From Dehalococcoidia bacterium (lineage in GTDB: Bacteria; Chloroflexota; Dehalococcoidia; Lucifugimonadales; UBA2985): a DNA stretch of 64,000 nucleotides. Within the stretch, counting starts at the first letter, position 1, and the number at the start of each line of letters is the position of its first letter. A program made the position numbers and the translations under genes. The stretch covers positions 428,902 through 492,901 of the forward strand of contig OZ242025.1 in NCBI GenBank assembly GCA_965204895.1. Reading direction: 5' to 3'. The notes under the pieces are model-generated. The model had not been told where the DNA came from and did no database searches. It saw nothing but the letters and a program-made list of their open reading frames with translations. Of this stretch, positions 1-64,000 are shown piece after piece.

Positions 1-112
1 AAGACTACAACAATACCAGTTGGGAAGCAATACCTGCTGCTGCTGTATATCAGGGATTGTGAGAACCGATAGGCCAGGGCTATACCGGCTTAGGGAAACA
101 TCGGCTGAGACC

Positions 113-1051
113 TTACTCCCGAGAGGCCTCCTGGAACCACGCCACGGTGCTCTTCAACCCGTCCTCCAGAGAGAAGTCCGGCTCCCAGCCCAGGCCCTGG
201 CGCGCCCCGGCAACGTCCAGGTATATCTTGAAGACCTCTCCCGGCTTGGCCGGCCCGTACTCGGCGTCCATCGGGTAGCCTGTGATCTCCTTCAGCAGAG
301 AGTAAATCCGGTTGATGGACGAACCCACCCCGGTGCCTATGTTGAAAGCCCCCCCGCTCCCCGCCTCCAGGGCCCTTACGCTGGCCTGCGCTACGTCGCT
401 CACGTGGACAAAGTCCCTCTCCTGCTCGCCCGTTCCGAAGATGGCCACCGGCCTCCCCTCAAGCATAGCCTGGGAGAATATGGCGACCACGCCCGCCTCG
501 CCGAGAGGGTCCTGCCGGGGGCCGTAGACGTTGCCCAGGCGCAGGGTGGTGTAGTCCAGGCCAAATGACTCCCTGTAGACGTACAGGTACTTCTCCACGG
601 CGTACTTGGACACCCCGTAGTGGGACAGGGGCTGCACGGGATGGGCCTCGTCGCAGGGCAGGTAGACGGGATCGCCGTAGATTGCCCCGCCGCTGGAGGT
701 GTAGACAACCTTCCTGACCCCGTACTTGACGCAGTTCTGCAGGAGGTTGAGAGACCCCTTCACGTTGGTCTCGGCATCGACAAGGGGGTCTTGCATAGAC
801 CTCTGCACGCTTATCTGGCCCGCGTAGTGGCAGACGAAGTCCGGCCTCTCCTCCGAGAACACCTCCTCCAGTGACGAAGAGGCTATGTCAGTGGTATACA
901 ACCGCACACCCGCAGGAAGGTTGTTGAGACGTCCCGAGCGCAGGTCGTCGACCACGGCCACGTGGTGGCCCAGCGCCAGCAGCCTGTCGACCACGTGGGA
1001 GCCTATGAACCCGCCGCCTCCCGTGACAAGCACCTTTGAGGCAGGCATCAC
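113..1051 (-). CDS. NAD-dependent epimerase/dehydratase, UDP-glucose 4-epimerase-like (extended SDR)
   Basis: 312-aa ORF. Rossmann motif VLVTGGGGFIGSH and catalytic YxxxK (YGVSKYAVEKY). GalE-like length. Confidence 0.85.
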   Translation of the reverse strand: MMPASKVLVTGGGGFIGSHVVDRLLALGHHVAVVDDLRSGRLNNLPAGVRLYTTDIASSSLEEVFSEERPDFVCHYAGQISVQRSMQDPLVDAETNVKGSLNLLQNCVKYGVRKVVYTSSGGAIYGDPVYLPCDEAHPVQPLSHYGVSKYAVEKYLYVYRESFGLDYTTLRLGNVYGPRQDPLGEAGVVAIFSQAMLEGRPVAIFGTGEQERDFVHVSDVAQASVRALEAGSGGAFNIGTGVGSSINRIYSLLKEITGYPMDAEYGPAKPGEVFKIYLDVAGARQGLGWEPDFSLEDGLKSTVAWFQEASRE

Positions 1052-1126
1052 ACTCGTTCCTTAGCTAAACCATTTCGCTTCATGGCTCAGGAGTATAGCA
1101 GAGATTTACCGAAAAAGATTCCTTAA

Positions 1127-1795
1127 CTACTGCCCTCGGAGCAGGTTGTTCTTCACCAGGTACATGGCCCTCTCCGTCTCAACGACGTCGTCGGGAAGGA
1201 TGTTGGCTCCGCCAAGCATGGAAGACCAGACGAAAATCTGGGCCGCCCTCTCAACAAGCTCGCACACGCCAAGGGCCTGCTCCGGCGTCGCGCCCACGCC
1301 CAGAAGTCCGTGGTTCCTGAGTATCACCGCGCCCCGGTCCTCCAGCGCGATGCACGCCTTCTCCGCAAGCTCCTCGCTGCCGGGGAAGCCGTAGTCCGCC
1401 ACCCTCACCGCGCCTCCAACGGCAACCACCAGCTCGTCTATCACGGGCGGCAGGTCAAGGCCAGCCACCGCCAGAACCGACGCGTAGACGGAGTGGGTGT
1501 GCACAACTGCGCCGACGTCGCTCCTGGCCCTGTACACGCCCACGTGGGTCAGCGTCTCCGTGGAGGGTATCAGTTCACCCTCTACAAGGTCTCCCGCAAA
1601 GTCCACCGCCACAAGGTCTTCACTTTTCATCCGGTCGTAGGGCTGTTGCGATGGCGTTATCAGCAGCAGGCCGTCGCCGCCGTCGCGCTCCAGGCACATA
1701 CTGACGTTGCCACTGGCGCCCGCCACAAGGCCGCCGGAGGCCATTCGCTGCGCCGCGCTCAGCAGCGTCTCACGCTCCGCATTCCACGCGCTCAT
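1127..1795 (-). CDS. class II aldolase/adducin-family protein (FucA/AraD-like)
   Basis: ORF 1127..1894 trimmed to the ATG at 1795 (MSAWNAERE...). GNVS and HTHSVYAS motifs of the class II aldolase fold. The ATG overlaps the hpnE stop as ATGA (1792-1795). Confidence 0.75.
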   Translation of the reverse strand: MSAWNAERETLLSAAQRMASGGLVAGASGNVSMCLERDGGDGLLLITPSQQPYDRMKSEDLVAVDFAGDLVEGELIPSTETLTHVGVYRARSDVGAVVHTHSVYASVLAVAGLDLPPVIDELVVAVGGAVRVADYGFPGSEELAEKACIALEDRGAVILRNHGLLGVGATPEQALGVCELVERAAQIFVWSSMLGGANILPDDVVETERAMYLVKNNLLRGQ

Positions 1796-3162
1796 AGCGG
1801 GCCTGCCCCCTCTCTCCGGGCCACCGCCTGGGCGGCCGTCCGGCCGCTGCGCACGGCCCCCTCCATTGTGCCCGGCCAGCCTGTATCCACCCACTCTCCA
1901 GCCAGAAACAGGTTGGAGATGGGCGTCGCGCTGGGCAGCCGGTGCGCCTCCACGCCGGGCAGGGAGCGGAAGGTGGCGTTGAGTTGCTTGACTATCATCA
2001 GGCGCTCAACCCTGGCGTCACGCGCCCTGGGGAAGACCCGCCTCATCTCATCCAGGAACATCTCCCGTATCTCCTGCTTGGGCATGTCCGCGTACCGCCA
2101 CGCGCCGCTGAGGGATATGCACAGGTACTGGCCCGAATCGTCACCATCGCCGCGCATACGCGTCTTGTTGAACACCCACTGCAAGGGGCTGTCCACAAAG
2201 CCGCAGAAGGCCTCGTCCATCACCGGGCGGTCGTACCAGATGTGGACGTCCACGATGGGCGAGTACGACAGGCCGTTAGCGCGGGCGAAGAAGCCGTCTT
2301 CTGCCAGGTTCGGCGGGAGCATCGCCGTGAGGTCGTACGATGGCAGCGCCGAGACGTACCAGTCGCCTTTGACGACGCCCGCAGAGGTCTGCACGCCGCA
2401 CACCCTGTCGCCGTCCACGGTGATCTCCCTGGCCCCGGCGCCCATCAGCGTCTCCCCTCCCCTGGCCGCCAGGTAGGACTTGACCGCCTCCGAGACCAGC
2501 TCCGAGAGGCCAACCTTCGCATACCCGATTGCAGCGCTGGCCCTGGACTTCAGCACCCCCTCCTGGAAGACCATCAGCCCCATGTCGGCGCTCACCTCCG
2601 ATATGTCGTCGTTCAGGGTGGGCAGGATGATGAGGTTCCAGAACCTGTCTATGGCCGAGTCCGTCTGGCGGTGGCGCTTCAGCCAGCCGGCGAAGGTCTC
2701 CCCTGCCCGGCCTCCACCTTTGGTCATGGAGATTCGTAGACCCCCGTAAAGCGCCCGGAGCTTCTCGCCCCACGACAGATGGGGATAGCTCAGCAGCGAG
2801 GGCAGCAGGTGAAGGGGCGCGGGAAGGCCGACGCTGCGGAGGACTCCCCTCTTTCCGCCGTTGCCAAGGACGGGAACGTCCAGCCTTGGAGGGATATGGG
2901 TGTTGTGCAGGACTCCCAGCCTCCCTAGAAAGTCCATGTAGGCCGTGCAGCAGCCAAGGAAGACGTGCTGGCCGTTGTCTATCTCCTGGTCGGTGTCGGG
3001 GTCAGGGAAGGAGAAGGCCCGGCCGCCCAGGAACGGCCTCTTCTCCATCAGCGTCACCGGGTGGCCGCGGTCGGCGAGATCGCAGGCGGCGGCCATTCCA
3101 GCCAGCCCACCGCCGATAACGACTACCTTCCCGAGGCCCTGGCCGCTATCCCGTTCGCCCAT
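1792..3162 (-). CDS. hpnE: hydroxysqualene dehydroxylase (FAD-dependent amine-oxidase/phytoene-desaturase family)
   Basis: FAD-binding motif VVVIGGGLAGMAAACDLADRGHPVTLMEKRPFLGGR. Sits after hpnC-hpnD. Start set at ATG 3162 (MGERDSG...); the track start at 3288 is an upstream extension overlapping hpnD. Confidence 0.75.
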   Translation of the reverse strand: MGERDSGQGLGKVVVIGGGLAGMAAACDLADRGHPVTLMEKRPFLGGRAFSFPDPDTDQEIDNGQHVFLGCCTAYMDFLGRLGVLHNTHIPPRLDVPVLGNGGKRGVLRSVGLPAPLHLLPSLLSYPHLSWGEKLRALYGGLRISMTKGGGRAGETFAGWLKRHRQTDSAIDRFWNLIILPTLNDDISEVSADMGLMVFQEGVLKSRASAAIGYAKVGLSELVSEAVKSYLAARGGETLMGAGAREITVDGDRVCGVQTSAGVVKGDWYVSALPSYDLTAMLPPNLAEDGFFARANGLSYSPIVDVHIWYDRPVMDEAFCGFVDSPLQWVFNKTRMRGDGDDSGQYLCISLSGAWRYADMPKQEIREMFLDEMRRVFPRARDARVERLMIVKQLNATFRSLPGVEAHRLPSATPISNLFLAGEWVDTGWPGTMEGAVRSGRTAAQAVARREGAGPL

Positions 3163-3995
3163 AGCCTCGCCATAAGCACCAGCTTCTCCCCGGTGCTGAG
3201 ACTCACCCTCTTGCCGAACACGTTGTAGCCGGACGCCTCTATGCGGTCCAGCAGCCGGCTGTATGTCCCGTGAAGCACGGCGGGGCACGCCCTTGACCGG
3301 GGCGACAGCAGAGGCAGAAGCCGTTTGCCATTCCTGAAGTACTCACGGGCCCGCTCCACCTGGAACCTCATCAGGTCTCTGAAGTTGTCGTTCACCCTTC
3401 CCTGGAATATGTCCTCCTCGGAGCAGCCAAAGCGGGCAAGCTCCTCCTGTGGAATGTACACTCTGTCCCGCTCCATATCCTCCTCCACGTCCCGGAGGAT
3501 GTTGGTCAGCTGCATTGCCAGCCCCAGGTCAACCGCGTGCTCCCTGGCGTCCGGGTCGTCATAACCGAATATCTCTATGCAGACCAGCCCCACCGAAGAA
3601 GCCACGCGGTAGCAGTACTCCCTCAGCTCCTCGAAGGTGGCGTACCGCGTTTTGGAGATGTCCATCTCGACGCCGTTAATCACCTCTTCAAGGTACTCCA
3701 TCGGGATGCCGTAGGTGTCGATGGCGTCCTGAAGCGCAACGTACACCTGTCCCTCCGGTCGGCCTGCGCCCGCGCCTGCAAGCAGCGCCCGTTGCTCGGC
3801 CACCAGGCGCAGCTTCTCCTCAACCTCTGTGTAGTCGTCCGTGGCGTCGTCGCACAGGCGGCAGAAGGCGTAGGCGGCGTAGATCGCCCTGCGCTTCTCG
3901 GCAGGCAGGGTGATGAAGGCGTAGTAGAAGTTCTTGGCGCGCTCCTTGGTGAGCCTGCGACAATACTCGTACGCCTGGTCCAGCTCACTGGCCAT
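3123..3995 (-). CDS. hpnD: presqualene diphosphate synthase (squalene/phytoene synthase family)
   Basis: AKNFYYAFITLPAEKRRAIYAAYAFCRLCDDATDD and NILRDVEEDMERDRVYIP Asp-rich motifs. ATG 3995 is preceded by GGGAG; the track start at 4013 is a GTG. Confidence 0.8.
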   Translation of the reverse strand: MASELDQAYEYCRRLTKERAKNFYYAFITLPAEKRRAIYAAYAFCRLCDDATDDYTEVEEKLRLVAEQRALLAGAGAGRPEGQVYVALQDAIDTYGIPMEYLEEVINGVEMDISKTRYATFEELREYCYRVASSVGLVCIEIFGYDDPDAREHAVDLGLAMQLTNILRDVEEDMERDRVYIPQEELARFGCSEEDIFQGRVNDNFRDLMRFQVERAREYFRNGKRLLPLLSPRSRACPAVLHGTYSRLLDRIEASGYNVFGKRVSLSTGEKLVLMARLWANGIAARASGR

Positions 3996-4023
3996 GAACG
4001 TCTCCCATCCCACGGCGGGATGT

Positions 4024-4911
4024 TCAGATTACTCTCTTCAGCTTCATCCTGGCCGCCGTGCTTGCGACAAGCCGCGCCCTGGACACCTTGGAAAGCGTTG
4101 GGCGGCGACTTAGCACGTCGTAGTTCCGGCGCTCTATTGCCTTCAGTATGTGCAGCCCGCCCAGTGTGAACAGGGCGATGTCCAGCCGCACGACGCCCTT
4201 CACCTTGTCCACCAGCCCTGCGCCCTCGTCGAATAGGCCCCTGGCGCGGTCAACCTGGAACCGCATAAGCTCCCTGAAGGAGTCGTCGGCAACCCCGGTC
4301 TGCAGCTTCTCCTCCGTGTACCCAAAGCGCTCCATGTCCTCCTGTGGAATGTAGACGCGGCCCATGTCCCAATCCCGGCGCACGTCCTGCCAGAAGTTGG
4401 TCAGCTGTAGCGCAGTGCAGGTGGCGTCCGCAAGACGCTGCCGCTCCTCATCCCTGTAACCGAACAGGTACAGGAACAGGTGCCCCACGGGGTTGGCGGA
4501 GTGGTCGCAGTAGTGGAGCAGGTCACCGTAGGTCTCGTGGCGATGCGCACGCTGGTCCATGCGGTTGGCCTCAACCAGCTTCAGGAACGGCTCCCTGGGA
4601 ATGTCGAAGCGGCTTATCGTCTCACGGAGCGCCACGGCGATGGGGTGAGTGGGTGTGGAGTCGTAGCAGCTGCGCAGCTCCTCCTCCCACCGGTCCAGGA
4701 GGCTCAGCCGGTCGCCGGGGGACTCGTCCCCCAGGTCGTCTACGAAGCGGCAGAAGGCGTAGACGGCGTAGACGTGGGGCCGCTTCTCCCTGGGAAGGAA
4801 CCACGAGGCCACGGTGAAGTTCTCGTAGTGAGACTTGGCGAGCTTTCGACAATACTCATACGATTGCTCCACGCTCCACCGGCCGCGAGCGTCCGCAGTG
4901 AGGGACTCCAT
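4024..4911 (-). CDS. hpnC: hydroxysqualene synthase (squalene/phytoene synthase family)
   Basis: YENFTVASWFLPREKRPHVYAVYAFCRFVDDLGDE and QLTNFWQDVRRDWDMGRVYIPQED motifs. First gene of the hpnCDE order. Confidence 0.8.
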   Translation of the reverse strand: MESLTADARGRWSVEQSYEYCRKLAKSHYENFTVASWFLPREKRPHVYAVYAFCRFVDDLGDESPGDRLSLLDRWEEELRSCYDSTPTHPIAVALRETISRFDIPREPFLKLVEANRMDQRAHRHETYGDLLHYCDHSANPVGHLFLYLFGYRDEERQRLADATCTALQLTNFWQDVRRDWDMGRVYIPQEDMERFGYTEEKLQTGVADDSFRELMRFQVDRARGLFDEGAGLVDKVKGVVRLDIALFTLGGLHILKAIERRNYDVLSRRPTLSKVSRARLVASTAARMKLKRVI

Positions 4912-4923
4912 GTGGCGCTTCCG

Positions 4924-5367
4924 TCACTCGCCCAGGATCTGGATCAGGACCTCCCTGGGTCGAGGCATATCCAACTCAATGAGAAAGACCCTCTGCCACC
5001 TGCCCAGCTGAAGCTGGCCGTTCACAATGGGTATGTTCTCGCTGGTGCCGAGCAAAAGATGCTGGCAGTGCGCGTGGCCGTTTGGACACTCGTCCGGGGT
5101 CATGTTCACCGTGCGTATGGAGAAGTCGTTGTGCTGGTAGTGGCCGTTGCGGGAGGCCACCTTCTCCAGGAACTCCGTCATGTCGTTAAGGAGGAGAGGC
5201 TCGTTCTCGTTTATTCTGATAGCAGCGGTGGTGTGCTTGGAGTACACTACGGCGAAGCCGTTTTGCACCTCCGAGTCCTTGACGTACCCGCAAATCCCGT
5301 CCGTGATATCCACGAACTCCGGCGCCTTTGTGGTGTCCATCTTGATACAGTAGGTATTTGCTTTCAT
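4924..5367 (-). CDS. yjbQ: YjbQ/UPF0047 family protein (secondary thiamine-phosphate synthase-type)
   Basis: 147 aa. Family motifs VDITD, HTTAAIRINENE and GHAHCQHLLLG. 12 nt upstream of hpnC. Confidence 0.85.
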   Translation of the reverse strand: MKANTYCIKMDTTKAPEFVDITDGICGYVKDSEVQNGFAVVYSKHTTAAIRINENEPLLLNDMTEFLEKVASRNGHYQHNDFSIRTVNMTPDECPNGHAHCQHLLLGTSENIPIVNGQLQLGRWQRVFLIELDMPRPREVLIQILGE

Positions 5368-5459
5368 TACCCTGTCAGTCTCCTTGCCCTAGCTGGTCTA
5401 CCGCAGCTACAGAATGTTAACCTAGCATAACGATGTATTTTTTGCAACATATTTACCAA

Positions 5460-5487
5460 ATTATGCACGATTCCACACATCTAACAA
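5460..5487 (-). promoter_or_regulatory. candidate sigma-70 promoter for the yjbQ-hpnCDE transcript
   Basis: The minus strand reads TTGTTA-N16-(TGc)ATAAT in the AT-rich gap upstream of yjbQ. Confidence 0.35.
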
Positions 5488-5517
5488 ACCAGTGCAGACC
5501 CTGCGAGGACGCCTCCT

Positions 5518-6567
5518 CTATCGCTCGCGAGTCAGAAGGAACTCCACAAGCTCCTCCATCTCCTCTCGAGCGCGCTCCGTAGTCGATACGCTCTGCAGCG
5601 CCTCCTGCGCCAGGGCGGCCTGCTGCTGGGCCAAACTCTCTACGTACTCCGATACGCCCAGCTGCTCCAGCAGCCCCATCATCGAGGCGACGTCCCGGTC
5701 GTCCACCTCCTCCTTGGCGTAGATGGAATTTATCTGCTCCCTCTCTCCGCTCCCGGCCCTCTCCATCGCATACACCAGGGGCAGCGAGTTCTTCTTCCTG
5801 CGCAGGTCGCTGCCAATCGGCTTGCCCGTCTCCTCTTCACGGCCCCAGATGCCCAGGTAGTCGTCACGTATCTGGAAGGCGAGACCCAGGTACCGGCCGC
5901 ACTGGGACATAGCCTGTACGGTCTCCGCATTTCCGCTGCCCACCAGTGACCCCATGTGCATGGAGCAGCGAATCAGCGCCCCCGTCTTCCGGGCGATCAT
6001 CTCCAGGTAGGCGGCGGTGTCCACGTCCGTCCGCCCCTCGAAGTCCATGTCCAGGTACTGACCCTCTATCATCTCCAGGTAGGCGTCGCTCAGCGCCCGG
6101 CTGCACCCGGTCACCACTTCTGCCGACAGCCTTTCGCCGATGACCCGCTGCACGCCCATGTCCGCCATGACCCGCATGACGTTCCCCGCCTGTAGCGCCT
6201 TGGGCTTGCCCCATACGGCCCACACCGTAGGCCGATGGTGGCGCTGCAGGTCGCCGTCCTGGATGTCGTCGTGGATGAGGGAGAAGTTGTGCACCAGCTC
6301 CAGGGCCGCGGCCGCCGGAAGCGCCTGCTCCGGCAAGCCGCCCACGGCCTCGCAGGCGAACATGCAGAGGGAGGGTCGCAGCCGCTTGCCCTGGCTCAGC
6401 GCAGTGGGCCGCCCGCTCTCATCCACCCGGCCCATGTGGTACCTGAGCATTGTGGACACGTCCGGGTCGTTGGGAGCCAGAAGCGCGTCCAGCGCCTCCT
6501 CAACCCCGTCCAGGTACTTGCGCAGAATGGCTGGGGTGGTGTCTATGCGGTTGCCCTGGGCATTCAC
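5518..6567 (-). CDS. polyprenyl diphosphate synthase (FPP/GGPP synthase family)
   Basis: 349 aa. First and second Asp-rich motifs LIHDDIQD and FQIRDDYLG. Confidence 0.85.
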   Translation of the reverse strand: MNAQGNRIDTTPAILRKYLDGVEEALDALLAPNDPDVSTMLRYHMGRVDESGRPTALSQGKRLRPSLCMFACEAVGGLPEQALPAAAALELVHNFSLIHDDIQDGDLQRHHRPTVWAVWGKPKALQAGNVMRVMADMGVQRVIGERLSAEVVTGCSRALSDAYLEMIEGQYLDMDFEGRTDVDTAAYLEMIARKTGALIRCSMHMGSLVGSGNAETVQAMSQCGRYLGLAFQIRDDYLGIWGREEETGKPIGSDLRRKKNSLPLVYAMERAGSGEREQINSIYAKEEVDDRDVASMMGLLEQLGVSEYVESLAQQQAALAQEALQSVSTTERAREEMEELVEFLLTRER

Positions 6568-6690
6568 CGGCTGCTCCCTTCCGTTTGCCGGAGGCTGCGA
6601 CGCCCTACGCGCCTTACCTCTGAAATCGATGCATCGTGATACGATGTATGTATGCTAACAGAGGGCGTGGCGCGTGTCAAGGATGGGATT

Positions 6691-6753
6691 TCATGTCATG
6701 CCGAGCGAGGCATCCAGGCGGGGATGTGGACTCCTGCCTGCGCAGGAGTGGTC
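6691..6753. repeat. REP-like hairpin pair
   Basis: Hairpins atgcc-gagcga-ggcat (6698-6713) and actcctgc-ctgc-gcaggagt (6730-6749). The second matches the attcctgc..gcaggaat family seen at 23472, 54362 and 60989. Confidence 0.6.
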
Positions 6754-6759
6754 GGTAGG

Positions 6760-7995
6760 CTACCCGCCCTCCGCCTCCTCCCCAATGAGGCGCTCTGCGT
6801 AGCCCATGAGCGCCTCTGCCCTCTCCGCCGGCACTTTCGCCGTCTCCAGGTACAGGCGCAGAGCCTCCTGCGGCGACAGCCCCTCCACCCTCGCCGCCCC
6901 CAGCCGCGTGCGACGCTCCCTGGTCACCTCCCGTACTATGGGCGCAACGTAGCGGGCCTCCGACAGCGCAGCCCGCACCTCGCTCTCCCGCAGCTGCGCC
7001 TCCACCTCCTGGGGCATGGTTATCCGCACTCTGACTATCGCGCCCTCGACGTGGCTGCGGCCAATGGCCTTGAGCGCCTCTTCCGTCGGGTCTTCGTCGG
7101 CATCGACCGCCACCTCTATCGTGAGGAAGCGGCGGGCGTTGACGTGCTGAAACCGGAAGTCGACGAGACGCCGGCCCCGGGGCGCGGACGCGTCCAGGTC
7201 GATGACGCAGAAGCCCTTGTCGTCGCCCTCTTCGCCAAAGTCGATGCGCTCCAGGCTGCCGGGGTAGACCACGTGCGGGTTGGTGGAGAGAACCTGGTGC
7301 CTGTGGATGTGGCCCAGGGCAACGTAGTCCAGCTCAGGGCGGGCAAGGGCGCTCTGCATGATGACGGGGTCACGGCCCAGGAGCATGGACTGCTCCGAGC
7401 TTGTGCGGGCGGTGTTCAGGGAGACGTGGGCTGTCAGGACCGCAGGCGCGGCGGGGTCAAGGCTCTCTATCTGCCAGGCCAGCAGCGTTGTGACCCGCTC
7501 CTCAAGCTGCCGGTTAATCTCCTCGATGGTGAGGCTGCGGGTCTCCTCCCTGGCCAGGAAGGCGCTGCGCATTATCCAGGGCAGGGCGACTATCTGCACC
7601 GGGCCGGCGGCGGTGTGCACCACGTAGGTGTCCAGCCTGTCGCCGATGGTGACGTTGGGGACGGAGAGCGTTGGGAAGATGTCCAGGGCCGTAGCGCGGC
7701 TGGCGATGTGGGGCAGGTCGTGGTTGCCCACCAGCAGGAAGACGGGCACGCCCTCCCGGGAGAGGCGGGCTATGCGCCTGGCGAACTCCCTCTGGTGGGT
7801 CTGCGACGGGTCGCGGCTCTTGTAGGCGTCGCCGGCAAATAGGACAAGGTCTACGGCGTTGTCCAGGGCGAAGTCCACCACCTCGTCGAAGGTGGACAGG
7901 AAGTCCATTAGCCGGGCGCTGAGGCCCGTCGACGGGTCGGTAGAGCCGTAGCTCTCGACGCCTATGTGAACGTCCGCGAAGTGCAGAATGCGCAT
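6760..7995 (-). CDS. sbcD: exonuclease SbcCD subunit D (Mre11-type metallophosphoesterase)
   Basis: MRILHFADVHIG..., GDAYK and LLVGNHD phosphoesterase motifs. ATG 7995 with GGGAGG 10 nt upstream; the track start at 8013 overlaps hicA. Confidence 0.8.
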   Translation of the reverse strand: MRILHFADVHIGVESYGSTDPSTGLSARLMDFLSTFDEVVDFALDNAVDLVLFAGDAYKSRDPSQTHQREFARRIARLSREGVPVFLLVGNHDLPHIASRATALDIFPTLSVPNVTIGDRLDTYVVHTAAGPVQIVALPWIMRSAFLAREETRSLTIEEINRQLEERVTTLLAWQIESLDPAAPAVLTAHVSLNTARTSSEQSMLLGRDPVIMQSALARPELDYVALGHIHRHQVLSTNPHVVYPGSLERIDFGEEGDDKGFCVIDLDASAPRGRRLVDFRFQHVNARRFLTIEVAVDADEDPTEEALKAIGRSHVEGAIVRVRITMPQEVEAQLRESEVRAALSEARYVAPIVREVTRERRTRLGAARVEGLSPQEALRLYLETAKVPAERAEALMGYAERLIGEEAEGG

Positions 7996-7997
7996 GG

Positions 7998-8216
7998 CTA
8001 CAGCGCCTCCCACTCCTCCCGGCTGATGCCGGCCTCTCGGAGTATTCGTGTCAAGAATTCCCTACTTATATCACCTCGGTGGGGATTGGGAATCCACACA
8101 CGCCTTTGACCTCGCTGCATATATTGGTGGCGTCCGCCCGGAAATGGGCCTTCAAAGCCTGCGCGTCGGAGGGCGGCAATGAGGTCTGGCCTGGATATTG
8201 GGCCAACGCGCGGCAA
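7998..8216 (-). CDS. hicA: HicA-family toxin (YcfA-like mRNA interferase), copy 1
   Basis: 72 aa; ISRPDLIAALRRAGFEGPFPGGRHQYM...IPNPHRGDISREFLTRILREAGIS matches the HicA pattern. Directly follows hicB, and its stop is 2 nt from the sbcD ATG. Confidence 0.8.
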   Translation of the reverse strand: MPRVGPISRPDLIAALRRAGFEGPFPGGRHQYMQRGQRRVWIPNPHRGDISREFLTRILREAGISREEWEAL

Positions 8217-8459
8217 CTAGGCAGTTACCTTAACGTTGATATCAAGGCCGTCTACAACTGGAACGTCGAAGCCGCGGGAGATAGAGAAGAGCAGCCACTC
8301 ATCCAGAACATCTTCCAACTCAGCGCGGCACTCTTCAAGGGTATCTGCATTGTAGTAGACACCATCAAAACCCGGTATCCTCCCGAAAAAGGAGCCGTCA
8401 TCACTCAGGATTTCGTATTCAGCCTTGGCCATTGCCGCGGCGATGTATTCTCTTACCAT
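8217..8459 (-). CDS. hicB: HicB-family antitoxin (a-type), copy 1
   Basis: 80 aa. MVREYIAAAMAKAEYEILSDDGSFFGRIPGFDGV...TLEECRAELEDVLDEWL is the typical short HicB/UPF0150 pattern. Abuts hicA with no gap. Confidence 0.8.
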   Translation of the reverse strand: MVREYIAAAMAKAEYEILSDDGSFFGRIPGFDGVYYNADTLEECRAELEDVLDEWLLFSISRGFDVPVVDGLDINVKVTA

Positions 8460-8526
8460 GGCTTTCCTCCTCAGTGCAATGCTATCCGGCAGGCGGCGGC
8501 TGTGTACAGCGAGGTTGGAGCGGCGG

Positions 8527-8784
8527 TCAGTCCTCTATGTCTTCTATGGCTTCACCGAACTTAAGATCCAAGCCGTCAAGGACAGGCACGTCTATGCCAC
8601 TGTATACTCGGAAGAGCGCCCAATGCTCCAGAACCTCCTCCAGCGTATTGCGGCACTCCGCAAGCGTCTTGGCGCTGGCCTGTACGCCCTCGAAGCCGGG
8701 GATCTCACCATAGTAGGAGCCATCCTCCGGGAGCGTCTTGTACTCTGCCCTCCTCATGGCTGCGTCCAGGTATTCTCGGATCAT
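8527..8784 (-). CDS. HicB-like protein (b-type paralogue), copy 1
   Basis: ORF 8527..8943 trimmed to the ATG at 8784 (MIREYLDAAMRRAEYKTLPEDGSYYGEIPGFEGV...). Own TACAAT and GGAGG upstream. Confidence 0.75.
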   Translation of the reverse strand: MIREYLDAAMRRAEYKTLPEDGSYYGEIPGFEGVQASAKTLAECRNTLEEVLEHWALFRVYSGIDVPVLDGLDLKFGEAIEDIED

Positions 8785-8827
8785 GGTGTGCCTCCGGGGG
8801 TCATTGTACCGCGAGCACCTACGGACT

Positions 8828-8980
8828 ACCAGTTGAAGTGGAGTTCTATCCCGTCGCCGTCCCAGGGCAATGACTCCACCCACGCCCATACCTCCGAGGT
8901 TTGCTGAGGCCCGTCGACGGGTCGGTGGAGCCGTAGCTCTCAACGCCTATGTGAACGTCAGCGAAGTGCAGAATGCACAT
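8828..8980 (-). pseudogene. duplication scar: first 26 codons of sbcD fused to the last ~23 codons of the 95-aa gene
   Basis: 8903-8982 is 76/80 nt identical to 7918-7997, including the ATG. 8828-8902 translates in another frame to SEVWAWVESLPWDGDGIELHFNW*, compared with the C-terminus of ORF 9775..10062. Confidence 0.75.
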
Positions 8981-8982
8981 GG

Positions 8983-9201
8983 CTACAGCGCCTCCCACTC
9001 CTCCCGGCTGATGCCGGCTTCTCTGAGGACGTCCGCCAACAGCTCTCTTCCTATATCACCTCGGTGGGGGTTGGGAATCCGGACACGCCTTTGGCCTTTA
9101 ATCATGACTTGGTGGCGTCCAGCCGGAAATGGGCCGTCAAAGCCTGCGCGCCGGAGGGCCGCGATAAGACGTCGCCTGGATATGGGGCCAAAGCGCGGCA
9201 A
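8983..9201 (-). CDS. hicA: HicA-family toxin, copy 2
   Basis: 72 aa, 58/72 identical to copy 1 by hand count. Confidence 0.8.
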   Translation of the reverse strand: MPRFGPISRRRLIAALRRAGFDGPFPAGRHQVMIKGQRRVRIPNPHRGDIGRELLADVLREAGISREEWEAL

Positions 9202-9444
9202 CTAGGCAGTTACCCTGATATTGATATCAATGCCATCCACGACGGGAACGTCTAAGTTGCGGGAGATGGAGAAGAGCAACCACACCTCAAGAACCTCCTC
9301 CAGTTCAGTGCGGCACTCCTCAAGCGTGTCGTTGTTGGCCCACACTCCCTGGAAGCCTGGTATCCTGCCGAAAAAAGAGCCGTCTTCCTCATAGATCTTG
9401 TACTCCGCCTTGGCCATTGCCGCGGATATGTACTCTCGTATCAT
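9202..9444 (-). CDS. hicB: HicB-family antitoxin (a-type), copy 2
   Basis: ORF 9202..9531 trimmed to the ATG at 9444 (MIREYISAAMAKAEYKIYEEDGSFFGRIPGF...). 61/80 identical to copy 1. TACAAT and GGAGG upstream. Confidence 0.8.
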   Translation of the reverse strand: MIREYISAAMAKAEYKIYEEDGSFFGRIPGFQGVWANNDTLEECRTELEEVLEVWLLFSISRNLDVPVVDGIDINIRVTA

Positions 9445-9487
9445 TGCCCACCTCCGGCGCTTATTGTACCACGCTGGCGGCGGCGCG

Positions 9488-9736
9488 CTAATCGTCCACC
9501 GCTTCCCCGAACTTGAGATCCATGCCGTCAAGGACAGGCACGTCTATGCCGCGGTATACTCGGAGGAGAGCCCAATGCTCCAGAACCTCCTCCAGCGTAT
9601 TGCGGCACTCCGCAAGAGTCTTGGCGCTGGCCTGTACGCCCTCAAAACCGGGAATCTCGCCATAGAAGGAGCCGTCCTCCGGGAGGGTCTTGTACTGCGC
9701 CCTAGCCATTGCCGCGTCAAGGTATTCTCGGATCAT
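9488..9736 (-). CDS. HicB-like protein (b-type paralogue), copy 2
   Basis: 82 aa, about 90% identical to 8527..8784. TACAAT -10 upstream at about 9757-9762. Confidence 0.75.
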   Translation of the reverse strand: MIREYLDAAMARAQYKTLPEDGSFYGEIPGFEGVQASAKTLAECRNTLEEVLEHWALLRVYRGIDVPVLDGMDLKFGEAVDD

Positions 9737-9774
9737 GGTGTGCCTCCGGGGATAATTGTACCGCGTGAGAGCGG

Positions 9775-10062
9775 CTACCAGTTGAAATGCAACTCTATTT
9801 CATCCCCGTCCCAAGGCAGAGACTCCACCCAAGCCCAAATCTCCAACGTCTGTTCGTCGGTCAAGTTCTGGTTGTCTGCAAACTCGTATAGCAAATGACC
9901 TATGTGGGGCTTGGTGAAGTGTCCTAGGCTGTTCCCTTCCCCGCTCATAGTTCCGTAGACGCTGGCCTCGTGGGCCAACTCCTTAGCGAATTCATATTTG
10001 ATGCCGCGTGGGAGTTCCACGGGCTGAATGCTCATAATCCCGATGCGCAGGCTCATTGCCAC
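9775..10062 (-). CDS. hypothetical small protein (no family recognised)
   Basis: 95-aa ORF 90 nt downstream of the AIPR gene. A conserved C-terminal fragment recurs in the scar at 8828-8902. The start may be the internal ATG (MSIQPVEL...). Confidence 0.5.
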   Translation of the reverse strand: MAMSLRIGIMSIQPVELPRGIKYEFAKELAHEASVYGTMSGEGNSLGHFTKPHIGHLLYEFADNQNLTDEQTLEIWAWVESLPWDGDEIELHFNW

Positions 10063-10152
10063 CCTCCCGCAAATGATGGAACTGGACCTTATCGGACCCG
10101 GGGCGGGATGTCAAGGGGAAGTCATCAACAAGACAGACAGCTAGGATAAAAC

Positions 10153-11967
10153 TTATTGCGGCAAGAGTGCACTCGGGTCTCTTCCAGCGTCGGCCTCTAC
10201 CACGAGTTCATTTGCAAATGCTTCATAAAGAAGCTCTTTGGGATTGACCCCGGGAATCAACTCCGACGAAGCCCTAAAGAAGTCCCTCCGATCCATAGTT
10301 TCTTCTCCACCGGAGATATTCTGGGCTCGCCGAAAAGCTAACATGCATGCCGTATTAGCAATCCTTGCTAAAGAAGGGAGCCAATCATCAATAGAGTCTA
10401 TCAGTTTTCGGGTCAGAGTTACACTAAAATACTGCGTCCTCGTTAGTTTGTTACTCCTTCTGAGAAAGTCGGCTATCAGCCAGATTGTATGGAATGTTGA
10501 GAATTTCTCCCTTTTCGCAGAGTTTTTTTGCAAGTAGTCTAGAATACGCCACGGAAGCAACAACTGGCGTGCCATGACACCCGAAGGAAAGGCCGTTTCA
10601 TAGGTCTCTCGTTCATCTTTATTTCTGATACCCTCAAAAACAAAGCGGACGCGGTCTAATGCCAAATCAGGTTTGCCAAGGAATGCAAGCGAAGCCTGAG
10701 CCAAAGGTTGCACCTCTATATGACGCTTCCGCTTGCCCACCAAGAACTTGGTCTTCTCGGTGTCGTCTAGAACCATCTTCCAGTATCCTTGCTTCACCTC
10801 ATAGTACCAAGGAGGGGTTATTTCTTCCCTAAATTCGTATTGCAAGATCGTCTGCTGTTTTTCAAAAGCTGCATAGTCTCGCGCTCTTAGCGCAGTTTGG
10901 GAATTTGAGGCAATAGCAATTTTTTCTGCAAGTACCCTGTCAGCCACGGTAAGCTTAATGTCAACCAGCGTTTCTTCAAGCTCTTCGAGAGGTCTATCCT
11001 TTTCCGCTAGAGTCACAGTGGTCTGACAGCCATTCACAATCTGGAGATTCTTGACCGTGAGCCGTTTGCCATCCAAGATGAAGTCGTCACACGTAGCACA
11101 AAGACCGTTGTTGAGAAGATGAAACCGCTTGCGTCCTTCTTCTGTTTTCAATTCCGATGCGATGTTCCTGTTAACCTTTGCATTGGCAAGCGGGCCTCTC
11201 GGATTTAGTGAGAAGAGACGGTAGCCCAAGCCCGGCGTATTGAAGATGCGTACTATTTCGCTGGCCCTTACCGTTACTCTAAGTGACCTTTGTTCATCCC
11301 CTTCAACGGGATGCTGCATACGCTCGTCTATTGTCAATTCGGCTGTAGTATCACCTCCAGTGCGATAACCGGCGCGGTAGTCCTCAAACCGCTGTGCCAA
11401 ATCCTTTTCATTTAGCAACTCGAGAGTAAAGCTACAATCAATCGTCTCACCGTTTCTCAAGACCAATGTGCGCTCTAACTGACGCCTAGATTGAGCAAAG
11501 CGAACAGCTGCTTGTTCAAAACCACCCCTTGCTGCAAACACCAACCGTAGTGTGTAGCCATCTCCTTCCACGAGATTAAGTCTCTCGTTCAATTGCAACG
11601 ATAGTTCCTTCACCGATTCATTGTTGCTAGCATCCACTCGTGAGGGGTTCAGTACCTCTTCAGGAGCCATCCAAAATTTTGAGACCTTGCCTTCTGTAGC
11701 ACGGCTCTTGCCGCCTTGGCTTTGGAACAGAAGTATGTTTTCGTCTTGATCATCTATAAAGTAGCCGTCAATCTCGAGATCGCCACTCTTGTCTATACCC
11801 GTGATCTCAATTATCCGTCGGTCTGCCACATTCGGGTCCGGAAGAGTGAGTTGGAGTGCCGCATGTCGAAAGGCCTGGGTTTCGTCTTCCTCATAATACG
11901 TAGCGGCCAATTCGCTAACATGGCTACGGAAGCTCTCTAGAATGCGTCTTTCTTCACTCGAAGCCAT
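10153..11967 (-). CDS. AIPR-family protein (abortive infection phage resistance family)
   Basis: 604 aa. Recognised family motifs LLNNGLCATCDDF and LQIVNGCQTTVTL, and typical length. GC is about 42-45% in spot counts. Confidence 0.75.
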   Translation of the reverse strand: MASSEERRILESFRSHVSELAATYYEEDETQAFRHAALQLTLPDPNVADRRIIEITGIDKSGDLEIDGYFIDDQDENILLFQSQGGKSRATEGKVSKFWMAPEEVLNPSRVDASNNESVKELSLQLNERLNLVEGDGYTLRLVFAARGGFEQAAVRFAQSRRQLERTLVLRNGETIDCSFTLELLNEKDLAQRFEDYRAGYRTGGDTTAELTIDERMQHPVEGDEQRSLRVTVRASEIVRIFNTPGLGYRLFSLNPRGPLANAKVNRNIASELKTEEGRKRFHLLNNGLCATCDDFILDGKRLTVKNLQIVNGCQTTVTLAEKDRPLEELEETLVDIKLTVADRVLAEKIAIASNSQTALRARDYAAFEKQQTILQYEFREEITPPWYYEVKQGYWKMVLDDTEKTKFLVGKRKRHIEVQPLAQASLAFLGKPDLALDRVRFVFEGIRNKDERETYETAFPSGVMARQLLLPWRILDYLQKNSAKREKFSTFHTIWLIADFLRRSNKLTRTQYFSVTLTRKLIDSIDDWLPSLARIANTACMLAFRRAQNISGGEETMDRRDFFRASSELIPGVNPKELLYEAFANELVVEADAGRDPSALLPQ

Positions 11968-11997
11968 AACTATTCTCCTACTGAGAGTTACTTAGTA

Positions 11998-12246
11998 TTA
12001 TACCCTAACTTGCAGATACAGGCCCTCTTCCCTACTCTCCTCACGGGGAATCTCATCTCCCTCCAGCGCCAGGCACTCCAAATGGAACGACAGCATGTCC
12101 TGGATGTTCTTGAGCGCTTCCTGGCCGTCCTTACCCTGGTCTGCCAGGTTAAGAGTCGGAACCTCGGCTATAGACTGTCCCGTCTCAGCATCGTATGAGA
12201 GGACTACCCTGTAGCGGTATAGGTCTTGATTCTGCATTTCTTTCAC
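11998..12246 (-). CDS. HicB_lk/UPF0150-type antitoxin-like protein, no adjacent HicA
   Basis: 82 aa. YRYRVVLSYDAETGQSIAEVPTLNLADQGKDGQEALKNIQDMLSFHLECLALEGDEIP matches the HicB N-terminal domain pattern. GTG start; an ATG alternative lies at 12237. Confidence 0.65.
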   Translation of the reverse strand: MKEMQNQDLYRYRVVLSYDAETGQSIAEVPTLNLADQGKDGQEALKNIQDMLSFHLECLALEGDEIPREESREEGLYLQVRV

Positions 12247-12459
12247 CTGCGCCTATTGTACCACCACCGGTTGATAGCGTGGCAGGTGGCCCTGCACCCC
12301 AAGCTGCCATTTGTAGGCAACCTGCTATCCCTGAAACTCACAAAGCGCCTCCGTAGAGGGCACAGCCCTTCCGGGTGAAGCCCACGGCTTCCCGCTGACA
12401 TCCGCCACTATCCTCCTCCAACCCTGTTCCCATATCCTGATCCTGCACCTGATAGGAGG

Positions 12460-12498
12460 AACCGCTCATCCTGAGCGTGTCAAAGGAGTTGAGCGGCA
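12460..12498. repeat. REP-like hairpin
   Basis: ccgctca (12462-12468) pairs with tgagcgg (12490-12496). It shares the ccgctcat prefix with the elements at 23395 and 42291. Confidence 0.45.
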
Positions 12499-12527
12499 TT
12501 ATCCCCCACTTGTAGGGAGGTAGCGCA

Positions 12528-13073
12528 GTGCCCAGAGGAGGAAAAAGACCCGGCGCCGGAGCGCCCCCGGGAAACCTCAACGCCGTCAAACACGGCAACT
12601 ACTCCAGGAGACTCCGGCTATTCCTCCGGCTGGCAGAAGACACCCCCATCATAAAAGAGCACTTCATACGGCTCCTCAACCTGCTCCTGGGCAGACGCCG
12701 ACACGCCCGTCGCATCTCCAGGACCGACTACCTACGACTACTCAAATCCCTCAAGAACGTGCCAAACCCAGAAATGAATCGCGCCATCGACTCCCTGCTG
12801 CGGGGACTCCAGGCAAGAGCCGAAGAAACTTCAAAAAAAGTCATCCCGCCAGCCATGAATCAATCAAAGAAGAGGTCAAGAAAACAAAAAAACCAACCGA
12901 AAGTGGACGTTCCAATCGTAAACAATCAAAAACTAAAGCTTCAGACCTTTGATTGTTCCATCCCCTGCAGAGAAGGCACAGCCCTTATGGATGAAACCCT
13001 CGGTCTCCCCGCTCATGGTGAACCCCTCAAACCATTCCACGGGGCGAGAGAATCCCGAACGGAGCCTACGTGA
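12528..13073 (+). CDS. hypothetical basic protein; the 3' part is probably REP-derived
   Basis: GTG start with GGGAGG 7 nt upstream. N-terminus MPRGGKRPGAGAPPGNLNAVKHG followed by Arg/Lys-rich helices. The tail from about 12990 looks like repeat sequence, so the true stop is uncertain. Confidence 0.4.
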   Translation: MPRGGKRPGAGAPPGNLNAVKHGNYSRRLRLFLRLAEDTPIIKEHFIRLLNLLLGRRRHARRISRTDYLRLLKSLKNVPNPEMNRAIDSLLRGLQARAEETSKKVIPPAMNQSKKRSRKQKNQPKVDVPIVNNQKLKLQTFDCSIPCREGTALMDETLGLPAHGEPLKPFHGARESRTEPT

Positions 13074-13134
13074 CCCCTACGCCCCCAGCCTCTCCCTCAG
13101 CGTGTCCAGCAACTCCGAGATGGGGAGCGGGCGT

Positions 13135-13356
13135 TCAGGAAGGCTGCTTGACGCCGTATTCCTCAAAGGTCATCTCCCGGATGGCGTCCAGATCATCGAA
13201 GTGTACGCTGGCATACAGGATCTCTATACCTACCAGGCGGCCTTCTACATCATAGTCCAGCGCCACGCCCGTCGATTCGTCGAACTCTGTTCTGAAGGTG
13301 CCCTTACGCAGTCGTATGTATATGGCATCTGCTTTAGGGTCATAAGTTACGTGCAT
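13135..13356 (-). CDS. DUF2283 domain protein
   Basis: 73 aa. MHVTYDPKADAIYIRL...GRLVGIEIL is the DUF2283 signature. Confidence 0.8.
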   Translation of the reverse strand: MHVTYDPKADAIYIRLRKGTFRTEFDESTGVALDYDVEGRLVGIEILYASVHFDDLDAIREMTFEEYGVKQPS

Positions 13357-13367
13357 AACGCCCTCCT

Positions 13368-13622
13368 TTAGAAATAGTACCCGATAACCGTAATAACTAC
13401 AATTTCGGACGCCTCTTCGACGAAGATGGGTTGAACTCGCTTAGTGGCATAATAGCGCTCTTTCCAATAGTCATTAAAGTCAAAATTCTTAGCACATTCC
13501 ATTCTACCGTACTTTGCGGGCCCCCACGCAGAGGTCTGTATGGCGTCCTCGACCTCTTCTGCAGTCACTCCCCTCTCTATCAACTGGCCCCCGGCGTGGA
13601 TTGTGAACGTGATCGGCTTCAC
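13368..13622 (-). CDS. DUF4258 domain protein
   Basis: 84 aa. ITFTIHAGGQLIERGVTAEEVEDAI resembles the DUF4258 N-terminal pattern. GTG start with GGGGAGAGG upstream, 8 nt after the glyQS stop. Confidence 0.7.
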   Translation of the reverse strand: MKPITFTIHAGGQLIERGVTAEEVEDAIQTSAWGPAKYGRMECAKNFDFNDYWKERYYATKRVQPIFVEEASEIVVITVIGYYF

Positions 13623-13630
13623 CCTCTCCC

Positions 13631-14923
13631 CTACCCCGCCAGCCGCGCGCTCAGCGTGTCCAGCAGCTCTGGGATGGGGACGCGGGTCTGCTCCATGGTG
13701 TCACGGTCGCGGATGGTGACGGCGTCGTCCTCCTCAATGGTCTTGAAGTCCACCGTCACGGCCAGGGGCGTGCCGATCTCGTCCTGGCGGCGGTAGCGGC
13801 GGCCTATGGACTGGGCGTCGTCGTACTGGGCCGCAAAGCGATTTCGCACCATGTCGTACACCTCCCGGGCCCTGGGCACCAGCCTCTCGTTGCGGCTCAG
13901 GGGCAGCACGGCCACCTTCACCGGGGCAATGGCCGGATGCAGGTGGAGCACCACGCGGGTGTCCCCCTCAACCGTCTCCTCGTCATAAGCGTCAAAGAGG
14001 AATACCAGCAGGGCGCGGTCAACGCCCAGGGCCGGCTCCACAACGTAGGGCACAACATGCTCCTTGGTCTCGTCGTCGTAGTAGTCCAGCCGCTCGCCGC
14101 TGTGCGTGGAGTGGGCCTTCAGGTCAAAGTCCGTGCGGTTGGCAATGCCCATCAGCTCGCCCCAGCCCCACGCAAAGCTGTACTCGATGTCGTAGGTGGC
14201 CTTGGAGTAGTGGGAGAGCTCCTCGTCGGTGTGCTGTCGCAGTCGAAGCCGGTCTGGTCGAATGCCCAGGTCCGTGAACCAGGACATGAAGTCGTCCATC
14301 CAGCGCTGGTGCCACTCCTGGTCTGTGCCGGGCTTGACGAAGTACTCAATCTCCATCTGCTCGAACTCCCGGGTGCGAAAGGTGAAGTTGCCCGTTGTGA
14401 TCTCGTTGCGGAAGGACTTGCCAATCTGCCCGATGCCGAAGGGCAGCCGCTTGCGAGTGGCGGTCAGCACGTTCTGGAAGTTGACGAAGATGCCCTGGGC
14501 CGTCTCCGGGCGCAGGTAGGCCTGGGAAGCCGAGTCCTCCACCGGCCCGATGAACGTCTTGAACATGAGGTTGAAGTTGCGCGGCTCCGTGAGGCTGCCG
14601 TCGCAGTCGGGGCAGGCGTCCGCCGACTCCAGGTGGTCGGCGCGGTAGCGCTGGTTGCACTTACGGCACTCCACCAGAGGGTCGGTGAAGGTGTCCGCGT
14701 GGCCGGAGGCCACCCACACCTGGGGGTGCATGAGGATGGCGGCGTCCAGGCCCACCATGTCGTCCCTGTCCTGGATGAAGCGCTTCCACCAGGAGTCGCG
14801 GATGTTTCGCTTCAGCTCAATACCCAGGGGGCCGTAGTCGTACGTGGAAGCCAGGCCTCCGTAGATCTCGCTGGACTGGAAGATGAAGCCCCTGCGCTTG
14901 CACAGCGACACGATTTTGTCCAT
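13631..14923 (-). CDS. glyQS: glycine--tRNA ligase (dimeric class II type)
   Basis: MDKIVSLCKRRGFIFQSSEIYGGLASTYDYGPLG...; class II motifs FRNE and GIGQ...R. Trimmed from the TTG at 14992 to the ATG at 14923. Confidence 0.9.
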   Translation of the reverse strand: MDKIVSLCKRRGFIFQSSEIYGGLASTYDYGPLGIELKRNIRDSWWKRFIQDRDDMVGLDAAILMHPQVWVASGHADTFTDPLVECRKCNQRYRADHLESADACPDCDGSLTEPRNFNLMFKTFIGPVEDSASQAYLRPETAQGIFVNFQNVLTATRKRLPFGIGQIGKSFRNEITTGNFTFRTREFEQMEIEYFVKPGTDQEWHQRWMDDFMSWFTDLGIRPDRLRLRQHTDEELSHYSKATYDIEYSFAWGWGELMGIANRTDFDLKAHSTHSGERLDYYDDETKEHVVPYVVEPALGVDRALLVFLFDAYDEETVEGDTRVVLHLHPAIAPVKVAVLPLSRNERLVPRAREVYDMVRNRFAAQYDDAQSIGRRYRRQDEIGTPLAVTVDFKTIEEDDAVTIRDRDTMEQTRVPIPELLDTLSARLAG

Positions 14924-15084
14924 TTCAACCCGGTCCAGACTGCGATTCACGGCGCGCCTCCAGAGGTGAATTTGTGGGAATGAAGTTACCAAGTTCGCCG
15001 TGAGTTGTAAAGGGAGAGGCTGCGCCCGGATTCTAAGGCGGACACAATATGGAATGGATTAGGCCAGTTTCCCCAGAACGACTC

Positions 15085-15423
15085 CTACCCGTAGCGGTTC
15101 GGGCCCGCGGTGCCGGGAAGTACGCACATAATCAGGAGAATCAGTCCGCCAAAGGGAACAATACCAATCAGTATCCACCAGCCGGAACGGTCGGTGTCGT
15201 GCAGTCGCCTTGCTGTTACGGCCAGCGCGGGCAAGATGAAGGCCAGTCCCAGAAGCCCGCCTACCAGGGAGAGAATCGGATGTACCTGCGCTCCGGCGAT
15301 CGACAGGCCAGCCACCGCAACATTGACGAATAGGAAGAACCACCAGTATTCAGACCGGAGCGCCCGGCCATTGAAGTTGACGTAGTTTCCCAGCGCTGAT
15401 TGTACTGCCTGAACTGGATTCAT
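15085..15423 (-). CDS. DUF805 family inner-membrane protein
   Basis: 112 aa. GRALRSEYWWF, ARRLHDTDRSGWW and GPNRYG motifs. Confidence 0.85.
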   Translation of the reverse strand: MNPVQAVQSALGNYVNFNGRALRSEYWWFFLFVNVAVAGLSIAGAQVHPILSLVGGLLGLAFILPALAVTARRLHDTDRSGWWILIGIVPFGGLILLIMCVLPGTAGPNRYG

Positions 15424-15601
15424 CTAATACACCTCCGATCCTGGCGCCATGATTTTGCGGGAACGACTGGAACCCTGCGGCCCGTCGCCCCTGCTTCGCT
15501 GGTTGCGATGGTATCACTGCGCTAGGATGGAATCAATATCGGCCGCACGCGCAGAGCCACACCAACCCGGATGCCCGCTTGCACAGAGGCAGCCATACGT
15601 G

Positions 15602-15630
15602 TTGACACGCGCCCGGGATTGTGATAGCGT
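15602..15630 (+). promoter_or_regulatory. candidate promoter of the ilv-leu leader
   Basis: TTGACA (15602-15607), 17-nt spacer ending in TGa, then TAGCGT (15625-15630). Confidence 0.45.
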
Positions 15631-15667
15631 GAACACATCTCTGAAGCTATGCGCTTTGGAGAGACCA

Positions 15668-15936
15668 AAGGCTAGGACGGAGAGGAGTAAGGGGCAGCCG
15701 TCCATCCAGCGAGTCTGGTACGGTGGAAGCAGACGTGAAACGGCCCCCTGAAGGTAGCTCCCGAGCCGCCAGAAGAACGTCCCGCTACGTCGGGGCAAGT
15801 AGAACTGACCGGGGTCGTCTCCCGTTATCAAGGACGAGGGCGTGTTGGCGCCCTACCGAGAGCCCCGGCCTGCCGGGGAAAAAGGGTGGTACCGCGGGAA
15901 TTGTTCCCGTCCCTTTGGGGCGGGATTTATTTTTTG
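15668..15936 (+). promoter_or_regulatory. T-box leader (tRNA-sensing transcription attenuator)
   Basis: Stem I has GGAG-AGG-AGUA (15679-15689), an AGCGA bulge (15708-15712), the distal stem GUCUG..CAGAC, and the S-turn partner GAA (15750-15752). T-box sequence GGGUGGUACCGCG at 15884-15896. Terminator at 15906-15936. Confidence 0.8.
15906..15936 (+). terminator. intrinsic terminator of the T-box leader
   Basis: cccgtccc (15906-15913) pairs with ggggcggg (15917-24), followed by atttatttttt. Confidence 0.75.
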
Positions 15937-15965
15937 ATTCAACATCACCGGACGGAGGTGAACGG

Positions 15966-17657
15966 ATGAAGCTAACGGGAGGACAGATAGTCTGCGAGAG
16001 CCTTATCAAAGAGGGCGTGGACGTGGTGTTTGGCATTCCGGGGGGAGCAATCCTGCCCCTGTACCAGACCATGTACTACTACCCCCAGATCAGGCACATC
16101 CTGACGCGCCACGAGGAAGGCGCATCGATGGCGGCGGACGGCTACGCTCGTGTGACCGGCAAGGTGGGCGTATGCATGGCCACCTCCGGGCCCGGGGCGA
16201 CGAACCTTGTCACCGGCATAACGACGGCCCAGATGGACTCGGTGCCGATGGTGGCGATCACGGGGCAGGTGTCCAGGCCGGCCATCGGCCGCGACGCCTT
16301 CCAGGAGACGGACGTGACCGGCATCACCCTGCCCGTCACCAAGCACAACTACCTTGTGATGAGCGCCAGCGAGATAGCGGAAGCCATCAAAGAGGCCTTC
16401 TACATCGCCAACACCGGCAGGCCCGGCCCCGTGCTGGTGGACATCCCCAAGGACGTCTTCACCGAGACGGCGGAGTTCCACTACCCGGACGGCGTCGACC
16501 TGCCCGGCTACAAGCCGGTGATGGACGGCCATCCCGCCCAGATCAGGCGGGCGGCGCAGCTGATCTCGGAGGCCAAGCGGCCCGTGATCCTGGCGGGGCA
16601 CGGCGTCATCATCTCCCGCGGCTACGACGACCTGCGGGAGCTTGCGGAGAAGGCCCAGATTCCGGTCATCACCACTCTCCTGGGCCGCAGCGCCTTCCCG
16701 GACAGCCACGCGCTCTTCGTCGGCATGCCCGGGATGCACGGCGTCGCCTACGCAAGCCTGGCCATCGACGAGGCTGATCTGGTCATCGGCCTGGGTATGC
16801 GCTTCGACGACCGCATTACGGGCAAGATAAGCGCCTTCGCTCCCAACGCCAGGGTCATTCACGTGGACATCGACCCCGCGGAGATCGACAAGAACGTCCA
16901 CGCAGACGTGCCCATCGTGGGAGACCTGGGCCGGGTGCTGAAGCAGCTCAACCAGATCGTTCAGCCGGCAACCCACCCCGAGTGGCTCAAGCGCATCGAC
17001 GAGCTGCGGCAGGACCACCCCTCCCTGCGCATCCGCGAGACGGACAAGCTGCTTCCCCAGTACGTTGTCCGGGACCTGTGCGAGGCCACAGAGGGCGGCG
17101 CCATTGTGGTGACGGGCGTGGGCCAGCACCAGATGTGGGCGGCGCAGCACTACGCCCACACAGAGGCCAACTCCTTCATCACCTCCGGCGGCCTGGGATC
17201 GATGGGGTTCGAGGTGCCGGCGGCAATGGGCGCGCAGGTGGGACAGCCCGACCGCGTGGTCTGGTCCATATGCGGCGACGGCGGCTTCCAGATGACCATG
17301 TCGGAGCTTGCGACCATCGTGGAGAACAACATCCCGGTGAAGTTCGCCATCTTCAACAACGGGTACCTGGGCATGGTGCGCCAGTGGCAGGAGATCTTCT
17401 ATCAGAAGGACTACTTCTCCACCCACTACACCGGCAACCCGGACTTTGTGAAGCTGGCCGACGCCTTCGGGATACGCGGCATGAGGGTGAGCCGCCGGGA
17501 GGAGTCTATTGAGGCCATACGAGAGGCCATGGCCCACCCCGGCCCGGTCGTGGTGGACTTCATGGTGGAGGACGAGGAGAACGTCTACCCCATGATTCCC
17601 CCCGGAGAGAGCACGGCGGAGCTTATGGAGGAACCCTTTGCAAGGGAGCTGAGATGA
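15966..17657 (+). CDS. ilvB: acetolactate synthase large subunit
   Basis: MKLTGGQIVCESLIKEGVDVVFGIPGG..., a ThDP-binding region (GGLGSMGFEVPAAMG...GDGGF). GGAGGTG SD upstream. The track start at 15723 would run through the T-box. Confidence 0.9.
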   Translation: MKLTGGQIVCESLIKEGVDVVFGIPGGAILPLYQTMYYYPQIRHILTRHEEGASMAADGYARVTGKVGVCMATSGPGATNLVTGITTAQMDSVPMVAITGQVSRPAIGRDAFQETDVTGITLPVTKHNYLVMSASEIAEAIKEAFYIANTGRPGPVLVDIPKDVFTETAEFHYPDGVDLPGYKPVMDGHPAQIRRAAQLISEAKRPVILAGHGVIISRGYDDLRELAEKAQIPVITTLLGRSAFPDSHALFVGMPGMHGVAYASLAIDEADLVIGLGMRFDDRITGKISAFAPNARVIHVDIDPAEIDKNVHADVPIVGDLGRVLKQLNQIVQPATHPEWLKRIDELRQDHPSLRIRETDKLLPQYVVRDLCEATEGGAIVVTGVGQHQMWAAQHYAHTEANSFITSGGLGSMGFEVPAAMGAQVGQPDRVVWSICGDGGFQMTMSELATIVENNIPVKFAIFNNGYLGMVRQWQEIFYQKDYFSTHYTGNPDFVKLADAFGIRGMRVSRREESIEAIREAMAHPGPVVVDFMVEDEENVYPMIPPGESTAELMEEPFARELR

Positions 17658-18214
17658 CAACACAGACGAGTGAGCACACAATTGTAGCCCTGGTCCACGA
17701 CAAACCCGGCGTCCTCAACAGGGTCGCCAGCATGTTCCGGCGGCGCGGCTTCAACATCTCAAGCCTGGCCGTGGGCAACAGCGAGACCAACGGCTTCTCG
17801 CGCATGACCTTCGTGGTTGACGGAGACGAGGCGACCGTTGACCAGATCACCAAGCAGCTGTACAAGCTGATTGACGTGGTAAAGGTGTCGGACATCTCCG
17901 AGGAGGACGTTGTCGTGCGGGAGCTTGCGCTCATCAAGGTGCGCACCACGGCCTCCACCCGCCCGGAGATACTCCAGCTGGCGGAGATATTCCGGTCCAG
18001 CGTGGTGGACGTATCGCCGGACTCGGTTATCCTGGAGGTGACCGGAGACGAGGACAAGGTGGACTCGCTGATACGCATACTCAAGCCCTTCGGCATACGG
18101 GAGGTCATGCGCACCGGGCGCGTGGGCCTCATGCGGGGTATGACCAAGTCCCTGGCTATGGACAACGGCAACCGACCCGGCCGCGGCAACGGCAGGTCCA
18201 ACGGCAGAGCATAG
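17654..18214 (+). CDS. ilvN: acetolactate synthase small (regulatory) subunit
   Basis: ACT domain [38 protein letters not shown] overlap with ilvB. Confidence 0.9.
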
Positions 18215-18236
18215 AGCTGTAAGGAGGCAACGGGCT

Positions 18237-19232
18237 ATGGCCAATGTTTACTACGAAAACGATGCAGACCTTTCTCTGCTTGACGGCAGGACCGTCGGAG
18301 TCATCGGCTACGGGAGCCAGGGGCACGCCCACGCCCTGAGCCTCAAGGACAGCGGCGTCGACGTGGTGGTGGGCCTGTACGAGGGCAGCTCCAGCTGGCC
18401 CAGGGCCGAGGAGGCGGGCCTGCGAGTCGCCACCGTGTCGGACGTGGCGCAGCAGGCGGACATGATGATGATGCTGGTGCCGGACCACCTCCAGTCCCGG
18501 ATATACCGGGAGTCCATCCAGCCGCACCTGGCGGAGGGCAAGACCCTCATGTTTGCCCACGGCTTCAACATCCACTACCAGCAGATAGTGCCGCCTCCGC
18601 AGGTGGACGTGTCAATGGTCGCGCCCAAGGCCCCCGGACACCGGATGCGGGAGATATTCACGCGAGGCTCAGGGGTGCCGGGCCTGCTGGCCATTCACCA
18701 GGACTCCTCCGGCAAGGCAAAGGAAAACGCCCTGGCCTACGCCAAGGGCGTCGGGTGCACCCGGGCCGGTGTGCTAGACACCACCTTCAAGGAGGAAACG
18801 GAGACCGACCTGTTCGGGGAGCAGACCATCCTCTGCGGTGGCGTATCGGCGCTGATCAAGGCCGGTTTCGAGACACTGGTGGAGGCCGGCTACCAGCCGG
18901 AGTCCGCCTACTTCGAGTGCCTCCACGAGCTCAAGCTCATCGTAGACCTCATTTACCAGGGCGGCCTGGGCTACATGCGCTATTCGGTCAGCGACACGGC
19001 GGAGTACGGCGACTATAGCCGCGGCCCCCGGGTCATTGACGAGCACGTGAAGGAGAACATGAAGCTCATCCTGGAGGACATCCAGAACGGCTCCTTCGCC
19101 CGCGAGTGGATCGCGGAGAACGACGAGGGACGGCCGCGCTTCAACCGCATGCGCCAGGAGGACGCCGACCACTCAATTGAGAAGGTGGGCGTTACCCTGC
19201 GCGATATGATGGGTTTCCTTAAGGAGACATAG
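18237..19232 (+). CDS. ilvC: ketol-acid reductoisomerase
   Basis: [27 protein letters not shown] and the rest of the class I KARI sequence. AGGAGG SD upstream. Confidence 0.95.
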
Positions 19233-19488
19233 TCTGCTAGAATAGCCCCGTCTATGTGTACTAGCAACGTTACCCTGGAGGTACCACACGTAGTCCGCCA
19301 GAAGGGACGGCTTATGGCAATGGTCGTCTCGGCGGACTGCGTTGTCCTTTAGTTTCTCCCGGATACTTTGGCACATCCCTGCCCTGTGAAGGCGCGCGCG
19401 TCAACCGCAGGAGCAGTCCCAGCGAAGCACAAACATCCCCAGGCAGAGACTCTATTGGACTGGGAAGAGACAGAGGAGTAACCCCGAA

Positions 19489-21033
19489 ATGCCCGACGAC
19501 AAGGTGATAATCTTCGATACCACGCTGCGTGACGGCGAGCAGGCCGCCGGAGCAGCAATGACCCTCGATGAGAAGGTCGCAATAGCCAGACGACTGGAGC
19601 GCCTGCGAGTCGACGTGATTGAGGCAGGCTTCGCCGCCAGCTCTCCCGGCGACTTCCTGGCCGTCCAGACCATCGCCAGAGAGGTGCGCACCCCCACCAT
19701 CTGCTCCCTCTCCAGGTGCATCCCTGCGGACGTGGACAGCGCAATGGAGGCGCTCAAGGACGCCGCCCACCCCCGCATTCACGTGTTCCTGTCCAGCTCT
19801 GACATCCAGATTTTGCACCAACTGCGGAAGAACCGCGAGGAGGTCATGGAGATGGCGGTGGCCGCCGTGGAGAGGGCCAAGACCTTCTGCGACGACGTTG
19901 AGTTCTCCCCGATGGACGCCACTCGCACCCAGCCGGAGTACCTGTACCAGCTGCTGGAGGCCGCCATAGCCGCCGGGGCCACTACGGTCAACATCCCCGA
20001 CACCGTGGGCTATGCCATACCGGAGGAGTTCGCTAGGCTGCTGGTGGACATCCAGAGCAACGTGCCCAACATCGGGAAGGCGGTGCTCTCTGTACACTGC
20101 CACAACGACCTTGGCCTCTCGGTGTCCAACAGCCTGGCCGCCGTCAAGGTGGGCGCCCGCCAGGTGGAGGGGTGCATCAACGGCATTGGAGAAAGGGCCG
20201 GGAACGCCTCCCTTGAGGAAGTGATCATGAGCTTGGCCACCCGGAAGGACTACTTCGGGGTCGACATTGGCATAGACACCGCGGAGCTGTATCCCACAAG
20301 CCGCCTGGTCAGCGACATCACCGGCTTCACCGTACAGCCAAACAAGGCCATTGTGGGCCAGAACGCCTTCCGCCACGCCTCCGGCATTCACCAGGACGGC
20401 GTGCTCAAGGAGCGCACCACCTTTGAGATAATGGACCCCCAGTCCGTCGGCATTCCCAGCAACAGCCTGGTTCTGGGCAAGCTGAGCGGCCGCGCCGGGC
20501 TTCGCGCAAGGCTGGAGGAGCTTGGATACCACCTGGACCAGGATAACCTGAACTCGGTCTTCGAAGAGTTCAAGAACCTGGCCGACAAGAAGCGCGAGGT
20601 GGATGACCGGGACCTGGAGGCGCTGATGGGCGACCATCGCCGGTCTGAGGTCGAGATCTGCAGGCTGGACCACGTCCAGGTGTCCTGCGGCGACCACGAG
20701 ATCGCCACGGCCACGGTGCGCATCATCGACCCGGAGGGCCGCCCTCTGACCGACGCCGGAACCGGGACGGGCCCCGTGGACGCGGTGTGCGTCGCCATCA
20801 ACCGGATACTCCAGGTGCCCAACACCCTCCAGGAGTTCTCGATTGACTCCATCACTGAGGGCACGGACGCCATGGGAGTGGTGACCATACGGATTTCGCG
20901 GGACAGCAAGATTTACACGGGGCGTGGCTCCTCAACGGACATCATAGTTGCCAGCGCCAAGGCCTACGTCAACGCCCTGAACAAGCTCATGGCCATTGAG
21001 GGCATACCGGACACGATAGCCGCCATAAGGTAG
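19489..21033 (+). CDS. leuA: 2-isopropylmalate synthase
   Basis: [28 protein letters not shown] and a C-terminal LeuA dimerisation/regulatory domain. Confidence 0.95.
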
Positions 21034-21076
21034 TAAGAGCGTAGGGCCCCTCCCTGCCCGACCACAGCAACCCTCA

Positions 21077-21114
21077 GCAGGGGCGATTTGCAAATCGCCC
21101 CTGCTTCTTTTGTT
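21077..21114 (+). terminator. intrinsic terminator after leuA
   Basis: Perfect 14-bp palindrome gcaggggcgatttg/caaatcgcccctgc (21077-21104), followed by ttcttttgtt. Confidence 0.8.
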
Positions 21115-21314
21115 GGGCAGTCCCGTGGCAAAAACCTTACGATATTATTACGTTTTCCTTACAGCTTGGGCTGATTCTTTCGCAGGCACAAATTATTGGG
21201 CGGAGAGCAGCCCAAGGACTCCCAAATGCTGACGGCTCTCGTTGACGCGTTTTGCCGACCGCCGCTATCATCTTGCTCCAAAGTGAAGCGCTTTCCTGCG
21301 ACGGGAGGTGGCTT

Positions 21315-22325
21315 ATGTACAGATACACTGCGCGGCGGCTGTTGGCGGGGCTGCTTACGGCCCTTCTCGCCTCCGTCTTGATCTTCGCCATACTCCGCCC
21401 TACTTTTGCTATTGCACCTGAGAGATTCATAGCGTGTCTTGGAGACTGTGAGATCACTGATGAGCAACAGAGAAAACTCAGAGAGTCCCTTGGATTGGTC
21501 GGGCCTCTGCACGTGCAGTACTTCAGATGGATGGGCGGCTGGCTCTCTGGGAACTGGGGAGAATCGTTCATATCTTCAGAAGCCATATGGGAGAAGTTCA
21601 AGGAGGGTCTGCCAGCCACCCTCCAGTTGGTCTCAATGACACTGGCCTTTGCAATACTTATAGGAATACCTGCCGGGATTATCATGGCGCTTGTTCGAAG
21701 CTCATTGACAGACCTTCTCAACCTAGCAGTACTCAAGATGTCGCTGGCCCTCCCCATTTTCTGGACAGCTACCCTACTGCTGGTTGCGGGAACCCACTTC
21801 CTGGATTGGGATCTCGAGACCGGATACATCTCATTCATAGACGACCCAATAGGGAATTTGGGCATGTTTGCCTGGCCCGCGTTGGTCTTGGGCATCCCTG
21901 CCGCCGGTACTGTTGCCTTGATGACGCGCTCAACTGCACTGGACGCGCTGCGCCAAGACGACGTACAAATCGTGGCTGAAGCAGGCACGGTTTACTCCCT
22001 CGCCGTCTTCCTCCATACCTTGAGATATACCTTAGTGCCAACGTTTGTTACTTTAGGACTCATCCTCCCGGCTATCGTTGGCGGCGCGCTGCTGATGGAA
22101 AGGGTATTCGTATTGGACGGAGTGGGCGATATGTTCACAGAAGCTGCAAACCAGAGAGATTTTCCTATCATGGAATCCCTGGCCCTTTTCTTCTCCGTGT
22201 GGGTGATAGCGGTCAACACCGCGGTGGACATACTCTGCGGCTGGCTGGACGCCACCGTACGCTCCACAGGAAAGTCCCCGCGAGAAGAGTGGAACCATCT
22301 GGCAAACCCCGTCCGTCTGGTGTAA
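21315..22325 (+). CDS. ABC transporter permease, DppB/OppB type (divergent)
   Basis: MYRYTARRLLAGLLTALLASVLIFAIL N-terminus with multiple TM segments. ATG 21315 has GGGAGG upstream. The EAA-loop region reads ALRQDDVQIVAEAG (degenerate). Confidence 0.75.
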   Translation: MYRYTARRLLAGLLTALLASVLIFAILRPTFAIAPERFIACLGDCEITDEQQRKLRESLGLVGPLHVQYFRWMGGWLSGNWGESFISSEAIWEKFKEGLPATLQLVSMTLAFAILIGIPAGIIMALVRSSLTDLLNLAVLKMSLALPIFWTATLLLVAGTHFLDWDLETGYISFIDDPIGNLGMFAWPALVLGIPAAGTVALMTRSTALDALRQDDVQIVAEAGTVYSLAVFLHTLRYTLVPTFVTLGLILPAIVGGALLMERVFVLDGVGDMFTEAANQRDFPIMESLALFFSVWVIAVNTAVDILCGWLDATVRSTGKSPREEWNHLANPVRLV

Positions 22326-22356
22326 ACTATCCCCTAATATCCAAGAGAAGGACGCC

Positions 22357-23319
22357 ATGCACAGATACATCGCACAACGCCTACTGCAGGGGATGCTCAG
22401 CGCATTCCTCGTATCGCTCCTGATTTTCGCCATCCTCCGGATAGCGCCCGGAGACGTGGCAATGATGGTGTACACCCAGGGGGACGACGACATTGTGTCT
22501 ATAGATGAGGAGGCGCTGGACCGAATCAGGGAAAATCTGGGGCTGCACAGGCCCCTCCACATGCAGTACCTGGTCTGGATCGGGGACATGCTGACCTTTG
22601 ACTGGGGCACCTCCTACTTCCACGGCGGAAACGTGTGGGATGACTTCAAGCAGAAGCTCCCGGTGACTATGGAGTTGGGCATTCTGAGCCTGGTGTTATC
22701 CGTGTTAATCGCGTTCCCTGTGGGGCTCCTGATGGCCTTAAAGCAGGATACCTGGAGCGACTACGTCGGGCGCGTGTTCTCCTTGGGCGGCCTGTCTATA
22801 CCCAATTTCTGGATTGCGACGATGCTGCTGGTGGTGGGGCTGTACCTCTTCGACTGGAGCCCGCGCCTGGAGTACAAGGACTTCTTCGAAGACCCCTTCG
22901 GCAACCTGAGCCTGATGTTCTGGCCCGCCGTCATCGTGGGCTACAGCTCCACGGCGGTCAAGGCCAGGATGCTGCGCTCCTCCATGCTTGAGGTGCTGCG
23001 ACAGGACTACATCAGGACGGCCCACGCCAAGGGATTGAGCGGCGCAGTGGTCACCTACCGCCACGCTTTGAGAAACGCCATGCTGCCCGTGGTGACCATA
23101 GTTGGGTTCTCCATAGCGGCCATCATCGGCGGCTCCGTGATTATGGAGACCATCTTTCAGATGCCCGGGCTGGGCCAGTACCTTGTGGCGGGAATGAACA
23201 GCCGGGACTACAACATCGTGCAGTCCCTGGTCACCTTCTTCGCCATGTGGATAATTTTAACCAACATCATAGTCGACATCTCGTACGCCTGGCTGGACCC
23301 GCGCATAAGGTTCGACTAG
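22357..23319 (+). CDS. ABC transporter permease, DppB/OppB type
   Basis: MHRYIAQRLLQGMLSAFLVSLLIFAILRIAPGD and a canonical EAA region LRQDYIRTAHAKGLSGAVVTYRHALRNAMLP. Confidence 0.85.
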   Translation: MHRYIAQRLLQGMLSAFLVSLLIFAILRIAPGDVAMMVYTQGDDDIVSIDEEALDRIRENLGLHRPLHMQYLVWIGDMLTFDWGTSYFHGGNVWDDFKQKLPVTMELGILSLVLSVLIAFPVGLLMALKQDTWSDYVGRVFSLGGLSIPNFWIATMLLVVGLYLFDWSPRLEYKDFFEDPFGNLSLMFWPAVIVGYSSTAVKARMLRSSMLEVLRQDYIRTAHAKGLSGAVVTYRHALRNAMLPVVTIVGFSIAAIIGGSVIMETIFQMPGLGQYLVAGMNSRDYNIVQSLVTFFAMWIILTNIIVDISYAWLDPRIRFD

Positions 23320-23343
23320 GCTCCCTGTTGACGACAGCTTCAG

Positions 23344-23492
23344 AACCGCTCGCTCCCTTCGACATTGCTCAGGGCGAGCGGTTTCTTGTTCTATCCGCTC
23401 ATAGCCTGCCCCGTACCCCGATACGGGGGCGTTTCTCCAAGGCATCGCAGACTTGCAGACAGAGTTCCTAGATTCCTGCTTCCGCAGGAATG
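23344..23492. repeat. cluster of REP-like hairpins (three types)
   Basis: aaccgctcgc..gcgagcggtt (23344-23383), ccgctcatagcctgccccgtaccccgatacggggg (23395-23431), and attcctgc-ttcc-gcaggaat (23472-23491). Confidence 0.65.
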
Positions 23493-23506
23493 ACGAAGAA
23501 AAGCAC

Positions 23507-23532
23507 GAGAGGCTGTGTTCCCACAGCCTCTC
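23507..23532. terminator. bidirectional hairpin terminator candidate
   Basis: Perfect 11-bp stem gagaggctgtg-ttcc-cacagcctctc with T-rich runs on both sides. Lies between the convergent permease and ACAD genes. Confidence 0.5.
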
Positions 23533-23557
23533 GCTCTCTTTTAGGGCCAACGTAGTA

Positions 23558-24379
23558 TTACGTCTGCTCCCTGCCCTGCTGCCTGAGGAATTCCTGCACG
23601 CTGCGGACGGTCTCGTCGTCGCCACGGAAGATCATGTAGCCACCACGCTCACTGCCAATGGTGGCCTGGGCAATCTCCCAACCCTGGTACTGGTGCCCAA
23701 TCAGGCAGTCCCCCGGCACGCGCACGTCGTCCAGTTCGATGTGGCTGTCGCTGCCCAGGAGAAGGTCCTGGCTGCTGACGGAGATGCCCGGAGTGGCGGC
23801 GTCTATCATGAACACGCCGAGATTGAGCTTTTCAGGACGGGTGACGTCGGTGACGGCCAGCGTCCAGAGGTAGTCTGGGTCAAACCGGCCCAGAACAAAG
23901 GCCTTGCTGCCGTTGATGACCCACTCTCCGCCGTCGCGGACGGCGTGGGTCTTGATGGAGGCCAGGTCGCTGCCGGTCTCCAACTCGCTGAAGAGCTGCC
24001 ATACAATGGTCTCCCCGCGGAGAGCCGGGGGCACGTATCGCTCCTTCTGCTCCGGGTTGCCCCAGACCAGCAGAGGCGGAATCCAGCGCTGGGTGTTGCC
24101 GATTGACGGGAGGTTCAGACGCCTGATCTCCTCCAGAAAGACCTCCTCCAACTCCGGGTGCAGCCCGCCGCCGCCCCACTCCAGGGGCCAGGACGGCGCC
24201 AGCCAGCCCCTCTCCCCCAGCCTGCACCGGAAATCCCTGACCTTCTGCTGTGTCTCTTTGTCCAGGGGCCTGCCGTCCGACGGGATGTCCAGGTCCTTGG
24301 GCATGTTGTCGTCCAGCCAGGCGCGGAGGGCCTCTCGAAACTGCTGCTGCTGGTCTGTGTAGTGGATCTCGAAGTCCAC
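23558..24379 (-). CDS. acyl-CoA dehydrogenase family protein, C-terminally truncated (possible pseudogene)
   Basis: 273 aa. The N-terminal and middle ACAD domains are recognisable (WQLFSELETGSDLASIKT..., INGSKAFV). It stops about 35 aa into the C-terminal helical domain. GTG start with AAGGAGGG SD. Confidence 0.7.
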   Translation of the reverse strand: MDFEIHYTDQQQQFREALRAWLDDNMPKDLDIPSDGRPLDKETQQKVRDFRCRLGERGWLAPSWPLEWGGGGLHPELEEVFLEEIRRLNLPSIGNTQRWIPPLLVWGNPEQKERYVPPALRGETIVWQLFSELETGSDLASIKTHAVRDGGEWVINGSKAFVLGRFDPDYLWTLAVTDVTRPEKLNLGVFMIDAATPGISVSSQDLLLGSDSHIELDDVRVPGDCLIGHQYQGWEIAQATIGSERGGYMIFRGDDETVRSVQEFLRQQGREQT

Positions 24380-24572
24380 TGTGCCCTCCTTTCCGATTCA
24401 CCACCGCACTTGGTGTGCCGGCCTTGCCGCTCCGTGCGTCAGGCGCTATTCGACGACCAGAATAGTGGGTTGAGAGAGACTACCCCATATTACCACCAAA
24501 AAGGCTGCGCGACTACACCGCGCACTTGTAAGGATGGCGTAGAATTGGCCTCGCCGACGAGCCTTGCCCAGG

Positions 24573-24890
24573 CTAGGCGGGTGTCTTGCTTATGACTTCA
24601 ATGAGCCGATAGCCGTACCTGGAGGCGTCCTGGGGCGGCTCCCGTCCCGGATAGGCTTCGAACTTCTCTATCCTGAGCCTGTAGACGTACCCTTCCTCGT
24701 AGTCGAAGCCCTCTATCCGGCTGTAGAAGAGGCTGTCGTCAACCACCATGCACTTCATAGGCCCAACGCCTACGCAGTCCACAAGCTCAGGGCCAACCTC
24801 AACTTCAAGGACTTCTCTGTTCTCGAACGCGGTACAGGAGGATAAGGTCAAGGCCAATGCCACAGTGAGCGCAACTAATCTCCACAACAT
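24573..24890 (-). CDS. putative lipoprotein, DUF4377-like
   Basis: Lipobox LTLSSC. CVGVGPMKCMVV...IEGFDYEEGYVYRLRI resembles the DUF4377 pattern. Start chosen at MLWRLVAL; the track start is 24929. Confidence 0.55.
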   Translation of the reverse strand: MLWRLVALTVALALTLSSCTAFENREVLEVEVGPELVDCVGVGPMKCMVVDDSLFYSRIEGFDYEEGYVYRLRIEKFEAYPGREPPQDASRYGYRLIEVISKTPA

Positions 24891-24991
24891 CTCGACAAGC
24901 GGCCCACTGCTCAGAATGAGGGCAAACAATCTTCTTGAGGGAACTTTGGCGCCTGATCTATCTTAAGGCCTCAGCAAGGCCTCTTGAAACC

Positions 24992-25429
24992 TCAGCCGCT
25001 CTTTTCCGGGGCCTGGCACTGGTGGCAGTTGATGTAGAACTCCATACGGTGACCGACCACCTCGCCCGGAATGTCGCTGCCGACGGCTCGCAGAAGACGT
25101 TCCACCGTTGCAGCCCGGAACTCGCCGACCGTGCCGCACTTGACGCACACGGTGTGGTGATGGTGCTCGTTGCGGGACAGGCTGTACTTCGGAGCGCCGT
25201 CCATCAGAGCGAGCTTGCATATTACCCCCTCATCCAGAAGCAGCTTGATGGTCCTGTACACCGTTGCGCGGCCCACTGAGGGAAGGTCTTCGCTGATCTC
25301 CTCAGCAGTAAAGCCCGCCTGCTTCATCTCCAATAGCTGGATGATGGTCTGCCTGGGAGCCGTCGATCTGTAGCCGCGATCCTCCAGCACAGCCATGAGA
25401 TTGGGGCGGGAAACCTGTGTCTCGTTCAT
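24992..25429 (-). CDS. Fur-family metalloregulator
   Basis: 145 aa. Winged-helix GRATVYRTIKLL, an HHHH cluster, and CxxC pairs (CVKC, CHQC). Confidence 0.85.
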   Translation of the reverse strand: MNETQVSRPNLMAVLEDRGYRSTAPRQTIIQLLEMKQAGFTAEEISEDLPSVGRATVYRTIKLLLDEGVICKLALMDGAPKYSLSRNEHHHHTVCVKCGTVGEFRAATVERLLRAVGSDIPGEVVGHRMEFYINCHQCQAPEKSG

Positions 25430-25463
25430 AATGTCTTAACAACGCCTCGTATAGTGTAGTTAT

Positions 25464-25529
25464 AGTCTACTACCAGGGAGACTGAGTATCAACCCACCTC
25501 TTATAGCAAGGCAGAGCCTGTGCTAGAAT
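25464..25529. promoter_or_regulatory. back-to-back divergent promoter candidates (fur / membrane-yceI)
   Basis: Minus strand: TTGATA (25487-92)-N17-TAGACT (25464-69). Plus strand: TTATAG (25501-06)-N17 ending TGc-TAGAAT (25524-29). Confidence 0.35.
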
Positions 25530-25601
25530 GGCTTAATCCTGTTCACCGTTACTGCCCCGCCATATCTCACAACGCTTAAGGCAAGAGAGGTCTGAAGTAG
25601 A

Positions 25602-26150
25602 TTGTCCACAGCAACTCAAAAAACGGAGCCGCATGACGGCATATGTCCCGTGCGGGCCGGTCTCACCGCGGGGTCTGTTGCCGCCATTGCGGCCGTGCTG
25701 GTCAACCTCCCGCTGGAAGCGCCCACGGACACCTTCTTCAACGGCGGGTCGGTGATGGTGGGCGCGCTTGCGGTGGGCCTGGCCGACGGCGCGCTCTGGC
25801 GGGCTACGGAGGGCCGGGGGACGCGGCAGTGGGTCGTCTTCCACTCCGTTCACTGGCTCGTGTTTGCCGTTGTCGCCATCGCCGCCGTGGCGGGCGAGAT
25901 GCAGCTGGAGCGCTCCGTATCCTACATCCTGCCCCTGGCGGTCGTTGTCTTTGGGCTGACGGGCTTTATCACCCCACATCTTGCCCGGGCAGGCTCGTGG
26001 CTGCCGCGCTGGGCGACTGCGCTGTTGCTGCTCCTGGCAATCGGCCTTGGAATCGCGCTGGCCGGCCAGGGCGACCAGGAGAGCGGCCGGCTGGAGCTGC
26101 CCCCAAGGACTTCATCCTATGTTATTATCGATTCCGCCCTACCCGACTGA
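25602..26150 (+). CDS. hypothetical integral membrane protein
   Basis: This frame gives 4-5 hydrophobic segments, whereas the overlapping 25643 frame is Arg-rich nonsense here. The start codon (TTG) is uncertain. Confidence 0.5.
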   Translation: MSTATQKTEPHDGICPVRAGLTAGSVAAIAAVLVNLPLEAPTDTFFNGGSVMVGALAVGLADGALWRATEGRGTRQWVVFHSVHWLVFAVVAIAAVAGEMQLERSVSYILPLAVVVFGLTGFITPHLARAGSWLPRWATALLLLLAIGLGIALAGQGDQESGRLELPPRTSSYVIIDSALPD

Positions 26151-26182
26151 GAAAACACTCGTGCAGAAAGCGATGGTCCGAT

Positions 26183-26944
26183 ATGACAACTAGGCCCAGA
26201 CTCCTGACTGCGGCGTTCGCCCTATCCCTGTTCCTGATGCTGCTGGCGGCCTGCGGCTCCGAAGACCCGACCACCGCGCCCGCGCCAACCTCCACGCTGG
26301 CCCCCACAAATACCCCTTCCCAGATGGAACCCACCGCCGCGCCAACGGCGACAGCCGAGATGGTGCCCAGCACGCCGGAGGCATCCCCGACCCCTGAGCC
26401 AGCGATGATGGAGAGGAGCGTGGGCGACTACGAAGGAATAACCTTTGTTGTGTCGGACGGGTCGGAGGCCACCTTCACGGTGGAGGAGCAGCTTGTCAGG
26501 CTTCCCCTGCCCAACGACGCCGTTATGCGCACCACCACCCTATCCGGTGAGGTGCACCTGGACGGCAGAGAGTCCGCCATACAGATAGACCTGCACACTC
26601 TGGCCAGCGATCAGCAGTACAGGGACAGGTACGTCAGGAGCCGGATGTTCGGTGACCACCAGTTCGCCACCTTCACCGTGCCGGACGTGGGCCCGCTGCC
26701 CGAAGGGCTGGACGCCGGAGATACGGTGACTACAAAGGTGAGCGGCTCGCTGGACATCCGCGGCATCACCGTGCCCATGGAGTTCGAAATCGAGGCGCGG
26801 GACGACGGCAGCGAGCTGTTCATCCGGGGACGCACCACCTTCACCTGGCAGGAGCTGGACATCCCCCCACCCACCGCGCCCTCCGTGGCCAGCATAGAGG
26901 ACGAAGTGAAGGTTGAGGTGCTTCTGGCGGTAGTCCCGCAGTAG
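26183..26944 (+). CDS. YceI-like domain lipoprotein
   Basis: Only the part of ORF 25643..26944 downstream of the ATG at 26183 looks real. Signal peptide plus lipobox LLAAC, a Pro/Thr linker, and a YceI-like core (DLHTLASDQQYRDRYVRSRMF..HQFATF). Confidence 0.75.
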   Translation: MTTRPRLLTAAFALSLFLMLLAACGSEDPTTAPAPTSTLAPTNTPSQMEPTAAPTATAEMVPSTPEASPTPEPAMMERSVGDYEGITFVVSDGSEATFTVEEQLVRLPLPNDAVMRTTTLSGEVHLDGRESAIQIDLHTLASDQQYRDRYVRSRMFGDHQFATFTVPDVGPLPEGLDAGDTVTTKVSGSLDIRGITVPMEFEIEARDDGSELFIRGRTTFTWQELDIPPPTAPSVASIEDEVKVEVLLAVVPQ

Positions 26945-26950
26945 GCTTGA

Positions 26951-27475
26951 CTACTGCTGGACGAACCTACGGTACACCTCCTCCTCAGAGAGGGACTCCT
27001 TGTGGAACCAGTTGGCCTCGATTACGCCGTAGACCTCCTGCAGGCCGTCCAGGACGCTGTTGGTCAAGCTGTAGGCCTCCTCCGTCGATTGCAGGGGCAG
27101 GCTCGCTCCGTCCAGTATCAGCAGCACGTTGGACACGGCCCTTATTAGCTCCACGGTGCCCACCTGAGTTGCGTTGTTCCGAGCGGTGGACATGCTGTGG
27201 TATATGGATGACGGCTCGTGGTACTTGAGGAGCATGGACAGGGAGTGGTCCGGCTCATCTATGTGAATGCCGCGAAGCCTGGCGGCGTTGACCAGGGACG
27301 CCGCCAGAGCGTGTACGTCCTCACCGTTGTCCATCGCCAGCCTGGCAAAGGTGTTGATCACCCTAGCCACGTTCTCGGCCCGCTCCAGCCAGCGGCCCAG
27401 CCAGATGAGGTTGTACACCCTGGAGTCCGTAAGCCACCTGTCCGAGTTGAATGACCATGCCCTTGGTTCTACCAT
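26951..27475 (-). CDS. alpha-E domain protein (short form)
   Basis: ORF trimmed to the ATG at 27475 (MVEPRAWSF...). The GRWLERAENVARV 'ER' motif is typical of the alpha-E family. 174 aa, about half the usual length. Confidence 0.7.
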   Translation of the reverse strand: MVEPRAWSFNSDRWLTDSRVYNLIWLGRWLERAENVARVINTFARLAMDNGEDVHALAASLVNAARLRGIHIDEPDHSLSMLLKYHEPSSIYHSMSTARNNATQVGTVELIRAVSNVLLILDGASLPLQSTEEAYSLTNSVLDGLQEVYGVIEANWFHKESLSEEEVYRRFVQQ

Positions 27476-27488
27476 CTCCTCACCCCTT

Positions 27489-28394
27489 TCACCCGTTGTT
27501 GTTCTCAATGAGGCCCAAAGCGTCATCAAAGGAAATGTGGTCTCTGTCGAAGTACACCTGCGCCTTTGTAAAGTCCAGCTGCCCCGAGCCTCTTGAGATA
27601 AAGGAGCCGGACACCGGCGGCACGTCCGAATAGTCACGACCGACTCCCAGCTTGAGATAGTCTGTGCCGATCTCTATTTCCACGCCCCTTGTTGGGTCGG
27701 CTGGCAGCCAGCCGGCCTCCGGATGGTGGAACTCCAGCCAGGCGTGGGTCTCGCCGGCCTGGCGAGTCAGCAGGCCACTCACGTATCGCGCGGGCACGCC
27801 CAGGGCCCGTATCATCCCCAGCGCCAGGTGCGTCTTGTCCTGGCAGACGCCCTCCATGGAGTTCAGCACGTCCAGGGCCGAGGTGTTGACTGAGGTGTTG
27901 CCCCTCTGGTACTTCACCTCCTCCCTCACCCACTTCACAACCACGTGGATTAGCTCCAGGAGGGTTGAGGCGTGGCCCGCCACGTACCTGGCCGCGTCCT
28001 CCACGGTAGAGGGGTCCACCAGCGGAGAGGGCGCCAGGAACTCGAAGGCGTCCGGGCGGCGCTCGATGGAAAAGAGGGACATGTCGACGACCGGCGGAGA
28101 CTCTTCATCCAGGTACACCTCGCCTATGGAGGCGATGATAAGCTCCTGGTGCGGTGTCATAATCCGCGCTCGGTGCACCGCGTTGCCGAATCGGTCGGAG
28201 TAGCCCACCTTCCGTCCGTCCGGGCTGGTCTGGATGTCGCGGCTTTCAACCCACTGGCGCTGGTCGGAGTAGGCGGAAAGTCGCAGAAAGTTGTCGTTCT
28301 GGACTACCACGTCCGAGTAGGTGTACCTGGCCACGTAAGCGTAGTGGACGGGTACTGCGCCGCTGCCTACATGACTACCCAGCTCGGCTTGCAT
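27489..28394 (-). CDS. transglutaminase-like cysteine peptidase family protein
   Basis: N-terminal Bact_transglu_N-like region. Catalytic triad context GVCQDKTHLALGMIRALGVPARYVSG, ETHAWLEF, LPADPT. Confidence 0.85.
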   Translation of the reverse strand: MQAELGSHVGSGAVPVHYAYVARYTYSDVVVQNDNFLRLSAYSDQRQWVESRDIQTSPDGRKVGYSDRFGNAVHRARIMTPHQELIIASIGEVYLDEESPPVVDMSLFSIERRPDAFEFLAPSPLVDPSTVEDAARYVAGHASTLLELIHVVVKWVREEVKYQRGNTSVNTSALDVLNSMEGVCQDKTHLALGMIRALGVPARYVSGLLTRQAGETHAWLEFHHPEAGWLPADPTRGVEIEIGTDYLKLGVGRDYSDVPPVSGSFISRGSGQLDFTKAQVYFDRDHISFDDALGLIENNNG

Positions 28395-29746
28395 GACCCA
28401 CCTGAAGAGTTGTTGGTGACCCGACTGGAAGCCTGGGATACACGTGTGAGACCTCCCGGAAACACGCTGACTTCACCGTTGCCGTTTTGGGTGGCGAACA
28501 CCCTCAGGTCGACGTACCGCTCCTGCAGCCTGCCGCTCTCTTCATCGAACACCACGTGCTTAGAAAAGTCAAGGGTCTCCTGGGCAATGAAGGTCTGTGG
28601 CTGCTCAATCACCTGCCGCGCCAGACGATTCCTGTACATTCCTCCCAGGTCCGGCATGATGTAGACGCCCAGCCCGCCGTACCCCTGGCGTATCTTCAGC
28701 ACAAGGTTGTCCAGGTTCTGCAGGACGTATTGCCGCTCTGTTGGCGACCGCAGGTCGTAGGAGACAGCCTGCTCCAGGATAGGGTCTTCTCCCAGGTAGC
28801 TCTTTATCATATCCGGCACCCACAGAAAGACCAGCTTGTCGTCGACTGCGCCAGTGCCCATTGCGTTAACCAGAACGACCTTCCTGTTCAGATAAGCCTC
28901 CATCAGCCCCGGCACGAACATGTCCAGGTCCTCCACGCGCCGGTATATCAGGTCAACCTCAAAGTCGCCGTCCATTGACCTGCACCACACCCGCCCGTTG
29001 CCCCCGATGTAAAGGTCTGACCCTTCCACAAGGGTAATCCCCAGAAGCTCGGACAGGTAGCGGTGCTCAAAGAAGGCAGCGCCGTACTTGCTGTCCGTCA
29101 GCAGCACGCAGGAGGGGGAGTCCGTGTCGCACAGGGAGAGGAACATCTCCTGGTAGGCCGCCTTTATGTCGTAGGGGACGATGTTATAGCCCTCTGAAAG
29201 CTCCGGCATGACCTGGAGGCCAATCTCCGTGGACTTCATCTGGTAGCTGATGCCGGACGGAATGCGCAGGTTGTCCTCCAGGATCACGTAGTTTCCGTCC
29301 CCCATGTGGACAAGGTCCACGCCGTAGATGTGGACAAAAACGTCTTTGGGAGGGCGGAAGTCCTGGAGCTCCGGGTTGTAGTAGTGGCAGGAGAAGAGCA
29401 CGTCTCCGGGGACGATGTCCTGCTCGCCGCAGTACAGGTCCAGCATGAAGCGATTGATAGCCTTCAGGCGCTGGCCGACGCCCTCAGCAATCCTGTCCCA
29501 GTGCTCCCTGGGAATGATCCGGGGAATCCAGTCGATGGGCACCGTGCGGAACTCCCTGGGGTCCAGCCGAAAGGTGAAGGCGTCCATCATGGACCGGTCT
29601 CTGGCCTGCTGCCACCGACGCTGCATCTCGTCCACGCCCAGCCTGTCCAGGTTGTTCACGAGACCCTGGTAGACGGGCCGGACACTCCCATTTGAGTCCA
29701 GAAACTCGTTCAGAGATTGGCCTGCGGGAAATGAGTCCGTCAACAT
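28367..29746 (-). CDS. circularly permuted ATP-grasp (type 2) protein
   Basis: 459 aa. Family-typical N-terminus (VRPVYQGLVNNL...MQRRWQQARD..) and core. 28-nt overlap with the transglutaminase ORF. Confidence 0.8.
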   Translation of the reverse strand: MLTDSFPAGQSLNEFLDSNGSVRPVYQGLVNNLDRLGVDEMQRRWQQARDRSMMDAFTFRLDPREFRTVPIDWIPRIIPREHWDRIAEGVGQRLKAINRFMLDLYCGEQDIVPGDVLFSCHYYNPELQDFRPPKDVFVHIYGVDLVHMGDGNYVILEDNLRIPSGISYQMKSTEIGLQVMPELSEGYNIVPYDIKAAYQEMFLSLCDTDSPSCVLLTDSKYGAAFFEHRYLSELLGITLVEGSDLYIGGNGRVWCRSMDGDFEVDLIYRRVEDLDMFVPGLMEAYLNRKVVLVNAMGTGAVDDKLVFLWVPDMIKSYLGEDPILEQAVSYDLRSPTERQYVLQNLDNLVLKIRQGYGGLGVYIMPDLGGMYRNRLARQVIEQPQTFIAQETLDFSKHVVFDEESGRLQERYVDLRVFATQNGNGEVSVFPGGLTRVSQASSRVTNNSSGGSCKPSWVVM

Positions 29747-29820
29747 AGCTCGTTAGCTCTCCCTCCGGGCGTTCCTATGCCCTTCCCTGCCAGCCTCGCG
29801 TCCGTTTCGACAGGGTTGGG

Positions 29821-29848
29821 ACTCTAACATACCTTTCAGGTATTGCAA
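29821..29848 (-). promoter_or_regulatory. candidate promoter of the ATP-grasp operon with an inverted repeat in the spacer
   Basis: The minus strand reads TTGCAA (29843-48)-N16-TAGAGT (29821-26). The spacer contains ATACCT-nnn-AGGTAT (29829-29843). Confidence 0.4.
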
Positions 29849-29944
29849 GCACGTTACGTTATGGTAACAGGCGGGTTACAGGGGTAAGTCCGTGCGCAGG
29901 AGGAGGAGTGTCAGGAGAGGCTCAATCTGGCTGAGCAACAGTGG

Positions 29945-31078
29945 CTACCACTGCACGAACATGGGCATCACCACGTGGACGTAGTCCTCGTTGCCCACGG
30001 GCTTCACCACGCCCGGGCTGGAGGGCGTTGTGGTCTCCAGAGCCACCTCGCCGCGCTCCATTGCGCCGAGCACCTCCGTCAGGTAGCGGCTGCTGAAGGC
30101 GATCTTGGCCTCGTCGCCCTCTACCTTGGCGTCTATCTCGCCCTGGTTGTCGCCCGTCTCCTCTGCCCTGGAAGCGATTACCATCTTCCCCACTGAGTCG
30201 TTGGAGCCGGGAGTCATCTGGAGCCGGATAATGCCGCCGCCGTCCCGTGCGAATATGGATGCGGCCCGGGCCGCCCGGTTGAAGTCCTGCAGGTCAACCA
30301 CCGCCCTGGTGCCGAAGCCCTGGGGCACAAGCTGGCTGTAGTTGGGAAAGGTGCCCTGGATGAGCTGGGAGACTATCTCCACGTTCTTCAGGTGCACCAG
30401 CAGCTGGCTCTTTGAAGGGGTAACCACCAGGTCTACCGGCTCGTCCTGGTCGGCAAGCAGGCGCTGCAACTCGCCCAGGGTCCTGGCCGGGACTATGGCG
30501 TGGGTCTCCTCCGGCACAGGCTCCAGGAGCGGGGCCCTGTACACCGCCAGCCGGAAGCCGTCCGCTCCGGCCAGGGTGAGGGTCTGCTCAGACGCCTCCA
30601 GCTTGACGCCGGTGAGCACCGGCCTGGTGTCCTCCGTGGCGGCGGCAAAGACCACCCTGCTGATGGCCGTGCGCAGCACCTGGGGATCTATCCGGGCGGT
30701 CATGCCGTCCTCAACCGTGGGTATGGGCGGGAACTCCTCGGCGTCCGCGCCGTTTATGTGGGCCTCGAACCGGGCGCACTTGAAGTGCACCCCCTTGGGC
30801 CGCGGGGTAAGCTCCATGTCTATCTTCTCGTTGGGCAGTGAGCCAACGAAGTCCGAGAGAAGCCTTGCCGGGACGGTGATGGCCCCCTCCATCTCCACCA
30901 TAGCCCCCACCCAGGTTGTGATGGCCAACTCCAGGTTGGTGGCCGACAGCTTGAGCCTGGATTGGTCCGTCTCCATGAGGACGTTCTGGGTTATTGGCAG
31001 AGTGGTGCGGGTAGCCACCGCACGACTAATGAGATTCAGCCCCCGGTTAAGGTTTTCCTGCAAACAAGATACCCTCAT
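29945..31078 (-). CDS. dnaN: DNA polymerase III beta sliding clamp
   Basis: 377 aa. MRVSCLQENLNRGLNLISRAVATRTTLPITQNVLMETDQSRLKLSATNLELAI... is typical of DnaN. Confidence 0.9.
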   Translation of the reverse strand: MRVSCLQENLNRGLNLISRAVATRTTLPITQNVLMETDQSRLKLSATNLELAITTWVGAMVEMEGAITVPARLLSDFVGSLPNEKIDMELTPRPKGVHFKCARFEAHINGADAEEFPPIPTVEDGMTARIDPQVLRTAISRVVFAAATEDTRPVLTGVKLEASEQTLTLAGADGFRLAVYRAPLLEPVPEETHAIVPARTLGELQRLLADQDEPVDLVVTPSKSQLLVHLKNVEIVSQLIQGTFPNYSQLVPQGFGTRAVVDLQDFNRAARAASIFARDGGGIIRLQMTPGSNDSVGKMVIASRAEETGDNQGEIDAKVEGDEAKIAFSSRYLTEVLGAMERGEVALETTTPSSPGVVKPVGNEDYVHVVMPMFVQW

Positions 31079-31114
31079 GGCCCACCTTTAGAACAGATTT
31101 AATAGACTGCCAGT

Positions 31115-31143
31115 AGTATAAGTCCGACCCGTTGTATCGTCAA
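31115..31143 (-). promoter_or_regulatory. candidate dnaN promoter
   Basis: The minus strand reads TTGACG (31138-43)-N17-TATACT (31115-20), about 37 nt upstream of the ATG. Confidence 0.45.
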
Positions 31144-31240
31144 TGAACTTGAAGCCCGCTAGACGCCAATGCTAGACTTCCATCAAGAACCTCGCCTGGT
31201 TGCCAATGGGAGCCGCGAAACATCCATCGGGAGGGTAAAT

Positions 31241-31996
31241 ATGATTTCGTCAGATTCGAACTTGCTTCCATCAACAAAATCCGCAGGGATAGCCCTGACC
31301 GCGGGAATTCTCCTGGCCTTCCTGGCATCCGCCTTCTACCCCGGGGGAGCAATTATAGACCCCGTGGAGCAGTCCGACTTTCTCGCCGTCATCGACGTCT
31401 GGACTGACAACGCAAGCCTCACCCACATACTGACCTTGACATTCATAGTCGCCATGCTGCTTGAGGCGTACGGATTCCTGGGGCTGTTCCGACTGCTGGG
31501 TCGGCAGAGCGGATTCGCCAATTCAGCATTGCTTTTTGGGCTGGTAACCAGCCTCTTCACCTGGGGGGTATTCATAGTTGGAATGGGGATGAGGCACATC
31601 GTTGTCCACATCATGCAGCACGATCTGGGCGCGGGCCCGGATGCGCAGGCGGACCTTGAAGTCCTTGCCCTGACGGTCTATACGGCCATGGCGGGAGTCC
31701 ACTTTGCGTTCCTTGCCGTCTCTCCTATTGCTACCATGTTCACCGGGATTGGCCTCGCTCCCCGGTTTGAGGAGATGAGTATCTACAAGCTGGCCCCCTA
31801 CGGCCTGATCCTGTCCGGCCTTGTGGGCATTGTCCACTTCACCGGCGCACAGCAACTCCAGAACGTAGATCTCACCCAGTTTGCGTGGACATCCGCCATG
31901 CTCCTGCTGTTCAGTTCCGTATGCCTGATTATAGTAGGCGTGGGTATGGCCCAGAACCGGTATGAGTTCACCGGAGAGGACAGGTACGCCTGGTAA
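31241..31996 (+). CDS. hypothetical integral membrane protein
   Basis: ATG 31241 with GGAGGG upstream. At least 6 hydrophobic segments. No family recognised. Confidence 0.55.
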   Translation: MISSDSNLLPSTKSAGIALTAGILLAFLASAFYPGGAIIDPVEQSDFLAVIDVWTDNASLTHILTLTFIVAMLLEAYGFLGLFRLLGRQSGFANSALLFGLVTSLFTWGVFIVGMGMRHIVVHIMQHDLGAGPDAQADLEVLALTVYTAMAGVHFAFLAVSPIATMFTGIGLAPRFEEMSIYKLAPYGLILSGLVGIVHFTGAQQLQNVDLTQFAWTSAMLLLFSSVCLIIVGVGMAQNRYEFTGEDRYAW

Positions 31997-32091
31997 GGCG
32001 CGCCTCAACTCGAATACTAATCGAAGGGCGGGTGGTCTCTGGAAGGCCGCCCGCCTCTGGTTTCGACCCGGCTATTGGCGAGCGTAGCTCG

Positions 32092-32742
32092 CTACCCTGC
32101 CAGCCTGCGTATGTCTCCCAGGACGAGGTCCATGTCCCACTCGACTGCGCCGTCGTAGTAGGCCCTGATCTGCCCTGCGCCGTCCACCAGCGCCAGCCTG
32201 TTTGTGTGGACAACGTCGTACTCGTGGATGTGAGTGGAACCGTCCGTATGCAGATGCTCAAACGTCTTTGGGACCTCCGTGAAGGTCAGCTTGAAGCCGT
32301 TGGTCACAATGCGCCGCATCTCCTCCGGCGACCCGGTCAGAAAGCGCCACGCGTCGTGGTCTGCGTCGTGGGCACTGGCGTAGGCCAGGAGCACGTCCGG
32401 GGTGTCGTACTCCGGGTCTACGGTGAAGGAGAGCAGCGCCACCTCACCCCCCAGAAGGCCGTCCTCCTCCAGCCTTTCCTGCACCTGCGCCATGCGCGGA
32501 GTCAGCGTGGGGCAGAACTCGACGCAGTTGGTGAAGACGAAGTTTGCCAGGACAACCCTGCCCCGGAGGTCGTTATCGGTGACCGTGCGACCCAGCTGGT
32601 CGGTCAGGGAGAAAGAGGGAGACTCGTAGTATACGGGCAGGTCGTCGGCTTCAGAGCCGCAGGCAAGGGCGGTAACAAAGATGGTGCACATCGCACCAAG
32701 CAGCCATCGCTTCGATTTCGGAACAACCGAATCAAACCACAA
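32092..32742 (-). CDS. SCO1/SenC family copper chaperone (lipoprotein)
   Basis: Thioredoxin-like CVEFCPTLT (CxxxC) plus a distal His. Lipobox ALAC. Last gene of the oxidase cluster. Confidence 0.85.
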   Translation of the reverse strand: MWFDSVVPKSKRWLLGAMCTIFVTALACGSEADDLPVYYESPSFSLTDQLGRTVTDNDLRGRVVLANFVFTNCVEFCPTLTPRMAQVQERLEEDGLLGGEVALLSFTVDPEYDTPDVLLAYASAHDADHDAWRFLTGSPEEMRRIVTNGFKLTFTEVPKTFEHLHTDGSTHIHEYDVVHTNRLALVDGAGQIRAYYDGAVEWDMDLVLGDIRRLAG

Positions 32743-33646
32743 AAGCGCGGTCCAGGACCAGGCCCAGGAAAAGGGCCGCCAGGTACACGGTGGAGTACTT
32801 GAACAGCCTCATGGCCCACACCCGCTCCAGTGAGCGGTACACCTTTACGGAGAGGGCCACAAGGGGGACGCCCAGCAGGACGGCCGTTGCCAGGTACAGC
32901 GTCCCGAACAGGCCCAGCACAGCGGGCAGAGCGGTCACGAGAACAAGCAGGACGGAGTAGAGAAGGATGTGCCGCGCCGTCTCCCTGTCGCCCAGCACCA
33001 CCGGGAGCATGGGAACGCTGACCTTTCTGTAGTCCTCCTTGAACACCATTATCAGGGCGTAGGCGTGGGGGGGCGTCCAGAAGAAGACTATGAGGAACAG
33101 GAAGATGGAGGACATGTCTATGCTGCCGGATACGGCAACCCAGCCAATCAGGGGCGGAAATGCGCCGGCCGCGCCTCCCACAACGACGTTCTGGTGAGTC
33201 CGCCGCTTGAGGTAGACGCTGTAGATCAGCACGTAGTACAGCCAGGCGATGGCCCCCAGCACGGCTACAAGGGGGCTTATCAGGAGAAACAGAGGCATGG
33301 AGAGCAGGCTGATGGCTATGCTGAATATCAACACGTGCCTTGGTGCTATCTGCCTCAGGGGCAGAGGCCGTTTGCGGGTGCGCTCCATCTCCACGTCCAA
33401 CTCCCGGTCAAGGTAGCAGTTAAGAGCGCCCGCGCCACCGGAGCACAGGTAGCCACCAAGCAGGATGATGGCCGCAGCGCTCCAGGCCACCGTGCCGCCC
33501 CCGGCAGCCAGCATCCCCGCGGCCGTGCTTATGAGGAGCAGCACGGCTATCCTGGGCTTGGTGAGCCGGAAGTACACCCTGGCAGTGGACAGCAGGCGCG
33601 GGTAAAGCGCCGTCGCCGGTTCGCTGGACGTGAAGTCGGTCTTCAC
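32732..33646 (-). CDS. ctaB: protoheme IX farnesyltransferase (heme O synthase)
   Basis: UbiA-family polytopic protein in the oxidase operon. NCYLDRELD and WTPPH motifs. Confidence 0.9.
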   Translation of the reverse strand: MKTDFTSSEPATALYPRLLSTARVYFRLTKPRIAVLLLISTAAGMLAAGGGTVAWSAAAIILLGGYLCSGGAGALNCYLDRELDVEMERTRKRPLPLRQIAPRHVLIFSIAISLLSMPLFLLISPLVAVLGAIAWLYYVLIYSVYLKRRTHQNVVVGGAAGAFPPLIGWVAVSGSIDMSSIFLFLIVFFWTPPHAYALIMVFKEDYRKVSVPMLPVVLGDRETARHILLYSVLLVLVTALPAVLGLFGTLYLATAVLLGVPLVALSVKVYRSLERVWAMRLFKYSTVYLAALFLGLVLDRAFVV

Positions 33647-34599
33647 CGGGCTACTCCGTAGTTGGCTCTGCCGGCCGTCATGACGGACTCCTCAGATTCC
33701 GACGCGCCGTTCCACAAGCGCCCCACAAGCAGCATGGCGACGGCGAAGAAGAGGATGGCGGCAACCAGGTGCATGGCGCGTATCTCCGTTGGCAGGCGCA
33801 ACAGCACGTTGCCGAGGCCAAGGGCCACCTGCGACCCCAGCACCGCGCTCATCAGCCACGTGAACTGAACGATGCCTGGTTGACCGACGCCTATCGCCCT
33901 TATCACGGCCACGACCATGAAGACTACCGCCAGGAAGGCGGCAACCCTGTGTATCATGTGAATCCAGTGTACTGTTGCCATGTCCCCTACCGATATTCCG
34001 CACAAGGGTATGGAGGTGCACGCCAGTGAAGCCCCCTCCGTGCGGGTCACGTATGCCCCCGTGAGTATAACAAGAAAAGTGACGGCTGCCAGCGCCACTA
34101 TCAGCCGCCGGAAACGGTCCCATCGGTTGTCCCAGACCACGTCTACCGACTGGGGCCTGAAGGGTTCGACTGTCCTGGCGACTATGACCGCCAGTACACC
34201 CACCAGGCTTGTGGCGATGGCGGTGTGTATCAGGGCCACGCCCGGACTCAACTCCGACAGCACGGTGTACGCCCCGAACCCGGCCTGTATCACTATTAGC
34301 ACGCCGGACACCAGCGCCAGGTGCATTGTGACGCCCCGCGCCCCGTAGCGTGCGAAGCCGGAAACGACCATGAGAAAGGTGAACACCCCGGCCACGGCCG
34401 CCGAAAGTCGGTGGAGGTACTCCAGCCAGGAGGTCAGCTCCCAGGGCGGTATCACCTGTCCGTAGCACAGGGGCCAGTCGGGGCAGCCAAGGCCGGAGCC
34501 GGTGACGCGCACGACTCCCCCCATCGTCACCGCCATAAGCGCTGTGACAAGGGAGGCCACGGCCATCGCCGGAAACATTCGCCTGAGACTTGCGCCCAT
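33643..34599 (-). CDS. ctaA: heme A synthase (COX15/CtaA)
   Basis: GSGLGCPDWPLCYG motif, paired His-containing TM helices, and a 4-nt overlap with ctaB. Confidence 0.8.
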   Translation of the reverse strand: MGASLRRMFPAMAVASLVTALMAVTMGGVVRVTGSGLGCPDWPLCYGQVIPPWELTSWLEYLHRLSAAVAGVFTFLMVVSGFARYGARGVTMHLALVSGVLIVIQAGFGAYTVLSELSPGVALIHTAIATSLVGVLAVIVARTVEPFRPQSVDVVWDNRWDRFRRLIVALAAVTFLVILTGAYVTRTEGASLACTSIPLCGISVGDMATVHWIHMIHRVAAFLAVVFMVVAVIRAIGVGQPGIVQFTWLMSAVLGSQVALGLGNVLLRLPTEIRAMHLVAAILFFAVAMLLVGRLWNGASESEESVMTAGRANYGVAR

Positions 34600-34640
34600 C
34601 GTCTAGCTCTGACTTCTCTCCACTACGGTATTGGTCATCA

Positions 34641-35516
34641 TCACAGGGTTGGCTGAAACTCCTGGATCTCTTCCCGCTCCTGCCTGTAGAACCACTTGAG
34701 GAACAGGATGCAGATGGCGGGCAGGAAGACGGAGAGCCAGGATACCTTCATTATTATCCCGCCCATTTGCTGGTCTGCCAACGGGGAAATGCCCCAAATC
34801 CTGGGCGTGGTCTCGTAGAAGGAGTACATCACGTCGTTGGAGAAGGTTAGGGCGGCGAACAGTGGGGTCTGGGAGATGGACAGGGCCACCAGGTAGAGTA
34901 TCTGCGCCGGGTAGGATATGCGCGGCAGCTCCGGCAGGGGGCTCAACACGGGCCACCACGCTATCACGGCAGCCGACATGAACAGAAGGTGCTCCAGGAT
35001 GTGCACCGGGTGCTCGCGCAGCGCGCCCTCGTAGAAGATGGGGAAGTGCCACAAGTTCAGGATGATGTTGAAGATGAGAAAGGCCACAAGGGGCTTGGTC
35101 AGGAAGCGCCCTGCCCTCAGCACAAGGCCATTGCTCACCAGGGGACGCAGCAGCCAGCCCGGTGTCCCGATCAGCAGCAGAGGCGGCACAACCAGCGTAA
35201 TCAGCGAGTGCTGCACCATGTGGGCGCTGAACAGGTAGTTGTCGCTCAGCTCGTGGATGGGGCCGGCCAGCGAGAAGAGCATGACGCCCACGGCCGTCAG
35301 GAAGGAGATCACCTGCCATCGAGTGGGCTTGACCACGTCGGCCCACACCAGGCGTCCCCTGAGAGGCCCCACGTACAGGAGGTACAGCCCGGCGAACAGC
35401 AGCAGGCCGGAGTAGAGGTCTGTGTGCCAGTGCCACTCCCACCAGGAAAAGCTCTCCTGATACCGATTAGTCTGGGCGAAGATGGACGCCATTGTGTCAG
35501 AAGCTACGTGCCACAT
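34641..35516 (-). CDS. ctaG: cytochrome c oxidase assembly factor CtaG (caa3 type, membrane)
   Basis: Polytopic protein with HMVQHSLITLVVPPLLLIGTP, typical of Caa3_CtaG. Confidence 0.8.
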   Translation of the reverse strand: MWHVASDTMASIFAQTNRYQESFSWWEWHWHTDLYSGLLLFAGLYLLYVGPLRGRLVWADVVKPTRWQVISFLTAVGVMLFSLAGPIHELSDNYLFSAHMVQHSLITLVVPPLLLIGTPGWLLRPLVSNGLVLRAGRFLTKPLVAFLIFNIILNLWHFPIFYEGALREHPVHILEHLLFMSAAVIAWWPVLSPLPELPRISYPAQILYLVALSISQTPLFAALTFSNDVMYSFYETTPRIWGISPLADQQMGGIIMKVSWLSVFLPAICILFLKWFYRQEREEIQEFQPTL

Positions 35517-35600
35517 GTCAGCGACTCCGGGGCCTCACCATTATACAACAGCCGACCCTTTGAGGTGGGCCAGGGAGGGAGACATGTAGCCTAGCGCCCG

Positions 35601-36377
35601 CTAGGGGGTAACCTCAAAGGTCCCGAACATGGTGGCGTTGTGGCCCGGGAAGGTGCACACGAACTGGTAGGTTCCCGCCTCCGGCGCCGTGAAGGTGACC
35701 TGGGCGGACTCCCCCGGGCTGATCAGGTTCACGCTGGCTACCACGTTGGGGTCGTCCGGGCCGATCCAGTTGACAGGATCCACCAGCCCTGCGGTGGCAA
35801 CGTCGTCCTTGGTGCCGTCCTGCACCAGCACCCAGTTGTGCTGCTGGGTGACGGCGTTGTTGGTGAACCTCACGGTAACCTCTGCGCCGGCAGCCGCCGT
35901 CATGGAATCGGTAGTGAACACGAACTCGTCGCTGCTGGCGGAGCCGATCTCATGGGTCGGCGCGGCCATAGCGGCGTCAGCGGTAGTGCCGGTTGTAGTA
36001 TCGGTGGTTGTGTCAGTGTCGTGGGCGACCGTATCGGTCTCCTCCGGCACCGCAACGACGATCCTTTCACCGGAGACAATGGCGAACAGGGCCATGAGCG
36101 CGAGGATGACGGTCGTCGCCAGTAGCAGCCCGCCCACGAAGAACCCGGAGAAGAGCCGGTGGTCGAATTTCAGGTGCATGTAGAACATCCCCACCAGCGC
36201 GAACTTGACGGCGGAGAGGAGAACAAAAGCGGGTATAATGGTGGATTTCAAGCCCGGAGCGTAGTCCGGCACGTAGAAGATACCGAACTCAATGGCCGTA
36301 ATGATGGCCAGTATCGAAGCTATCTTCGCGTAGGTTGCCGGAGTGGGATGGCCGGCCTCGTGGGCGCTACTCTGCAT
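35601..36377 (-). CDS. cytochrome c oxidase subunit IV (CtaF/COX4_pro-like) fused to an azurin/auracyanin-like type-1 copper domain
   Basis: N-terminus: 3 TM segments with VKFALVGMFYMHLKFD. A Thr/Asp-rich linker follows. C-terminus: QQHNWVLV ... FVCTFPGHNATMFGTFEV (His, Cys-x4-His-x4-Met ligand set). Confidence 0.8.
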   Translation of the reverse strand: MQSSAHEAGHPTPATYAKIASILAIITAIEFGIFYVPDYAPGLKSTIIPAFVLLSAVKFALVGMFYMHLKFDHRLFSGFFVGGLLLATTVILALMALFAIVSGERIVVAVPEETDTVAHDTDTTTDTTTGTTADAAMAAPTHEIGSASSDEFVFTTDSMTAAAGAEVTVRFTNNAVTQQHNWVLVQDGTKDDVATAGLVDPVNWIGPDDPNVVASVNLISPGESAQVTFTAPEAGTYQFVCTFPGHNATMFGTFEVTP

Positions 36378-36422
36378 AGCTCATCTCCTCACATACGCAC
36401 AACGACGGTCGAGCTTGGGTTC

Positions 36423-37037
36423 TCACTTGCCGAACACACCTATCAGATAAACCGCGGTGAAGATGACAATCCACACGATGTCCACAAAGTGCCAGTACAG
36501 GGCGGCTAAGTCCACGCTCAAACCCTCATCGGGGGTCAGGTCGCCCTTGAAGGAATACCCAAAGAGCGAGACGAGCCAGACCACTCCGACGGTGACGTGG
36601 GCACCGTGGAAGCCCGTCAGCGTGAAGAAGGTGCTCCCGAACAGGTTGGTGCGCGGCGTCAGATGACCGTGAACGGCGAAGTGCCTGAACTCAAAGACCT
36701 GGAAACCCAGGAAGGTGGCTCCAAGGAACGCCGTGCAGAGTATCCAGATGCGGAAGTTCCTGACGTTGCCCCTGCGTATGTTGGCATAAGCCATCACCAT
36801 CGAGAAACTGCTCATCAGCAGGACGAAGGTGCTTACCGTGGTAGTGGGTATATCCAGAACATCGGCCGGGGTTGGCCCGCTCACGCTCTGGCCGTAGTAG
36901 ATCAGATACGTGGCTATCAGAGAGCCAAAGAACATGCACTCAGAGCCAAGAAAGACCCAAATGAGCATCTTCCGGTGGTCAATGCCGGTTGTCGTCTCGT
37001 GTTCCGGGGCGTGCTCCATGGCTTGAGCGTGTTCCAC
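36423..37037 (-). CDS. ctaE: cytochrome c oxidase subunit III
   Basis: 204 aa with the typical subunit III TM pattern (HGAHVTVGVVWL, YWHFVDIVWI). Confidence 0.9.
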   Translation of the reverse strand: MEHAQAMEHAPEHETTTGIDHRKMLIWVFLGSECMFFGSLIATYLIYYGQSVSGPTPADVLDIPTTTVSTFVLLMSSFSMVMAYANIRRGNVRNFRIWILCTAFLGATFLGFQVFEFRHFAVHGHLTPRTNLFGSTFFTLTGFHGAHVTVGVVWLVSLFGYSFKGDLTPDEGLSVDLAALYWHFVDIVWIVIFTAVYLIGVFGK

Positions 37038-37054
37038 TTGCTAATCTCCCTATT

Positions 37055-38926
37055 CTAGTGCTCGCTGGGCTCCGATGCCGGTTCCATAGCCCAGGCGTAT
37101 ATTCCAACCATTGTTATCGCCACGCCAACTATAGCGACGATAGCGCCCGCCACCTGGCCGGGCTCGTGGAATACCATGCCGTACCCGGAGACGGCCAGGC
37201 CGACGGCGGCGACCAGGGGCCAGTACGACGGGCTGGGCATGTGGATGCCGTGTCCTTCGTCTCCGTGATGCTCTTCGTCGTCGCTGGCTCCCTGCGGGAC
37301 AGCGTGGCCGTTGGCGTACTTCTGCTCCCAGAAGGCGTCCCGCCCGTGCACTGTGGGAATGGTGGCGAAGTTGTACTCCGGCGGAGGCGAGGCGATGGAC
37401 CACTCCAGTGTCCGGCCATCCCAGGGGTCGTCTCCTGCGCGCTCGCCTTTCTTAAGGCTCCAGAAGAAGTTGTGCAGGAATATCAGGACACCAAGGACGA
37501 TGATGAACGTGCCGCCCGTGGCTACCAGGTTCCAGAGGTCCCAACCCATTTCGGACTCGTAAGTGGGCTGGCGGCGAGGCATCCCGTCCATGCCCAGGAA
37601 GTGCATGGGGAAGAAGGCTATGTTGAAGCCTATGAACGTGACCCAGAAGTTGAGCTTGCCTATGCCCTCGTTCAGCAGCTTGCCGGTGGCCTTGGGGAAC
37701 CAGTAGTAGATGCCTGAGAACACGGCGAATATGCTGCCACCGAACAGGACGTAGTGTATGTGGGCCACGATGAAGTAGGTGTCCTGCTGCTGGGCGTCGG
37801 ATGGCGCTATGGAGTGCATCACTCCGCTCAGACCGCCGATGATGAACACGAATATGAAACCGATCGCATACAGCATCGACGTGGAAAGACTGATAGAGCC
37901 TCCCCACATTGTGCCTATCCAGTTGAATATCTTGATGCCGGTGGGTATGGCAATGGCCATTGTCGTCAGGGCAAAGACGGAGTTAGCCACCGGCCCCAGG
38001 CCCACGGTGAACATGTGGTGGCTCCAGACCGCCCACCCCATGAAGCCGATGGTTATGCCGGAGAGCACCACTACGGGATAGCCGTACAGGGGCTTGCGGG
38101 AGTATGTGGGCAGTACCTCCGATATGATGCCCATTGCCGGCAGAATCAGGATGTACACCTCCGGGTGCCCGAACACCCAGAAGAGGTGCTGCCACAGCAC
38201 AACGTCAGCGCCGGCGTTGACGTTGAAGAAGTTCATGCCAAACTCGCGGTCAAAGTAGAGCTCAATCAGTCCTACGGTGATGACCGGGAAGGCGGTTATC
38301 AAAAGGAAGGAGGTCACCAATGTCATCCAGATGAAAACGGGCATCCGCATCAGGGTCATGCCCGGAGCCCTCATGTTGATGATGGTGACAATGAAGTTGA
38401 GGGCGGCGGCCACGGAGGAGACTCCCAGGACGCCGAGGCCCAGCAGGTAGAACTCCATGCCGTTGCCGGGGTTTGCGCCGGGCCCCGTCAGGGGCGCGTA
38501 GGCGAACCAACCGGCGTTGGGCGAACCGCCCAGGAGCCACCCGGACTGAAGCAGGATGGCGCCGAAGAGGAATACCCAGTAGCTGAAGGCGTTGAGCCGG
38601 GGGAACGCCACGTCCCTCGCGCCTATCATCAGAGGCACTACCAGGTTGAAGAAGGCAGCGCTGAGGGGCATGACCGCCAGGAATATCATCGTGAGGGCGT
38701 GCATGGTGAACAGCTGGCTGAACACCTCAGGGCTGACTAGGTCAAACTCAGGCCGGTGCAACTGAATCCGCATGACGGTGGCTTCAATTCCGCCAATCAG
38801 GAAGAAAATGAAGGCGGTCACCCCGTACAGTGCGCCGATCTTCTTGTGATCAACGGTTGTGATCCAGCCCCACAGCCCCGTGGTGCTGGTCGGTCTCTGA
38901 AGCACTCCTAGCGTCGTAGCCATCAC
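37055..38926 (-). CDS. ctaD: cytochrome c oxidase subunit I
   Basis: 623 aa. WFFGHPEVYILILP-type motif (LFWVFGHPEVYILILPAMG) and the HHMF and HFHYV-type (VAHIHYVLF) His ligands. Confidence 0.95.
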   Translation of the reverse strand: MMATTLGVLQRPTSTTGLWGWITTVDHKKIGALYGVTAFIFFLIGGIEATVMRIQLHRPEFDLVSPEVFSQLFTMHALTMIFLAVMPLSAAFFNLVVPLMIGARDVAFPRLNAFSYWVFLFGAILLQSGWLLGGSPNAGWFAYAPLTGPGANPGNGMEFYLLGLGVLGVSSVAAALNFIVTIINMRAPGMTLMRMPVFIWMTLVTSFLLITAFPVITVGLIELYFDREFGMNFFNVNAGADVVLWQHLFWVFGHPEVYILILPAMGIISEVLPTYSRKPLYGYPVVVLSGITIGFMGWAVWSHHMFTVGLGPVANSVFALTTMAIAIPTGIKIFNWIGTMWGGSISLSTSMLYAIGFIFVFIIGGLSGVMHSIAPSDAQQQDTYFIVAHIHYVLFGGSIFAVFSGIYYWFPKATGKLLNEGIGKLNFWVTFIGFNIAFFPMHFLGMDGMPRRQPTYESEMGWDLWNLVATGGTFIIVLGVLIFLHNFFWSLKKGERAGDDPWDGRTLEWSIASPPPEYNFATIPTVHGRDAFWEQKYANGHAVPQGASDDEEHHGDEGHGIHMPSPSYWPLVAAVGLAVSGYGMVFHEPGQVAGAIVAIVGVAITMVGIYAWAMEPASEPSEH

Positions 38927-39008
38927 AGGCCTCCCAAGGTTCTTGGGTTCTTGTTCACGGGCTCTGCCCGTTGTTTGAAAGCATTATACATCACAATCGC
39001 CACTTGCT

Positions 39009-40127
39009 TCACTTCAGGCTCAGGAGATAGGCCACCAGTTCCGTGATCTCCGTATCCGTGAGAGCCTGGTCCGGGTCGTAGTAGACCTGAGCGTCCCTGG
39101 ACATGTAGTTGCCCGGCTTCACCTGGTTGGGGTCTTCAAGCCACTCCCTCAGGTTCTCGGCGTTCAGCTCCCTGATGCCCGCCGCCATGGTGCTGCGGCT
39201 GGCCAGGTGGGTCAGATTGGGGCCCTTGCTGATCCTGAAGCCTTCCCGTGTCTCGTAGGCCTTGTTGAGCTCGTCCTTGTCAGGCAGCTCCACAACGCCG
39301 GAGATTGAGTGGCACAGGATGCAGCCGCTTGTCCTGAAGACGTTCAGCCCCGCCTTGGGCAGAATGTCGTCGTAGTCGTCGCCGGGAGTGGGCGCGTCCG
39401 CCAACTGGGCTTGCGTCCACGCCTCGTAGTCCTCCTGGGTGTCCACGGTGACGCGGAACCTCATCCAGGCGTGGGCCTCGCCGCAGTGCTCGGCGCACTG
39501 TCCGTAATACTCGCCGGGGTTGTCTCCCTGGAACCACATGGTGAGGTTCTTGCCGGGTATGATGTCCAGCTTGCCGGCCAGCTTGGGAATCCAGAAGCTG
39601 TGGAGCACGTCGCTTGAGGTCATGTTTACCTCAATCGGCGTATCCTCCGGCACGTGAAACTCGTTGGCGGTCTTCACCCCGGAGTCCGGGTACTCTATCT
39701 CCCACCACCACTGGTGGGCTGTCACGTTCACCTGCAGGACATCTCCCTCAGGGGTGTTGGAGACGTAGAACTGGGTTAGCACCGTTGGCACTGCAACTAT
39801 CGCCAGCACTATGGCCGGGGCGATGGTCCATGCGATTTCAAGTTTGGTGTTGCCGTGGGTCTGCTCCGGTATCGAGTCGTCGCCTGGCTTCCGGCGGAAG
39901 CGGAACACAGTGTACAGCAGTCCACCGCCCACGACGATCATGACGAACATCGCTGCCCAGAAGATTATCCAGAAGAGCTCCATCTGTCTCTCGGCCACGG
40001 GGCCGTGAGGGTCGAAGGTGGACTGGGGATGGCCGGGGGAAGTAAACTGGCAACCCGTCAGAAGGACAACGCCAAGGATTGTAACTAGGGAAGTGAATAA
40101 GACTACCGATCGGTGTTTTGAAGTCAC
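39009..40127 (-). CDS. ctaC: cytochrome c oxidase subunit II with C-terminal cytochrome c domain (caa3 type)
   Basis: Lipobox LLTGC. CuA site HSFWIP...CAEHCGEAHAWM. Heme c motif CILCHS. Confidence 0.9.
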   Translation of the reverse strand: MTSKHRSVVLFTSLVTILGVVLLTGCQFTSPGHPQSTFDPHGPVAERQMELFWIIFWAAMFVMIVVGGGLLYTVFRFRRKPGDDSIPEQTHGNTKLEIAWTIAPAIVLAIVAVPTVLTQFYVSNTPEGDVLQVNVTAHQWWWEIEYPDSGVKTANEFHVPEDTPIEVNMTSSDVLHSFWIPKLAGKLDIIPGKNLTMWFQGDNPGEYYGQCAEHCGEAHAWMRFRVTVDTQEDYEAWTQAQLADAPTPGDDYDDILPKAGLNVFRTSGCILCHSISGVVELPDKDELNKAYETREGFRISKGPNLTHLASRSTMAAGIRELNAENLREWLEDPNQVKPGNYMSRDAQVYYDPDQALTDTEITELVAYLLSLK

Positions 40128-40217
40128 TCTTTCGTTCCCCTTAGTTGTCAGCCGTTACAGCTTTGCTTAACCCGTACCTGCGCTGTCGGGTTGGACACCT
40201 TGTGTTAAGCGTCACAT

Positions 40218-40246
40218 ACTCTAGCACAGCGTTTTCCCATTTTCAA
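40218..40246 (-). promoter_or_regulatory. candidate promoter of the cta operon
   Basis: The minus strand reads TTGAAA (40241-46)-N17 ending TGc-TAGAGT (40218-23). Confidence 0.45.
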
Positions 40247-40304
40247 GGGGTTTCAACTGGGAGTCTGGCGCTCATTTTCAAGAAATAGCCAAGGCGCGTG
40301 CCCC

Positions 40305-40340
40305 CATCCGAACCTTCCCCCGCAAGGCAGGGGAAGGTCA
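40305..40340. repeat. REP-like hairpin (ccttcccc..ggggaagg type)
   Basis: aaccttcccccgcaaggcaggggaaggt. The same type recurs at 42231-42259. Confidence 0.6.
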
Positions 40341-40374
40341 TCGGTGTTTGTATTCCGGCTATGCAGCCAGCCCC

Positions 40375-41214
40375 CTATACCCCCAGGAAGGCGCGGGTCA
40401 CCTCTATGAACTCCTCCGGCTTGTCCACGGGCACCACGTGGCCGGCGTCCTCCACGTCCACGTTGACGAACAGCGGGTTGGCCTTGCACATGCGCTCAAT
40501 GATGTCGTCCGAGAGCAGCGGGCTGCCCAGGCCGCGCACCTCCATGATGGGGCACTTGATGGCCTCAAGGCTCCGCCAGTAGCGGTCTATGGACTCCTGG
40601 CTCTCCATGTCGGGCAGGGGCACGGTCAACAGCAGCGGGTCGGCCTTCCACGTCCACTTGCCGTCGTCGCGCTGCTTCATCCGGTCCTCCAGGTCGCTCC
40701 GCAGGCGGGCGTCCGTGGCCCAGGGATTGCCGGCCCGCGCCCACTCGACTGCCTCGTCGAAGCTGTCGAACTCCATCGGCGTCGGCGGGCGTGTGCCTCT
40801 CAGCCGCCGGGATTCCTCACTGGACTCCGGCCCGATGTCCACGATGACGACCCTCTCCACCTTGTCCTGGTGCTGCGGGGTGTACAGCAGGCTGTTCCAC
40901 CCGCCCATGGACAGGCCGACCAGGGTGACCTTCTCAAAGCCGAACTCGTCCACAAAGGCGGCCAGGTCCGACACGAACTTCTCCCGCTCGTAGCCGTCGC
41001 CGGCCCACTCGCTGCCGCCGTGCCCGCGCTGGTCAAGCGTAAAGACGTGGTAGTGATCTGACATGAACTCCGCAAACTCGTCCCAGATGTGGGCCTGTCC
41101 CGAGTGGCCGTGCATACAGATCATGGGCGGCTTGCCCTCTGTACCCCAGTCAAAGTACCGGAGCCGGACGTTGTTAACGGTGATGAACTTCTCTTGCGCC
41201 TTAACTGTGGTCAT
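40375..41214 (-). CDS. alpha/beta hydrolase
   Basis: Only the C-terminal 279 aa of the 655-aa track ORF look real. Starts MTTVKAQEKF. HGHSG oxyanion region, nucleophile elbow GLSMGG, and a C-terminal His (DAGHVV). Confidence 0.85.
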   Translation of the reverse strand: MTTVKAQEKFITVNNVRLRYFDWGTEGKPPMICMHGHSGQAHIWDEFAEFMSDHYHVFTLDQRGHGGSEWAGDGYEREKFVSDLAAFVDEFGFEKVTLVGLSMGGWNSLLYTPQHQDKVERVVIVDIGPESSEESRRLRGTRPPTPMEFDSFDEAVEWARAGNPWATDARLRSDLEDRMKQRDDGKWTWKADPLLLTVPLPDMESQESIDRYWRSLEAIKCPIMEVRGLGSPLLSDDIIERMCKANPLFVNVDVEDAGHVVPVDKPEEFIEVTRAFLGV

Positions 41215-41406
41215 GGCGTCCTCCTGTATCTGTTCAGTCTTGCTATCGCGCCCCCGTCCCAGACGCGCCGGAGGCGCTGTCATTGTAACAGCCCTCAGGC
41301 CCCGCCGCCAGACCGCCCAATTGTTAACAGGCAACTGGGGCTTTGTGATAGAATTCCTATCATTCCATCCCCGTATGGCTAAACTCGCCAAATAGGCGGA
41401 GGTCAA

Positions 41407-42210
41407 ATGCAGCGCACGGATCCCAATGTCTCCACCCGCACACTCATCGGCCAGCTGAACTCCGACATCTCGGAGTACACCCGGGGCTGCGCGGCCCTGG
41501 CCCTGGGCCAGGCCAGGGAGAAGCGCGCCGTGGACGACCTGGTCAAGGCGCTGTCGGACGAGTCCGCCTGGGTGCGAGGCTGGGCCGCATACGCCCTGGG
41601 CGAGATCCGGGAGAACCGCACGCTGAACGCCATCTGCGACGCCCTTGGCGACGATGACCTGTGGGTGCGCCAGCAGGCCGCCGACGCCGTGGTGCGCTTC
41701 GACAGCCACCTGGCCAACAGCGCCCTGCGCAGGGTGCTCCAGGGCGAAAACTCCATGGCAAAGGCGTGGTCGCTCCACGCCATCGCCCAGCGCGGCGACC
41801 CGGATTCGGCCCTTGACGTGGTGGCCTTCCTTGAGGACGGAAGCCGCGCCGTGAGGCTGAGCGCAGTGCGCACCCTCTACCGGCTGGGCCAGACCTCTGC
41901 CGTTGCGCCCGTCAGGATGTTCATGCGCGACCCGGACGAGCACCTGCGGGGCGCGGCCGCCTTCGCCCTTGGCGCGCTGGGAGACCACGAAAGCACTTCC
42001 GCCCTTACACTGGCGCTGACCGACCCCACGCCCTGGGTCAGGCGAAACGCCGCCTGGTCCCTGCTGGAGCTTGGGGAGTCCCTGCGCCTTGTGGCCTCCA
42101 TGATCGATGACACGGACGCTGGCGTGAGGTGCTTCGCGGTCAACGCCCAGGAAATGCTGCGGAAGGCGGAGGAGGCAGGGGAGGCCGAGGGGGTGCCTCA
42201 GTCTGAGTGA
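41407..42210 (+). CDS. HEAT-repeat (PBS-lyase type) protein
   Basis: Reiterated xxVRxxAAxALGxxxD units (VRGWAAYALGEI, VRQQAADAVV, VRLSAVRTL, LRGAAAFALGAL, VRRNAAWSL, VRCFAVNA). Confidence 0.8.
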   Translation: MQRTDPNVSTRTLIGQLNSDISEYTRGCAALALGQAREKRAVDDLVKALSDESAWVRGWAAYALGEIRENRTLNAICDALGDDDLWVRQQAADAVVRFDSHLANSALRRVLQGENSMAKAWSLHAIAQRGDPDSALDVVAFLEDGSRAVRLSAVRTLYRLGQTSAVAPVRMFMRDPDEHLRGAAAFALGALGDHESTSALTLALTDPTPWVRRNAAWSLLELGESLRLVASMIDDTDAGVRCFAVNAQEMLRKAEEAGEAEGVPQSE

Positions 42211-42225
42211 TAGGTCAGTGCCCTC

Positions 42226-42330
42226 ATCCTGACCTTCCCCCGCATGCCGGGGGAAGGGGTTTTGAGACACGGGCTGGCTTCCTCGCTTTTCCCGCTCATA
42301 GCCTGCACCGTACTTGATACGGGGGTGAGC
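42226..42330. repeat. REP-like hairpin cluster
   Basis: ccttcccccgcatgccgggggaagg (42231-42259) and cccgctcatagcctgcaccgtacttgatacggggg (42291-42326). Confidence 0.65.
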
Positions 42331-42364
42331 CCGTCGAACCATGTGAGAGGGGCAACCGCCCCAA

Positions 42365-42388
42365 CTGTAATGCCAGCTGTAATGCCAG
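42365..42388. repeat. perfect 12-nt tandem duplication
   Basis: ctgtaatgccag occurs twice, back to back. Confidence 0.9.
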
Positions 42389-42667
42389 CCCTAGTATCAG
42401 GATAAGGGCGTGCTTCAGAAGGGGATGGTCGTGACATTTGTGCCATCCGGCGCGGACACCATTACAAAAGTTACGAATCCATTAAATCCCTTTCTCCTCC
42501 CAAAGAGTGGACATGTAGATCAAAACGCCAACTCACAGAGATGAGTCACAAGGACGAGGTGCCTTACCAAAGGATTGCCTCTCTCATGGCTAAGCCATAG
42601 TAAATGTGAGATAATAGAAGCCCAACTGACATCTACGTGTGGTCGAAGCCACGTGACAGGAGAAGGC

Positions 42668-43189
42668 ATGGCAGACGTGTTATTTAAAGTAACGGCGCCC
42701 GGTGAAGTGGCAGTGCACGGTGCCGTGCTGCTGGCAGCATATCCAGACGGTAGATACCTCACTGGTCAGACTGGTGAGGACGGCAAATGCCAACTCAACC
42801 TGTACCGTACAGATCAGGAGATGAAGGTATTAATTGCGGCCGAGGGCTATCTACCATTCCATGAGGCCCTTGTACCAGGGAAATCGGAATTCATACCACT
42901 GAAGCTTGAGCCATCTAAGGAGGGTAAGAAGGCGCTTCTCTTCACCAAGAGCGCTGGATATATCCCAGGAATTTCGGGGCGCCTCAATCCACACAAAGAT
43001 GGTTATGTTTACGGTGACAACCTCGCCATCAACGGGCGACTTGCAACACCCGCCGCACATTTTGACATCGGGGAATCCCTCCACTTGGTCGATGTGTACG
43101 GGGTCGAGACAACCATCCGGTTTCTGATAGTTGAAGGACAATTCTCGCTTATTGAGTACACGGAGCCCAAGGCTTATCCAGAGGAATGA
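42668..43189 (+). CDS. hypothetical protein with an N-terminal carboxypeptidase-regulatory-like beta-sandwich pattern
   Basis: ATG 42668 with AGGAGAAGG upstream. VTAPGEVAVHGAVLLAAYPDGRYLTGQTGEDGKCQLNLY...VLIAAEGYLPF. No family recognised for the C-terminal half. Confidence 0.55.
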   Translation: MADVLFKVTAPGEVAVHGAVLLAAYPDGRYLTGQTGEDGKCQLNLYRTDQEMKVLIAAEGYLPFHEALVPGKSEFIPLKLEPSKEGKKALLFTKSAGYIPGISGRLNPHKDGYVYGDNLAINGRLATPAAHFDIGESLHLVDVYGVETTIRFLIVEGQFSLIEYTEPKAYPEE

Positions 43190-43578
43190 ACTTGGCCACG
43201 GCGGAGGAGCATAGAGAGATCAGCATTCAGTTCTTGGATCATGCCGAGGACGAATTACGTAAGGGCGACCTACTTCAAGCCTCCGAGAAAGCATGGGGGG
43301 CAGTCTCACACTTCGTAAACTACGTCGCGCGGCAACGAAACTGGCATCTGGGTTCACACGAGCGGCTGATTGAGAATGCCAACAGACTGATCAGTGAGGA
43401 TCCTGCTCACGCGACCCATAACCGGAGGTTGCTCCGATCAATCGAGGCACTTCACGCTAACTTCTATCAGGCGTTCTTGAACGAGGATTCGGTGAGAGAA
43501 GGCATTGAAGACGCCAAGGAACTCATTAGAACCTTGGAAGACTTGGGCACAGACACAGCAGATGCCCGGGGTGACTAG
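43186..43578 (+). CDS. PaREP1-like / HEPN-superfamily protein
   Basis: 130 aa. RKGDLLQASEKAWGAVSHFV and LLRSIEALHANFYQAFL match the PaREP1 pattern and contain an R-x5-H motif. ATGA overlap with the upstream gene. Confidence 0.6.
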   Translation: MNLATAEEHREISIQFLDHAEDELRKGDLLQASEKAWGAVSHFVNYVARQRNWHLGSHERLIENANRLISEDPAHATHNRRLLRSIEALHANFYQAFLNEDSVREGIEDAKELIRTLEDLGTDTADARGD

Positions 43579-43589
43579 ATTCGGCATAG

Positions 43590-43598
43590 TGATAGAAT
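43590..43598 (+). promoter_or_regulatory. extended -10 element upstream of valS
   Basis: TGaTAGAAT, 52 nt before the valS ATG. Confidence 0.4.
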
Positions 43599-43649
43599 AG
43601 TGGCACAATCGCATCACTAACCCGGTAGTCAAGGCTGGTCCTTACAGAC

Positions 43650-46469
43650 ATGACACAAGCAGAGCAGAGCGCCGCAGACATCCCCAAGGCGTACGACCCC
43701 GCCAGCGTGGAGCAGCGTCTCTACAAGTTCTGGACGGATAGGGGATTCTTCGCGCCCAGGGTAGACCCTGCCAAGGAGCCCTTCACTATCATCATGCCTC
43801 CGCCCAACGTCACGGGAGAGCTGCACCTGGGACACGCCCTCGTCGCCACCCTGGAGGACATCATGACCCGGTGGCACAGGATGAAGGGTGACCCCACCCT
43901 CTGGCTGCCCGGAGCCGACCACGCGGGCATAGCAACCCAGATGGTCGTGGAGCGTTCTCTTGCAGAAGAGGGACTCACCCGGCAGGCGCTGGGACGGGAG
44001 AAGTTCCTGGAGCGCGTGTGGCAGTGGGTCGACCTGTACGGCCACACCATCGACGAGCAGCAGAAGCGGCTTGGGGCCTCCTGTGACTGGAGCCGTCGCC
44101 GGTTCACACTGGACGAAGGGCCCAGCAAGGCGGTGCGCACCACCTTCGCCAACCTCTTCAACAAGGGGCTGATTTACCGGGGCGAGCGCATTATCAACTG
44201 GTGCCCCCGCTGCTCCACCGCCCTGTCCGACCTGGAAGTGCAGCACGTGGAGGAGCAGTCCTTCCTCTACCACATCCGCTACCCCCTTGAGGAGGGCATG
44301 GGCCACGTGACGGTGGCCACCACACGCCCGGAGACCCTTCTGGGCGATACCGGCGTTGCGGTGAACCCCGATGACGAACGATACAGCCACCTGAGCGGAA
44401 AGCGGGTGCTCCTTCCGGTGCTGGACCGCCCTCTGCCGGTGGTGGGGGACGAGGCCGTTGACCTCGAGTTCGGCACCGGCGCGCTGAAGATCACCCCCGG
44501 CCACGATCCGGTGGACTTCGAGGTGGGCCAGCGCCACGGCCTGCCCGTCGTCACCGCCATCAACCTGGACGGCACTATGAACGGCGAGGCCGGCCCCTAC
44601 GAGGGCATGGACCGCTTCGCGTGCCGCGAGGCCATCCTAAGAGACCTGGAGGAGGACGGGCTGCTTGAGGCCATAGAGCCTTACGCCCACTCCGTGGGGC
44701 ACTGCGACCGCTGCTCCGTGGTGGTGGAGCCTCTGGTGAGTAAGCAGTGGTTCGTGAGCGTGGACAGCCTGGCCAAGCCCGCTATGGACGTGGTGCTGGA
44801 CGGGCGCATCAAGATTATCCCGGACAGGTTCGCCAGGGTGTACCTCAACTGGATGGAGAACATAAGGGACTGGTGCATCAGCCGCCAGCTTTGGTGGGGG
44901 CACCGCATCCCGGCCTGGTACTGCCTGGACTGCGCCGGTGACAGCATACAGGTGCTCTTCCCGGAGTCCCTCGCCGCAGAGGGCCTTGCCAGCGGTGCCT
45001 ACAGGAGCCTCAACGAAAATGGTCTCTCCTGGGCCGAGATGGAGGCGAAGTCGAGCCACATCTTCGTCGAGCTGGACGCGTCGCCCATCGTCGGCGTCGA
45101 GCCGCCGGCGGCCTGCCCGTCCTGCGGTGGAAGCGACCTTGTACAGGACCCGGACGTGCTCGACACCTGGTTCTCGTCGGCGCTGTGGCCCCATTCGACC
45201 CTGGGCTGGCCGGACGACGCCGAGGACCTGCGCTACTTCCACCCGACCACGGTGATGGAGACGGGCTATGACATCCTCTTTTTCTGGGTGGCCCGGATGA
45301 TTATGATGGGGCTGGCCAACACGGGCGAGATCCCCTTCCAGTATGTGTACCTTCACGGCCTCATCCGGGACGAGCATGGAGCCAAGATGAGCAAGACCCG
45401 CGGCAACGTCACCGACCCCATCGACGCGCTGGAGGAGTACGGCACGGACGCCCTGCGCTTCACCCTTGTCACGGGCAACACCCCCGGCAACGACATGCGA
45501 ATCAGCGCCGGCAAGCTGGGGGCCAGCCGCAACTTCGTGAACAAGGTGTGGAACGCCGCCAGGTACGTGCTCACCATCATCGACGAGTCGCCTGCGGCCC
45601 AGGGCTGGCAGTCGCCCTCCACCGAGCACAGGCAGGATAGGTGGATCGTCAGTCGCCTGAACCGGGTGGCGTCACGCCTGCAGCGTCACATGGAGGAGTT
45701 CCAGTTCGGGGAGGCCCAAAGGGAGATTCAAGATTTCTTCTGGAACGAGTTCTGTGACTGGTACATCGAGATGGCAAAGCTGAGGCTGCGGGCCGGAGAG
45801 GAGCCCTCTCCCCTGCCCGTCCTCACTCACGTGCTGGAGAAGAGCCTGCGCCTGATGCACCCCTTTGTCCCCTTTGTGACAGAGGAGATTTGGCAGAGCC
45901 TCAAGGAGAGGCTGCCGGAGAAGGACGACCTGCCCGAGTCCATTATGGTCGCTCCCTATCCCGCGCCGGAAGACGACGCCCTTGACCCGGACACCGAGGA
46001 GGAGATTGACCTGTTGACGGGCATCGTGAGGGCCATACGCAACGTGCGGGCGGAGTTCAAGATACCGCCCGGCCAGCCGCTTCAGGCCGTGGTGGAGCTT
46101 TCGGCGTCAAGCGCAGGTCTGGAGGAGGAGGCCCCGGCCATCAGGAGCCTCGCGCGGGCGGAGCCGCTGCTGTTCCAGGTGGAGGGCGCTCCAAGGCCGC
46201 CTGCCGACAAGACCGCCTCCGCCGTTCTGCGCGGCGCTACAGTCCTGATTCCCCTAGAAGGACTGGTGGACACCGACAAGGAGCGCGGCCGGCTGGAGCA
46301 GGAGCTTCAGGAGTGCCTTCAGAACCTGGAGCGGCTGTCCCAGAGGCTGAGCAACACGGAGTTCACGGGCAAAGCGCCCGCGGAAGTTGTTGATAGGGAG
46401 AGGGGCCGTCTTGAGAGCATGGAGGAGCGGAGGGACCGCATCCAGGAGCTTCTGGCGCAGCTGGGGTAG
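43650..46469 (+). CDS. valS: valine--tRNA ligase
   Basis: 939 aa. HLGH and KMSKT class I signatures, a CP1 editing domain, and a C-terminal coiled coil. Confidence 0.95.
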   Translation: MTQAEQSAADIPKAYDPASVEQRLYKFWTDRGFFAPRVDPAKEPFTIIMPPPNVTGELHLGHALVATLEDIMTRWHRMKGDPTLWLPGADHAGIATQMVVERSLAEEGLTRQALGREKFLERVWQWVDLYGHTIDEQQKRLGASCDWSRRRFTLDEGPSKAVRTTFANLFNKGLIYRGERIINWCPRCSTALSDLEVQHVEEQSFLYHIRYPLEEGMGHVTVATTRPETLLGDTGVAVNPDDERYSHLSGKRVLLPVLDRPLPVVGDEAVDLEFGTGALKITPGHDPVDFEVGQRHGLPVVTAINLDGTMNGEAGPYEGMDRFACREAILRDLEEDGLLEAIEPYAHSVGHCDRCSVVVEPLVSKQWFVSVDSLAKPAMDVVLDGRIKIIPDRFARVYLNWMENIRDWCISRQLWWGHRIPAWYCLDCAGDSIQVLFPESLAAEGLASGAYRSLNENGLSWAEMEAKSSHIFVELDASPIVGVEPPAACPSCGGSDLVQDPDVLDTWFSSALWPHSTLGWPDDAEDLRYFHPTTVMETGYDILFFWVARMIMMGLANTGEIPFQYVYLHGLIRDEHGAKMSKTRGNVTDPIDALEEYGTDALRFTLVTGNTPGNDMRISAGKLGASRNFVNKVWNAARYVLTIIDESPAAQGWQSPSTEHRQDRWIVSRLNRVASRLQRHMEEFQFGEAQREIQDFFWNEFCDWYIEMAKLRLRAGEEPSPLPVLTHVLEKSLRLMHPFVPFVTEEIWQSLKERLPEKDDLPESIMVAPYPAPEDDALDPDTEEEIDLLTGIVRAIRNVRAEFKIPPGQPLQAVVELSASSAGLEEEAPAIRSLARAEPLLFQVEGAPRPPADKTASAVLRGATVLIPLEGLVDTDKERGRLEQELQECLQNLERLSQRLSNTEFTGKAPAEVVDRERGRLESMEERRDRIQELLAQLG

Positions 46470-46498
46470 GGCCGGACGCGGCAGGAAAAGAGACTCGC

Positions 46499-47062
46499 AT
46501 GGCATCCATCAGCCCTGTTGAATCGGAGCGTCTGATTCTTCGCGAGTTCGAAAGGGACGATTGGCCCGCCCTTCATGTTTACGGATCAGACCCCGAGGTT
46601 ATGTCAGGCCTGCTGCTGCCCCCAAACACCGAGGAGAATTCGCGGGAAGTAGTCAACCAGTTCGTTTCCTATCAGTCTGAGGAGCCTCGCACGACGTATG
46701 AACTTGCCATTACGTTAACCACTACCGGAGAGCTGATCGGTGGCTCAGGGATCAGGATGGTGTGGCCCAGAAACAGAGAGGCCTCCATGGGCTACGTACT
46801 GCGCAGAGAATCATGGGGAAACGGATACGCAACAGAAGCCGCTAGAGTGATGCTTGGGATTGGATTTGAGCTGTTGGAGGCCCACAGAGTATTTGCAACT
46901 GTAGACACTGAGAACGTCAGCAGCATCAGAGTGTTGGAGAAGCTTGGTATGACCAGAGAGGGAATGCACCGCCAGAGTTTCTGGTCGCCACTGCACGGGA
47001 GCTGGCGAGATGTCTATCTCTACGCTATCCTCGAAGGCGAGTGGCGCTCGGCCACCAACTAG
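46499..47062 (+). CDS. GNAT family N-acetyltransferase (RimJ/RimL-like)
   Basis: ESERLILREFERDDW..., WGNGYATEAARVMLGIGF..., NVSSIRVLEKLGMTREG. Confidence 0.85.
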   Translation: MASISPVESERLILREFERDDWPALHVYGSDPEVMSGLLLPPNTEENSREVVNQFVSYQSEEPRTTYELAITLTTTGELIGGSGIRMVWPRNREASMGYVLRRESWGNGYATEAARVMLGIGFELLEAHRVFATVDTENVSSIRVLEKLGMTREGMHRQSFWSPLHGSWRDVYLYAILEGEWRSATN

Positions 47063-47126
47063 CCCAGGCAAGGCTTCCCAGGCTCAGGACATCTTAGGAT
47101 GATCCCAGGTGTTCCAAAAGGTCTAC

Positions 47127-47825
47127 CTACCGGGCGCGTCCCTCCTGGCGCAGCTTCTCCAGGAACAGTATCCCCTTCCGGGTGTCGCTGGCCACCCTTG
47201 CCCCATCGCTGTTCTGCAGGCGGTACTTGAACAGCCAGTAGGTGAACTCCTTGAACTCCGTGGAGTCAACAACCTCGCTCGCCGGATAGCCCTTCTGGTC
47301 GCGGAACAGCTTCAGAAGCTCAAACCTGCCCAGTCCGTACACCCGCCGATAGGCGATGTCGGTCACGCCGATGGGCGACTGCACGCCGCCGCTATTCTGC
47401 CTCTTCCACTCCTCCTCCTCGGCGCACTGGACAACGGCGCCCTCAACCACCACGCCGTACCAGTAGTTCAGGTACGCGCTGTACTTCATGTGGCCCAGCA
47501 GGTCCTTGAACTGCTCGCCGGAGACCGACCCTGAGACGTCGCCCGTGGCAAGCAGATGCCGGCTGGCCTCCTCCGGCACAAGGCCGTCCACCTCTGCCAG
47601 GAGCCGCTCCGCCAGAAGCAACCAGTCGAAGGCCTCTCCGTCCAGAAGGTACTTGTTGCGGCGTTCCCGGAAGGTCTCCTCAGGCGTAGTCCACATCGAC
47701 ATGGACTCCAGCAGCGCCTGTACCCAGTCCCTGCCCTCAGAAATGGACTTCTTCAGGTGGTGTATGGCCTGGGGGTCGCCCAGGATCTCCTGCCCCCTGC
47801 TGTGCCCGTCCACGGCGTCCGTCAT
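47127..47825 (-). CDS. hypothetical protein translationally coupled to polX
   Basis: 232-aa ORF. Its ATG shares one nt with the polX TGA (TGATG at 47823-47827). No family recognised. Confidence 0.6.
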   Translation of the reverse strand: MTDAVDGHSRGQEILGDPQAIHHLKKSISEGRDWVQALLESMSMWTTPEETFRERRNKYLLDGEAFDWLLLAERLLAEVDGLVPEEASRHLLATGDVSGSVSGEQFKDLLGHMKYSAYLNYWYGVVVEGAVVQCAEEEEWKRQNSGGVQSPIGVTDIAYRRVYGLGRFELLKLFRDQKGYPASEVVDSTEFKEFTYWLFKYRLQNSDGARVASDTRKGILFLEKLRQEGRAR

Positions 47826-49555
47826 CAGGCCTTCCTCCCCAGGAACGACAGGAACTCAGCCAAAGGCCGTGTGTTCACGATGTCCCCCGCCCTGCACCAT
47901 CCCCTGCGGGCGACGGCCACGCCGAACCGCATGTTGTCCATGTGCTCCAGGGCGTGGGAGTCTGTGCTTACGACCAGGAGCGCCCCAAGCTCCCTGGCCC
48001 TTAGCACGTGGGTGTCCTTTAGGTCAAGCCTCTCCGGCGATGCGTTGATCTCCAGGGCGGTGCCAGTCTCTGCGGCGGCCCTGAATACCGCCTCCACGTC
48101 TATGTCTATAGGCTCCCGCTCGCCCAGCAGCCGTGTGGTCAGGTGCCCGATGATGTTCACGTGGGGGTTGCGTATGGCCCTGATCACCCTCTCCGTCATC
48201 CTCTCCCGCTCCTGGCCCATAGCCGAGTGCACTGAGGCCACGACCACGTCAAGCTCCGCCAGCATCTCGTCCGGGTAGTCCAGGGAGCCGTCCGCCCGGA
48301 TGTCCACCTCGGAGCCGGTCAGCACCCGGATGTCCGGCAGGCTCGCGTCCAACGCTCGTATATTGGCGACGTGGTTTCGCAGGCGCTCCTCGCTGAGGCC
48401 GTTGGCTATGCCCCGGCCAACGGAGTGGTCGGTGATGGCAAGGTACTCGTAGCCGCGGCTTCGGGCGGCTTCAACCATCACCGCCAGGGGCTCACGGCCG
48501 TCGCTTTCGTTGGTGTGGCAGTGGAGGTCGCCCCGGATGTCGCTCACAGCTATCAGGTCCGGCAGCGCGCCCTGGGCCGCCATGTCCACCTCCCAAAGCC
48601 CCTCTCTAAGCTCCGGCGGTATGGGCTGCAGGCCAAGCCTAGCGTAGAATGAGTGCTCGTCCGGGAACTGCTCCATCTCCCCCGTCTCTATGTTGGTGAT
48701 GCCGTACTCGTTGAGGGAGAGGCCCATCTTTCGGGCGTAGTCACGGAGGCGGATGTTGTGCTGCTGACTGCCGGTGAAGTACTGGATGAGCGCGCCGTAG
48801 CTGGCGTTGTCCACCATGCGCAGGTCCACCTGAAGGCCGCCGTGCACCACCACGCTGGCCTTGGTTGGGCCATGCACAAGGATGTCCTGCACCAGGGGAA
48901 GCTCCACAAAGGCATTGAGCGCCTCCTCCGGCTGGTCGGACGTGCCCATGATGTCGATGTCGCCGATGGTCTCCTGCCACCGCCTCAGGCTGCCCGCCAC
49001 GCCTATCTGCCGGATGCCGGGGCATCGCTCCCTGAGGGCGCTGACAACGGCCTCCGACACGGGCAGCGCGCGCCCGATGGGAATGCGGGTGTCCTTGGTT
49101 CGCATTGAGCTGAGATGACGGGCGATGTTGTCCGCCGTCTTCTTCCCAAGGCGGGGCAGAGCCGCAAGGCTGCCGTCCTCGATGGTCTTCTCCAGGGCGT
49201 CCACCGTGGATACGCCAAGCTCCAGGCTTATGCGCAGGGCCGTCTTTGGCCCAATGCCCGGCACGTCCATCAGCGCCAGAATACCCTCCGGGAACTCCCC
49301 CTTCAGCCCCTCGTAGTACTCCAGGCCGCCCGTCTTGACCATCTCCTGTATCTTCTGGGAGATGGCCTCGCCAATGCCGGGTATCTCCCGCAGGTTCTCG
49401 CCGTCCTGCACCATGCGGCTAAGCTCCACCGGCAGGTGGTCTATGGTGCGGGCAGCCCGCTGGTAGGCGCGCACCGTGAACACCGACTCCTCCTCCTTGA
49501 GCTGGAGGAGGGCGGCTATCTTCTCGAAGACCTGGGCTATCTCGGCGTTGTTCAT
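47825..49555 (-). CDS. polX: family X DNA polymerase with C-terminal PHP phosphoesterase domain
   Basis: N-terminal HhH region (IPGIGEAISQKI; VPGIGPKTA), a Pol-beta-like nucleotidyltransferase (GSLRRWQETIGDIDI), and PHP His clusters (GDLHCHTNESDG; TDHS). Confidence 0.9.
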   Translation of the reverse strand: MNNAEIAQVFEKIAALLQLKEEESVFTVRAYQRAARTIDHLPVELSRMVQDGENLREIPGIGEAISQKIQEMVKTGGLEYYEGLKGEFPEGILALMDVPGIGPKTALRISLELGVSTVDALEKTIEDGSLAALPRLGKKTADNIARHLSSMRTKDTRIPIGRALPVSEAVVSALRERCPGIRQIGVAGSLRRWQETIGDIDIMGTSDQPEEALNAFVELPLVQDILVHGPTKASVVVHGGLQVDLRMVDNASYGALIQYFTGSQQHNIRLRDYARKMGLSLNEYGITNIETGEMEQFPDEHSFYARLGLQPIPPELREGLWEVDMAAQGALPDLIAVSDIRGDLHCHTNESDGREPLAVMVEAARSRGYEYLAITDHSVGRGIANGLSEERLRNHVANIRALDASLPDIRVLTGSEVDIRADGSLDYPDEMLAELDVVVASVHSAMGQERERMTERVIRAIRNPHVNIIGHLTTRLLGEREPIDIDVEAVFRAAAETGTALEINASPERLDLKDTHVLRARELGALLVVSTDSHALEHMDNMRFGVAVARRGWCRAGDIVNTRPLAEFLSFLGRKA

Positions 49556-49566
49556 GGCAAAAACGG

Positions 49567-49941
49567 CTATTCCACCCTGAGCCGCACGGGGATAAGCCCC
49601 TCGCGCCCGTAGAACCGCTCCATGATCTCTGAGCCGAACTTGGCAAGAAACAGGTCCCGGATAGCGGCCCTTTCGGACTCATGGTCTTCAACAGGCTCCA
49701 TTGTGACAGCGTGGGTCTCGCCTGCTATCTCCACGCTTGCAGAGGGGTTGGCCTGGAGGTTCCTGTACCAGTGGTTGGGTTGGCCGTCCTCAGTCGATCC
49801 CGCCAAGAGGCAGATGCAGCCGTCGTCATAGGCGAACCAAAGCTCCACCCTGCGCGGCAGCCCCGAGCTGCGGCCCGTGGTGGTGATGTGCAGGTTGTTG
49901 GTGGTGTGAATTGGAGACTGTCTGTCGTGTTCGGATGTCAT
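49567..49941 (-). CDS. DUF385 / deazaflavin (F420)-dependent nitroreductase family protein
   Basis: ORF trimmed to the ATG at 49941 (MTSEHDR...). LHITTTGRSSGLPRRVELWF...HWYRNLQANPSASVEI matches the family pattern. Confidence 0.7.
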   Translation of the reverse strand: MTSEHDRQSPIHTTNNLHITTTGRSSGLPRRVELWFAYDDGCICLLAGSTEDGQPNHWYRNLQANPSASVEIAGETHAVTMEPVEDHESERAAIRDLFLAKFGSEIMERFYGREGLIPVRLRVE

Positions 49942-49957
49942 GAGGCACCGCCGTCGG

Positions 49958-52573
<2,616 letters not shown>

Positions 52574-52588
52574 TGTCTACTACTTCTC

Positions 52589-53542
52589 CTATTCAAACAT
52601 GGCTCCAACGGACAGGCCCTCGTGAATTCTGCGGATGGCCTCTCCCAGGAGCGGCGCAACGGACAGCACCGTCACCTTGCCGTTCGTCTGTTTCTCCTCC
52701 GGCAGCGGCAGGGTGTCCGTGGCAACAAGCTCCTTGATGGGGCTTTGGGCAATCCTGTCTGCGCCCGGCCCAGACAGGACCAGGTGGGTGCAGCAGGAGT
52801 AGATGTCCTTCGCCCCGGCCTTCTGCAGGGCCTCCACTGCCGACATCAGGGATCCCGCGGTATCGATTTCGTCGTCAAAGGTGAGGGCGTTCATCCCCTC
52901 AACGTCGCCAATGATGTTGAGGCTCTCTGTGCTGTCGTCGTTGCCGACGCGGCGCTTCTCGATGATCGCCAGGGGCACGCCAAGGCGAGCGGCCATGTCC
53001 CTGGCCCGCTTGCTGATGCCGATGTCCACGGACACGACAACCAGGTTCTCAATGGCCTTGTCCTGGAAGTAGCGGGCAAGAATGGGCAGGGCCGTCAGCT
53101 CGTCCACCGGGATGTTGAAGAAGCCCTGTATCTGGCCGGCGTGGAGGTCCATGGTCAGGACGCGGTCGGCCCCGGCCACGCTCAGCAGGTCGGCCACCAG
53201 ACGCGCCGTTATTGGCACCCGGGGCTGATCCTTCTTGTCCGTGCGCCCATAGGCGTAGTAGGGCGTGACGGCCGTGATGCGGCCCGCGGACGCCCTCTTG
53301 GCGGCGTCGATCATTATCAGGAGCTCCATGATGTGGTCGTTGACCGGGTAGGCAAAGGGCTGGACGAGGAAGATGTCCCGCTGCCGTATGTTCTCCTGGA
53401 ACTGGACAAAGGTGTTGTCGTTGCTGAACTTGAAGACGTTGGACTCACCCTTGGGAATTCCAAGGTACTCGCTTATATCTATTGCCAGGGAGGCGTCCGC
53501 CCTCCCGGAGAACACCATAGGCGGTTCGTCACGACGCAGCAT
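52589..53542 (-). CDS. prs: ribose-phosphate pyrophosphokinase
   Basis: YYAYGRTDKKD and the PRPP-binding loop VVVSVDIGISKRA; DDEIDTAGS. Confidence 0.95.
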   Translation of the reverse strand: MLRRDEPPMVFSGRADASLAIDISEYLGIPKGESNVFKFSNDNTFVQFQENIRQRDIFLVQPFAYPVNDHIMELLIMIDAAKRASAGRITAVTPYYAYGRTDKKDQPRVPITARLVADLLSVAGADRVLTMDLHAGQIQGFFNIPVDELTALPILARYFQDKAIENLVVVSVDIGISKRARDMAARLGVPLAIIEKRRVGNDDSTESLNIIGDVEGMNALTFDDEIDTAGSLMSAVEALQKAGAKDIYSCCTHLVLSGPGADRIAQSPIKELVATDTLPLPEEKQTNGKVTVLSVAPLLGEAIRRIHEGLSVGAMFE

Positions 53543-53729
53543 TTCATCCCCTTGACGCTGGTTTGTCGAGCAGAAGAACCGGGACGCCCTGCGCCCCTTC
53601 TCTTCTAGGGTCGATTATAGCATAGTAGGGGCGCGACCCAAAAACGCCGGAATCGCGTTGTCCGCCGCAATTTCGGCGCGCAATAGTAGGGGAAGCAGGC
53701 TATAATTCATGGAGAGGCATCAGTGACCC

Positions 53730-54173
53730 ATGACAGCAGCATACAGGATAACCCTACCTCGCCGGATGCTGAACCGCCTGGTCAAGGTCTACGTGAGGCT
53801 TGGGCTGCCGCCGCGCAAGTACCACCTCCTGACGGTCAGGGGGCGCAACAGCGGGCGGCTGCTCACCACGCCCGTCTCAGTGATGCAGGTCAACGGGGAG
53901 CGGTGGCTGGTGTGCCCCTACGGGGAGCGCCAGTGGGTGAAGAACGCCCGGGCCGCGGGCAAGGTGCGGCTGGCCAGGGGCCGCCGCTCGGAGGCGTTCA
54001 GGGTCGAGGAGGAGCGCGACCCCGTCAAGAGCGCTCTCGTGCTGATGCGGTACGTCCGTGAGGAGCCCATCACCCGGAAGTTCTTCGGCGTGACCCCCGA
54101 CTCGCCAATGGAGGACTTTGTGCGGGAGGCGCCGCGGCACACGGTGTTCCGCTTGGCCGAGCAAGCCGGCTAG
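53730..54173 (+). CDS. DUF385 / deazaflavin (F420)-dependent nitroreductase family protein
   Basis: LLTVRGRNSGRLLTTPVSVMQVNGERWLVCPYGERQWVKNARAAGKVRL matches the family pattern. Confidence 0.7.
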   Translation: MTAAYRITLPRRMLNRLVKVYVRLGLPPRKYHLLTVRGRNSGRLLTTPVSVMQVNGERWLVCPYGERQWVKNARAAGKVRLARGRRSEAFRVEEERDPVKSALVLMRYVREEPITRKFFGVTPDSPMEDFVREAPRHTVFRLAEQAG

Positions 54174-54249
54174 GAATGGCCTGAACAGGTCCAAACACGC
54201 CCCGCGAAGGCAGACCTTTGAATAACCCGTGGCCTGGGATCTCCCTCTC

Positions 54250-54388
54250 CGTCATTCCGGCGGAAGCCGGAATCCAGGAATGGTCTGAGTAAGTCAAGCC
54301 ACTCCCGCGAAACATGCCCCGTACTTGATACGGGGGCGGGAGTCCACTACCCGCCGCTCTTGGATTCCTCCCTGCGCAGGAATGATCT
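54250..54388. repeat. REP-like hairpin cluster (three types, nested)
   Basis: attccggc-ggaa-gccggaat (54254-54273); actcccgc..gcgggagt (54301-54343), which encloses gccccgtacttgatacggggc; and attcctcc-ctgc-gcaggaat (54363-54382). Confidence 0.65.
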
Positions 54389-54467
54389 GCATATGGGCCG
54401 TCGGCGCTCCCGCTCAAAATGCCTTAGAATACACAAGCCACATCGAGAAACTGAAAGGAGAGCAGAA

Positions 54468-54815
54468 ATGCCAAACCCCGTTATACACTGGGAGATCACA
54501 GGAAAGGACGCCCCCAGGCTCCAGCAGTTCTACGCAGACCTGTTCGGGTGGGACGTGAACGCCAACAACCCCATGAACTACGGCCTGGTTGACACCCAGA
54601 CGGAGGAGGGGATAAACGGAGGCATTGCCGGTGAGCAGGAGGCGGCCACGCGCGTAACTATCTACGTGCAGGTGGACGACCTGCAGGCCTACCTGGACAA
54701 GGCAGAGAGCCTGGGGGGCAAGACCATCCTGCCCCCCACAGTGATACCGGATACCGTCACCCTCGCCATGTTCAGCGACCCGGAGGGGAACGTAACGGGC
54801 ATGGTTACGGGTTAA
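54468..54815 (+). CDS. VOC/glyoxalase-family protein
   Basis: ATG 54468 with AAAGGAGAG upstream. MPNPVIHWEITGKDAPRLQQFYADLFGW...FSDPEGNVTG. The track start at 54360 lies in repeats. Confidence 0.8.
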   Translation: MPNPVIHWEITGKDAPRLQQFYADLFGWDVNANNPMNYGLVDTQTEEGINGGIAGEQEAATRVTIYVQVDDLQAYLDKAESLGGKTILPPTVIPDTVTLAMFSDPEGNVTGMVTG

Positions 54816-54959
54816 GGCCCGGACCCGACGGGGCGACGCACAACACCCTGGCCCTGCGGCCTCCGCGCCTCTCCACGTCCAAAGACCTATGAGTGCAGCT
54901 TCCACCACCGGCGCGGAGGCCGCAAGGGACCGGAATATGCTTCAGCTAGTGGCCTGAGA

Positions 54960-55466
54960 CTAGCCGTAGACAGCCTGCTTCAGGGGCGCCGTGTGCAGGT
55001 CCGCCGCCTTTGCGGACATCCAGACGCCCTGTATGCTGCGCAGCCTGTCGCCAATGAGGACGGACAGCGCCTTCATCACGGAGTAGCCCAGCTCACAGTC
55101 CCGGTCCATCTCCGACCTGAGGGAGGCGGCGTCTATGGCGACCATGGTGCACTCCCTTTCCGTCTCCGCGCTAAGGGTCGCCTGGTACGGGTCGATGAGG
55201 GCCGACCAGCCAAAGGTGCCGTAGGGCCCTATGACGGAGACGATGGAGCGCAGGGTTGAGTCCCCGTTCCACAGCCTGACGCCCGTGGTCAGCTTAACAG
55301 ACCCGCGCTGGAGAAGGTACAGATCGCCCAGGGCGTCCCCCTCCCGGAACACCTCTGCGCCGGCGGGGAAGAACTGCACCCTGGCCATGTCGGCCACCCT
55401 CTTCAGCCGGAGCTCGTCCAGGGACGTAAAGAGACCGGTTTCTCCTATCAGCTTAACGATGGACAT
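54960..55466 (-). CDS. stand-alone cyclic-nucleotide-binding domain protein (no HTH)
   Basis: 168 aa. FPAGAEVFREGDALGDLYLLQRGSVKL ... FGWSAL is a CNB-domain pattern. Too short for a Crp-type DNA-binding domain. Confidence 0.75.
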   Translation of the reverse strand: MSIVKLIGETGLFTSLDELRLKRVADMARVQFFPAGAEVFREGDALGDLYLLQRGSVKLTTGVRLWNGDSTLRSIVSVIGPYGTFGWSALIDPYQATLSAETERECTMVAIDAASLRSEMDRDCELGYSVMKALSVLIGDRLRSIQGVWMSAKAADLHTAPLKQAVYG

Positions 55467-55609
55467 AGCAAGAACCTCCCAATAGAGCTATTCCCAAGAC
55501 TTACGCTATTTCCTACTCATCCATCACCCCCTCCCGGCGGAGTCCCGATTGCCCGCCGCGACAGGTCACTTATATGGAGAGTACAACGAGAGTACGATTC
55601 TGTCAATTT

Positions 55610-55625
55610 TGTGCGAAATATCACA
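55610..55625. promoter_or_regulatory. CRP/FNR-type palindrome, site 1
   Basis: TGTGCGAAATATCACA (TGTG-N8-CACA), flanked by AATT..AATT. Confidence 0.5.
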
Positions 55626-55649
55626 CAATTAAAGCGGTCTACAACCAAT

Positions 55650-55665
55650 TGTGATGCGTATCACG
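55650..55665. promoter_or_regulatory. CRP/FNR-type palindrome, site 2
   Basis: TGTGATGCGTATCACG. Its centre is 40 bp from site 1. Confidence 0.5.
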
Positions 55666-55796
55666 TATTGCGTAAAGGGGTTCAAAAGACGAATAAATGC
55701 AACAAGAGACGTGCAGACAGCAATATTGTGGACGTCCCGCTGCGTGTGTTCGCGGGACGCGGCGCAGCATGCCGCAAAGGGCTACGATGCAGGGAC

Positions 55797-56627
55797 TCAG
55801 GCCCCGATCTTGACCCCTCCCTGGCAGGCCCTGCGCAGTGTCTCTATCGCGGACAGCAGGGCCAGGTGGCTGGTCATGGGGTTGTCCGGATGCGGCACGT
55901 TCTCCATGGTGAAGCGCAGCGTCCCGCTCCTGCCCCGGGCGTAGATCTCGTGGATGTTGCCGCCGGCCTCCGGGTCGGCGACGATGCGCACTTTGGTCCG
56001 CTCCGGCCCTATGCCGGCCAGGCTCAGGACGGAGGCCACGTTGATGTTGAAGGGAAAGCGCTTCACGGCCTCCAGCGCATTGCCCTCGAAGACAACTTGG
56101 GGAGAGGTGACGGCTTCAAACGGCGTACGGTTTGAAGCGGTCACGTCCACAATGGTGCCCGGCGGCTTGCGGGTTGTGAGGGTGACCTCCTCCAGCTCGT
56201 CCCGGGCCGCACGTATTGCGTCGATGCCGCCAACTGCGCCGGAGGGCGCGTACACAAGGCATCCCTTCTCGTCGGCCAGGGCCGACAGCCTGGAAAGCAG
56301 CCCGCCGTCCAGGAGCGCGCCCGTGCTCATCACCAGCAGGTCTTTGCCGAAGGAGAGGGCGGCCTCCCCGTAGCGGCGCACGGCGTCCTGGGAGGCGGCC
56401 TCCACCACCATGTCCACGCGCTCGTCGGCCAGGAGCTCGTCAAAGGAAGCGGCGGCTTCAGGGTTGGAGGCCAGACTCTGAGCCACAGCCCGGGCGGCGT
56501 CGCCGTCCTGGTCGTACACGGCGACCAGCGCCGCGTCCGGGACTTTGCCCTGGTCGACGGCCATAGCAAGGCCGCGGCCGATGGCCCCGCATCCCAGTAG
56601 ACCTATACCCTGCTCTGCCCTGGTCAT
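55797..56627 (-). CDS. nadX: L-aspartate dehydrogenase
   Basis: IGLLGCGAIGRGLA Rossmann motif, PSGAVGGIDAIRAA, and the C-terminal NPMTSHLALLSAIETL, typical of NadX. Confidence 0.8.
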   Translation of the reverse strand: MTRAEQGIGLLGCGAIGRGLAMAVDQGKVPDAALVAVYDQDGDAARAVAQSLASNPEAAASFDELLADERVDMVVEAASQDAVRRYGEAALSFGKDLLVMSTGALLDGGLLSRLSALADEKGCLVYAPSGAVGGIDAIRAARDELEEVTLTTRKPPGTIVDVTASNRTPFEAVTSPQVVFEGNALEAVKRFPFNINVASVLSLAGIGPERTKVRIVADPEAGGNIHEIYARGRSGTLRFTMENVPHPDNPMTSHLALLSAIETLRRACQGGVKIGA

Positions 56628-56709
56628 TCAGCTCCTCCGGCAACATCTTATCAGGTCTGGCCCGCAAGGTGTATACGCCTGCGGAAAGAGGCTCTCAAAA
56701 CCGTGGTTG

Positions 56710-56737
56710 TTGTATTCTACACGCATTCGTGTAAAAT
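56710..56737 (+). promoter_or_regulatory. candidate promoter giving a leaderless HTH mRNA
   Basis: TTGTAT (56710-15)-N16-TAAAAT (56732-37). The ATG lies 6 nt after the -10 and there is no SD. Confidence 0.45.
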
Positions 56738-56743
56738 ACGGGT

Positions 56744-57016
56744 ATGGAGTACAGGAGAAGAAGGAGGCAGAGCCGCCAGTGGGACGCCGAGAGGGTGAAG
56801 GCGTTGAGGGACCACCTGGGCCTCACCCAGCAGCAGATGTCGGAGGAGCTGGGCACCCGGCAGCAGACCATCAGCGAGTGGGAGAGGGGGATGTACAGGC
56901 CCCGGGGCGTCTCCCGCACCATGCTCAACATCATAGCCGACCGGGCGGGCTTCGGGTACGACGCAGGCTCCCCGGGGGAGTCCGGCAAATCGGATGAGGA
57001 GACGGTGGCGGGTTGA
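56744..57016 (+). CDS. XRE-family helix-turn-helix protein
   Basis: LRDHLGLTQQQMSEELGTRQQTISEWERG is a classic HTH_3 pattern. Confidence 0.8.
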   Translation: MEYRRRRRQSRQWDAERVKALRDHLGLTQQQMSEELGTRQQTISEWERGMYRPRGVSRTMLNIIADRAGFGYDAGSPGESGKSDEETVAG

Positions 57017-58428
57017 GACGGACAACGCAGACGACCGCCGCCGCGCCCGGAGCCGGTGGTCTGAAAGACGGCCCAGGGCCCCGCGCGCCTAGAGACAGGA
57101 CGCTTTCTGACAGGGGCGCGGTCAAGGCGGCGAACAGGGACATCCGGGAGATCCAGGTGTCGGAGTGGTGGCGCAGCGGCGCCATCAGGACGGTGGTCAC
57201 CACGGAGGGACGCCCGCTGCGGGTGCTCTACCCCGGGCGGCACGCGCCCCACGCGGGGCCGGACTTCCGGGATACCCTGCTGATCACGGAGGAGGGCGAC
57301 CTCATCCGGGGAGACACGGAGGTGCACCTGAAACGGGGCGACTGGGACGGCCACGGCCACCGGGGAGACCCCCGCTACGAAAGGGTGGCGCTCCACCTGT
57401 TCCTGAGAGGCGGGGGCAGGCCGCCGGAGGCGGGGTCGCAGGTGCAGGAGGTGCTGCTGGACCAACGGGCGGAGGGCCTGGCGCGGTCGGGGAAAGGCCA
57501 GCGGCACACCGGCCCCCAGCAGGGAGCCGCGCCGTTGGAGCGCCTAAGAAGGCTGAACGCGTCGGAGCTGGAGCGGGCGCTGGAGGAGGCGGGCGAGCGG
57601 CGCTTCCTGGGCATGGCCTGCGCCTACACAAAGCGACTCAGGGCCGGAGACGCTCAGGAGGAGCTGTACGCGGGCGTAATGGAGGCGCTGGGGTACAGCC
57701 AGAACAGCGCCCAGATGGAGCTGCTGGCCAGGGGCCTTCCCCTGCGGCGCTTGTTTGAGACGGCCGGCAAGGGGTGTGACGCCCCCACCCTGGAGGCCGT
57801 TCTCCTTGGGGCGGCGGGGCTGCTCCACCGGCAGCTCAGCCTGGGAATCGATGACGACGCCGGAGATGAGAGCCGCAGCCGGGAGATGGAGCGCGCATGG
57901 CGGTCGGCCGGGGCGCCGGTCGCGGTCTCCCGGGGCGCGTGGAGCTACGCCGGGATGAGGCCACACAACAGGCCCGCCCGCCGCCTGGCCGGGGCCGCGG
58001 TGCTGATATGGAGGCACCGGGACACCGGGCTGCTGGAGGGGTTTGAAAACGCGCTCCGGAGTGAAAGGGTCTCTGACCTGGAGAGGGCGCTGGTGGTGGA
58101 GGACGGGCAGGAGGGCCAACTGACTGACACTCGCTCCCTCAAGAGCCGGACGCCGGCCCTGATAGGGAGAGCGCGGGCCAGGGACGTGGCCGTCAACGTG
58201 ATGCTGCCCTTCTTCTACGCCAGGGCGCACATGCTGGGGGACGCGGCCCTGGGCAGGCTGTGCCTGGAGCGCTACCGGGGCTTCCCGCCTGGCCAGGAGA
58301 ACGAGATCACCCGGGAGATGAAGACGCTCCTGGGCATGGCCGCGGGAAAGGGGCCCGCGGTGGACTCGGCCAGGAGGCAGCAGGGACTGATTCACCTGTA
58401 CCGGGTGCTGAGCGGGCAGGCGGCGTGA
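57013..58428 (+). CDS. DUF2851 family protein
   Basis: EWWRSGAIRTVVTTEGRPLRVLYPGRHAPHAGPDFRDTLLI...GDTEVHLKRGDWDGHGH..DPRYERVALHL matches DUF2851. The start is uncertain: a TTG at 57013 overlaps the HTH stop, and a GTG lies near 57157. Confidence 0.65.
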   Translation: MRRTTQTTAAAPGAGGLKDGPGPRAPRDRTLSDRGAVKAANRDIREIQVSEWWRSGAIRTVVTTEGRPLRVLYPGRHAPHAGPDFRDTLLITEEGDLIRGDTEVHLKRGDWDGHGHRGDPRYERVALHLFLRGGGRPPEAGSQVQEVLLDQRAEGLARSGKGQRHTGPQQGAAPLERLRRLNASELERALEEAGERRFLGMACAYTKRLRAGDAQEELYAGVMEALGYSQNSAQMELLARGLPLRRLFETAGKGCDAPTLEAVLLGAAGLLHRQLSLGIDDDAGDESRSREMERAWRSAGAPVAVSRGAWSYAGMRPHNRPARRLAGAAVLIWRHRDTGLLEGFENALRSERVSDLERALVVEDGQEGQLTDTRSLKSRTPALIGRARARDVAVNVMLPFFYARAHMLGDAALGRLCLERYRGFPPGQENEITREMKTLLGMAAGKGPAVDSARRQQGLIHLYRVLSGQAA

Positions 58429-59237
58429 TGGAGCGGGACGCGGCCAGCATCGAGGTGCCTGTGGAAGGCCTGCCCATGATGGCTGGCGAGAGCGTCGACG
58501 TGGCCTTCGGGGAGAAGGGTGGAGCGGGCGCGGCCGTAGACGGAGAGAGGAACGCCCTGCTGCTCACCGACCGCAGGGTTGTCCGGCTCTCCAGGACAAA
58601 GGCGGGGCTCTCGGCGACGTTCCTGTCCCTGGGAGACGTCTTTAGCGCGGAGGTGGCGCACAGGTCCAGGGGCGTGAAGCGCCTGCTGAGAATGGCGATA
58701 CTGCTGGCCGGGGCCGGGGCCGCCCTTACCGCGGTGGAGTGGCCACCCCTGTCCTGGGGGCTGGCTGCGCTACTGGGGCTGGGGGCGCTGCACCACCTGT
58801 ACCAGTTCGTCTCAGTCTCCCATGAGGGATCCATCCTGTTCCGGGCCGCCCGGCAGGAGGTGAGCATACCCTACAGGGGCCGCACCTCCCGGGAGGCCTA
58901 CGACCTGGTCAACAGGTTCTTCGAGCTCAAGGCCGCCTACTCCCCCGCCCTGTTCGGAGGCGACGGCCGCATCGACCGGGACGCGATGATGGAGTGGTCG
59001 TGGCTCGGTGGGGATGGGGAGGACGGCAGAAGGCCGGACGCCCCGGGCGACCTGGTGTGGCTCTGGGGCGTAGAGTCGCCCTACGAGGCGTGGTACATGG
59101 AGAGGGACGTGCCCGTGGCGCAGCTGAGGCTCAGGGAGCGGGCCTACGAGACGTGGTACATGGAGAGGGACGTTCCGGTGTCGGAGCTTCGCTCAAGGGA
59201 GGCGGAGAAGGCGGGCGCCTCCGTCAGCCCAGCTTGA
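58428..59237 (+). CDS. hypothetical membrane protein with a PH/GRAM-like N-terminus and a C-terminal 21-aa tandem repeat
   Basis: The ATG overlaps the DUF2851 stop (TGATG). [13 protein letters not shown]... is followed by two hydrophobic helices. Repeat YE(A/T)WYMERDVPV... Confidence 0.5.
59082..59207 (+). repeat. 63-nt tandem repeat (2 copies) inside the CDS
   Basis: 59082-59144 and 59145-59207 both begin tacgag(g/a)cgtggtacatggagagggacgt. Confidence 0.85.
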
Positions 59238-60246
59238 GGCCCGGCTCCACGTCCAGGTCCCAGCCGTTGCCACCGACCCTGTCCTGCTGGAAGTAGCCGC
59301 AGGCCGCGATCATCGCTCCGTTGTCGGTGCAGAGGGCGGGCGACGGGATGAACAGGGGCAGATGGGACTTCTCCCTGAGCATAGCGCGGAGCGCGGAGTT
59401 GGCGGCAACACCTCCGCCCAGCATGATCCCCCGGACGTCGTGCTTCCTCGCTGCGTTCAGGGTCTTGGTGGTCATCACGTCGGCCACGGAGGTCTGGAAG
59501 GCGGCGGCCATCTCCCGCACCAGGTAGGGGTCCGGGTCTGAGTCGTCGACGGGAGGGTATACGCCCTGGGCCCTGGCCTTGTGCAGGAGGGCGGTCTTGA
59601 GGCCGCTGAAGCTGAAGTCGTGGGAGCCCCGCAGCCAGGCGCGGGGCAGCATCTCGTCACCGGCAGCGCCCTGGGAGGCCTTCTGCACCTCCGGGCCGCC
59701 CGGGAAGCCAAGTCCCAGTATGCGAGCCGCCTTGTCGAAGGCCTCGCCGGCGGCGTCGTCCCTTGTGCGGCCCAGGAGGCTGTAGCGTCCGTGGTCCTCC
59801 ATCAGGATGAGGTCCGTGTGGCCGCCGGAGGCGATGAGGCACAGGAGCGGGAAGCCCGGTTCCCTCTCCGGGTCTGCACCCTCCAGCCAGTTGGCGTACA
59901 CGTGGCCCTCCAGGTGGTTGACGCCAATCAGCGGCAGGCCCGCGCCCAGGGCCAGGGCCTTGGCCGCGTTCACGCCCACAAGGAGCGCTCCCGCCAGGCC
60001 GGGGCCGTGGGTAACGGCAATGGCGTCGATGTCGCTCCAAGAGAGGTCCGCCCTGCCCAGGCCGGCCTCCACCGTGGGCACAAGCTCCAGGACGTGCTGG
60101 CGGGAGGCCACCTCCGGCACCACGCCTCCGTATCGGGCGTGAAGCTCCACCTGGGAGGCGATGACGTTGGACAGCACCTGGCGGCCGTCCTCCACAACGG
60201 ATATGGCGGTCTCGTCGCAGGAAGTCTCTATACCCATGATTCTCAT
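59224..60246 (-). CDS. tsaD: tRNA N6-adenosine threonylcarbamoyltransferase
   Basis: ORF trimmed to the ATG at 60246. [18 protein letters not shown]... and [19 protein letters not shown] motifs. Confidence 0.9.
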
Positions 60247-60323
60247 AGCAGGGAGATGATAGCGCGGGCTTCCCGCAGAGTCAATTTGGGCGACGGAAAT
60301 TAGATTTCCCCAAGGCGTCCGTA

Positions 60324-60332
60324 TGCTATAAT
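60324..60332 (+). promoter_or_regulatory. extended -10 element for the DinB-family gene
   Basis: TGcTATAAT. It lies immediately before the track's GTG start (60334), which argues for the downstream start. Confidence 0.45.
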
Positions 60333-60402
60333 CGTGGGCAAGCCAGCGCCGGACGGCCGGTCTCCCATCGGGCTCCGGGCCGCCTCGGAGAAAGGGGTCG
60401 CA

Positions 60403-60921
60403 GTGAACGCGATCGAGTTTATCCAGTCCACCCTGTTCGAGCTTAACCGGAGCTTCGTCAACGAAGTGGAGCCCCTGACCAACGTGCAGATGCTGTACCG
60501 GCCCACTCCTGAGGCCAACTCCATCGCCTTCCTCATGTGGCACTTCACCAGGACTGAGGACAACTCCTTTCACCGGGTGAGCACCGCCGAGGGGACGCCG
60601 TCGGTGTGGGCCAGGGAGAACTGGCACGAGCGCCTTGGGCTGCCGGAGACGGGGTCCGGGACGGGCTTCACGCCGGACCAGGTGGAGGCGCACAGGCCCA
60701 GCAAGGAGGGGCTTGTGGGCTACATGGAGGCCGTGAGAGTGTCGGTGGATGACGGCCTCTCAAAGATGACGGACGACGACCTTGACCGCCCCCTGGACCC
60801 GGACAACCCCAGGCAGACGGTGGGCCGCAACATCCAGAGCATCATAATCGGGCACGGCTTCTTCCACCTGGGTGAGGTGAGGTTCCTGAAGGGGCTGCAG
60901 GGTATGCCCTTCCCGCGGTAG
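60403..60921 (+). CDS. DinB-family (DinB_2-like) protein
   Basis: GTG 60403 with GGAGAAAGGGG upstream. [14 protein letters not shown] ... [13 protein letters not shown] is a His-triad pattern. Confidence 0.7.
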
Positions 60922-60947
60922 GTGGCCCTTGGACAGCCCCCTTGTCG

Positions 60948-61010
60948 TCACTCCCGAGCAGTCGGGAGTCCACGCCACCCCCCACCTGGATTCCTGCCTT
61001 CGCAGGAATG
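60948..61010. repeat. REP-like hairpin pair
   Basis: actcccga-gcag-tcgggagt (60950-60969) and attcctgc-cttc-gcaggaat (60989-61008). Confidence 0.65.
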
Positions 61011-61064
61011 ACGGAAAACGCGGTTCTCCCGGGGAGACGCTGAGACATTCGAGGTCACCCTGAT

Positions 61065-61361
61065 ATGAGCCACAATCACATGCACGTCTACACCGGCATC
61101 CAGTCGGACGACAGCAAGTGGCTGACGGACGAGATGGCCTTCAGCGCGCTGCTGGACTCCATAGCGGCCCAGGAGATAGTCCTGGGCAGGTCGGTTGAGT
61201 GGACGGGCAGCATTGGCGACCCCCGGGAGGAGCCGGGGGGAGTGTGGGTGGTCTACGCCAGGGCCCTGGCGCTGACGGGCAACGGCAACGACGGCTCTCC
61301 CTGTTCGGACGGCAGGGACACCATTGCGTGCGAGGAGCTGAACAGCTACTTCAACACCTGA
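61065..61361 (+). CDS. hypothetical protein
   Basis: 98-aa ORF in the gap between repeats and the CoA-transferase gene. No family recognised. Confidence 0.4.
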   Translation: MSHNHMHVYTGIQSDDSKWLTDEMAFSALLDSIAAQEIVLGRSVEWTGSIGDPREEPGGVWVVYARALALTGNGNDGSPCSDGRDTIACEELNSYFNT

Positions 61362-61495
61362 GGGCAAATCGCCAGGGGGCCTGCCGCAGAGGCTCCGTTC
61401 CGCCGAAATCCTGCGCCTTTACAGGGAAATCGTATATCGAATATGGTATGCTAGACCCCTAACCGCCACTGAGCGCCTTTAACAGGAGGAGAGAT

Positions 61496-64000
61496 ATGGT
61501 AGAGCCCCTCGTATCGCAGCCTCTTTCCGGCCTGCGGGTTGTTGACCTCACTCACGGCATAGCCGGTCCGTACTGCACCAAGCTCCTTGCCGACCACGGC
61601 GCAGACGTAATCAAGATTGAGCGCCCGGGCGATGGGGACTTCGCCCGCGCCAAGGGCCCTTTCCCGGATGACGCGGCCCACCCGGAGAAGAGCGGCCTCT
61701 TCCTCTCCCTGAACACCAACAAGCGGAGCATCACCCTCGACCTCAAGACAACCGAGGGCGTTGAGGCCGTGAAGGAGCTGGTCAAGGGGGCGGACGTCCT
61801 GGTGGAGAGCTTCAAGCCCGGGACAATGGAGCGCCTGGGCCTTGGGTACGACACCCTCTCCGGGATCAACCCGAACCTGCTGATGACGGCCGTGAGCAAC
61901 TTCGGGCAGACCGGCCCCTACCGGGACTACCTCTTAGACGAGATCAACCTGTACGCCATGGGCGGCAGGATGAACGGCTCCGGGCTGCCGGACCGCTACC
62001 CCCTCAAGCTGGGGGGCAACCACTGCCTGTACCAGGCGGGAAACGTCGCTGCTATGGCTACTCTGTTCGCCTGGCACGCCAGGGAGAATCAGGGACAGGG
62101 CGGCCAGTACATAGACATATCCATGTACGAGACCCAGATGGGGTCCATCAACGGGCGTCTTCTGGGGCTGGTTCAGTACCAGTACAACGGCGAAAAGGGG
62201 AAGCGCCTGGGGCCCATAAGGGCGGGATATCCGGGCGGCATCTACCCCTGCCTGGACGGCTACATTTCGGTGTCCGTGGGCGGCGCGCGGTGGCCGGCCC
62301 TCTGCCACGCTCTCGGCAGGCCGGACCTGATCGACAGCTACTACGGCTCGGCTATGGGACAGGTTGACCTGGACGCCCGGGACGAGTTTGAAGGGACCGT
62401 CTGGCTCCCCTGGCTGTTTGAGAGGACCATGAAGGAGATAGTGGAGACCGGCCAGGCCAACGAGATGCTCATCTCCCCCATTGTGACCATTGACTTTGCG
62501 ATGGACGACCATCCGCAGCTGGCCTTCCGCAACTACTTCCAGGAGATAGACCACCCGGTGGCGGGCAAGTTCCGCTACCCCGGCGCGCCCATATTCAACC
62601 AGCACGGCTGGTGGAACATCCACAGGCCGGCCCCCACCCTGGGCCAGCACAACGCGGAGGTGCTGGAGGGAGAAAAGGGAGTGGCAGGCGCGTGGGACGG
62701 CTCAGAGCCAAGGGATGCTGGAGGCGGCTCCGCGACGGCTGCGGGAGAGAAGAAGCTGCCCCTGGAGGGCGTCCGTGTTGTGGACATGACCGTCATATGG
62801 GCGGGCCCCTACGGCACCATGCACCTGGCTGACATGGGTGCAGAGGTAATCAGAGTGGAGACCCTCCAGCGCATGCCGCCGGGCCGCGGCCAGTTCGCGC
62901 GACCCGACCCGGATGCGGAGAAGAAGCGGGCCGTCTCCTCCTACCCCGACCGGGATCCCGGCGAGCGCCCCTGGAACCGGGCCGCCAACTTCAACATGCA
63001 CGCCCGGAACAAGCTCAGCATGACCCTGGATCTGAACTCCGACATGGGCCTGGAAACCTTCCGCCGCCTGATTGAAGAGAGCGACCTGTTCATCGAGAAC
63101 AACGCCTTTGGGTCAATGGCGAAGCTGGGAATCGACTACTCCGTGGTCAGCCAGTGGAACCCGCGGCTCATAATGATCTCCACCTGCGGCTTTGGGCAGA
63201 CGGGCCCGTGGAACTACTACCGGGGCATTGGGACCCAGTTCGAGTTCGCCATAGGCCACGCATCGGTCATGGGCTACCCGGACATGGACTTCGAGGGCTC
63301 GCCGGGTTCCGTGGCGACGGACGCTTCCACCGGGGTCACCATAGCCATCGCCGCCATAATGGCGCTGAAGCAGCGGGAGAAGACGGGCAAGGGCATGTTT
63401 GTGGACGTTGCGCTGGCTGAGAACTTCCTCCCCCACCTGGGCGAGCTTTTTATGGAGTACAGCATGACCGGCCGCGTGCCGGGCACTCCGGGCAACAGAG
63501 ACCACCTGCGCCAGGACGTGCAGGGCTGCTATCAGGTGGCCGGAGACGACGAGTGGATCACCATTTGCATAGGCAAGATTGAGCAGTGGCACTCCCTCTG
63601 CCACCTCATGGACAAGCCGGAGCTTATAGAGGACGAGCGCTTCGCGGACATGGCCTGTCTTTGGGCCAATCACAACGACTTTGACCGCATCGTCTCCGAG
63701 TGGACGGCGGACAAGGACAACTTTGAGCTGTTCAACCGGCTTCAGAAGGCGGGCATAGCCGCAGGCCCGGTGGTGCACGAGGCCCACGCCTACGCCGACC
63801 CGCACATGAAGGAGCGCGGTTTCTTTGTGGAGATCAACGCGCCTGAGGTGGGCACGCACAGGTACCCCGGCGTCACCTACAAGATATCCGGGATACCCTA
63901 CGAGGTACGCAAACCTCCCGTGAGGCTGGGCGAGGACAACGACTACGTCTATCGAGAGGTGCTTGGCCTGACTGAGGAGGAGTACGACCACCTGAAGGAG
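61496..64000 (+). CDS. fused tandem family-III CoA-transferase (two CaiB/BaiF-type modules), 3'-partial at the window edge
   Basis: Not in the ORF track. I translated all 835 codons from ATG 61496 (AGGAGGAGAG SD) and found no stop. Module 1: LSGLRVVDLTHGIAGPYCTKLLADHGADVIKIERP. Module 2: LEGVRVVDMTVIWAGPYGTMHLADMGAEVIRVE. Both contain GFGQTGP-type motifs. Confidence 0.85.
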   Translation, partial: MVEPLVSQPLSGLRVVDLTHGIAGPYCTKLLADHGADVIKIERPGDGDFARAKGPFPDDAAHPEKSGLFLSLNTNKRSITLDLKTTEGVEAVKELVKGADVLVESFKPGTMERLGLGYDTLSGINPNLLMTAVSNFGQTGPYRDYLLDEINLYAMGGRMNGSGLPDRYPLKLGGNHCLYQAGNVAAMATLFAWHARENQGQGGQYIDISMYETQMGSINGRLLGLVQYQYNGEKGKRLGPIRAGYPGGIYPCLDGYISVSVGGARWPALCHALGRPDLIDSYYGSAMGQVDLDARDEFEGTVWLPWLFERTMKEIVETGQANEMLISPIVTIDFAMDDHPQLAFRNYFQEIDHPVAGKFRYPGAPIFNQHGWWNIHRPAPTLGQHNAEVLEGEKGVAGAWDGSEPRDAGGGSATAAGEKKLPLEGVRVVDMTVIWAGPYGTMHLADMGAEVIRVETLQRMPPGRGQFARPDPDAEKKRAVSSYPDRDPGERPWNRAANFNMHARNKLSMTLDLNSDMGLETFRRLIEESDLFIENNAFGSMAKLGIDYSVVSQWNPRLIMISTCGFGQTGPWNYYRGIGTQFEFAIGHASVMGYPDMDFEGSPGSVATDASTGVTIAIAAIMALKQREKTGKGMFVDVALAENFLPHLGELFMEYSMTGRVPGTPGNRDHLRQDVQGCYQVAGDDEWITICIGKIEQWHSLCHLMDKPELIEDERFADMACLWANHNDFDRIVSEWTADKDNFELFNRLQKAGIAAGPVVHEAHAYADPHMKERGFFVEINAPEVGTHRYPGVTYKISGIPYEVRKPPVRLGEDNDYVYREVLGLTEEEYDHLKE

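Follow-up and report, generated by a model that had tools for sequence, protein, structure and literature searches.

HicA proteins are RNase toxins that are kept inactive by the RNase-H-like domain of their HicB partners. When a genome carries many paralogous toxin-antitoxin pairs, these are usually assumed to have arisen by duplication and then diverged to avoid cross-talk. HicAB systems belong to the type II toxin-antitoxin systems (COG1724/COG1598; Makarova et al., 2009, PMC2701414), and a C-terminal RHH or HTH domain is frequent in HicB but not universal (PMC2701414). As to how foreign DNA enters a locus, PMC6382021 describes homology-facilitated illegitimate recombination as joining at 3-10 bp of microhomology beside good homology, and summarizes its occurrence in naturally transformable bacteria (de Vries & Wackernagel 2002, and Prudhomme et al. 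2002). Here we describe a tandem hicB-hicB-hicA array in a Dehalococcoidia genome, which we interpret as a real and recent join of two units that had diverged beforehand as alleles (probability about 0.85).

The array lies within the 64,000-nt stretch of DNA analyzed (the window). Related Dehalococcoidia loci from metagenome-assembled genomes (MAGs) carry L numbers (such as L006 and L041), and W1 and W2 denote unit 1 and unit 2 of the window. On the minus strand, orf95 is followed by hicBb2-hicBa2-hicA2, a 26-codon piece of the sbcD start and a 24-codon piece of the orf95 end, and then by unit 1 (hicBb1-hicBa1-hicA1) and the full sbcD. The features are as follows.

6760-7995, minus strand: full sbcD, SbcD/Mre11-family nuclease subunit (TIGR00619, 163.7 bits, cut-off 77.65)
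7998-8216, minus strand: hicA1, 72 aa (PF07927, E 2e-8); TTG start abuts the hicBa1 stop
8217-8459, minus strand: hicBa1, 80 aa (PF21748, UPF0150, E 8e-27; PDB 2DSY, E 5e-15)
8527-8784, minus strand: hicBb1, 85 aa, the second UPF0150-type HicB (PF21748, E 7e-25)
8791-8810, minus strand: conserved GGTACAAT-N5-CCGGAGG motif upstream of hicBb1, putative -10-like element and Shine-Dalgarno sequence
8826-8909, minus strand: orf95 3′ piece (last 24-26 codons and stop), L006/L055 allele type
8846-8980, minus strand: chimeric 44-codon ORF, the sbcD start running out of frame into the orf95 piece (MCILHFADVHIGVESYGSTDPSTGLSKPRRYGRGWSHCPGTATG, then stop)
8903-8909, minus strand: junction microhomology CCTCAGC (7 nt), common to sbcD nt 72-78 and the orf95 alleles of L006/L055/L057
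8903-8980, minus strand: sbcD 5′ piece (26 codons); a CC separates it from the hicA2 stop, the arrangement seen at the real sbcD
8983-9201, minus strand: hicA2, 72 aa, TTG start (PF07927, E 3e-8)
9202-9444, minus strand: hicBa2, 80 aa (PF21748, E 2e-28)
9451-9470, minus strand: GGTACAAT-N5-CCGGAGG motif upstream of hicBa2
9488-9736, minus strand: hicBb2, 82 aa (PF21748, E 3e-25)
9743-9762, minus strand: GGTACAAT-N5-CCGGAGG motif upstream of hicBb2
9775-10062, minus strand: full orf95, 95 aa, a different allele from the source of the scar
10153-11967, minus strand: AIPR/AbiU-like gene (PF10592, E 3e-35; PADLOC AbiU, E 2e-29), 46-50% GC
11998-12246, minus strand: orf82, HicB-like, weak match to PDB 2YZT
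13631-14992, minus strand: glyS, glycine-tRNA ligase (NF003211, 659 bits), the conserved left border of a variable island

Self-BLASTN of positions 7000-10500 returned two collinear direct matches, 7918-8459 versus 8903-9444 (82.1% over 547 nt, E 8e-132) and 8549-8895 versus 9501-9844 (86.7% over 347 nt, E 5e-109). Global alignment of the units likewise showed repeats in direct, collinear order and a new junction at which the two end points are fused, so that the tandem units and chimeric junction of the original prediction were borne out almost to the base. The identities estimated by hand alignment were reproduced when recomputed: 74/78 nt for the sbcD piece (against 7918-7995) and 74/82, 58/72 and 61/80 aa for HicBb, HicA and HicBa, respectively. 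The TAG-CC-ATG hicA/sbcD junction was also found in both units, as proposed.

The two HicAs score 34.7 and 34.0 bits against PF07927 (cut-off 27) over profile positions 2-58 of 58. The nearest solved relatives are from Thermus thermophilus, the HicA-like 1WHZ (E 2e-5) and the UPF0150 protein TTHA0281 (2DSY). The His of the HicA RHQ motif, which presumably corresponds to the catalytic His in HicAs that have been studied, is invariant in 12/12 alleles and both window copies, and none of the 34 positions invariant across the 12 alleles has changed in hicA1. The four HicB genes match PF21748 (UPF0150, a partial RNase-H-like domain) with E 1e-25 to 1e-28, and their homologues carry the JGI name 'RNase H-like HicB family nuclease'. 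UPF0150 was the sole domain matched in these 80-85 aa proteins, and no C-terminal RHH or HTH DNA-binding domain was found in the four. hicBb and hicBa form separate deep clades in the neighbor-joining (NJ) tree. hicBb is located 43-67 nt upstream of hicBa (43 nt in unit 2), and the hicBa stop abuts the TTG start of the co-oriented hicA (TAG-TTG) in both units as well as in all alleles. Both units appear functional: the six cassette ORFs are uninterrupted, no allele-invariant residue has been lost from them, and each hicBb has its own GGTACAAT...GGAGG motif.

The GGTACAAT-N5-CCGGAGG motif occurs three times in the window versus 0.01 expected, and is kept upstream of hicB genes at related loci, also where the context farther upstream differs. 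It may comprise a promoter -10 element and a Shine-Dalgarno sequence. A strict scan of the coding (minus) strand for sigma-70 promoters and terminators gave no match, and so any statement about promoters here is based solely on the conserved motif.

The cassette sits in a variable island of toxin-antitoxin and defence genes that separates glyS from sbcD. glyS is 90-96% identical in nucleotide sequence to all related loci, and the glyS-to-sbcD interval varies from 0.4 to 5.6 kb. A tRNA-linked integration site was considered and rejected, as the window contains no tRNA gene. On the other side of the island, the full sbcD has a Metallophos match, starts 2 nt past the hicA1 stop and has orthologues of 75-98% aa identity in Dehalococcoidia MAGs; no sbcC adjoins it, the gene downstream encoding a polyprenyl synthase. 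The orf95 product belongs to no family in Pfam, NCBIfam or PADLOC, and its orthologues lie upstream of hicBb at many related loci.

Inspection of the orthologous locus in relatives revealed that the cassette is normally present as a single copy upstream of sbcD (about 25 related Dehalococcoidia loci, among them L001, L005, L006, L041-L044 and L046-L057), while hicB copy number is variable. The HicB:HicA gene ratio is 2:1 in the window and 4:1 in L045, and L003/L004/L007 carry HicB only. Unit 1 together with its scar aligns to L006 without a break (90% over 1085 nt; hicA1 92% and hicBa1 93% nt). Unit 2 aligns contiguously with L041, whose short spacer type it shares between hicBb2 and hicBa2. 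hicBa2 is 91% identical at the amino acid level to L005 and 89% to L041/L043 versus 76% to hicBa1, and hicBb2 is 95% identical to L005/L043/L044. The alleles closest to hicA2 are those of L041/L042 (81.9% nt, compared with 81.5% for hicA1). In NJ trees, hicA1 and hicBa1 are sisters of L006, hicA2 and hicBa2 group with L041/L042, and neither gene has its closest relative in the other unit. hicBb is equivocal: the two copies are 85.8% identical to each other versus 87.0% and 85.4% to others. At this locus in other genomes, each unit is matched by single-copy alleles closer to it than the other unit is. This supports the earlier proposal of divergence as functional loci first and joining afterwards.

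The junction itself is marked by CCTCAGC. This heptamer occurs at the homologous point in L055, L006 and L057, the three orf95 alleles nearest the scar, and is missing from the window's own orf95, such that it is seen only via the orf95 allele type of related MAGs. A random join would show at least 7 nt of microhomology with a chance of about 4e-4. The orf95 scar was present as predicted, but its coordinates are 8826-8900 with the stop at 8826-8828, not 8828-8902. Compared with the window's own orf95 (9775-9849), 16/72 nt differ (pS 0.89, pN 0.07); the predicted synonymous bias holds, although the count is about 12 synonymous and 4 non-synonymous differences instead of about 10 and 3. This bias is significant even if one copy has been decaying neutrally (P ~3e-4). 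The lack of a start codon was likewise verified, there being no ATG, GTG or TTG in frame after the upstream stop. Continued translation of the orf95 piece was rejected on this ground and since the ORF from the sbcD start crosses it out of frame; that 44-codon chimeric ORF is probably translated, giving a junk peptide.

Both scars are young. Against L055/L006 the orf95 scar differs at 8-10/72 nt, and compared with 22 functional alleles it has 0/72 private nucleotides and 0 private amino acids, which limits neutral decay to at most 0.068 per site. Together with the synonymous bias, this absence of private substitutions backs divergence before joining. The sbcD scar has 2/78 private nucleotides (~0.035), including the one causing R2C; it is of the window/L004 type, equally close to L004, and not of the L041 type. 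Gene conversion is not needed to account for the 95% identity of the sbcD piece, as all alleles share 88-95% identity over this segment in any case. The scars have barely decayed, whereas the units have reached a synonymous divergence of pS 0.32-0.57; the units therefore diverged long before the join.

The original prediction attributed the faster change of HicA and HicBa to insulation after duplication. This was not borne out: single-copy alleles rank likewise, with median amino acid identities of 0.85 for HicBb, 0.80 for HicBa and 0.78 for HicA, and the W1-W2 values (0.90, 0.76 and 0.81, respectively) are within the single-copy range. Codon-aware comparison per segment confirmed that divergence is uneven, but pN/pS is 0.16-0.36 in hicA, hicBa and hicBb alike and thus gives no sign of positive selection. 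Synonymous divergence is also unequal between the genes, which suggests that the alleles have mosaic histories, not that their proteins changed faster. On these comparisons, the uneven divergence is not evidence for post-duplication insulation.

How the two units came together can be considered in this light. Two diverged allelic versions of the hicBb-hicBa-hicA cassette would have been brought into one genome, most simply by one unequal exchange between the DNA of two strains. Homology in a conserved flank may have anchored one end, with CCTCAGC closing the other as in homology-facilitated illegitimate recombination. The join links sbcD nt 72-78, after unit 2, to the homologous point in the 3′ region of an L006-type orf95, before unit 1. 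We give about even odds to such a single-step illegitimate join stacking two pre-diverged alleles head to tail. Against a single step are the single contig, the lack of a close donor for unit 2 (the best candidate is 85-87% identical in nucleotide sequence) and three hicBb sites common to W1 and W2 alone, the last of which hint that the units exchanged some sequence once joined. A two-step history is possible, though we consider it less probable: an in situ tandem duplication at CCTCAGC in an L006-type genome would first have made two identical units, and homologous recombination with DNA of another strain would then have swapped orf95 and most of the upstream unit. This accounts equally well for the microhomology. 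The hicA2 3′ end, whose last ~42 nt are identical to hicA1, and the sbcD piece (~120 nt in all) are 97% identical to unit 1 and of the window/L004 type, as expected of the remnant to the right of a crossover, and so a two-step history fits these features equally well. The center of hicBb2 (nt 96-210), containing the three shared sites, also looks W1/L006-like, and allelic replacement is frequent at the locus, as the modules upstream of hicBb are swapped between the otherwise near-identical L052/L056 and L053/L057. However, two rare events are required, the right crossover must have been confined to short homology, whereas one within the longer stretch offered by the real sbcD would have replaced the entire array, and no array of two same-type units was found among ~40 loci.

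Two further explanations deny either the array or its recent origin. If the assembler had concatenated the island alleles of two co-existing strains, the array would be present in no cell, and such a false haplotype join would equally yield pristine scars and strain-level allele differences. The array proteins are each found on a single contig (2,443,739 bp), so that the array is known from one MAG. The 90% cluster of HicBa2 has one member, with no second assembly of unit 2 in that collection; exact-protein look-ups of HicBa1, HicBb2 and HicBa2 gave no match among the indexed contigs; and a metagenome contig scan with HicBa2 retrieved relatives of at most 55% identity, neither a second array copy nor a donor. 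Several allele types also occur side by side in one related sample (L043-L045, ERZ21830300). Nevertheless, a false haplotype switch falls at a homologous position and duplicates nothing, a join of contig ends at a 7-nt microhomology is unexpected (~4e-4), and graph assemblers require shared words far above 7 nt. As the sequence across the junction is also clean, collinear, in direct orientation and without Ns, we regard a chimera as improbable. An old in-place duplication, in which the copies diverged in situ while selection against cross-talk pushed HicA and HicBa apart, has in its favor that hicBa and hicA show the largest differences between the units, that hicB copy number varies in L045, and that insulation of paralogous pairs is an established idea (PMC7669267, PMC7354431). 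Yet each single-copy relative would have to have lost one copy, and scars as old as the units should hold many private changes (P(0/72) ≤9e-4 at d = 0.16). Each unit has nearer relatives elsewhere than in the other unit, single-copy alleles with no paralogue beside them diverge just as unevenly, and pN/pS is 0.16-0.36 as given above. This explanation is close to refuted, the least likely of all.

The HicAB family is already known; what is of note is the unusual clarity with which this locus documents the origin of a paralogous pair. Instead of duplication followed by divergence, the scars record another route, in which long-separated alleles of one locus were brought together, whether by a single step or by two, and the new hicBb-hicBa-hicA pair may have been distinct from the outset. 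The locus also identifies the glyS-sbcD interval of these Dehalococcoidia as a hot spot of recombination in which allelic diversity is old. It is a speculative and rather unlikely extension that toxin-antitoxin paralogues in this clade arise generally by allele stacking, that many old, co-circulating hicB-hicB-hicA alleles are kept at the hot spot and are paired, already distinct enough to coexist, by illegitimate joins on the conserved hicA-sbcD boundary, and that the HicB excess would then protect against incoming HicA alleles, as an array for immunity or anti-addiction. The practical importance of a single case from a known family in one MAG is limited.

The cassette shares with HicAB systems the small PF07927 HicA with its invariant His, the UPF0150/partial RNase-H-like HicB, and an adjacent, co-oriented, mobile and patchily distributed arrangement. 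It differs in that the antitoxin gene comes first, each HicA is accompanied by two HicB paralogues, the HicBs are short and lack RHH or HTH domains, and the hicA TTG abuts the hicB stop while the hicA stop abuts the sbcD start. Like insulated ParD-ParE pairs (PMC7669267; reviewed in PMC7354431), the window has two same-family pairs in one genome with many differing positions in toxin and antitoxin, but their divergence pre-dates co-residence and no positive-selection signal was found. The 7-nt microhomology and the conserved flanks glyS and sbcD (90-96% nt) resemble homology-facilitated illegitimate recombination; classic cases delete recipient DNA, whereas here the outcome is a duplication-like stacking. 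The anchor, donor and uptake route are put forward here as candidates, neither crossover point nor donor having been located. Collinear direct repeats, fused truncated flanking genes and a 7-nt microhomology are likewise features of microhomology-mediated tandem segmental duplication, but the copies here belong to different allele lineages, having either differed from the start or ceased to be identical later, and the junction between them is young.

Two hicBb-hicBa-hicA units lie in tandem between sbcD and glyS, separated by the end of orf95 (a 95-aa gene upstream of hicBb) and a copy of the sbcD start. Apart from a 181-aa ORF, every gene in the region is on the minus strand:

6760-7995, minus: sbcD, full (TIGR00619, 164 bits)
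7998-8216, minus: hicA1 (PF07927, above threshold)
8217-8459, minus: hicBa1 (PF21748, UPF0150, E 1e-25 or better)
8527-8784, minus: hicBb1 (PF21748, UPF0150, E 1e-25 or better)
8826-8909, minus: orf95 end fragment, last 24-26 codons and stop
8903-8980, minus: copy of the sbcD start, 26 codons (sequence identity to sbcD)
8983-9201, minus: hicA2 (PF07927, above threshold)
9202-9444, minus: hicBa2 (PF21748, UPF0150, E 1e-25 or better)
9488-9736, minus: hicBb2 (PF21748, UPF0150, E 1e-25 or better)
8791-8810, 9451-9470 and 9743-9762: motif GGTACAAT-N5-CCGGAGG, situated ~20 nt before hicB starts
9775-10062, minus: orf95, full (no family match)
10153-11967, minus: AIPR/AbiU-like gene (46-50% GC against ~65-68% in the genome)
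11998-12246, minus: orf82 (no Pfam match; weak match to Thermus TTHA1756, 2YZT, E 0.005)
12528-13073, plus: 181-aa basic ORF inside the island (weak PADLOC match to PD-Lambda-5_A, E 0.001)
13135-13356 and 13368-13622, minus: 73-aa and 84-aa small genes adjoining glyS
13631-14992, minus: glyS (NF003211, 659 bits)

HicA toxins have a dsRBD-like fold and cleave RNA; an RNase-H-like HicB domain neutralises them (PMC2701414). The closest solved structures are Thermus 1WHZ (HicA) and 2DSY (HicB). HicBb is a predicted second antitoxin of the cassette. HicBa and HicBb both lack the RHH/HTH domain found in many HicBs; any autoregulation would therefore have to work in another way. The TTG start of hicA abuts the hicBa stop and, judging from the family, this weak start would hold toxin output under antitoxin output; in every allele, 2 nt separate the hicA stop from the sbcD ATG. 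The motif GGTACAAT-N5-CCGGAGG precedes hicBb1, hicBb2 and hicBa2 (3 occurrences, with 0.01 expected) and is kept at many loci despite unrelated DNA further upstream, for example after a restriction enzyme gene in the related loci L052/L056, while hicBa1-type genes have a TAGAAT/TAGCAT variant in place of GGTACAAT. Its occurrence and conservation suggest that transcription probably starts separately in each unit.

The same locus was collected from other genomes by an SbcD scan of species-representative genomes (35 loci, the nearest 15 of which, at 67-98% aa, are from Dehalococcoidia/Chloroflexota MAGs) and by exact-protein look-ups of HicBa homologues (17 further loci). The glyS-sbcD interval is a variable island with a GC content of 46-61% against 65-68% in the flanks, spanning 5.6 kb in the window and 0.4 kb in L004, the closest genome (94-96% nt across both flanks). 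Depending on the genome, it carries AIPR/AbiU, type II restriction-modification, SocA/Panacea, DUF2283 pairs or transposases. Next to the 5′ side of sbcD, the usual state is a single hicBb-hicBa-hicA unit (L001, L005, L006, L041-L044, L046-L048 and L050-L057). Other loci have a truncated hicA (L049), hicBa-hicA alone (L010, L011), one hicB alone (L003, L004, L007), four hicB and one hicA (L045) or no cassette gene (L008, L009, L012-L014). Inspection of the orthologous locus, a check proposed with the original prediction, shows relatives that are mostly single-copy and a copy state that varies. The pair of sbcD-start and orf95-end scars occurs in the window and in none of the other loci compared.

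Several of these loci have features of their own. In L045, the hicB row (4110-5459) encodes 82, 80, 80 and 80 aa followed by one hicA, the middle two hicB genes make up a long branch of their own in the tree, and two tandem pairs of orf82 and a HicA-like gene lie further upstream (50-1026). The orf82 orthologue in L014 and L045 is followed by a HicA-like gene, and in the window orf82 is directly followed by the AIPR/AbiU gene. At other loci, AIPR/AbiU relatives show 28% to 81% aa identity and are sometimes inverted or transposase-disrupted (e.g. L047). Orthologues of the 73-aa gene are called DUF2283 and a neighbor gives a faint DUF4258 match; these small co-oriented genes (13135-13622) may be another toxin-antitoxin-like pair. 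L002 has a 132-aa hicB-like ORF (5600-5998) and only a partial hicA upstream of sbcD, an arrangement resembling a fused or decayed cassette.

Within the window, self-BLASTN returned two collinear direct matches (E 8e-132 and 5e-109). Global alignment and codon counts reproduced the array and the identities first counted by hand: 74/78 nt for the sbcD fragment, 74/82 aa for HicBb, 58/72 aa for HicA and 61/80 aa for HicBa. The units differ by a pS of 0.32 (hicBb), 0.57 (hicBa) and 0.36 (hicA), with pN/pS of 0.16-0.36. The uneven divergence reported originally is real, but its attribution to insulation after duplication was not supported, given this pN/pS and the same pattern among single-copy alleles. 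In 27 single-copy pairs, the median aa identity is 0.85 for HicBb, 0.80 for HicBa and 0.78 for HicA, and the median pN is 0.09, 0.11 and 0.14, respectively; the identities between the two units (0.90, 0.76 and 0.81) fall within the single-copy ranges. All 14 differences between the HicA copies and all 19 between the HicBa copies fall where other alleles vary as well, and both copies retain every invariant position, including the His of the RHQ motif. Uneven divergence thus appears to be a property of the locus, and nothing in the HicA and HicBa sequences calls for insulation selection after duplication.

The two units appear to be different alleles rather than sister copies. Unit 1 with the orf95 fragment aligns to L006 without a break (90% over 1085 nt; 93% nt for hicBa1 and 92% for hicA1), a divergence equal to that of the flanking sbcD. 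Unit 2 aligns contiguously to L041, including the short 43-nt hicBb-hicBa spacer, which bears no relation to the 67-nt spacer found in unit 1, L001, L005 and L006. HicBa2 is 91% identical in aa to that of L005 and 76% to HicBa1, and HicBb2 is 95% identical to those of L005, L043 and L044. NJ trees separate hicBa from hicBb as two deep clades; within the trees, the unit 1 genes are sister to L006, and hicA2 and hicBa2 group with L041/L042. The hicBb copies are about as near each other as to other alleles, share three bases absent from all others (nt 60, 177 and 207) and are nearly identical across nt 96-170; a small exchange or gene-conversion tract may have passed between the units after joining.

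The orf95 fragment differs from the full gene at 16/72 nt, about 12 synonymous and 4 non-synonymous. This bears out the synonymous-rich count of the original prediction, whose frame coordinates were shifted by 2 nt (the stop is 8826-8828). As it stated, no start codon feeds this frame; the ORF opening at the copied sbcD ATG crosses the fragment out of frame and stops at 8846. At the homologous position, the orf95 alleles nearest the fragment, those of L055 and L006/L057, have ...CCCTCAGCA(A/G)ACCTCGGAG...; sbcD has ...GGGCCTCAGCGCC..., and the chimeric junction is GGGCCTCAGCAAACCTCGGAG. Comparison of these sequences places the join within a common 7-nt CCTCAGC (8903-8909); the probability of at least 7 nt of microhomology at a random join is about 4e-4. 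The full orf95 of the window has CGACGAACAGACG at this position and so could not be the CCTCAGC source.

Truncated orf95 3′ remnants also lie just upstream of hicBb in L054 (~3770-3820) and L045 (3887-4042 and 2986-3081), genomes without a full orf95 there, so breaks within orf95 recur at this hot spot. In L028, a distant Chloroflexota MAG, hicB (539-751) and hicA (748-981) lie directly 5′ of sbcD (995) and are preceded by a second copy of its first 34 nt (463-496, 33/34 identical); this region (455-1062) independently shows an sbcD-start repeat bordering a hicBA cassette.

Dated by its scars, the join appears far younger than the divergence of the units. Neither a private nucleotide (0 in 72 nt) nor a private amino acid sets the fragment apart from 22 functional orf95 alleles (16 of them distinct). 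There are 44 effective sites at which a random substitution would have shown up as private, which bounds neutral decay at ≤0.068 per site (95%); the probability of finding none at d = 0.16 is 9e-4. The sbcD fragment has private bases at 2/78 positions, T at nt 4 and T at nt 39 (d about 0.035); one of them causes R2C, in a codon that does not vary among the 28 other sequences compared. The synonymous excess (P about 3e-4 if one copy is modelled as neutral) then has a simple explanation: the fragment and the full orf95 represent two alleles, both functional while they diverged under selection, one cut only recently. Separate allele relatives and young scars uphold the original view that the units diverged as functional loci and were joined later.

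We assign a probability of about 0.85 to a real, recent, microhomology-mediated join flanked by pre-diverged alleles. Old divergence of the units in place is very improbable, being at odds with both the trees and the intact scars. An assembly chimera is improbable too: the array proteins all occur on only one 2.44-Mb contig, but a false haplotype switch would duplicate nothing and a blunt contig join is not expected within a 7-nt microhomology.

As to how the join arose, we favor, at even odds, a one-step unequal exchange between the DNA of two strains. One end would have been resolved through homology in a conserved flank, and the other closed at CCTCAGC, linking the sbcD start behind unit 2 to the orf95 end ahead of unit 1. 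A less probable alternative has two steps: an ordinary duplication in an L006-type genome, after which other alleles would have replaced orf95 and most of the upstream unit. It would account for the final ~42 nt of hicA2, which are identical to hicA1, and for the window/L004 type of the sbcD fragment, but its crossover must land in a short stretch and no array with two units of one type was found among the loci compared. Both the gene family and the class of rearrangement are already known; the record is unusually clear because its junction microhomology can be recovered only from a relative's allele and its scars date the join as far younger than the copies. The favored one-step exchange would resemble homology-facilitated illegitimate recombination, in which joins span 3-10 bp (PMC6382021).

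What the first reader, a model, noticed from the sequence alone, without database searches (positions are those of the whole stretch)
35601..36377. Oxidase subunit IV fused to an azurin/auracyanin-like blue-copper domain inside the caa3 operon
Residues 1-105 look like the small prokaryotic subunit IV (CtaF/COX4_pro: three TM helices, VKFALVGMFYMHLKFD). After a Thr/Asp-rich linker comes a cupredoxin with an azurin-like ligand set (..QQHNWVLV.. and FVCTFPGHNATMFG: His, Cys, His, Met). With three TM helices the copper domain would face the same side as CuA and the fused cytochrome c of subunit II (CILCHS). Auracyanins are thought to carry electrons to the terminal oxidase in Chloroflexi. A covalently tethered blue-copper donor on the oxidase itself would be an unusual hard-wired electron entry route, and I am not aware of a description of this fusion.
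Basis: partly seen in the sequence, partly recalled or inferred. Interest (0 to 1): 0.6.

Follow-up and report, generated by a model that had tools for sequence, protein, structure and literature searches.

The report
Oxidase subunit IV fused to auracyanin
A marine Dehalococcoidia (SAR202-type) bacterium has a blue-copper electron carrier (auracyanin-like) fused by a flexible linker to the small subunit IV of its cytochrome c oxidase. The fusion is real and conserved, I found no published description, and it probably keeps the electron donor tied to the enzyme.

Summary
Window 35601-36377 (minus strand) is one 258-aa ORF with three parts:
- a CyoD-type three-helix oxidase subunit IV (Pfam COX4_pro);
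- a disordered linker of about 37 residues;
- an auracyanin-like type-1 copper domain. Its closest solved structure is auracyanin A (2AAN: 43% identity, TM 0.86). The ligands are His180, Cys241, His246 and Met250.

It is the only subunit IV gene in a complete ctaC(+cyt c)-ctaD-ctaE-IV-ctaG-ctaA-ctaB-sco1 operon.

It is not an artefact. More than 110 protein clusters and about 40 species-representative Dehalococcoidia, SAR202 or Chloroflexota genomes, closed chromosomes included, keep the fusion in the same operon position. The ligands are intact in 143 of 144 copper domains.

Three comparative findings support an electron-carrier role:
- Related oxidases carry a monohaem cytochrome c, not the cupredoxin, on the same subunit IV. 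Others carry two cupredoxins or nothing.
- The same genomes encode lipoprotein auracyanin paralogues up to about 70% identical.
- In at least two genomes that also have the fusion, alternative complex III ends in an ActE cytochrome c fused to the same kind of cupredoxin.

Best reading: a tethered, mobile copper relay that feeds the haem c/CuA entry site of the oxidase. Electron transfer is inferred, not shown. It is a new variant of a known principle, apparently undescribed.

The parts
35601..36377 (-). Whole gene: subunit IV - linker - cupredoxin fusion (258 aa plus TAG stop)
   Evidence: ORF list; Pfam COX4_pro + Copper-bind; 98% identical orthologue called as one gene in MAG DAOUJW010000003.1
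36385..36390 (-). Shine-Dalgarno-like GAGGAG, 7 nt upstream of the ATG
   Evidence: Read directly from the sequence
36069..36377 (-). Subunit IV domain, residues 1-103; TM helices at 36273-36341 (res 13-35), 36174-36248 (res 44-68) and 36075-36161 (res 73-101)
   Evidence: Pfam PF03626; AF2 helices; domain profile matches CyoD 6WTI_D, E 0.002; invariant H10, P11, Y16, E30, K58, F59, M67, H68, L69, D72
35958..36068 (-). Thr/Asp-rich disordered linker, residues 104-140
   Evidence: pLDDT below 50 for residues 104-135; length 31-81 aa (median 43) and variable sequence across 41 fusions
35604..35957 (-). Auracyanin-like type-1 copper (cupredoxin) domain, residues 141-258
   Evidence: phmmer vs PDB: auracyanin A 2AAN, E 7e-26; Foldseek 2AAN TM 0.86, rmsd 1.9 A, 43% id; Pfam PF00127
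35838..35840 (-). His180, N-terminal copper ligand (QQHNW motif)
   Evidence: Aligned to the HNW histidine of auracyanins and azurin; invariant
35628..35657 (-). Copper-binding loop C241-T-F-P-G-H246-N-A-T-M250 (Cys, His and Met ligands)
   Evidence: Aligned to CTVPGHYPLM of auracyanin A and CTFPGHSALM of azurin; invariant; intact in 143/144 domains
36423..37037 (-). ctaE, oxidase subunit III (204 aa)
   Evidence: Pfam COX3
37055..38926 (-). ctaD, subunit I (623 aa), A1-type GHPEV motif at 38156-38170, with a C-terminal two-helix extension
   Evidence: Pfam COX1, E 6e-157; motif
39009..40127 (-). ctaC, subunit II with CuA site (CAEHCGEAHAWM, 39462-39497) and fused cytochrome c (CILCH, 39309-39323); lipobox LLTGC at the N-terminus
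   Evidence: Pfam COX2_TM, COX2, Cytochrom_C; motifs
32092..35516 (-). Assembly genes downstream in the same operon: Caa3_CtaG 34641-35516, ctaA 33643-34599, ctaB 32732-33646, sco1 32092-32742
   Evidence: Pfam; same order in L001-L006 and L081

Best explanation
The gene encodes the only subunit IV of an A1-type caa3 cytochrome c oxidase. A flexible linker of about 37 residues extends its last transmembrane helix on the outer (P) side of the membrane and ends in an auracyanin-type blue-copper domain.

The proposed mechanism is as follows. The copper domain acts as a tethered one-electron shuttle that swings on its linker. It picks up electrons from the quinol-oxidising complex or from a lipid-anchored auracyanin paralogue. 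In related genomes the quinol-oxidising complex is alternative complex III, whose ActE subunit carries the same kind of cupredoxin. The shuttle then delivers the electrons to the cytochrome c domain or CuA of subunit II, from where they pass to haem a and haem a3-CuB. Chloroflexota are generally regarded as lacking an outer membrane. Tethering would then keep the carrier from diffusing away and would raise its local concentration at the oxidase.

Shown here: the domain identities, the intact copper site, the fold, the operon position, the conservation, and the interchange with cytochrome c.

Inferred: the topology (by homology to CyoD), copper loading, the direction and partners of electron transfer, and the absence of an outer membrane (general knowledge, not tested).
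For: - Domains and fold.
- The four copper ligands are invariant in 32 diverse fusions and intact in 143/144 domains. The linker varies freely in length and sequence. This is the pattern expected for a functional redox domain on a passive tether.
- In every locus with a full-length match that holds enough upstream DNA, the fusion follows ctaC, ctaD and ctaE on the same strand, down to 38% identity. In the window no other subunit IV ORF lies between ctaE and ctaG.
- Carrier swap: in L075 the same subunit IV, in the same operon position, carries a monohaem cytochrome c (Pfam COX4_pro + Cytochrom_C). Among the 150 nearest 50%-identity cluster representatives of the IV domain, 18 are IV-cytochrome c fusions and about 6 are IV-cupredoxin fusions. 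Two unrelated folds whose shared function is one-electron carriage occupy the same position.
- The donor side carries the same module. ACIII operons (ActA, B1, B2, C, F, D) end in ActE-cytochrome c fused to an auracyanin-like cupredoxin in L067, L074, L054 and L084. L067 and L074 come from the same MAGs as the IV-cupredoxin loci L041 and L022. This fusion is itself a conserved family.
- Lipoprotein-type auracyanin paralogues about 70% identical to the fused domain exist in the same genomes (L030, L032, L033).
- Published work: auracyanin is the proposed or measured acceptor of ACIII (PMC3150298). Roseiflexus ACIII reduces both auracyanin and a monohaem cytochrome c551 (PMC10873879), which parallels the Cu/haem alternation seen here.
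Against: - No biochemical, proteomic or transcript evidence was available.
- Neither the window nor the 16-kb loci of its closest relatives (L001-L006) contain ACIII or any complex III, so the donor in this organism is unknown.
- The oxidase already has a fused cytochrome c on subunit II, so a second tethered carrier is not obviously needed.
- In solved bo3 structures subunit IV sits on the subunit III side, away from subunit II (general knowledge). Delivery therefore depends on the reach of the linker, which was not modelled.
- The positive-inside rule is weak for this sequence alone.
- A nested clade of close relatives (L064, L068, L071) has lost the domain, so it is dispensable in some lineages.
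Confidence: 0.65

Rival explanations
1. Subunit IV serves only as a convenient membrane anchor and co-expression device for an auracyanin. That auracyanin works mainly in other pathways, for example accepting electrons from extracytoplasmic dehydrogenases or donating to other reductases. It would not be a dedicated donor to its own oxidase.
For: These genomes hold many auracyanin-like paralogues with different anchors: lipoprotein, ActE, tandem and cytochrome c fusions. The long flexible linker (31-81 aa) would let the domain reach neighbouring complexes. The oxidase already owns a fused cytochrome c.
Against: The fusion partner is specifically the oxidase subunit. It sits inside the cta operon in every full-length locus that holds enough upstream DNA. 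The same position is taken by cytochrome c in relatives. Anchoring at the oxidase puts the highest local concentration exactly there.
Confidence: 0.15
2. The protein is made as a fusion, but the cupredoxin is released by proteolysis after TM3. The fusion would then be a delivery or export device for a free or loosely bound auracyanin.
For: None directly. The disordered linker would be protease-accessible.
Against: There is no lipobox cysteine after TM3 to re-anchor a released domain (sequence), whereas the free paralogues carry their own signal peptide and an LAC|G motif. If the cell lacks an outer membrane (general knowledge, not tested), a released soluble carrier would be lost.
Confidence: 0.1
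3. The cupredoxin domain is a copper-handling or assembly module, a chaperone for CuA or CuB insertion, and not an electron carrier.
For: The operon also encodes the Cu-assembly factors Sco1 and Caa3_CtaG. There is a weak NCBIfam hit to the copper-resistance cuproprotein CopI (29.8 bits, cut-off 280).
Against: The domain has a complete, invariant type-1 ligand set with the auracyanin loop spacing, and it is closest to auracyanin A. Relatives carry cytochrome c in its place, and cytochrome c cannot chaperone copper. Known CuA chaperones (PCuAC, Sco) have different folds and ligands (general knowledge).
Confidence: 0.05
4. The fusion is an assembly or sequencing artefact, that is, a lost stop or a frameshift joining two genes.
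For: One database copy (P0044) is frameshifted after QQH into Arg-rich nonsense. This shows that errors occur in these data, but in the direction of breaking the fusion.
Against: 113 of the 120 best clusters, from independent samples, have both domains. About 40 species-representative genomes, including closed long-read chromosomes such as OZ244718.1 and OZ253466.1, have one continuous ORF. There is no separate start or signal peptide for the copper domain.
Confidence: 0.01

Closest known systems
Auracyanin A/B of Chloroflexus aurantiacus and Roseiflexus auracyanin (PDB 2AAN, 1QHQ/1OV8, 6KOL)
   Same: Same fold and the same His/Cys/His/Met site, including the QQHNW and C-T-x-P-G-H-x3-M motifs. 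43% identity, TM 0.86 and rmsd 1.9 A to 2AAN. Membrane-attached carrier of Chloroflexota linked to alternative complex III (PMC3150298, PMC10873879).
   Different: Auracyanins are separate proteins anchored by a lipid or by their own N-terminal helix. Here the anchor is the three-helix subunit IV of the terminal oxidase, and the organism is a non-phototrophic Dehalococcoidia.
Prokaryotic oxidase subunit IV, CyoD/QoxD/CtaF type (Pfam PF03626; E. coli CyoD, PDB 6WTI chain D)
   Same: Three TM helices, the conserved FYMHLKFD region, and a gene directly after subunit III. The Pfam score is above its cut-off, and the domain profile matches CyoD over its full length.
   Different: Canonical members are about 100-120 aa with no extramembrane domain. 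The Bacillus caa3 subunit IV model TIGR02229 is not reached (17.5 vs 37.25 bits).
caa3-type oxidases (Thermus, Bacillus, Rhodothermus): cytochrome c fused to subunit II
   Same: The substrate-like electron carrier is covalently attached to the oxidase. This operon has that fusion as well (CtaC with CILCH).
   Different: That carrier is a haem protein on subunit II, next to CuA. Here an additional copper carrier sits on subunit IV through a long flexible linker.
Cupredoxins that associate non-covalently with terminal oxidases: AcoP of Acidithiobacillus ferrooxidans (PMC4059628, PMC10804444; the 'cup' gene before COX2, bioRxiv 10.1101/2020.03.01.968255) and sulfocyanin SoxE of the Sulfolobus SoxM supercomplex (general knowledge)
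   Same: A membrane-bound single-domain cupredoxin encoded with the oxidase genes and working at the oxidase. Pfam also gives a weak SoxE hit.
   Different: These are separate polypeptides with their own anchors, different cupredoxin subfamilies, and acidophile or archaeal lineages. None is fused to subunit IV.
Other subunit IV fusions: COX1-COX4 fusion in proteobacterial COX operons (PMC4013037); COX IV domain in ORFs with a cytochrome c domain listed in a table of Chloroflexi proteins (PMC8756737, Table A3)
   Same: They show that subunit IV takes part in gene fusions. The IV-cytochrome c architecture found here (L075, P0121, P0129 and others) matches the tabulated accessions.
   Different: Neither paper describes a cupredoxin on subunit IV or discusses a tethered-carrier function.

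Membership tests
Prokaryotic cytochrome oxidase subunit IV (Pfam COX4_pro, PF03626) | Sequence matches the family model above its gathering score | tested here: met
   41.8 bits vs cut-off 28.9, residues 20-91
Prokaryotic cytochrome oxidase subunit IV (Pfam COX4_pro, PF03626) | Three transmembrane helices, homologous to structurally solved CyoD | tested here: met
   AF2 helices 13-35, 44-68, 73-101; domain profile A2 hits 6WTI_D, E 0.002, residues 4-98. A single-sequence phmmer search found nothing.
Prokaryotic cytochrome oxidase subunit IV (Pfam COX4_pro, PF03626) | Gene located directly after subunit III in the oxidase operon | tested here: met
   ctaC-ctaD-ctaE-IV in the window and in every full-length locus that holds enough upstream DNA
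Prokaryotic cytochrome oxidase subunit IV (Pfam COX4_pro, PF03626) | Physically a subunit of the purified oxidase | not testable with these tools
   Needs purification or cryo-EM
caa3 oxidase subunit IV, Bacillus type (NCBIfam TIGR02229) | Score above the subfamily cut-off | tested here: not met
   17.5 bits vs 37.25. It should not be filed in this subfamily.
Auracyanin / azurin-type type-1 copper proteins (Pfam Copper-bind, PF00127) | Sequence matches the family model above its gathering score | tested here: met
   50.7 bits vs 21.2
Auracyanin / azurin-type type-1 copper proteins (Pfam Copper-bind, PF00127) | His, Cys, His and Met ligands with C-x4-H-x3-M spacing, aligned to solved sites | tested here: met
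   H180, C241, H246 and M250 align to the ligand motifs of 2AAN, 1OV8 and azurin; invariant; 143/144 domains intact
Auracyanin / azurin-type type-1 copper proteins (Pfam Copper-bind, PF00127) | Greek-key beta-sandwich cupredoxin fold | tested here: met
   Foldseek 2AAN TM 0.86, rmsd 1.9 A; azurins TM ~0.77; domain pLDDT mostly 80-96
Auracyanin / azurin-type type-1 copper proteins (Pfam Copper-bind, PF00127) | Binds one Cu with a blue (~600 nm) spectrum and a high midpoint potential | not testable with these tools
   Needs expression, UV-vis/EPR and redox titration
Azurin sensu stricto (NCBIfam TIGR02695 equivalog) | Score above the equivalog cut-off | tested here: not met
   61.9 bits vs 105.1. 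Auracyanin A (E 7e-26) is much closer than the azurins (E ~1e-13).
A1-type caa3 haem-copper oxidase operon | Subunit I with the GHPEV D-channel motif; subunit II with a CuA site and fused CxxCH cytochrome c; subunit III; Caa3_CtaG, CtaA, CtaB, Sco1 | tested here: met
   Pfam; motifs GHPEV, CAEHCGEAHAWM and CILCH

The most novel reading that the evidence does not exclude
These Dehalococcoidia/SAR202 bacteria run a respiratory chain with no free carrier between complex III and complex IV. Alternative complex III carries an auracyanin domain on ActE, and the caa3 oxidase carries one or two on subunit IV. Electrons would then pass by Cu-to-Cu exchange between tethered domains, possibly within an ACIII-caa3 supercomplex. 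The alternation between IV-cupredoxin and IV-cytochrome c would be a genomic copper-for-iron substitution, analogous to plastocyanin/cytochrome c6, suited to iron-poor ocean water.
Probability: 0.3. Interest if true: 0.75.

Novelty: new variant of a known kind. Interest (0 to 1): 0.55.

Why it matters
Auracyanin has long been proposed as the carrier downstream of alternative complex III in Chloroflexota. Its link to the terminal oxidase rests mostly on inference. Here two independent gene fusions place the same auracyanin module on ACIII and on the cytochrome c oxidase: ActE-cupredoxin and subunit IV-cupredoxin. This is 'Rosetta-stone' evidence for the ACIII -> auracyanin -> oxidase route.

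The fusions also define proteins that could be expressed and measured. They show that subunit IV, usually treated as an inert accessory, is used in a large uncultured marine clade as a docking anchor for interchangeable copper or haem carriers. That gives subunit IV a concrete role. It also shows how cells presumed to lack an outer membrane could retain their electron carriers.

SAR202/Dehalococcoidia are abundant in the dark ocean. A choice between copper and iron at this step may therefore matter for trace-metal ecology.

Tried and rejected
- An exact-sequence look-up of the window protein found nothing on record. The 98% identical P0001 was used in its place.
- A single-sequence phmmer search of the IV domain against PDB gave only a chance rhomboid hit. 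A profile was needed to reach CyoD.
- The positive-inside rule on the window sequence alone is inconclusive, with 1, 1 and 2 K/R in the three loop regions. Topology therefore rests on CyoD homology.
- The AFDB50 fold search, meant to find named or cultured organisms with the fusion, was unavailable.
- I looked for a second cupredoxin or any ACIII gene in the window and found none.
- I looked for ACIII next to the stand-alone cupredoxin loci. Only L054, L067 and L074 have it. The P0075-type stand-alone paralogue sits among unrelated genes.
- The NJ tree of cupredoxin domains shows fused and free domains interleaved. This is compatible with repeated duplication out of, or fusion into, the oxidase gene. 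The domain is short and the tree has no support values, so I draw no conclusion on the number of fusion events.
- The CtaD tree suggests an ancestral fusion with a nested loss. However, the loci were selected by similarity to the fusion, so unfused relatives are under-sampled.
- Literature searches on auracyanin, cupredoxin, subunit IV, CtaF, COX4, SAR202 and Dehalococcoidia found no description of the fusion. Subscription-only papers are not covered.
- A multimer model could not be run, because the structure tool takes single proteins only.

Full report
**Observation.** Window 35601-36377 holds a single 258-aa ORF on the minus strand. It starts with ATG, has a GAGGAG ribosome-binding site 7 nt upstream and ends in TAG (sequence). 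Pfam assigns residues 20-91 to COX4_pro (E 1.4e-10) and residues 146-256 to Copper-bind (E 2.6e-13), both above their curated cut-offs.

The gene is the fourth in a minus-strand operon:
- ctaC, with a CuA site and a fused CILCH cytochrome c
- ctaD, A1-type with GHPEV
- ctaE
- this gene
- Caa3_CtaG
- ctaA
- ctaB
- sco1

No other subunit IV candidate lies between ctaE and ctaG.

**Anatomy.**
- An AlphaFold2 model built on 32 homologues gives three helices (13-35, 44-68, 73-101), a stretch with pLDDT below 50 (104-135) and a confident beta-sandwich (141-257).
- A profile of the membrane domain matches E. coli CyoD (6WTI chain D) over its whole length, E 0.002. A single-sequence search had failed. 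CyoD has its N-terminus in the cytoplasm and its C-terminus in the periplasm (established topology, from general knowledge). The copper domain should therefore lie on the same side as CuA and the cytochrome c of subunit II. The positive-inside rule alone is not decisive for this sequence.
- The copper domain is closest to auracyanin A: phmmer E 7e-26, Foldseek TM 0.86, rmsd 1.9 A, 43% identity. Next come Roseiflexus auracyanin and auracyanin B, and only then the azurins (E ~1e-13).
- His180, Cys241, His246 and Met250 align with the ligand motifs of these proteins, with the auracyanin A spacing C-x4-H-x3-M.
- The azurin equivalog model and the Bacillus caa3 subunit IV subfamily model are both below cut-off. 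The protein is therefore a CyoD-type subunit IV plus an auracyanin-like cupredoxin. It is not an azurin or a CtaF in the narrow sense.

**Not an artefact, and widespread.**
- A search of 5.8 billion clustered proteins found 615 relatives. Of the best 120, 82 are IV-cupredoxin, 31 are IV-cupredoxin-cupredoxin, 6 are double cupredoxins without IV, and one has the IV domain only.
- A scan of species-representative genomes found 336 matching stretches. The 80 kept are all MAGs titled Dehalococcoidia, Chloroflexota or SAR202, apart from one titled 'uncultured bacterium'.
- The window is 98% identical to Dehalococcoidia MAG S34_281 (DAOUJW010000003.1).
- About 40 of the kept loci hold an uninterrupted fusion ORF, including closed long-read chromosomes.
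- Wherever a full-length locus holds enough upstream DNA, ctaC, ctaD and ctaE precede the fusion on the same strand, down to 38% identity of the fusion.
- The four copper ligands are invariant in a 32-sequence alignment that reaches 43% identity. They are intact in 143 of 144 copper domains; the exception has a loop one residue longer.
- The linker varies from 31 to 81 residues (median 43) and is rich in Ala, Glu, Thr and Pro.
- One database copy (P0044) is frameshifted within the copper domain. This is an error that breaks the fusion, not one that creates it.

**What relatives add.**
1. The module on subunit IV is interchangeable.
   - L064, L068 and L071 have a plain 99-119 aa subunit IV. 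Their CtaD is 77-79% identical to the window's.
   - L075 has subunit IV fused through a Pro/Thr-rich linker to a monohaem cytochrome c, with a CSTCH motif and Pfam COX4_pro + Cytochrom_C.
   - L016 has two cupredoxins in tandem.
   - An exhaustive search with the IV domain alone against 1.84 billion representatives gave, among the best 150, mostly plain subunits of about 100-150 aa. It also gave 18 IV-cytochrome c fusions (two with two haem domains) and about six IV-cupredoxin representatives.
2. The same genomes encode free auracyanin paralogues with a signal peptide, a GLAC|GGG lipobox-like site and a Pro/Thr linker. They are about 70% identical to the fused domain (L030, L032 and L033, in the same assemblies as L005, L002 and L003).
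3. In L067, L074, L054 and L084 a complete alternative complex III operon ends in an ActE-like lipoprotein cytochrome c fused to an auracyanin-like cupredoxin. The operon comprises a multihaem ActA, a molybdopterin-type ActB1, an FeS ActB2, two NrfD-type subunits and ActD. L067 and L074 come from the same MAGs as the IV-cupredoxin loci L041 and L022. The ActE-cupredoxin architecture is itself conserved: 49 of the best 108 newly listed hits have it.
4. In L059 and L065 a lipoprotein cupredoxin gene lies just downstream of a second, distant oxidase operon. This is a possible unfused counterpart.

**Mechanism.** The best-supported reading is a tethered electron shuttle.
- Subunit IV anchors an auracyanin domain on the outer face of the membrane.
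- The flexible linker lets the domain move between a donor and the haem c/CuA entry site of subunit II.
- The donor would be ACIII, through ActE or its own cupredoxin, or a lipid-anchored auracyanin.

The strongest argument is that cytochrome c replaces the cupredoxin at the same position in relatives. The two folds have nothing in common except one-electron carriage. Published work fits this picture. Auracyanin is the proposed acceptor of ACIII (PMC3150298). Roseiflexus ACIII reduces both auracyanin and a monohaem cytochrome c551 (PMC10873879). Chloroflexota are generally regarded as lacking an outer membrane (general knowledge, not tested here), and tethering would stop the carrier being lost.

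Several steps are not shown:
- copper loading;
- the redox potential;
- the direction and partners of transfer;
- whether the linker reaches subunit II, given that subunit IV sits on the subunit III side in solved bo3 structures (general knowledge).

In the window's own clade no complex III was seen in the available DNA.

**Rivals.**
- A generic anchor for an auracyanin that serves other pathways. This remains possible; it is a difference of degree.
- Proteolytic release of the domain. There is no evidence for it, and no re-anchoring cysteine follows TM3.
- A copper-chaperone role. The full type-1 site and the cytochrome c swap argue against it.
- An assembly artefact. This is excluded.

**Comparison and novelty.** Carriers fused or bound to terminal oxidases are well known. 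Examples are cytochrome c on subunit II of caa3 enzymes, AcoP in Acidithiobacillus, and sulfocyanin in the Sulfolobus SoxM complex. Subunit IV fusions to COX1 have been reported (PMC4013037). A table in PMC8756737 lists two proteins that combine a COX IV domain with a cytochrome c domain, without comment. I found no paper that describes a cupredoxin on subunit IV or the paired ActE-cupredoxin; subscription-only literature was not searchable. [quoted passage not shown] I therefore rate it a new variant of a known principle, of moderate to good interest. It gives subunit IV a concrete function, and it gives gene-fusion evidence for the ACIII-auracyanin-oxidase route in an abundant, uncultured marine clade.

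**Caveats.**
- The trees are neighbour-joining without support values.
- The loci were chosen by similarity to the fusion, so the frequency of unfused relatives is underestimated.
- The hit lists are truncated to the best 80-150.
- No multimer model could be run.

Noticed in passing
L067:101-8351 (also L074, L054, L084:1627-9993): Complete alternative complex III operon whose last gene is an ActE-like lipoprotein monohaem cytochrome c fused to an auracyanin-like cupredoxin (318-330 aa), followed by CcmH/CcmF. L067 and L074 are in the same MAGs as IV-cupredoxin loci. The fusion is a conserved family (49 fused among the best 108 hits) and appears undescribed.
   Followed up: partly
L075:7989-8816; proteins P0121, P0123, P0124, P0129, P0131, P0138, P0143, P0152, P0213, P0226, P0231, P0254: Subunit IV fused to one or two monohaem cytochrome c domains in place of a cupredoxin, in the same ctaCDE context (L075). 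At the 50%-cluster level these are more diverse than the cupredoxin version. P0126 and P0164 carry extra repeated beta-rich inserts between IV and the cytochrome.
   Followed up: partly
L016:7995-9206; P0033-P0064 group: Subunit IV followed by two tandem cupredoxin domains (~400 aa), both with full ligand sets; 31 of the best 120 clusters have this form.
   Followed up: partly
L030:7791-8354, L032, L033, L028, L034: Free auracyanin paralogues with a signal peptide, a GLAC|GGG lipobox-like site and a Pro/Thr linker. They are ~70% identical to the fused domain and sit in the same genomes as the fusion. In an unsupported NJ tree, fused and free domains interleave, which hints at repeated duplication or fusion.
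   Followed up: partly
L059:3683-8333 and L065:3525-8390: A second, distant oxidase operon (CtaD ~40% identical) with a lipoprotein cupredoxin gene a few hundred bases downstream of its ctaE-like genes. This is a possible unfused counterpart or precursor arrangement.
   Followed up: no
window 37058-37339 (-), C-terminal ~94 residues of CtaD: CtaD has a two-helix C-terminal extension (HMPSPSYWPLVAAVG...). It gives a sub-threshold hit to the actinobacterial subunit IV family PF12270 (18.6 bits, cut-off 26.9). This may be a COX1-COX4-like fusion of the kind reported in PMC4013037, so the enzyme may contain two subunit-IV-like elements.
   Followed up: partly
window 10153-11967 (-): 604-aa AIPR (abortive-infection phage-resistance) protein. 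Its third-position GC is 0.49, against 0.8-0.9 for neighbouring genes, so it is probably horizontally acquired defence DNA.
   Followed up: no
window 49940-53608 (+): 1222-aa ORF with no Pfam match and intermediate GC3 (0.64). It is unclear whether this is a real gene.
   Followed up: no
proteins P0155, P0159, P0189 and P0172, P0187, P0204, P0255: Subunit IV domains preceded by conserved N-terminal extensions of ~120-180 residues (MVLDSK... and MQDLII... types). At least P0172 also carries a C-terminal cytochrome c. Their function is unknown.
   Followed up: no
protein P0044: A 253-aa database copy, 92% identical in the IV domain, that runs into Arg-rich nonsense after QQH. It is a frameshift error in one contig, and it explains why Pfam sees only COX4_pro there.
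   Followed up: yes
window 41407-42210 (+): HEAT-repeat (PBS-lyase-like) protein on the opposite strand, upstream of the cta operon. It lies within the same span as the upstream part of the long minus-strand ORF 40375-42342; the alpha/beta-hydrolase orthologue called in L081 is only 281 aa.
   Followed up: no

Follow-up and report, generated by a model that had tools for sequence, protein, structure and literature searches.

The window analysed here, a stretch of 64,000 nucleotides from a Dehalococcoidia bacterium (contig OZ242025.1), contains a cassette of two genes that is a self-contained, horizontally spreading unit of Chloroflexota. The first gene (A) encodes a protein modelled as all-beta and the second (B) a HEPN-type protein of the PaREP1 family, and among close relatives the pairing of the two is obligate. 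Judged from sequence, the most likely identity of the cassette is that of an anti-phage or addiction module not described before, because the HEPN-type product of B is paired with a protein whose domain is joined elsewhere to immune effectors. For the narrower reading, that the pair is a conflict module split into a sensor or regulator (A) and a HEPN effector (B), we put the chances at about even. The following features were mapped.

42599..43570 (+): conserved cassette DNA, comprising a leader/promoter of about 70 nt and genes A and B; defined by blastn and GC
42607..42615 (+): candidate extended −10 promoter TGaGATAAT; read from the sequence, recurs in related loci
42658..42666 (+): Shine-Dalgarno-like AGGAGAAGG before gene A; read from the sequence
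42668..43189 (+): gene A, two-domain all-beta protein, proposed sensor/regulatory partner; from the ORF, homologues and an AlphaFold model
42668..42922 (+): N-terminal domain of A (about residues 1–85), transthyretin-like/CarboxypepD_reg beta-sandwich; from Foldseek
42923..43177 (+): C-terminal domain of A (about residues 86–170), conserved beta domain; from signature conservation
43186..43189 (+): ATGA stop/start overlap of A and B, predicted translational coupling; from the ORF coordinates
43186..43578 (+): gene B, PaREP1-family HEPN protein, proposed effector (putative RNase); from Pfam and similarity to 2jpu/2q00
43435..43455 (+): R84-S-I-E-A-L-H90 of B (R-x5-H), followed by N92-F93-Y94; from conservation in 120 close homologues

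The initial annotation had placed a two-gene module of lower GC (about 52–55%, against about 65% around it) between a REP cluster and valS. Both layout and composition were borne out. The ORFs (A of 173 aa, starting MADVLFKV, and B of 130 aa), their ATGA overlap, the repeats and valS, which begins at 43650, are all present. The GC content of the module is 0.527, compared with 0.631 and 0.647 in the flanks; the sliding-window value is 0.49–0.53 across 42350–43700 and 0.64–0.71 on either side. As the intergenic region upstream of the pair holds REP-like repeats (42218–42257 resembles 40298–40337, and 42279–42313 resembles 23382–23416), 'REP cluster' is a fair name for it. When positions 41800–44000 were compared with 54 related loci by blastn, homology was confined to 42599–43570, and the flanks had none.

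The leader contains a candidate extended −10 element, with TG at 42607–42608 and the hexamer GATAAT at 42610–42615, about 53 nt before the start codon of A. The forms gtGAGATAAT, TGTATAAT or GTAGAAT are found at equal distance in most related loci, despite divergent sequence further upstream, and the element probably acts as the cassette's own promoter. A generic promoter scan made no call at this site because a good −35 is absent. In the loci closest to this one, the Shine-Dalgarno-like site is conserved and reads (G)ACAGGAGAAGG. At the A/B junction of 40 intact related loci, the 4-nt overlap is found in 24 and a 2-nt gap in 13, and a GGAGG/GGGGA-like site lies within the end of A in all 40. 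A hairpin in the 5′-UTR of the window (42636–42655) was rejected as a feature because it is not conserved, RNAalifold predicting no pairs across 16 loci. Full-length homologues of A and B number in the hundreds, at 61–87% identity. With dN/dS values of 0.06–0.2 overall (0.12–0.2 for A, 0.06–0.14 for B), both genes are under purifying selection and are real genes.

The co-occurrence survey suggested in the initial annotation found A followed by B in 44 of 46 species-level genome loci of Chloroflexota, the exceptions being one contig end and one loss of B. The pair was also found at eight places in metagenomes, and pairing held as well with an A homologue of 54% identity. In a search starting from B, all four close metagenomic relatives of B had A upstream, and distant PaREP1 genes had no A-like neighbour. 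The cassette is present in 46 of 185,579 species representatives, all of them Chloroflexota MAGs, with copies of about 50% identity in Acidimicrobiaceae MAGs. Each genome has one copy, and B is single-copy in the window.

The cassette occupies at least 25 different genomic contexts, and in almost all hosts its GC lies below that of the flanks (mean 0.55 versus 0.63). Members of one subclade are 91–96% identical at the nucleotide level between different species (dS about 0.08–0.13), with unrelated flanks, and these same copies abut tRNA 3′ ends. They also share a conserved tail of 210 nt with a stable predicted fold, which is absent from the window; the tail shows no covariation because the copies are too similar. 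A search downstream of the cassette for att-like copies of the tRNA 3′ end, as direct repeats, found none, and Rfam searches of two cassette loci returned tRNAs only. The cassette has no recombinase. The neighbours are housekeeping genes and not defence islands, so the Chloroflexota loci themselves provide no defence-island argument. Several neighbours are tRNA-related: valS in the window, thrS at L044, tilS at L001–L008, and tRNA genes at six loci. Neither in the window nor at related loci does an NTase gene adjoin the pair.

Protein B had been assigned from sequence to PaREP1 and, through it, to the HEPN superfamily, and profile searches agree on both counts. It matches Pfam PaREP1/PaREP8 (PF05942) with 51.4 bits (cut-off 24.4; E = 1.2e-13) over model positions 2–115 of 115, and marginally passes for Pfam HEPN (PF05168) with 22.7 bits (cut-off 22; E = 1.2e-4) over positions 1–116 of 117. 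The two families share one Pfam clan. All 341 homologues of B are annotated as PF05942, and the nearest solved structure is 2jpu/2q00, a PaREP1-type protein of Sulfolobus (E = 6e-4). This similarity lends indirect support to a predicted four-helix up-and-down bundle for B, as in HEPN proteins. Searches of NCBIfam, PADLOC and PHROGs with B gave no match. The PaREP1 signatures GDxxQAxEKxWGA of helix 1-2 and LHxNFY are both present in B, as GDLLQASEKAWGA and ALHANFY, and are common to B and 66 distant metagenomic PaREP1 proteins.

The sequence RSIEALH, noted earlier as a fit to the Rx4-6H RNase motif, is indeed present at residues 84–90. In 120 close homologues of B, R81, N92 and F93 are invariant, as are Q31, E34 and K35; H90 is conserved in 119 and R80 in 118. 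Position 84 is R in 112 of the 120 (93%), L in seven and S in one. Distant PaREP1 proteins keep LHxNFY, and have mostly S, H or L at the position of R84. A variable R position in PaREP1 was also reported by Anantharaman et al. (2013), who describe active HEPN RNases as having Rx4-6H with a polar residue after the R and an upstream acidic element, Ex3[KR] or [ED]x3R. B has R84-S85-x4-H90 and E21-x3-R25, with S after the R where N, D or H is usual. Since R84 is replaced by L or S in eight of 120 close homologues and is not conserved across the wider family, canonical HEPN catalysis is uncertain, and the R-x5-H motif is suggestive of catalysis and not proof of it. The literature searched contained no experiments or assays on PaREP1 proteins.

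Protein A has no Pfam match and its model is all-beta, in keeping with the earlier view that the partner of B is not an MNT nucleotidyltransferase. The AlphaFold model is a compact two-domain structure (pLDDT 94.2, pTM 0.88); it was built on a deeper alignment, a shallow one having left residues 97–129 unmodelled. Close homologues of equal length number 195. Searches with A of Pfam, NCBIfam and PADLOC (all at E ≤ 1) and of PHROGs gave no match, and the A domain is absent from Pfam (newest models 2025), NCBIfam release 20.0 (June 2026) and PADLOC-DB v2 (2023). It is not mentioned in the conflict-system surveys PMC7159879 and PMC8195603, both from eLife. Neither A nor B matched PADLOC at E ≤ 1, which agrees with the suggestion that the pair is undescribed as a defence system.

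The carboxypeptidase-regulatory-like fold proposed for the N-terminal half of A was recovered by Foldseek, which aligned this part of the model with 5aq0, 9hfj and 3e8v at TM 0.69–0.76 (0.75 for 5aq0) and rmsd 2.7–3.4 Å over 83–87 columns; the modelled half has the seven-stranded prealbumin-like sandwich. PF13620 (CarboxypepD_reg) is detected in several A homologues and fusion proteins, and the A protein of the window falls below the Pfam reporting level. The C-terminal half, described at the outset as unrecognised, is covered by no Pfam model. Searches of PDB and BFVD with the A model returned the N-terminal sandwich only (TMq ≤ 0.43), leaving the C-terminal domain without a counterpart and A without a match to known enzyme folds. 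This half is the more conserved, with a mean column conservation of 0.88 against 0.73 for the N-terminal half. It carries the signature TGYIPGxxGRLNPxxD...YxYADNIAINGxxxxP, and residues G104, R105, L106, N107, P108, D111, Y113, Y115, D117, N118, P128 and D142 are invariant or nearly so across the A superfamily.

The A domain (profile positions about 5–166) was found in 411 cluster representatives at E < 1e-3, with best E values down to 1e-43. In most of these proteins it lies at the C-terminus, behind immune effector or NTPase domains. The partners include TIR_2, TIR, CAP12-TIR and SEFIR domains, caspase, trypsin, PIN_8 and transmembrane tails, as well as Schlafen with HATPase_c_4, AAA_14-DUF4143 (PADLOC PDC-S01) and Ser/Thr kinase (PD-T4-6/mad6-like). 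The PADLOC models ThsB, bSEFIR, PDC-S66, PDC-S01, PD-T4-6, mad6 and caspase match only the effector halves of these fusions. Some A-domain proteins have a wHTH or ATPase only, with no obvious effector, and the C-terminal extensions beyond the A domain are wHTH, transmembrane or without family. The domain also occurs as a separate gene, following HATPase_c_4 with a 4-nt overlap or following an SLFN gene. Genes for TIR-A proteins adjoin a CBASS operon and lie inside a plasmid island with TIR, UvrD and AbiEii genes. No Rosetta-stone link in the form of a HEPN-A fusion was seen, there being no match to the B profile among 150 A-domain representatives. IMG/VR held no relative of A, and plasmid sequences held no B and a single distant TIR-A protein. 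This range of fusion partners suggests a sensory or regulatory role for the A domain. It is possible, at somewhat less than even odds, that the two-part A domain is an unnamed, widespread immune sensor or regulator serving at least a dozen effector types, and that in the cassette it is split from its effector, a PaREP1 HEPN RNase.

The initial annotation had suggested that the pair could be a HEPN-based toxin–antitoxin or defence module. This reading, which remains one made from sequence, is supported, and it is strengthened by the fusion of the A domain to immune effectors elsewhere together with the mobility of the cassette. On the sensor–effector reading, the locus would be an autonomous, mobile two-gene conflict cassette of an anti-phage/abortive-infection or addiction type. 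Translational coupling would lead to production of A and B in fixed proportion, and A would bind B and control it. The variable sandwich of A, its invariant polar C-terminal patch, or both, may respond to a cue, be it a component of an invader or a small ligand, and recognition by A would then switch on the effector. B, for its part, would most likely act as a metal-independent endoribonuclease using H90, with R84 and/or R81 contributing. The pair would thus be the split counterpart of proteins, found in many other bacteria, that carry effector and A domain in one chain. The A–B complex, the RNase activity of B, control by activation on sensing as opposed to simple neutralisation, and the trigger are what we infer here. 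As the C-terminal half is the most conserved part of A, a conserved ligand or partner fits better than sensing of a fast-evolving phage protein. We counted against the sensor–effector reading the sequence conservation, which is higher than is usual in arms-race genes, the one copy per genome, the housekeeping neighbours, the variability of R84 and the failure to find an A–HEPN fusion.

Several other explanations were weighed. Atypical GC is the only point in favour of the ORFs having arisen by chance in a low-GC spacer or being pseudogenes in decay there, an explanation refuted by the homologues at 61–87% identity, the dN/dS of 0.06–0.2, the significant Pfam match of B and the confident model of A, and to which we attach a negligible probability. 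A classical toxin–antitoxin or addiction pair would have the HEPN toxin B sequestered or occluded by a proteic antitoxin A, so that loss kills the cell and no invader is sensed. The compact layout of the operon, in which the putative neutraliser comes first and overlaps the second gene by 4 nt, would suit such a pair, as would the candidate promoter of its own, the atypical GC, the mobility through variable contexts and the recent transfer between species; Makarova (2013) explicitly allowed for PaREP1 proteins being toxins whose antitoxin had yet to be identified. However, A has no DNA-binding domain (HTH, RHH or AbrB) for autoregulation, and its model is a well-folded beta protein of 173 aa (pLDDT 94), neither labile nor disordered. 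Moreover, hundreds of proteins have the A domain covalently joined to effectors, an arrangement that belongs to sensors or regulators and not to a degradable antidote, and there is one copy per genome. The architecture of A thus argues for a sensor or regulator over a classical labile antitoxin, and we consider the classical arrangement unlikely, at about one chance in a handful.

The pair might instead have a role outside conflict, in a stress response or in the metabolism of RNA or tRNA, with B either a processing RNase or a non-catalytic four-helix module that binds nucleotides or proteins, like those of the KNTase_C clan. Strong purifying selection and the single copy per genome are compatible with this, as is the dispensability of the motif R in relatives. 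So are the housekeeping neighbours, several of them tRNA-related (valS, thrS, tilS and tRNA genes), but tRNA genes are frequent landing sites of mobile DNA, and this adjacency therefore proves little. The patchy distribution (46 of 185,579 species representatives, and the Acidimicrobiaceae copies), contexts that vary by clade, clear recent horizontal transfer and A-domain fusion partners that are overwhelmingly immune-type effectors all speak against such a role, which we regard as distinctly unlikely. More doubtful still is a reversal of roles, in which the conserved C-terminal domain of A would be harmful or enzymatic and the PaREP1 protein a regulator or adaptor. The invariant polar cluster of that domain (R105, N107, D111, Y113, Y115, D117, N118 and D142) could form a catalytic or ligand site, some A-domain proteins carry a wHTH or ATPase only, and HEPN was formerly proposed as the antitoxin of MNT-HEPN. 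Against this, most fusion partners of A are already effectors (TIR, caspase, trypsin, PIN, Schlafen), so that a second effector is unnecessary, and A matches no enzyme fold. To our knowledge, HEPN proteins have been the toxic RNase wherever tested (HEPN-MNT, Cas13, Csm6).

The pair was compared with known systems. B fits the profile of PaREP1/PaREP8 (PF05942; HEPN-T in Anantharaman et al. 2013) and shares both of its motifs, and the best solved relative of B is the Sulfolobus structure 2q00/2jpu. In the literature PaREP1 has no known partner, is archaeal and biased to thermophiles, often forms tandem arrays and 'lacks R but H is conserved'. B, in contrast, is bacterial (Chloroflexota) and single-copy, has R at H−6 in 93% of close homologues and is preceded by A; by these sequence comparisons it departs from described PaREP1 in distribution, and not in predicted fold or profile. 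With HEPN-MNT toxin–antitoxin systems (type II/VII) the pair has in common a small HEPN protein, an Rx4-6H-type motif and a compact mobile two-gene operon. The partner there is MNT, whereas here it is A, all-beta and without an NTase profile match; as A is not an NTase, neutralisation by AMPylation is excluded. That PaREP1 is unlinked to MNT had already been noted in the literature. Classical type II antitoxins have a DNA-binding domain and a disordered tail, and A has neither.

Similar in layout are the modular single-chain sensor–effector defence proteins, such as the prokaryotic Schlafen pSlfn5 and the Shedu-type nucleases, whose sensor domains vary, a likeness to the A–B pair that is one of arrangement and not of compared sequence. 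In pSlfn5 a Schlafen RNase is under an Ig-like domain that binds the T5 tail assembly chaperone (PMC13056530), and by analogy it offers an experimental precedent for control of an RNase effector by a beta-sandwich sensor. The present pair differs in consisting of two separate genes with a HEPN effector; in addition, the pSlfn5 sensor is fast-evolving (PMC13056530), whereas the second domain of A is its most conserved part. The proteins in which A is joined to TIR, SEFIR, kinase, AAA_14-DUF4143 or caspase share with the cassette the two-part A domain and the invariant GRLNP...YxYADNIAING core. In these proteins A is covalently joined, and none has a HEPN/PaREP1 domain.

PaREP1 was flagged between 2009 and 2013 as a HEPN family without an MNT partner, possibly with 'a still unidentified antitoxin'. 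The present locus gives PaREP1 a conserved partner, and the antitoxin question is therefore directly testable with two genes and about 1 kb of DNA. If the reading proposed here is true, A would be the first conserved partner for this long-orphan family, and the pair would be a new HEPN-based defence system spreading as a promoter-bearing cassette of 1 kb. Characterisation of the A domain, which is attached to many validated effector classes, would allow annotation of the TIR, Schlafen, caspase and kinase fusion proteins that are now listed in their hundreds as 'hypothetical', and it could reveal a new route by which bacterial immune effectors are switched on.

The initial annotation described two translationally coupled genes in a low-GC module between a REP cluster and valS. 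Both open reading frames were recovered:

42668-43189, + strand: gene A, open reading frame of 173 aa
43186-43578, + strand: gene B, open reading frame of 130 aa, overlapping A in ATGA

Sliding-window GC was 0.49-0.53 over 42350-43700 and 0.64-0.71 on either side (0.527 for the module against 0.631 and 0.647 for its flanks), and the module does lie between REP-like elements and the valS start at 43650. A and B each have hundreds of full-length homologues (61-87% identity), with pairwise dN/dS of 0.12-0.20 for A and 0.06-0.14 for B; both are genuine genes. A HEAT-repeat-like gene ends upstream at 42210, followed by the REP-like elements, which also occur at other places in the window and in further Dehalococcoidia genomes: 42218-42257 (85% identity to 40298-40337, containing the hairpin CCTTCCCCCG/CGGGGGAAGG), 42279-42313 (80% identity to 23382-23416) and 42295-42329 (91-93% identity to 8751-8779 of L016 and 9282-9316 of L030, two related loci). 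These repeats (42218-42257, 42279-42329) fall outside the conserved A-B cassette, and are separated from its candidate promoter by a low-GC stretch (42400-42598, ~0.49) with no convincing open reading frame and no homology in any of 54 related loci. Large imperfect direct repeats at 7918-9852 (274-300 nt, 65-89% identity, families D1, D2 and D5) point to a repeat-protein gene or to paralogous genes in tandem.

The A-B pair is obligate. Scanning 185,579 species-representative genomes with A gave 46 loci, all in Chloroflexota/Dehalococcoidia MAGs, and B immediately followed A in 44, bearing out the proposed co-occurrence. The two exceptions are L051, which runs into a contig edge, and L044, which has A alone. 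One A homologue was found in the same pair in eight metagenome places, a 54%-identical A from another lineage again overlapped its B by 4 nt, and copies ~50% identical were present in Acidimicrobiaceae MAGs. When metagenomes were scanned with B, 80 loci were obtained; A lay upstream in all four with B of at least 72% identity, and no A-like gene was seen in the 76 with B of 52% or less. Among 40 intact loci the genes overlapped by 4 nt in 24 and were 2 nt apart in 13, and a GGAGG/GGGGA-like site always preceded the junction. L044 (5001-5525, Tepidiformaceae MAG), the only orphan A among close homologues, has an intact A, no B, and thrS next on the opposite strand. L016 and L052 are near-identical copies of cassette and flanks on contigs 2 and 7 of the same MAG, one of them frameshifted in B; L036 and L054 have frameshifts in B or A. 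The frameshifts could mark pseudogenes or stem from errors in long-read assembly.

The cassette is also autonomous and mobile. In DNA sequence, all related loci resemble the window within 42599-43570 only. A TGaGATAAT element (42607-42615) lies ~53 nt upstream of the A start codon, and most loci have an equivalent extended -10 element equally far from the start codon, the sequence further upstream being different. None of the 54 related loci has the neighbours found in the window, and clustering of flanking proteins sorted 44 genomes into roughly 25-30 contexts, with clade-shared contexts comprising an upstream Peptidase_M19 gene (9 genomes), DUF3090 (4) and EVE plus LexA genes (3). In nearly all hosts the cassette had a lower GC than its flanks (mean 0.55 versus 0.63, r = 0.43). 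One subclade (L013, L016, L017, L019, L020, L021 and L053) shares a 1.2-kb segment at 91-96% identity (dS 0.08-0.13) across species-level genomes whose flanks are otherwise unrelated, and in six loci the left end of this segment sits exactly against a tRNA CCA end:

tRNA at the left end of the cassette
Val(tac): L016, L052, L053
Val(cac): L017
Val(gac): L021
Lys(ttt): L020

No direct (att-like) repeat of the tRNA end, recombinase or Rfam element was found in this tRNA-linked subclade, and no relative of A occurs in IMG/VR. The subclade cassette spans ~4905-6100 in each locus (L013, L016, L017, L019, L020, L021, L052 and L053). A conserved non-coding tail of ~210 nt after B folds at -52 kcal/mol, with only 3 covarying pairs. 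An eight-gene tRNA array (L053 178-4909), with Val(tac) and Arg(gcg) duplicated, lies just upstream of the L053 cassette.

The assignment of B to PaREP1 was upheld by Pfam PF05942 (E 1.2e-13, 51 bits, cut-off 24.4), and that to HEPN by PF05168, which was narrowly passed (22.7 bits, cut-off 22). By sequence, the closest protein of solved structure is 2jpu/2q00, of PaREP1 type and from Sulfolobus (E 6e-4). RSIEALH had been read as an Rx4-6H RNase motif. R84-x5-H90 is indeed present there, and is kept in most close homologues; in distant PaREP1 proteins the R84 position is variable.

Conservation of B residues among 120 close homologues
H90: 119/120
N92, F93, Q31, E34, K35, H42, R81: each 120/120
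R80: 118/120
R84: 112/120 (otherwise 7 Leu, 1 Ser)

Across 66 more distant metagenome PaREP1 proteins GDxxQAxEKxWGA and LHxNFY are kept, and R84 is replaced by S, H, L and others or retained as R, in agreement with Anantharaman et al. 2013, where PaREP1/8 falls in the HEPN-T clade and is labelled 'lacks R but H is conserved'. B has a polar Ser after R84 and an upstream E21-x3-R25. The Chloroflexota PaREP1 subfamily therefore carries a canonical-looking Rx4-6H motif, whose arginine may be catalytic. L045 has two extra 120-aa PaREP1 paralogues directly downstream of the pair (6085-6447 and 6651-7013), like the tandem archaeal arrangement; the R84-position arginine is missing from one, and both it and the histidine from the other.

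No match to A was found in Pfam, NCBIfam, PADLOC or PHROGs. An AlphaFold model based on 24 close homologues was good for residues 1-90 only; a 75-sequence alignment including distant relatives gave an entirely beta model (pLDDT 94.2, pTM 0.88). Foldseek against PDB and BFVD matched the N-terminal 85 residues of this predicted model to transthyretin-like/CarboxypepD_reg sandwiches (TM 0.69-0.76 to 5aq0, 9hfj and 3e8v), consistent with the carboxypeptidase-regulatory-like fold anticipated there. Matches were limited to those residues, with none over both domains at low rmsd (TMq at most 0.43); the C-terminal half had been called unrecognised. It is the more conserved half, with a majority fraction of 0.88 versus 0.73 in the close family and 0.54 versus 0.36 superfamily-wide. 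Its signature is TGYIPGxxGRLNPxxD...YxYADNIAINGxxxxP, and R105, N107, P108, D111, Y113, Y115, D117, N118, P128 and D142 are invariant or nearly so.

The most informative result of the analysis is the fusion repertoire of the A domain. An exhaustive profile search of 1.84 billion cluster representatives gave 411 proteins at E<1e-3, most with the whole domain (profile positions ~5-166) as the C-terminal part of a longer protein.

Domains fused to the A domain (Pfam census of 104 fusion proteins)
TIR_2: 17 proteins
HATPase_c_4: 15 proteins
SLFN_AlbA_2: 9 proteins
TIR: 5 proteins
DUF4143: 5 proteins
AAA_14: 3 proteins
Pkinase: 3 proteins
Fic-like_C: 3 proteins
CAP12-type TIR: 2 proteins
SEFIR: 2 proteins
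Caspase: 2 proteins
Trypsin_2: 2 proteins
PIN_8: 1 protein
DUF4062: 1 protein
N6_Mtase: 1 protein
pYEATS: 1 protein

PADLOC models (ThsB, bSEFIR, PDC-S66, PDC-S01, PD-T4-6, mad6 and caspase) matched the effector halves of the fusions, never the A domain. Split forms were found in which A follows a HATPase_c_4 gene with a 4-nt overlap, or a Schlafen gene. One TIR-A gene adjoins a CBASS operon. Another, encoding a 734-aa 'TIR domain-containing protein' on a Sinorhizobium chiapasense plasmid (L144; NZ_CP133151, 30899-47390), belongs to an island that also has three other TIR genes and genes for a UvrD helicase, DUF429 and an AbiEii toxin. Such a partner list is typical of the sensor or regulatory domain of one- or two-protein immune systems. 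Two tandem A domains follow a kinase in P0256, P0270 and P0301, and an N-terminal A domain precedes a predicted C-terminal transmembrane helix in P0365, P0371, P0375, P0383 and P0390.

By analogy with the fusion proteins, we propose, with about an even chance of being right, that A is a sensing or regulatory subunit and B the effector. Translational coupling would produce the two in a fixed ratio and they would probably form a complex, B probably acting as an RNase using H90 with R84 and/or R81. A recent experimental precedent for such a sensor-controlled effector is pSlfn5, whose C-terminal Ig-like beta-sandwich binds a T5 tail assembly chaperone and turns on an N-terminal Schlafen tRNase (PMC13056530). 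Against a phage-protein sensor of that type, the second domain is the most conserved part of A and the Chloroflexota cassettes lie outside defence islands. The cue is thus no less likely to be a conserved ligand, or a conserved host or partner surface, than a variable phage protein.

The main rival, a plain toxin-antitoxin addiction pair, would account for the operon layout and the mobility, but we consider it unlikely; A itself is a poor match for this reading, being a compact beta domain that can be covalently fused and has no DNA-binding parts. The patchy distribution, recent transfer and fusion repertoire likewise make a housekeeping RNA-related role distinctly unlikely, despite strong conservation, single copy and neighbours such as valS, thrS, tilS and tRNA genes. 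Reversed roles, with A as effector, are still considered because the A C-terminal domain has an invariant polar patch, and appear improbable.

The pair is not HEPN-MNT because, as had been noted, no nucleotidyltransferase is present, nor canonical type II toxin-antitoxin because there is no DNA-binding antitoxin. The pair is not in PADLOC, which had been suggested as a check. B is a PaREP1/HEPN member by profile, and what sets it apart from the family as described is its host range, its copy number, the arginine at H-6 and its fixed partner. We would rate the pair with HEPN-based two-gene conflict modules and sensor-plus-effector immune architectures. Attached to it comes a new domain family, which has no name in the searched copies of Pfam, NCBIfam and PADLOC and was not found in two large eLife surveys of conflict systems (PMC7159879, PMC8195603). 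In the literature PaREP1 proteins have no link to MNT, may be toxins 'using a still unidentified antitoxin', and, in our searches, are the subject of no experiment. The case made here is purely computational, but it reduces the old question of what partners PaREP1 to a simple two-gene experiment.
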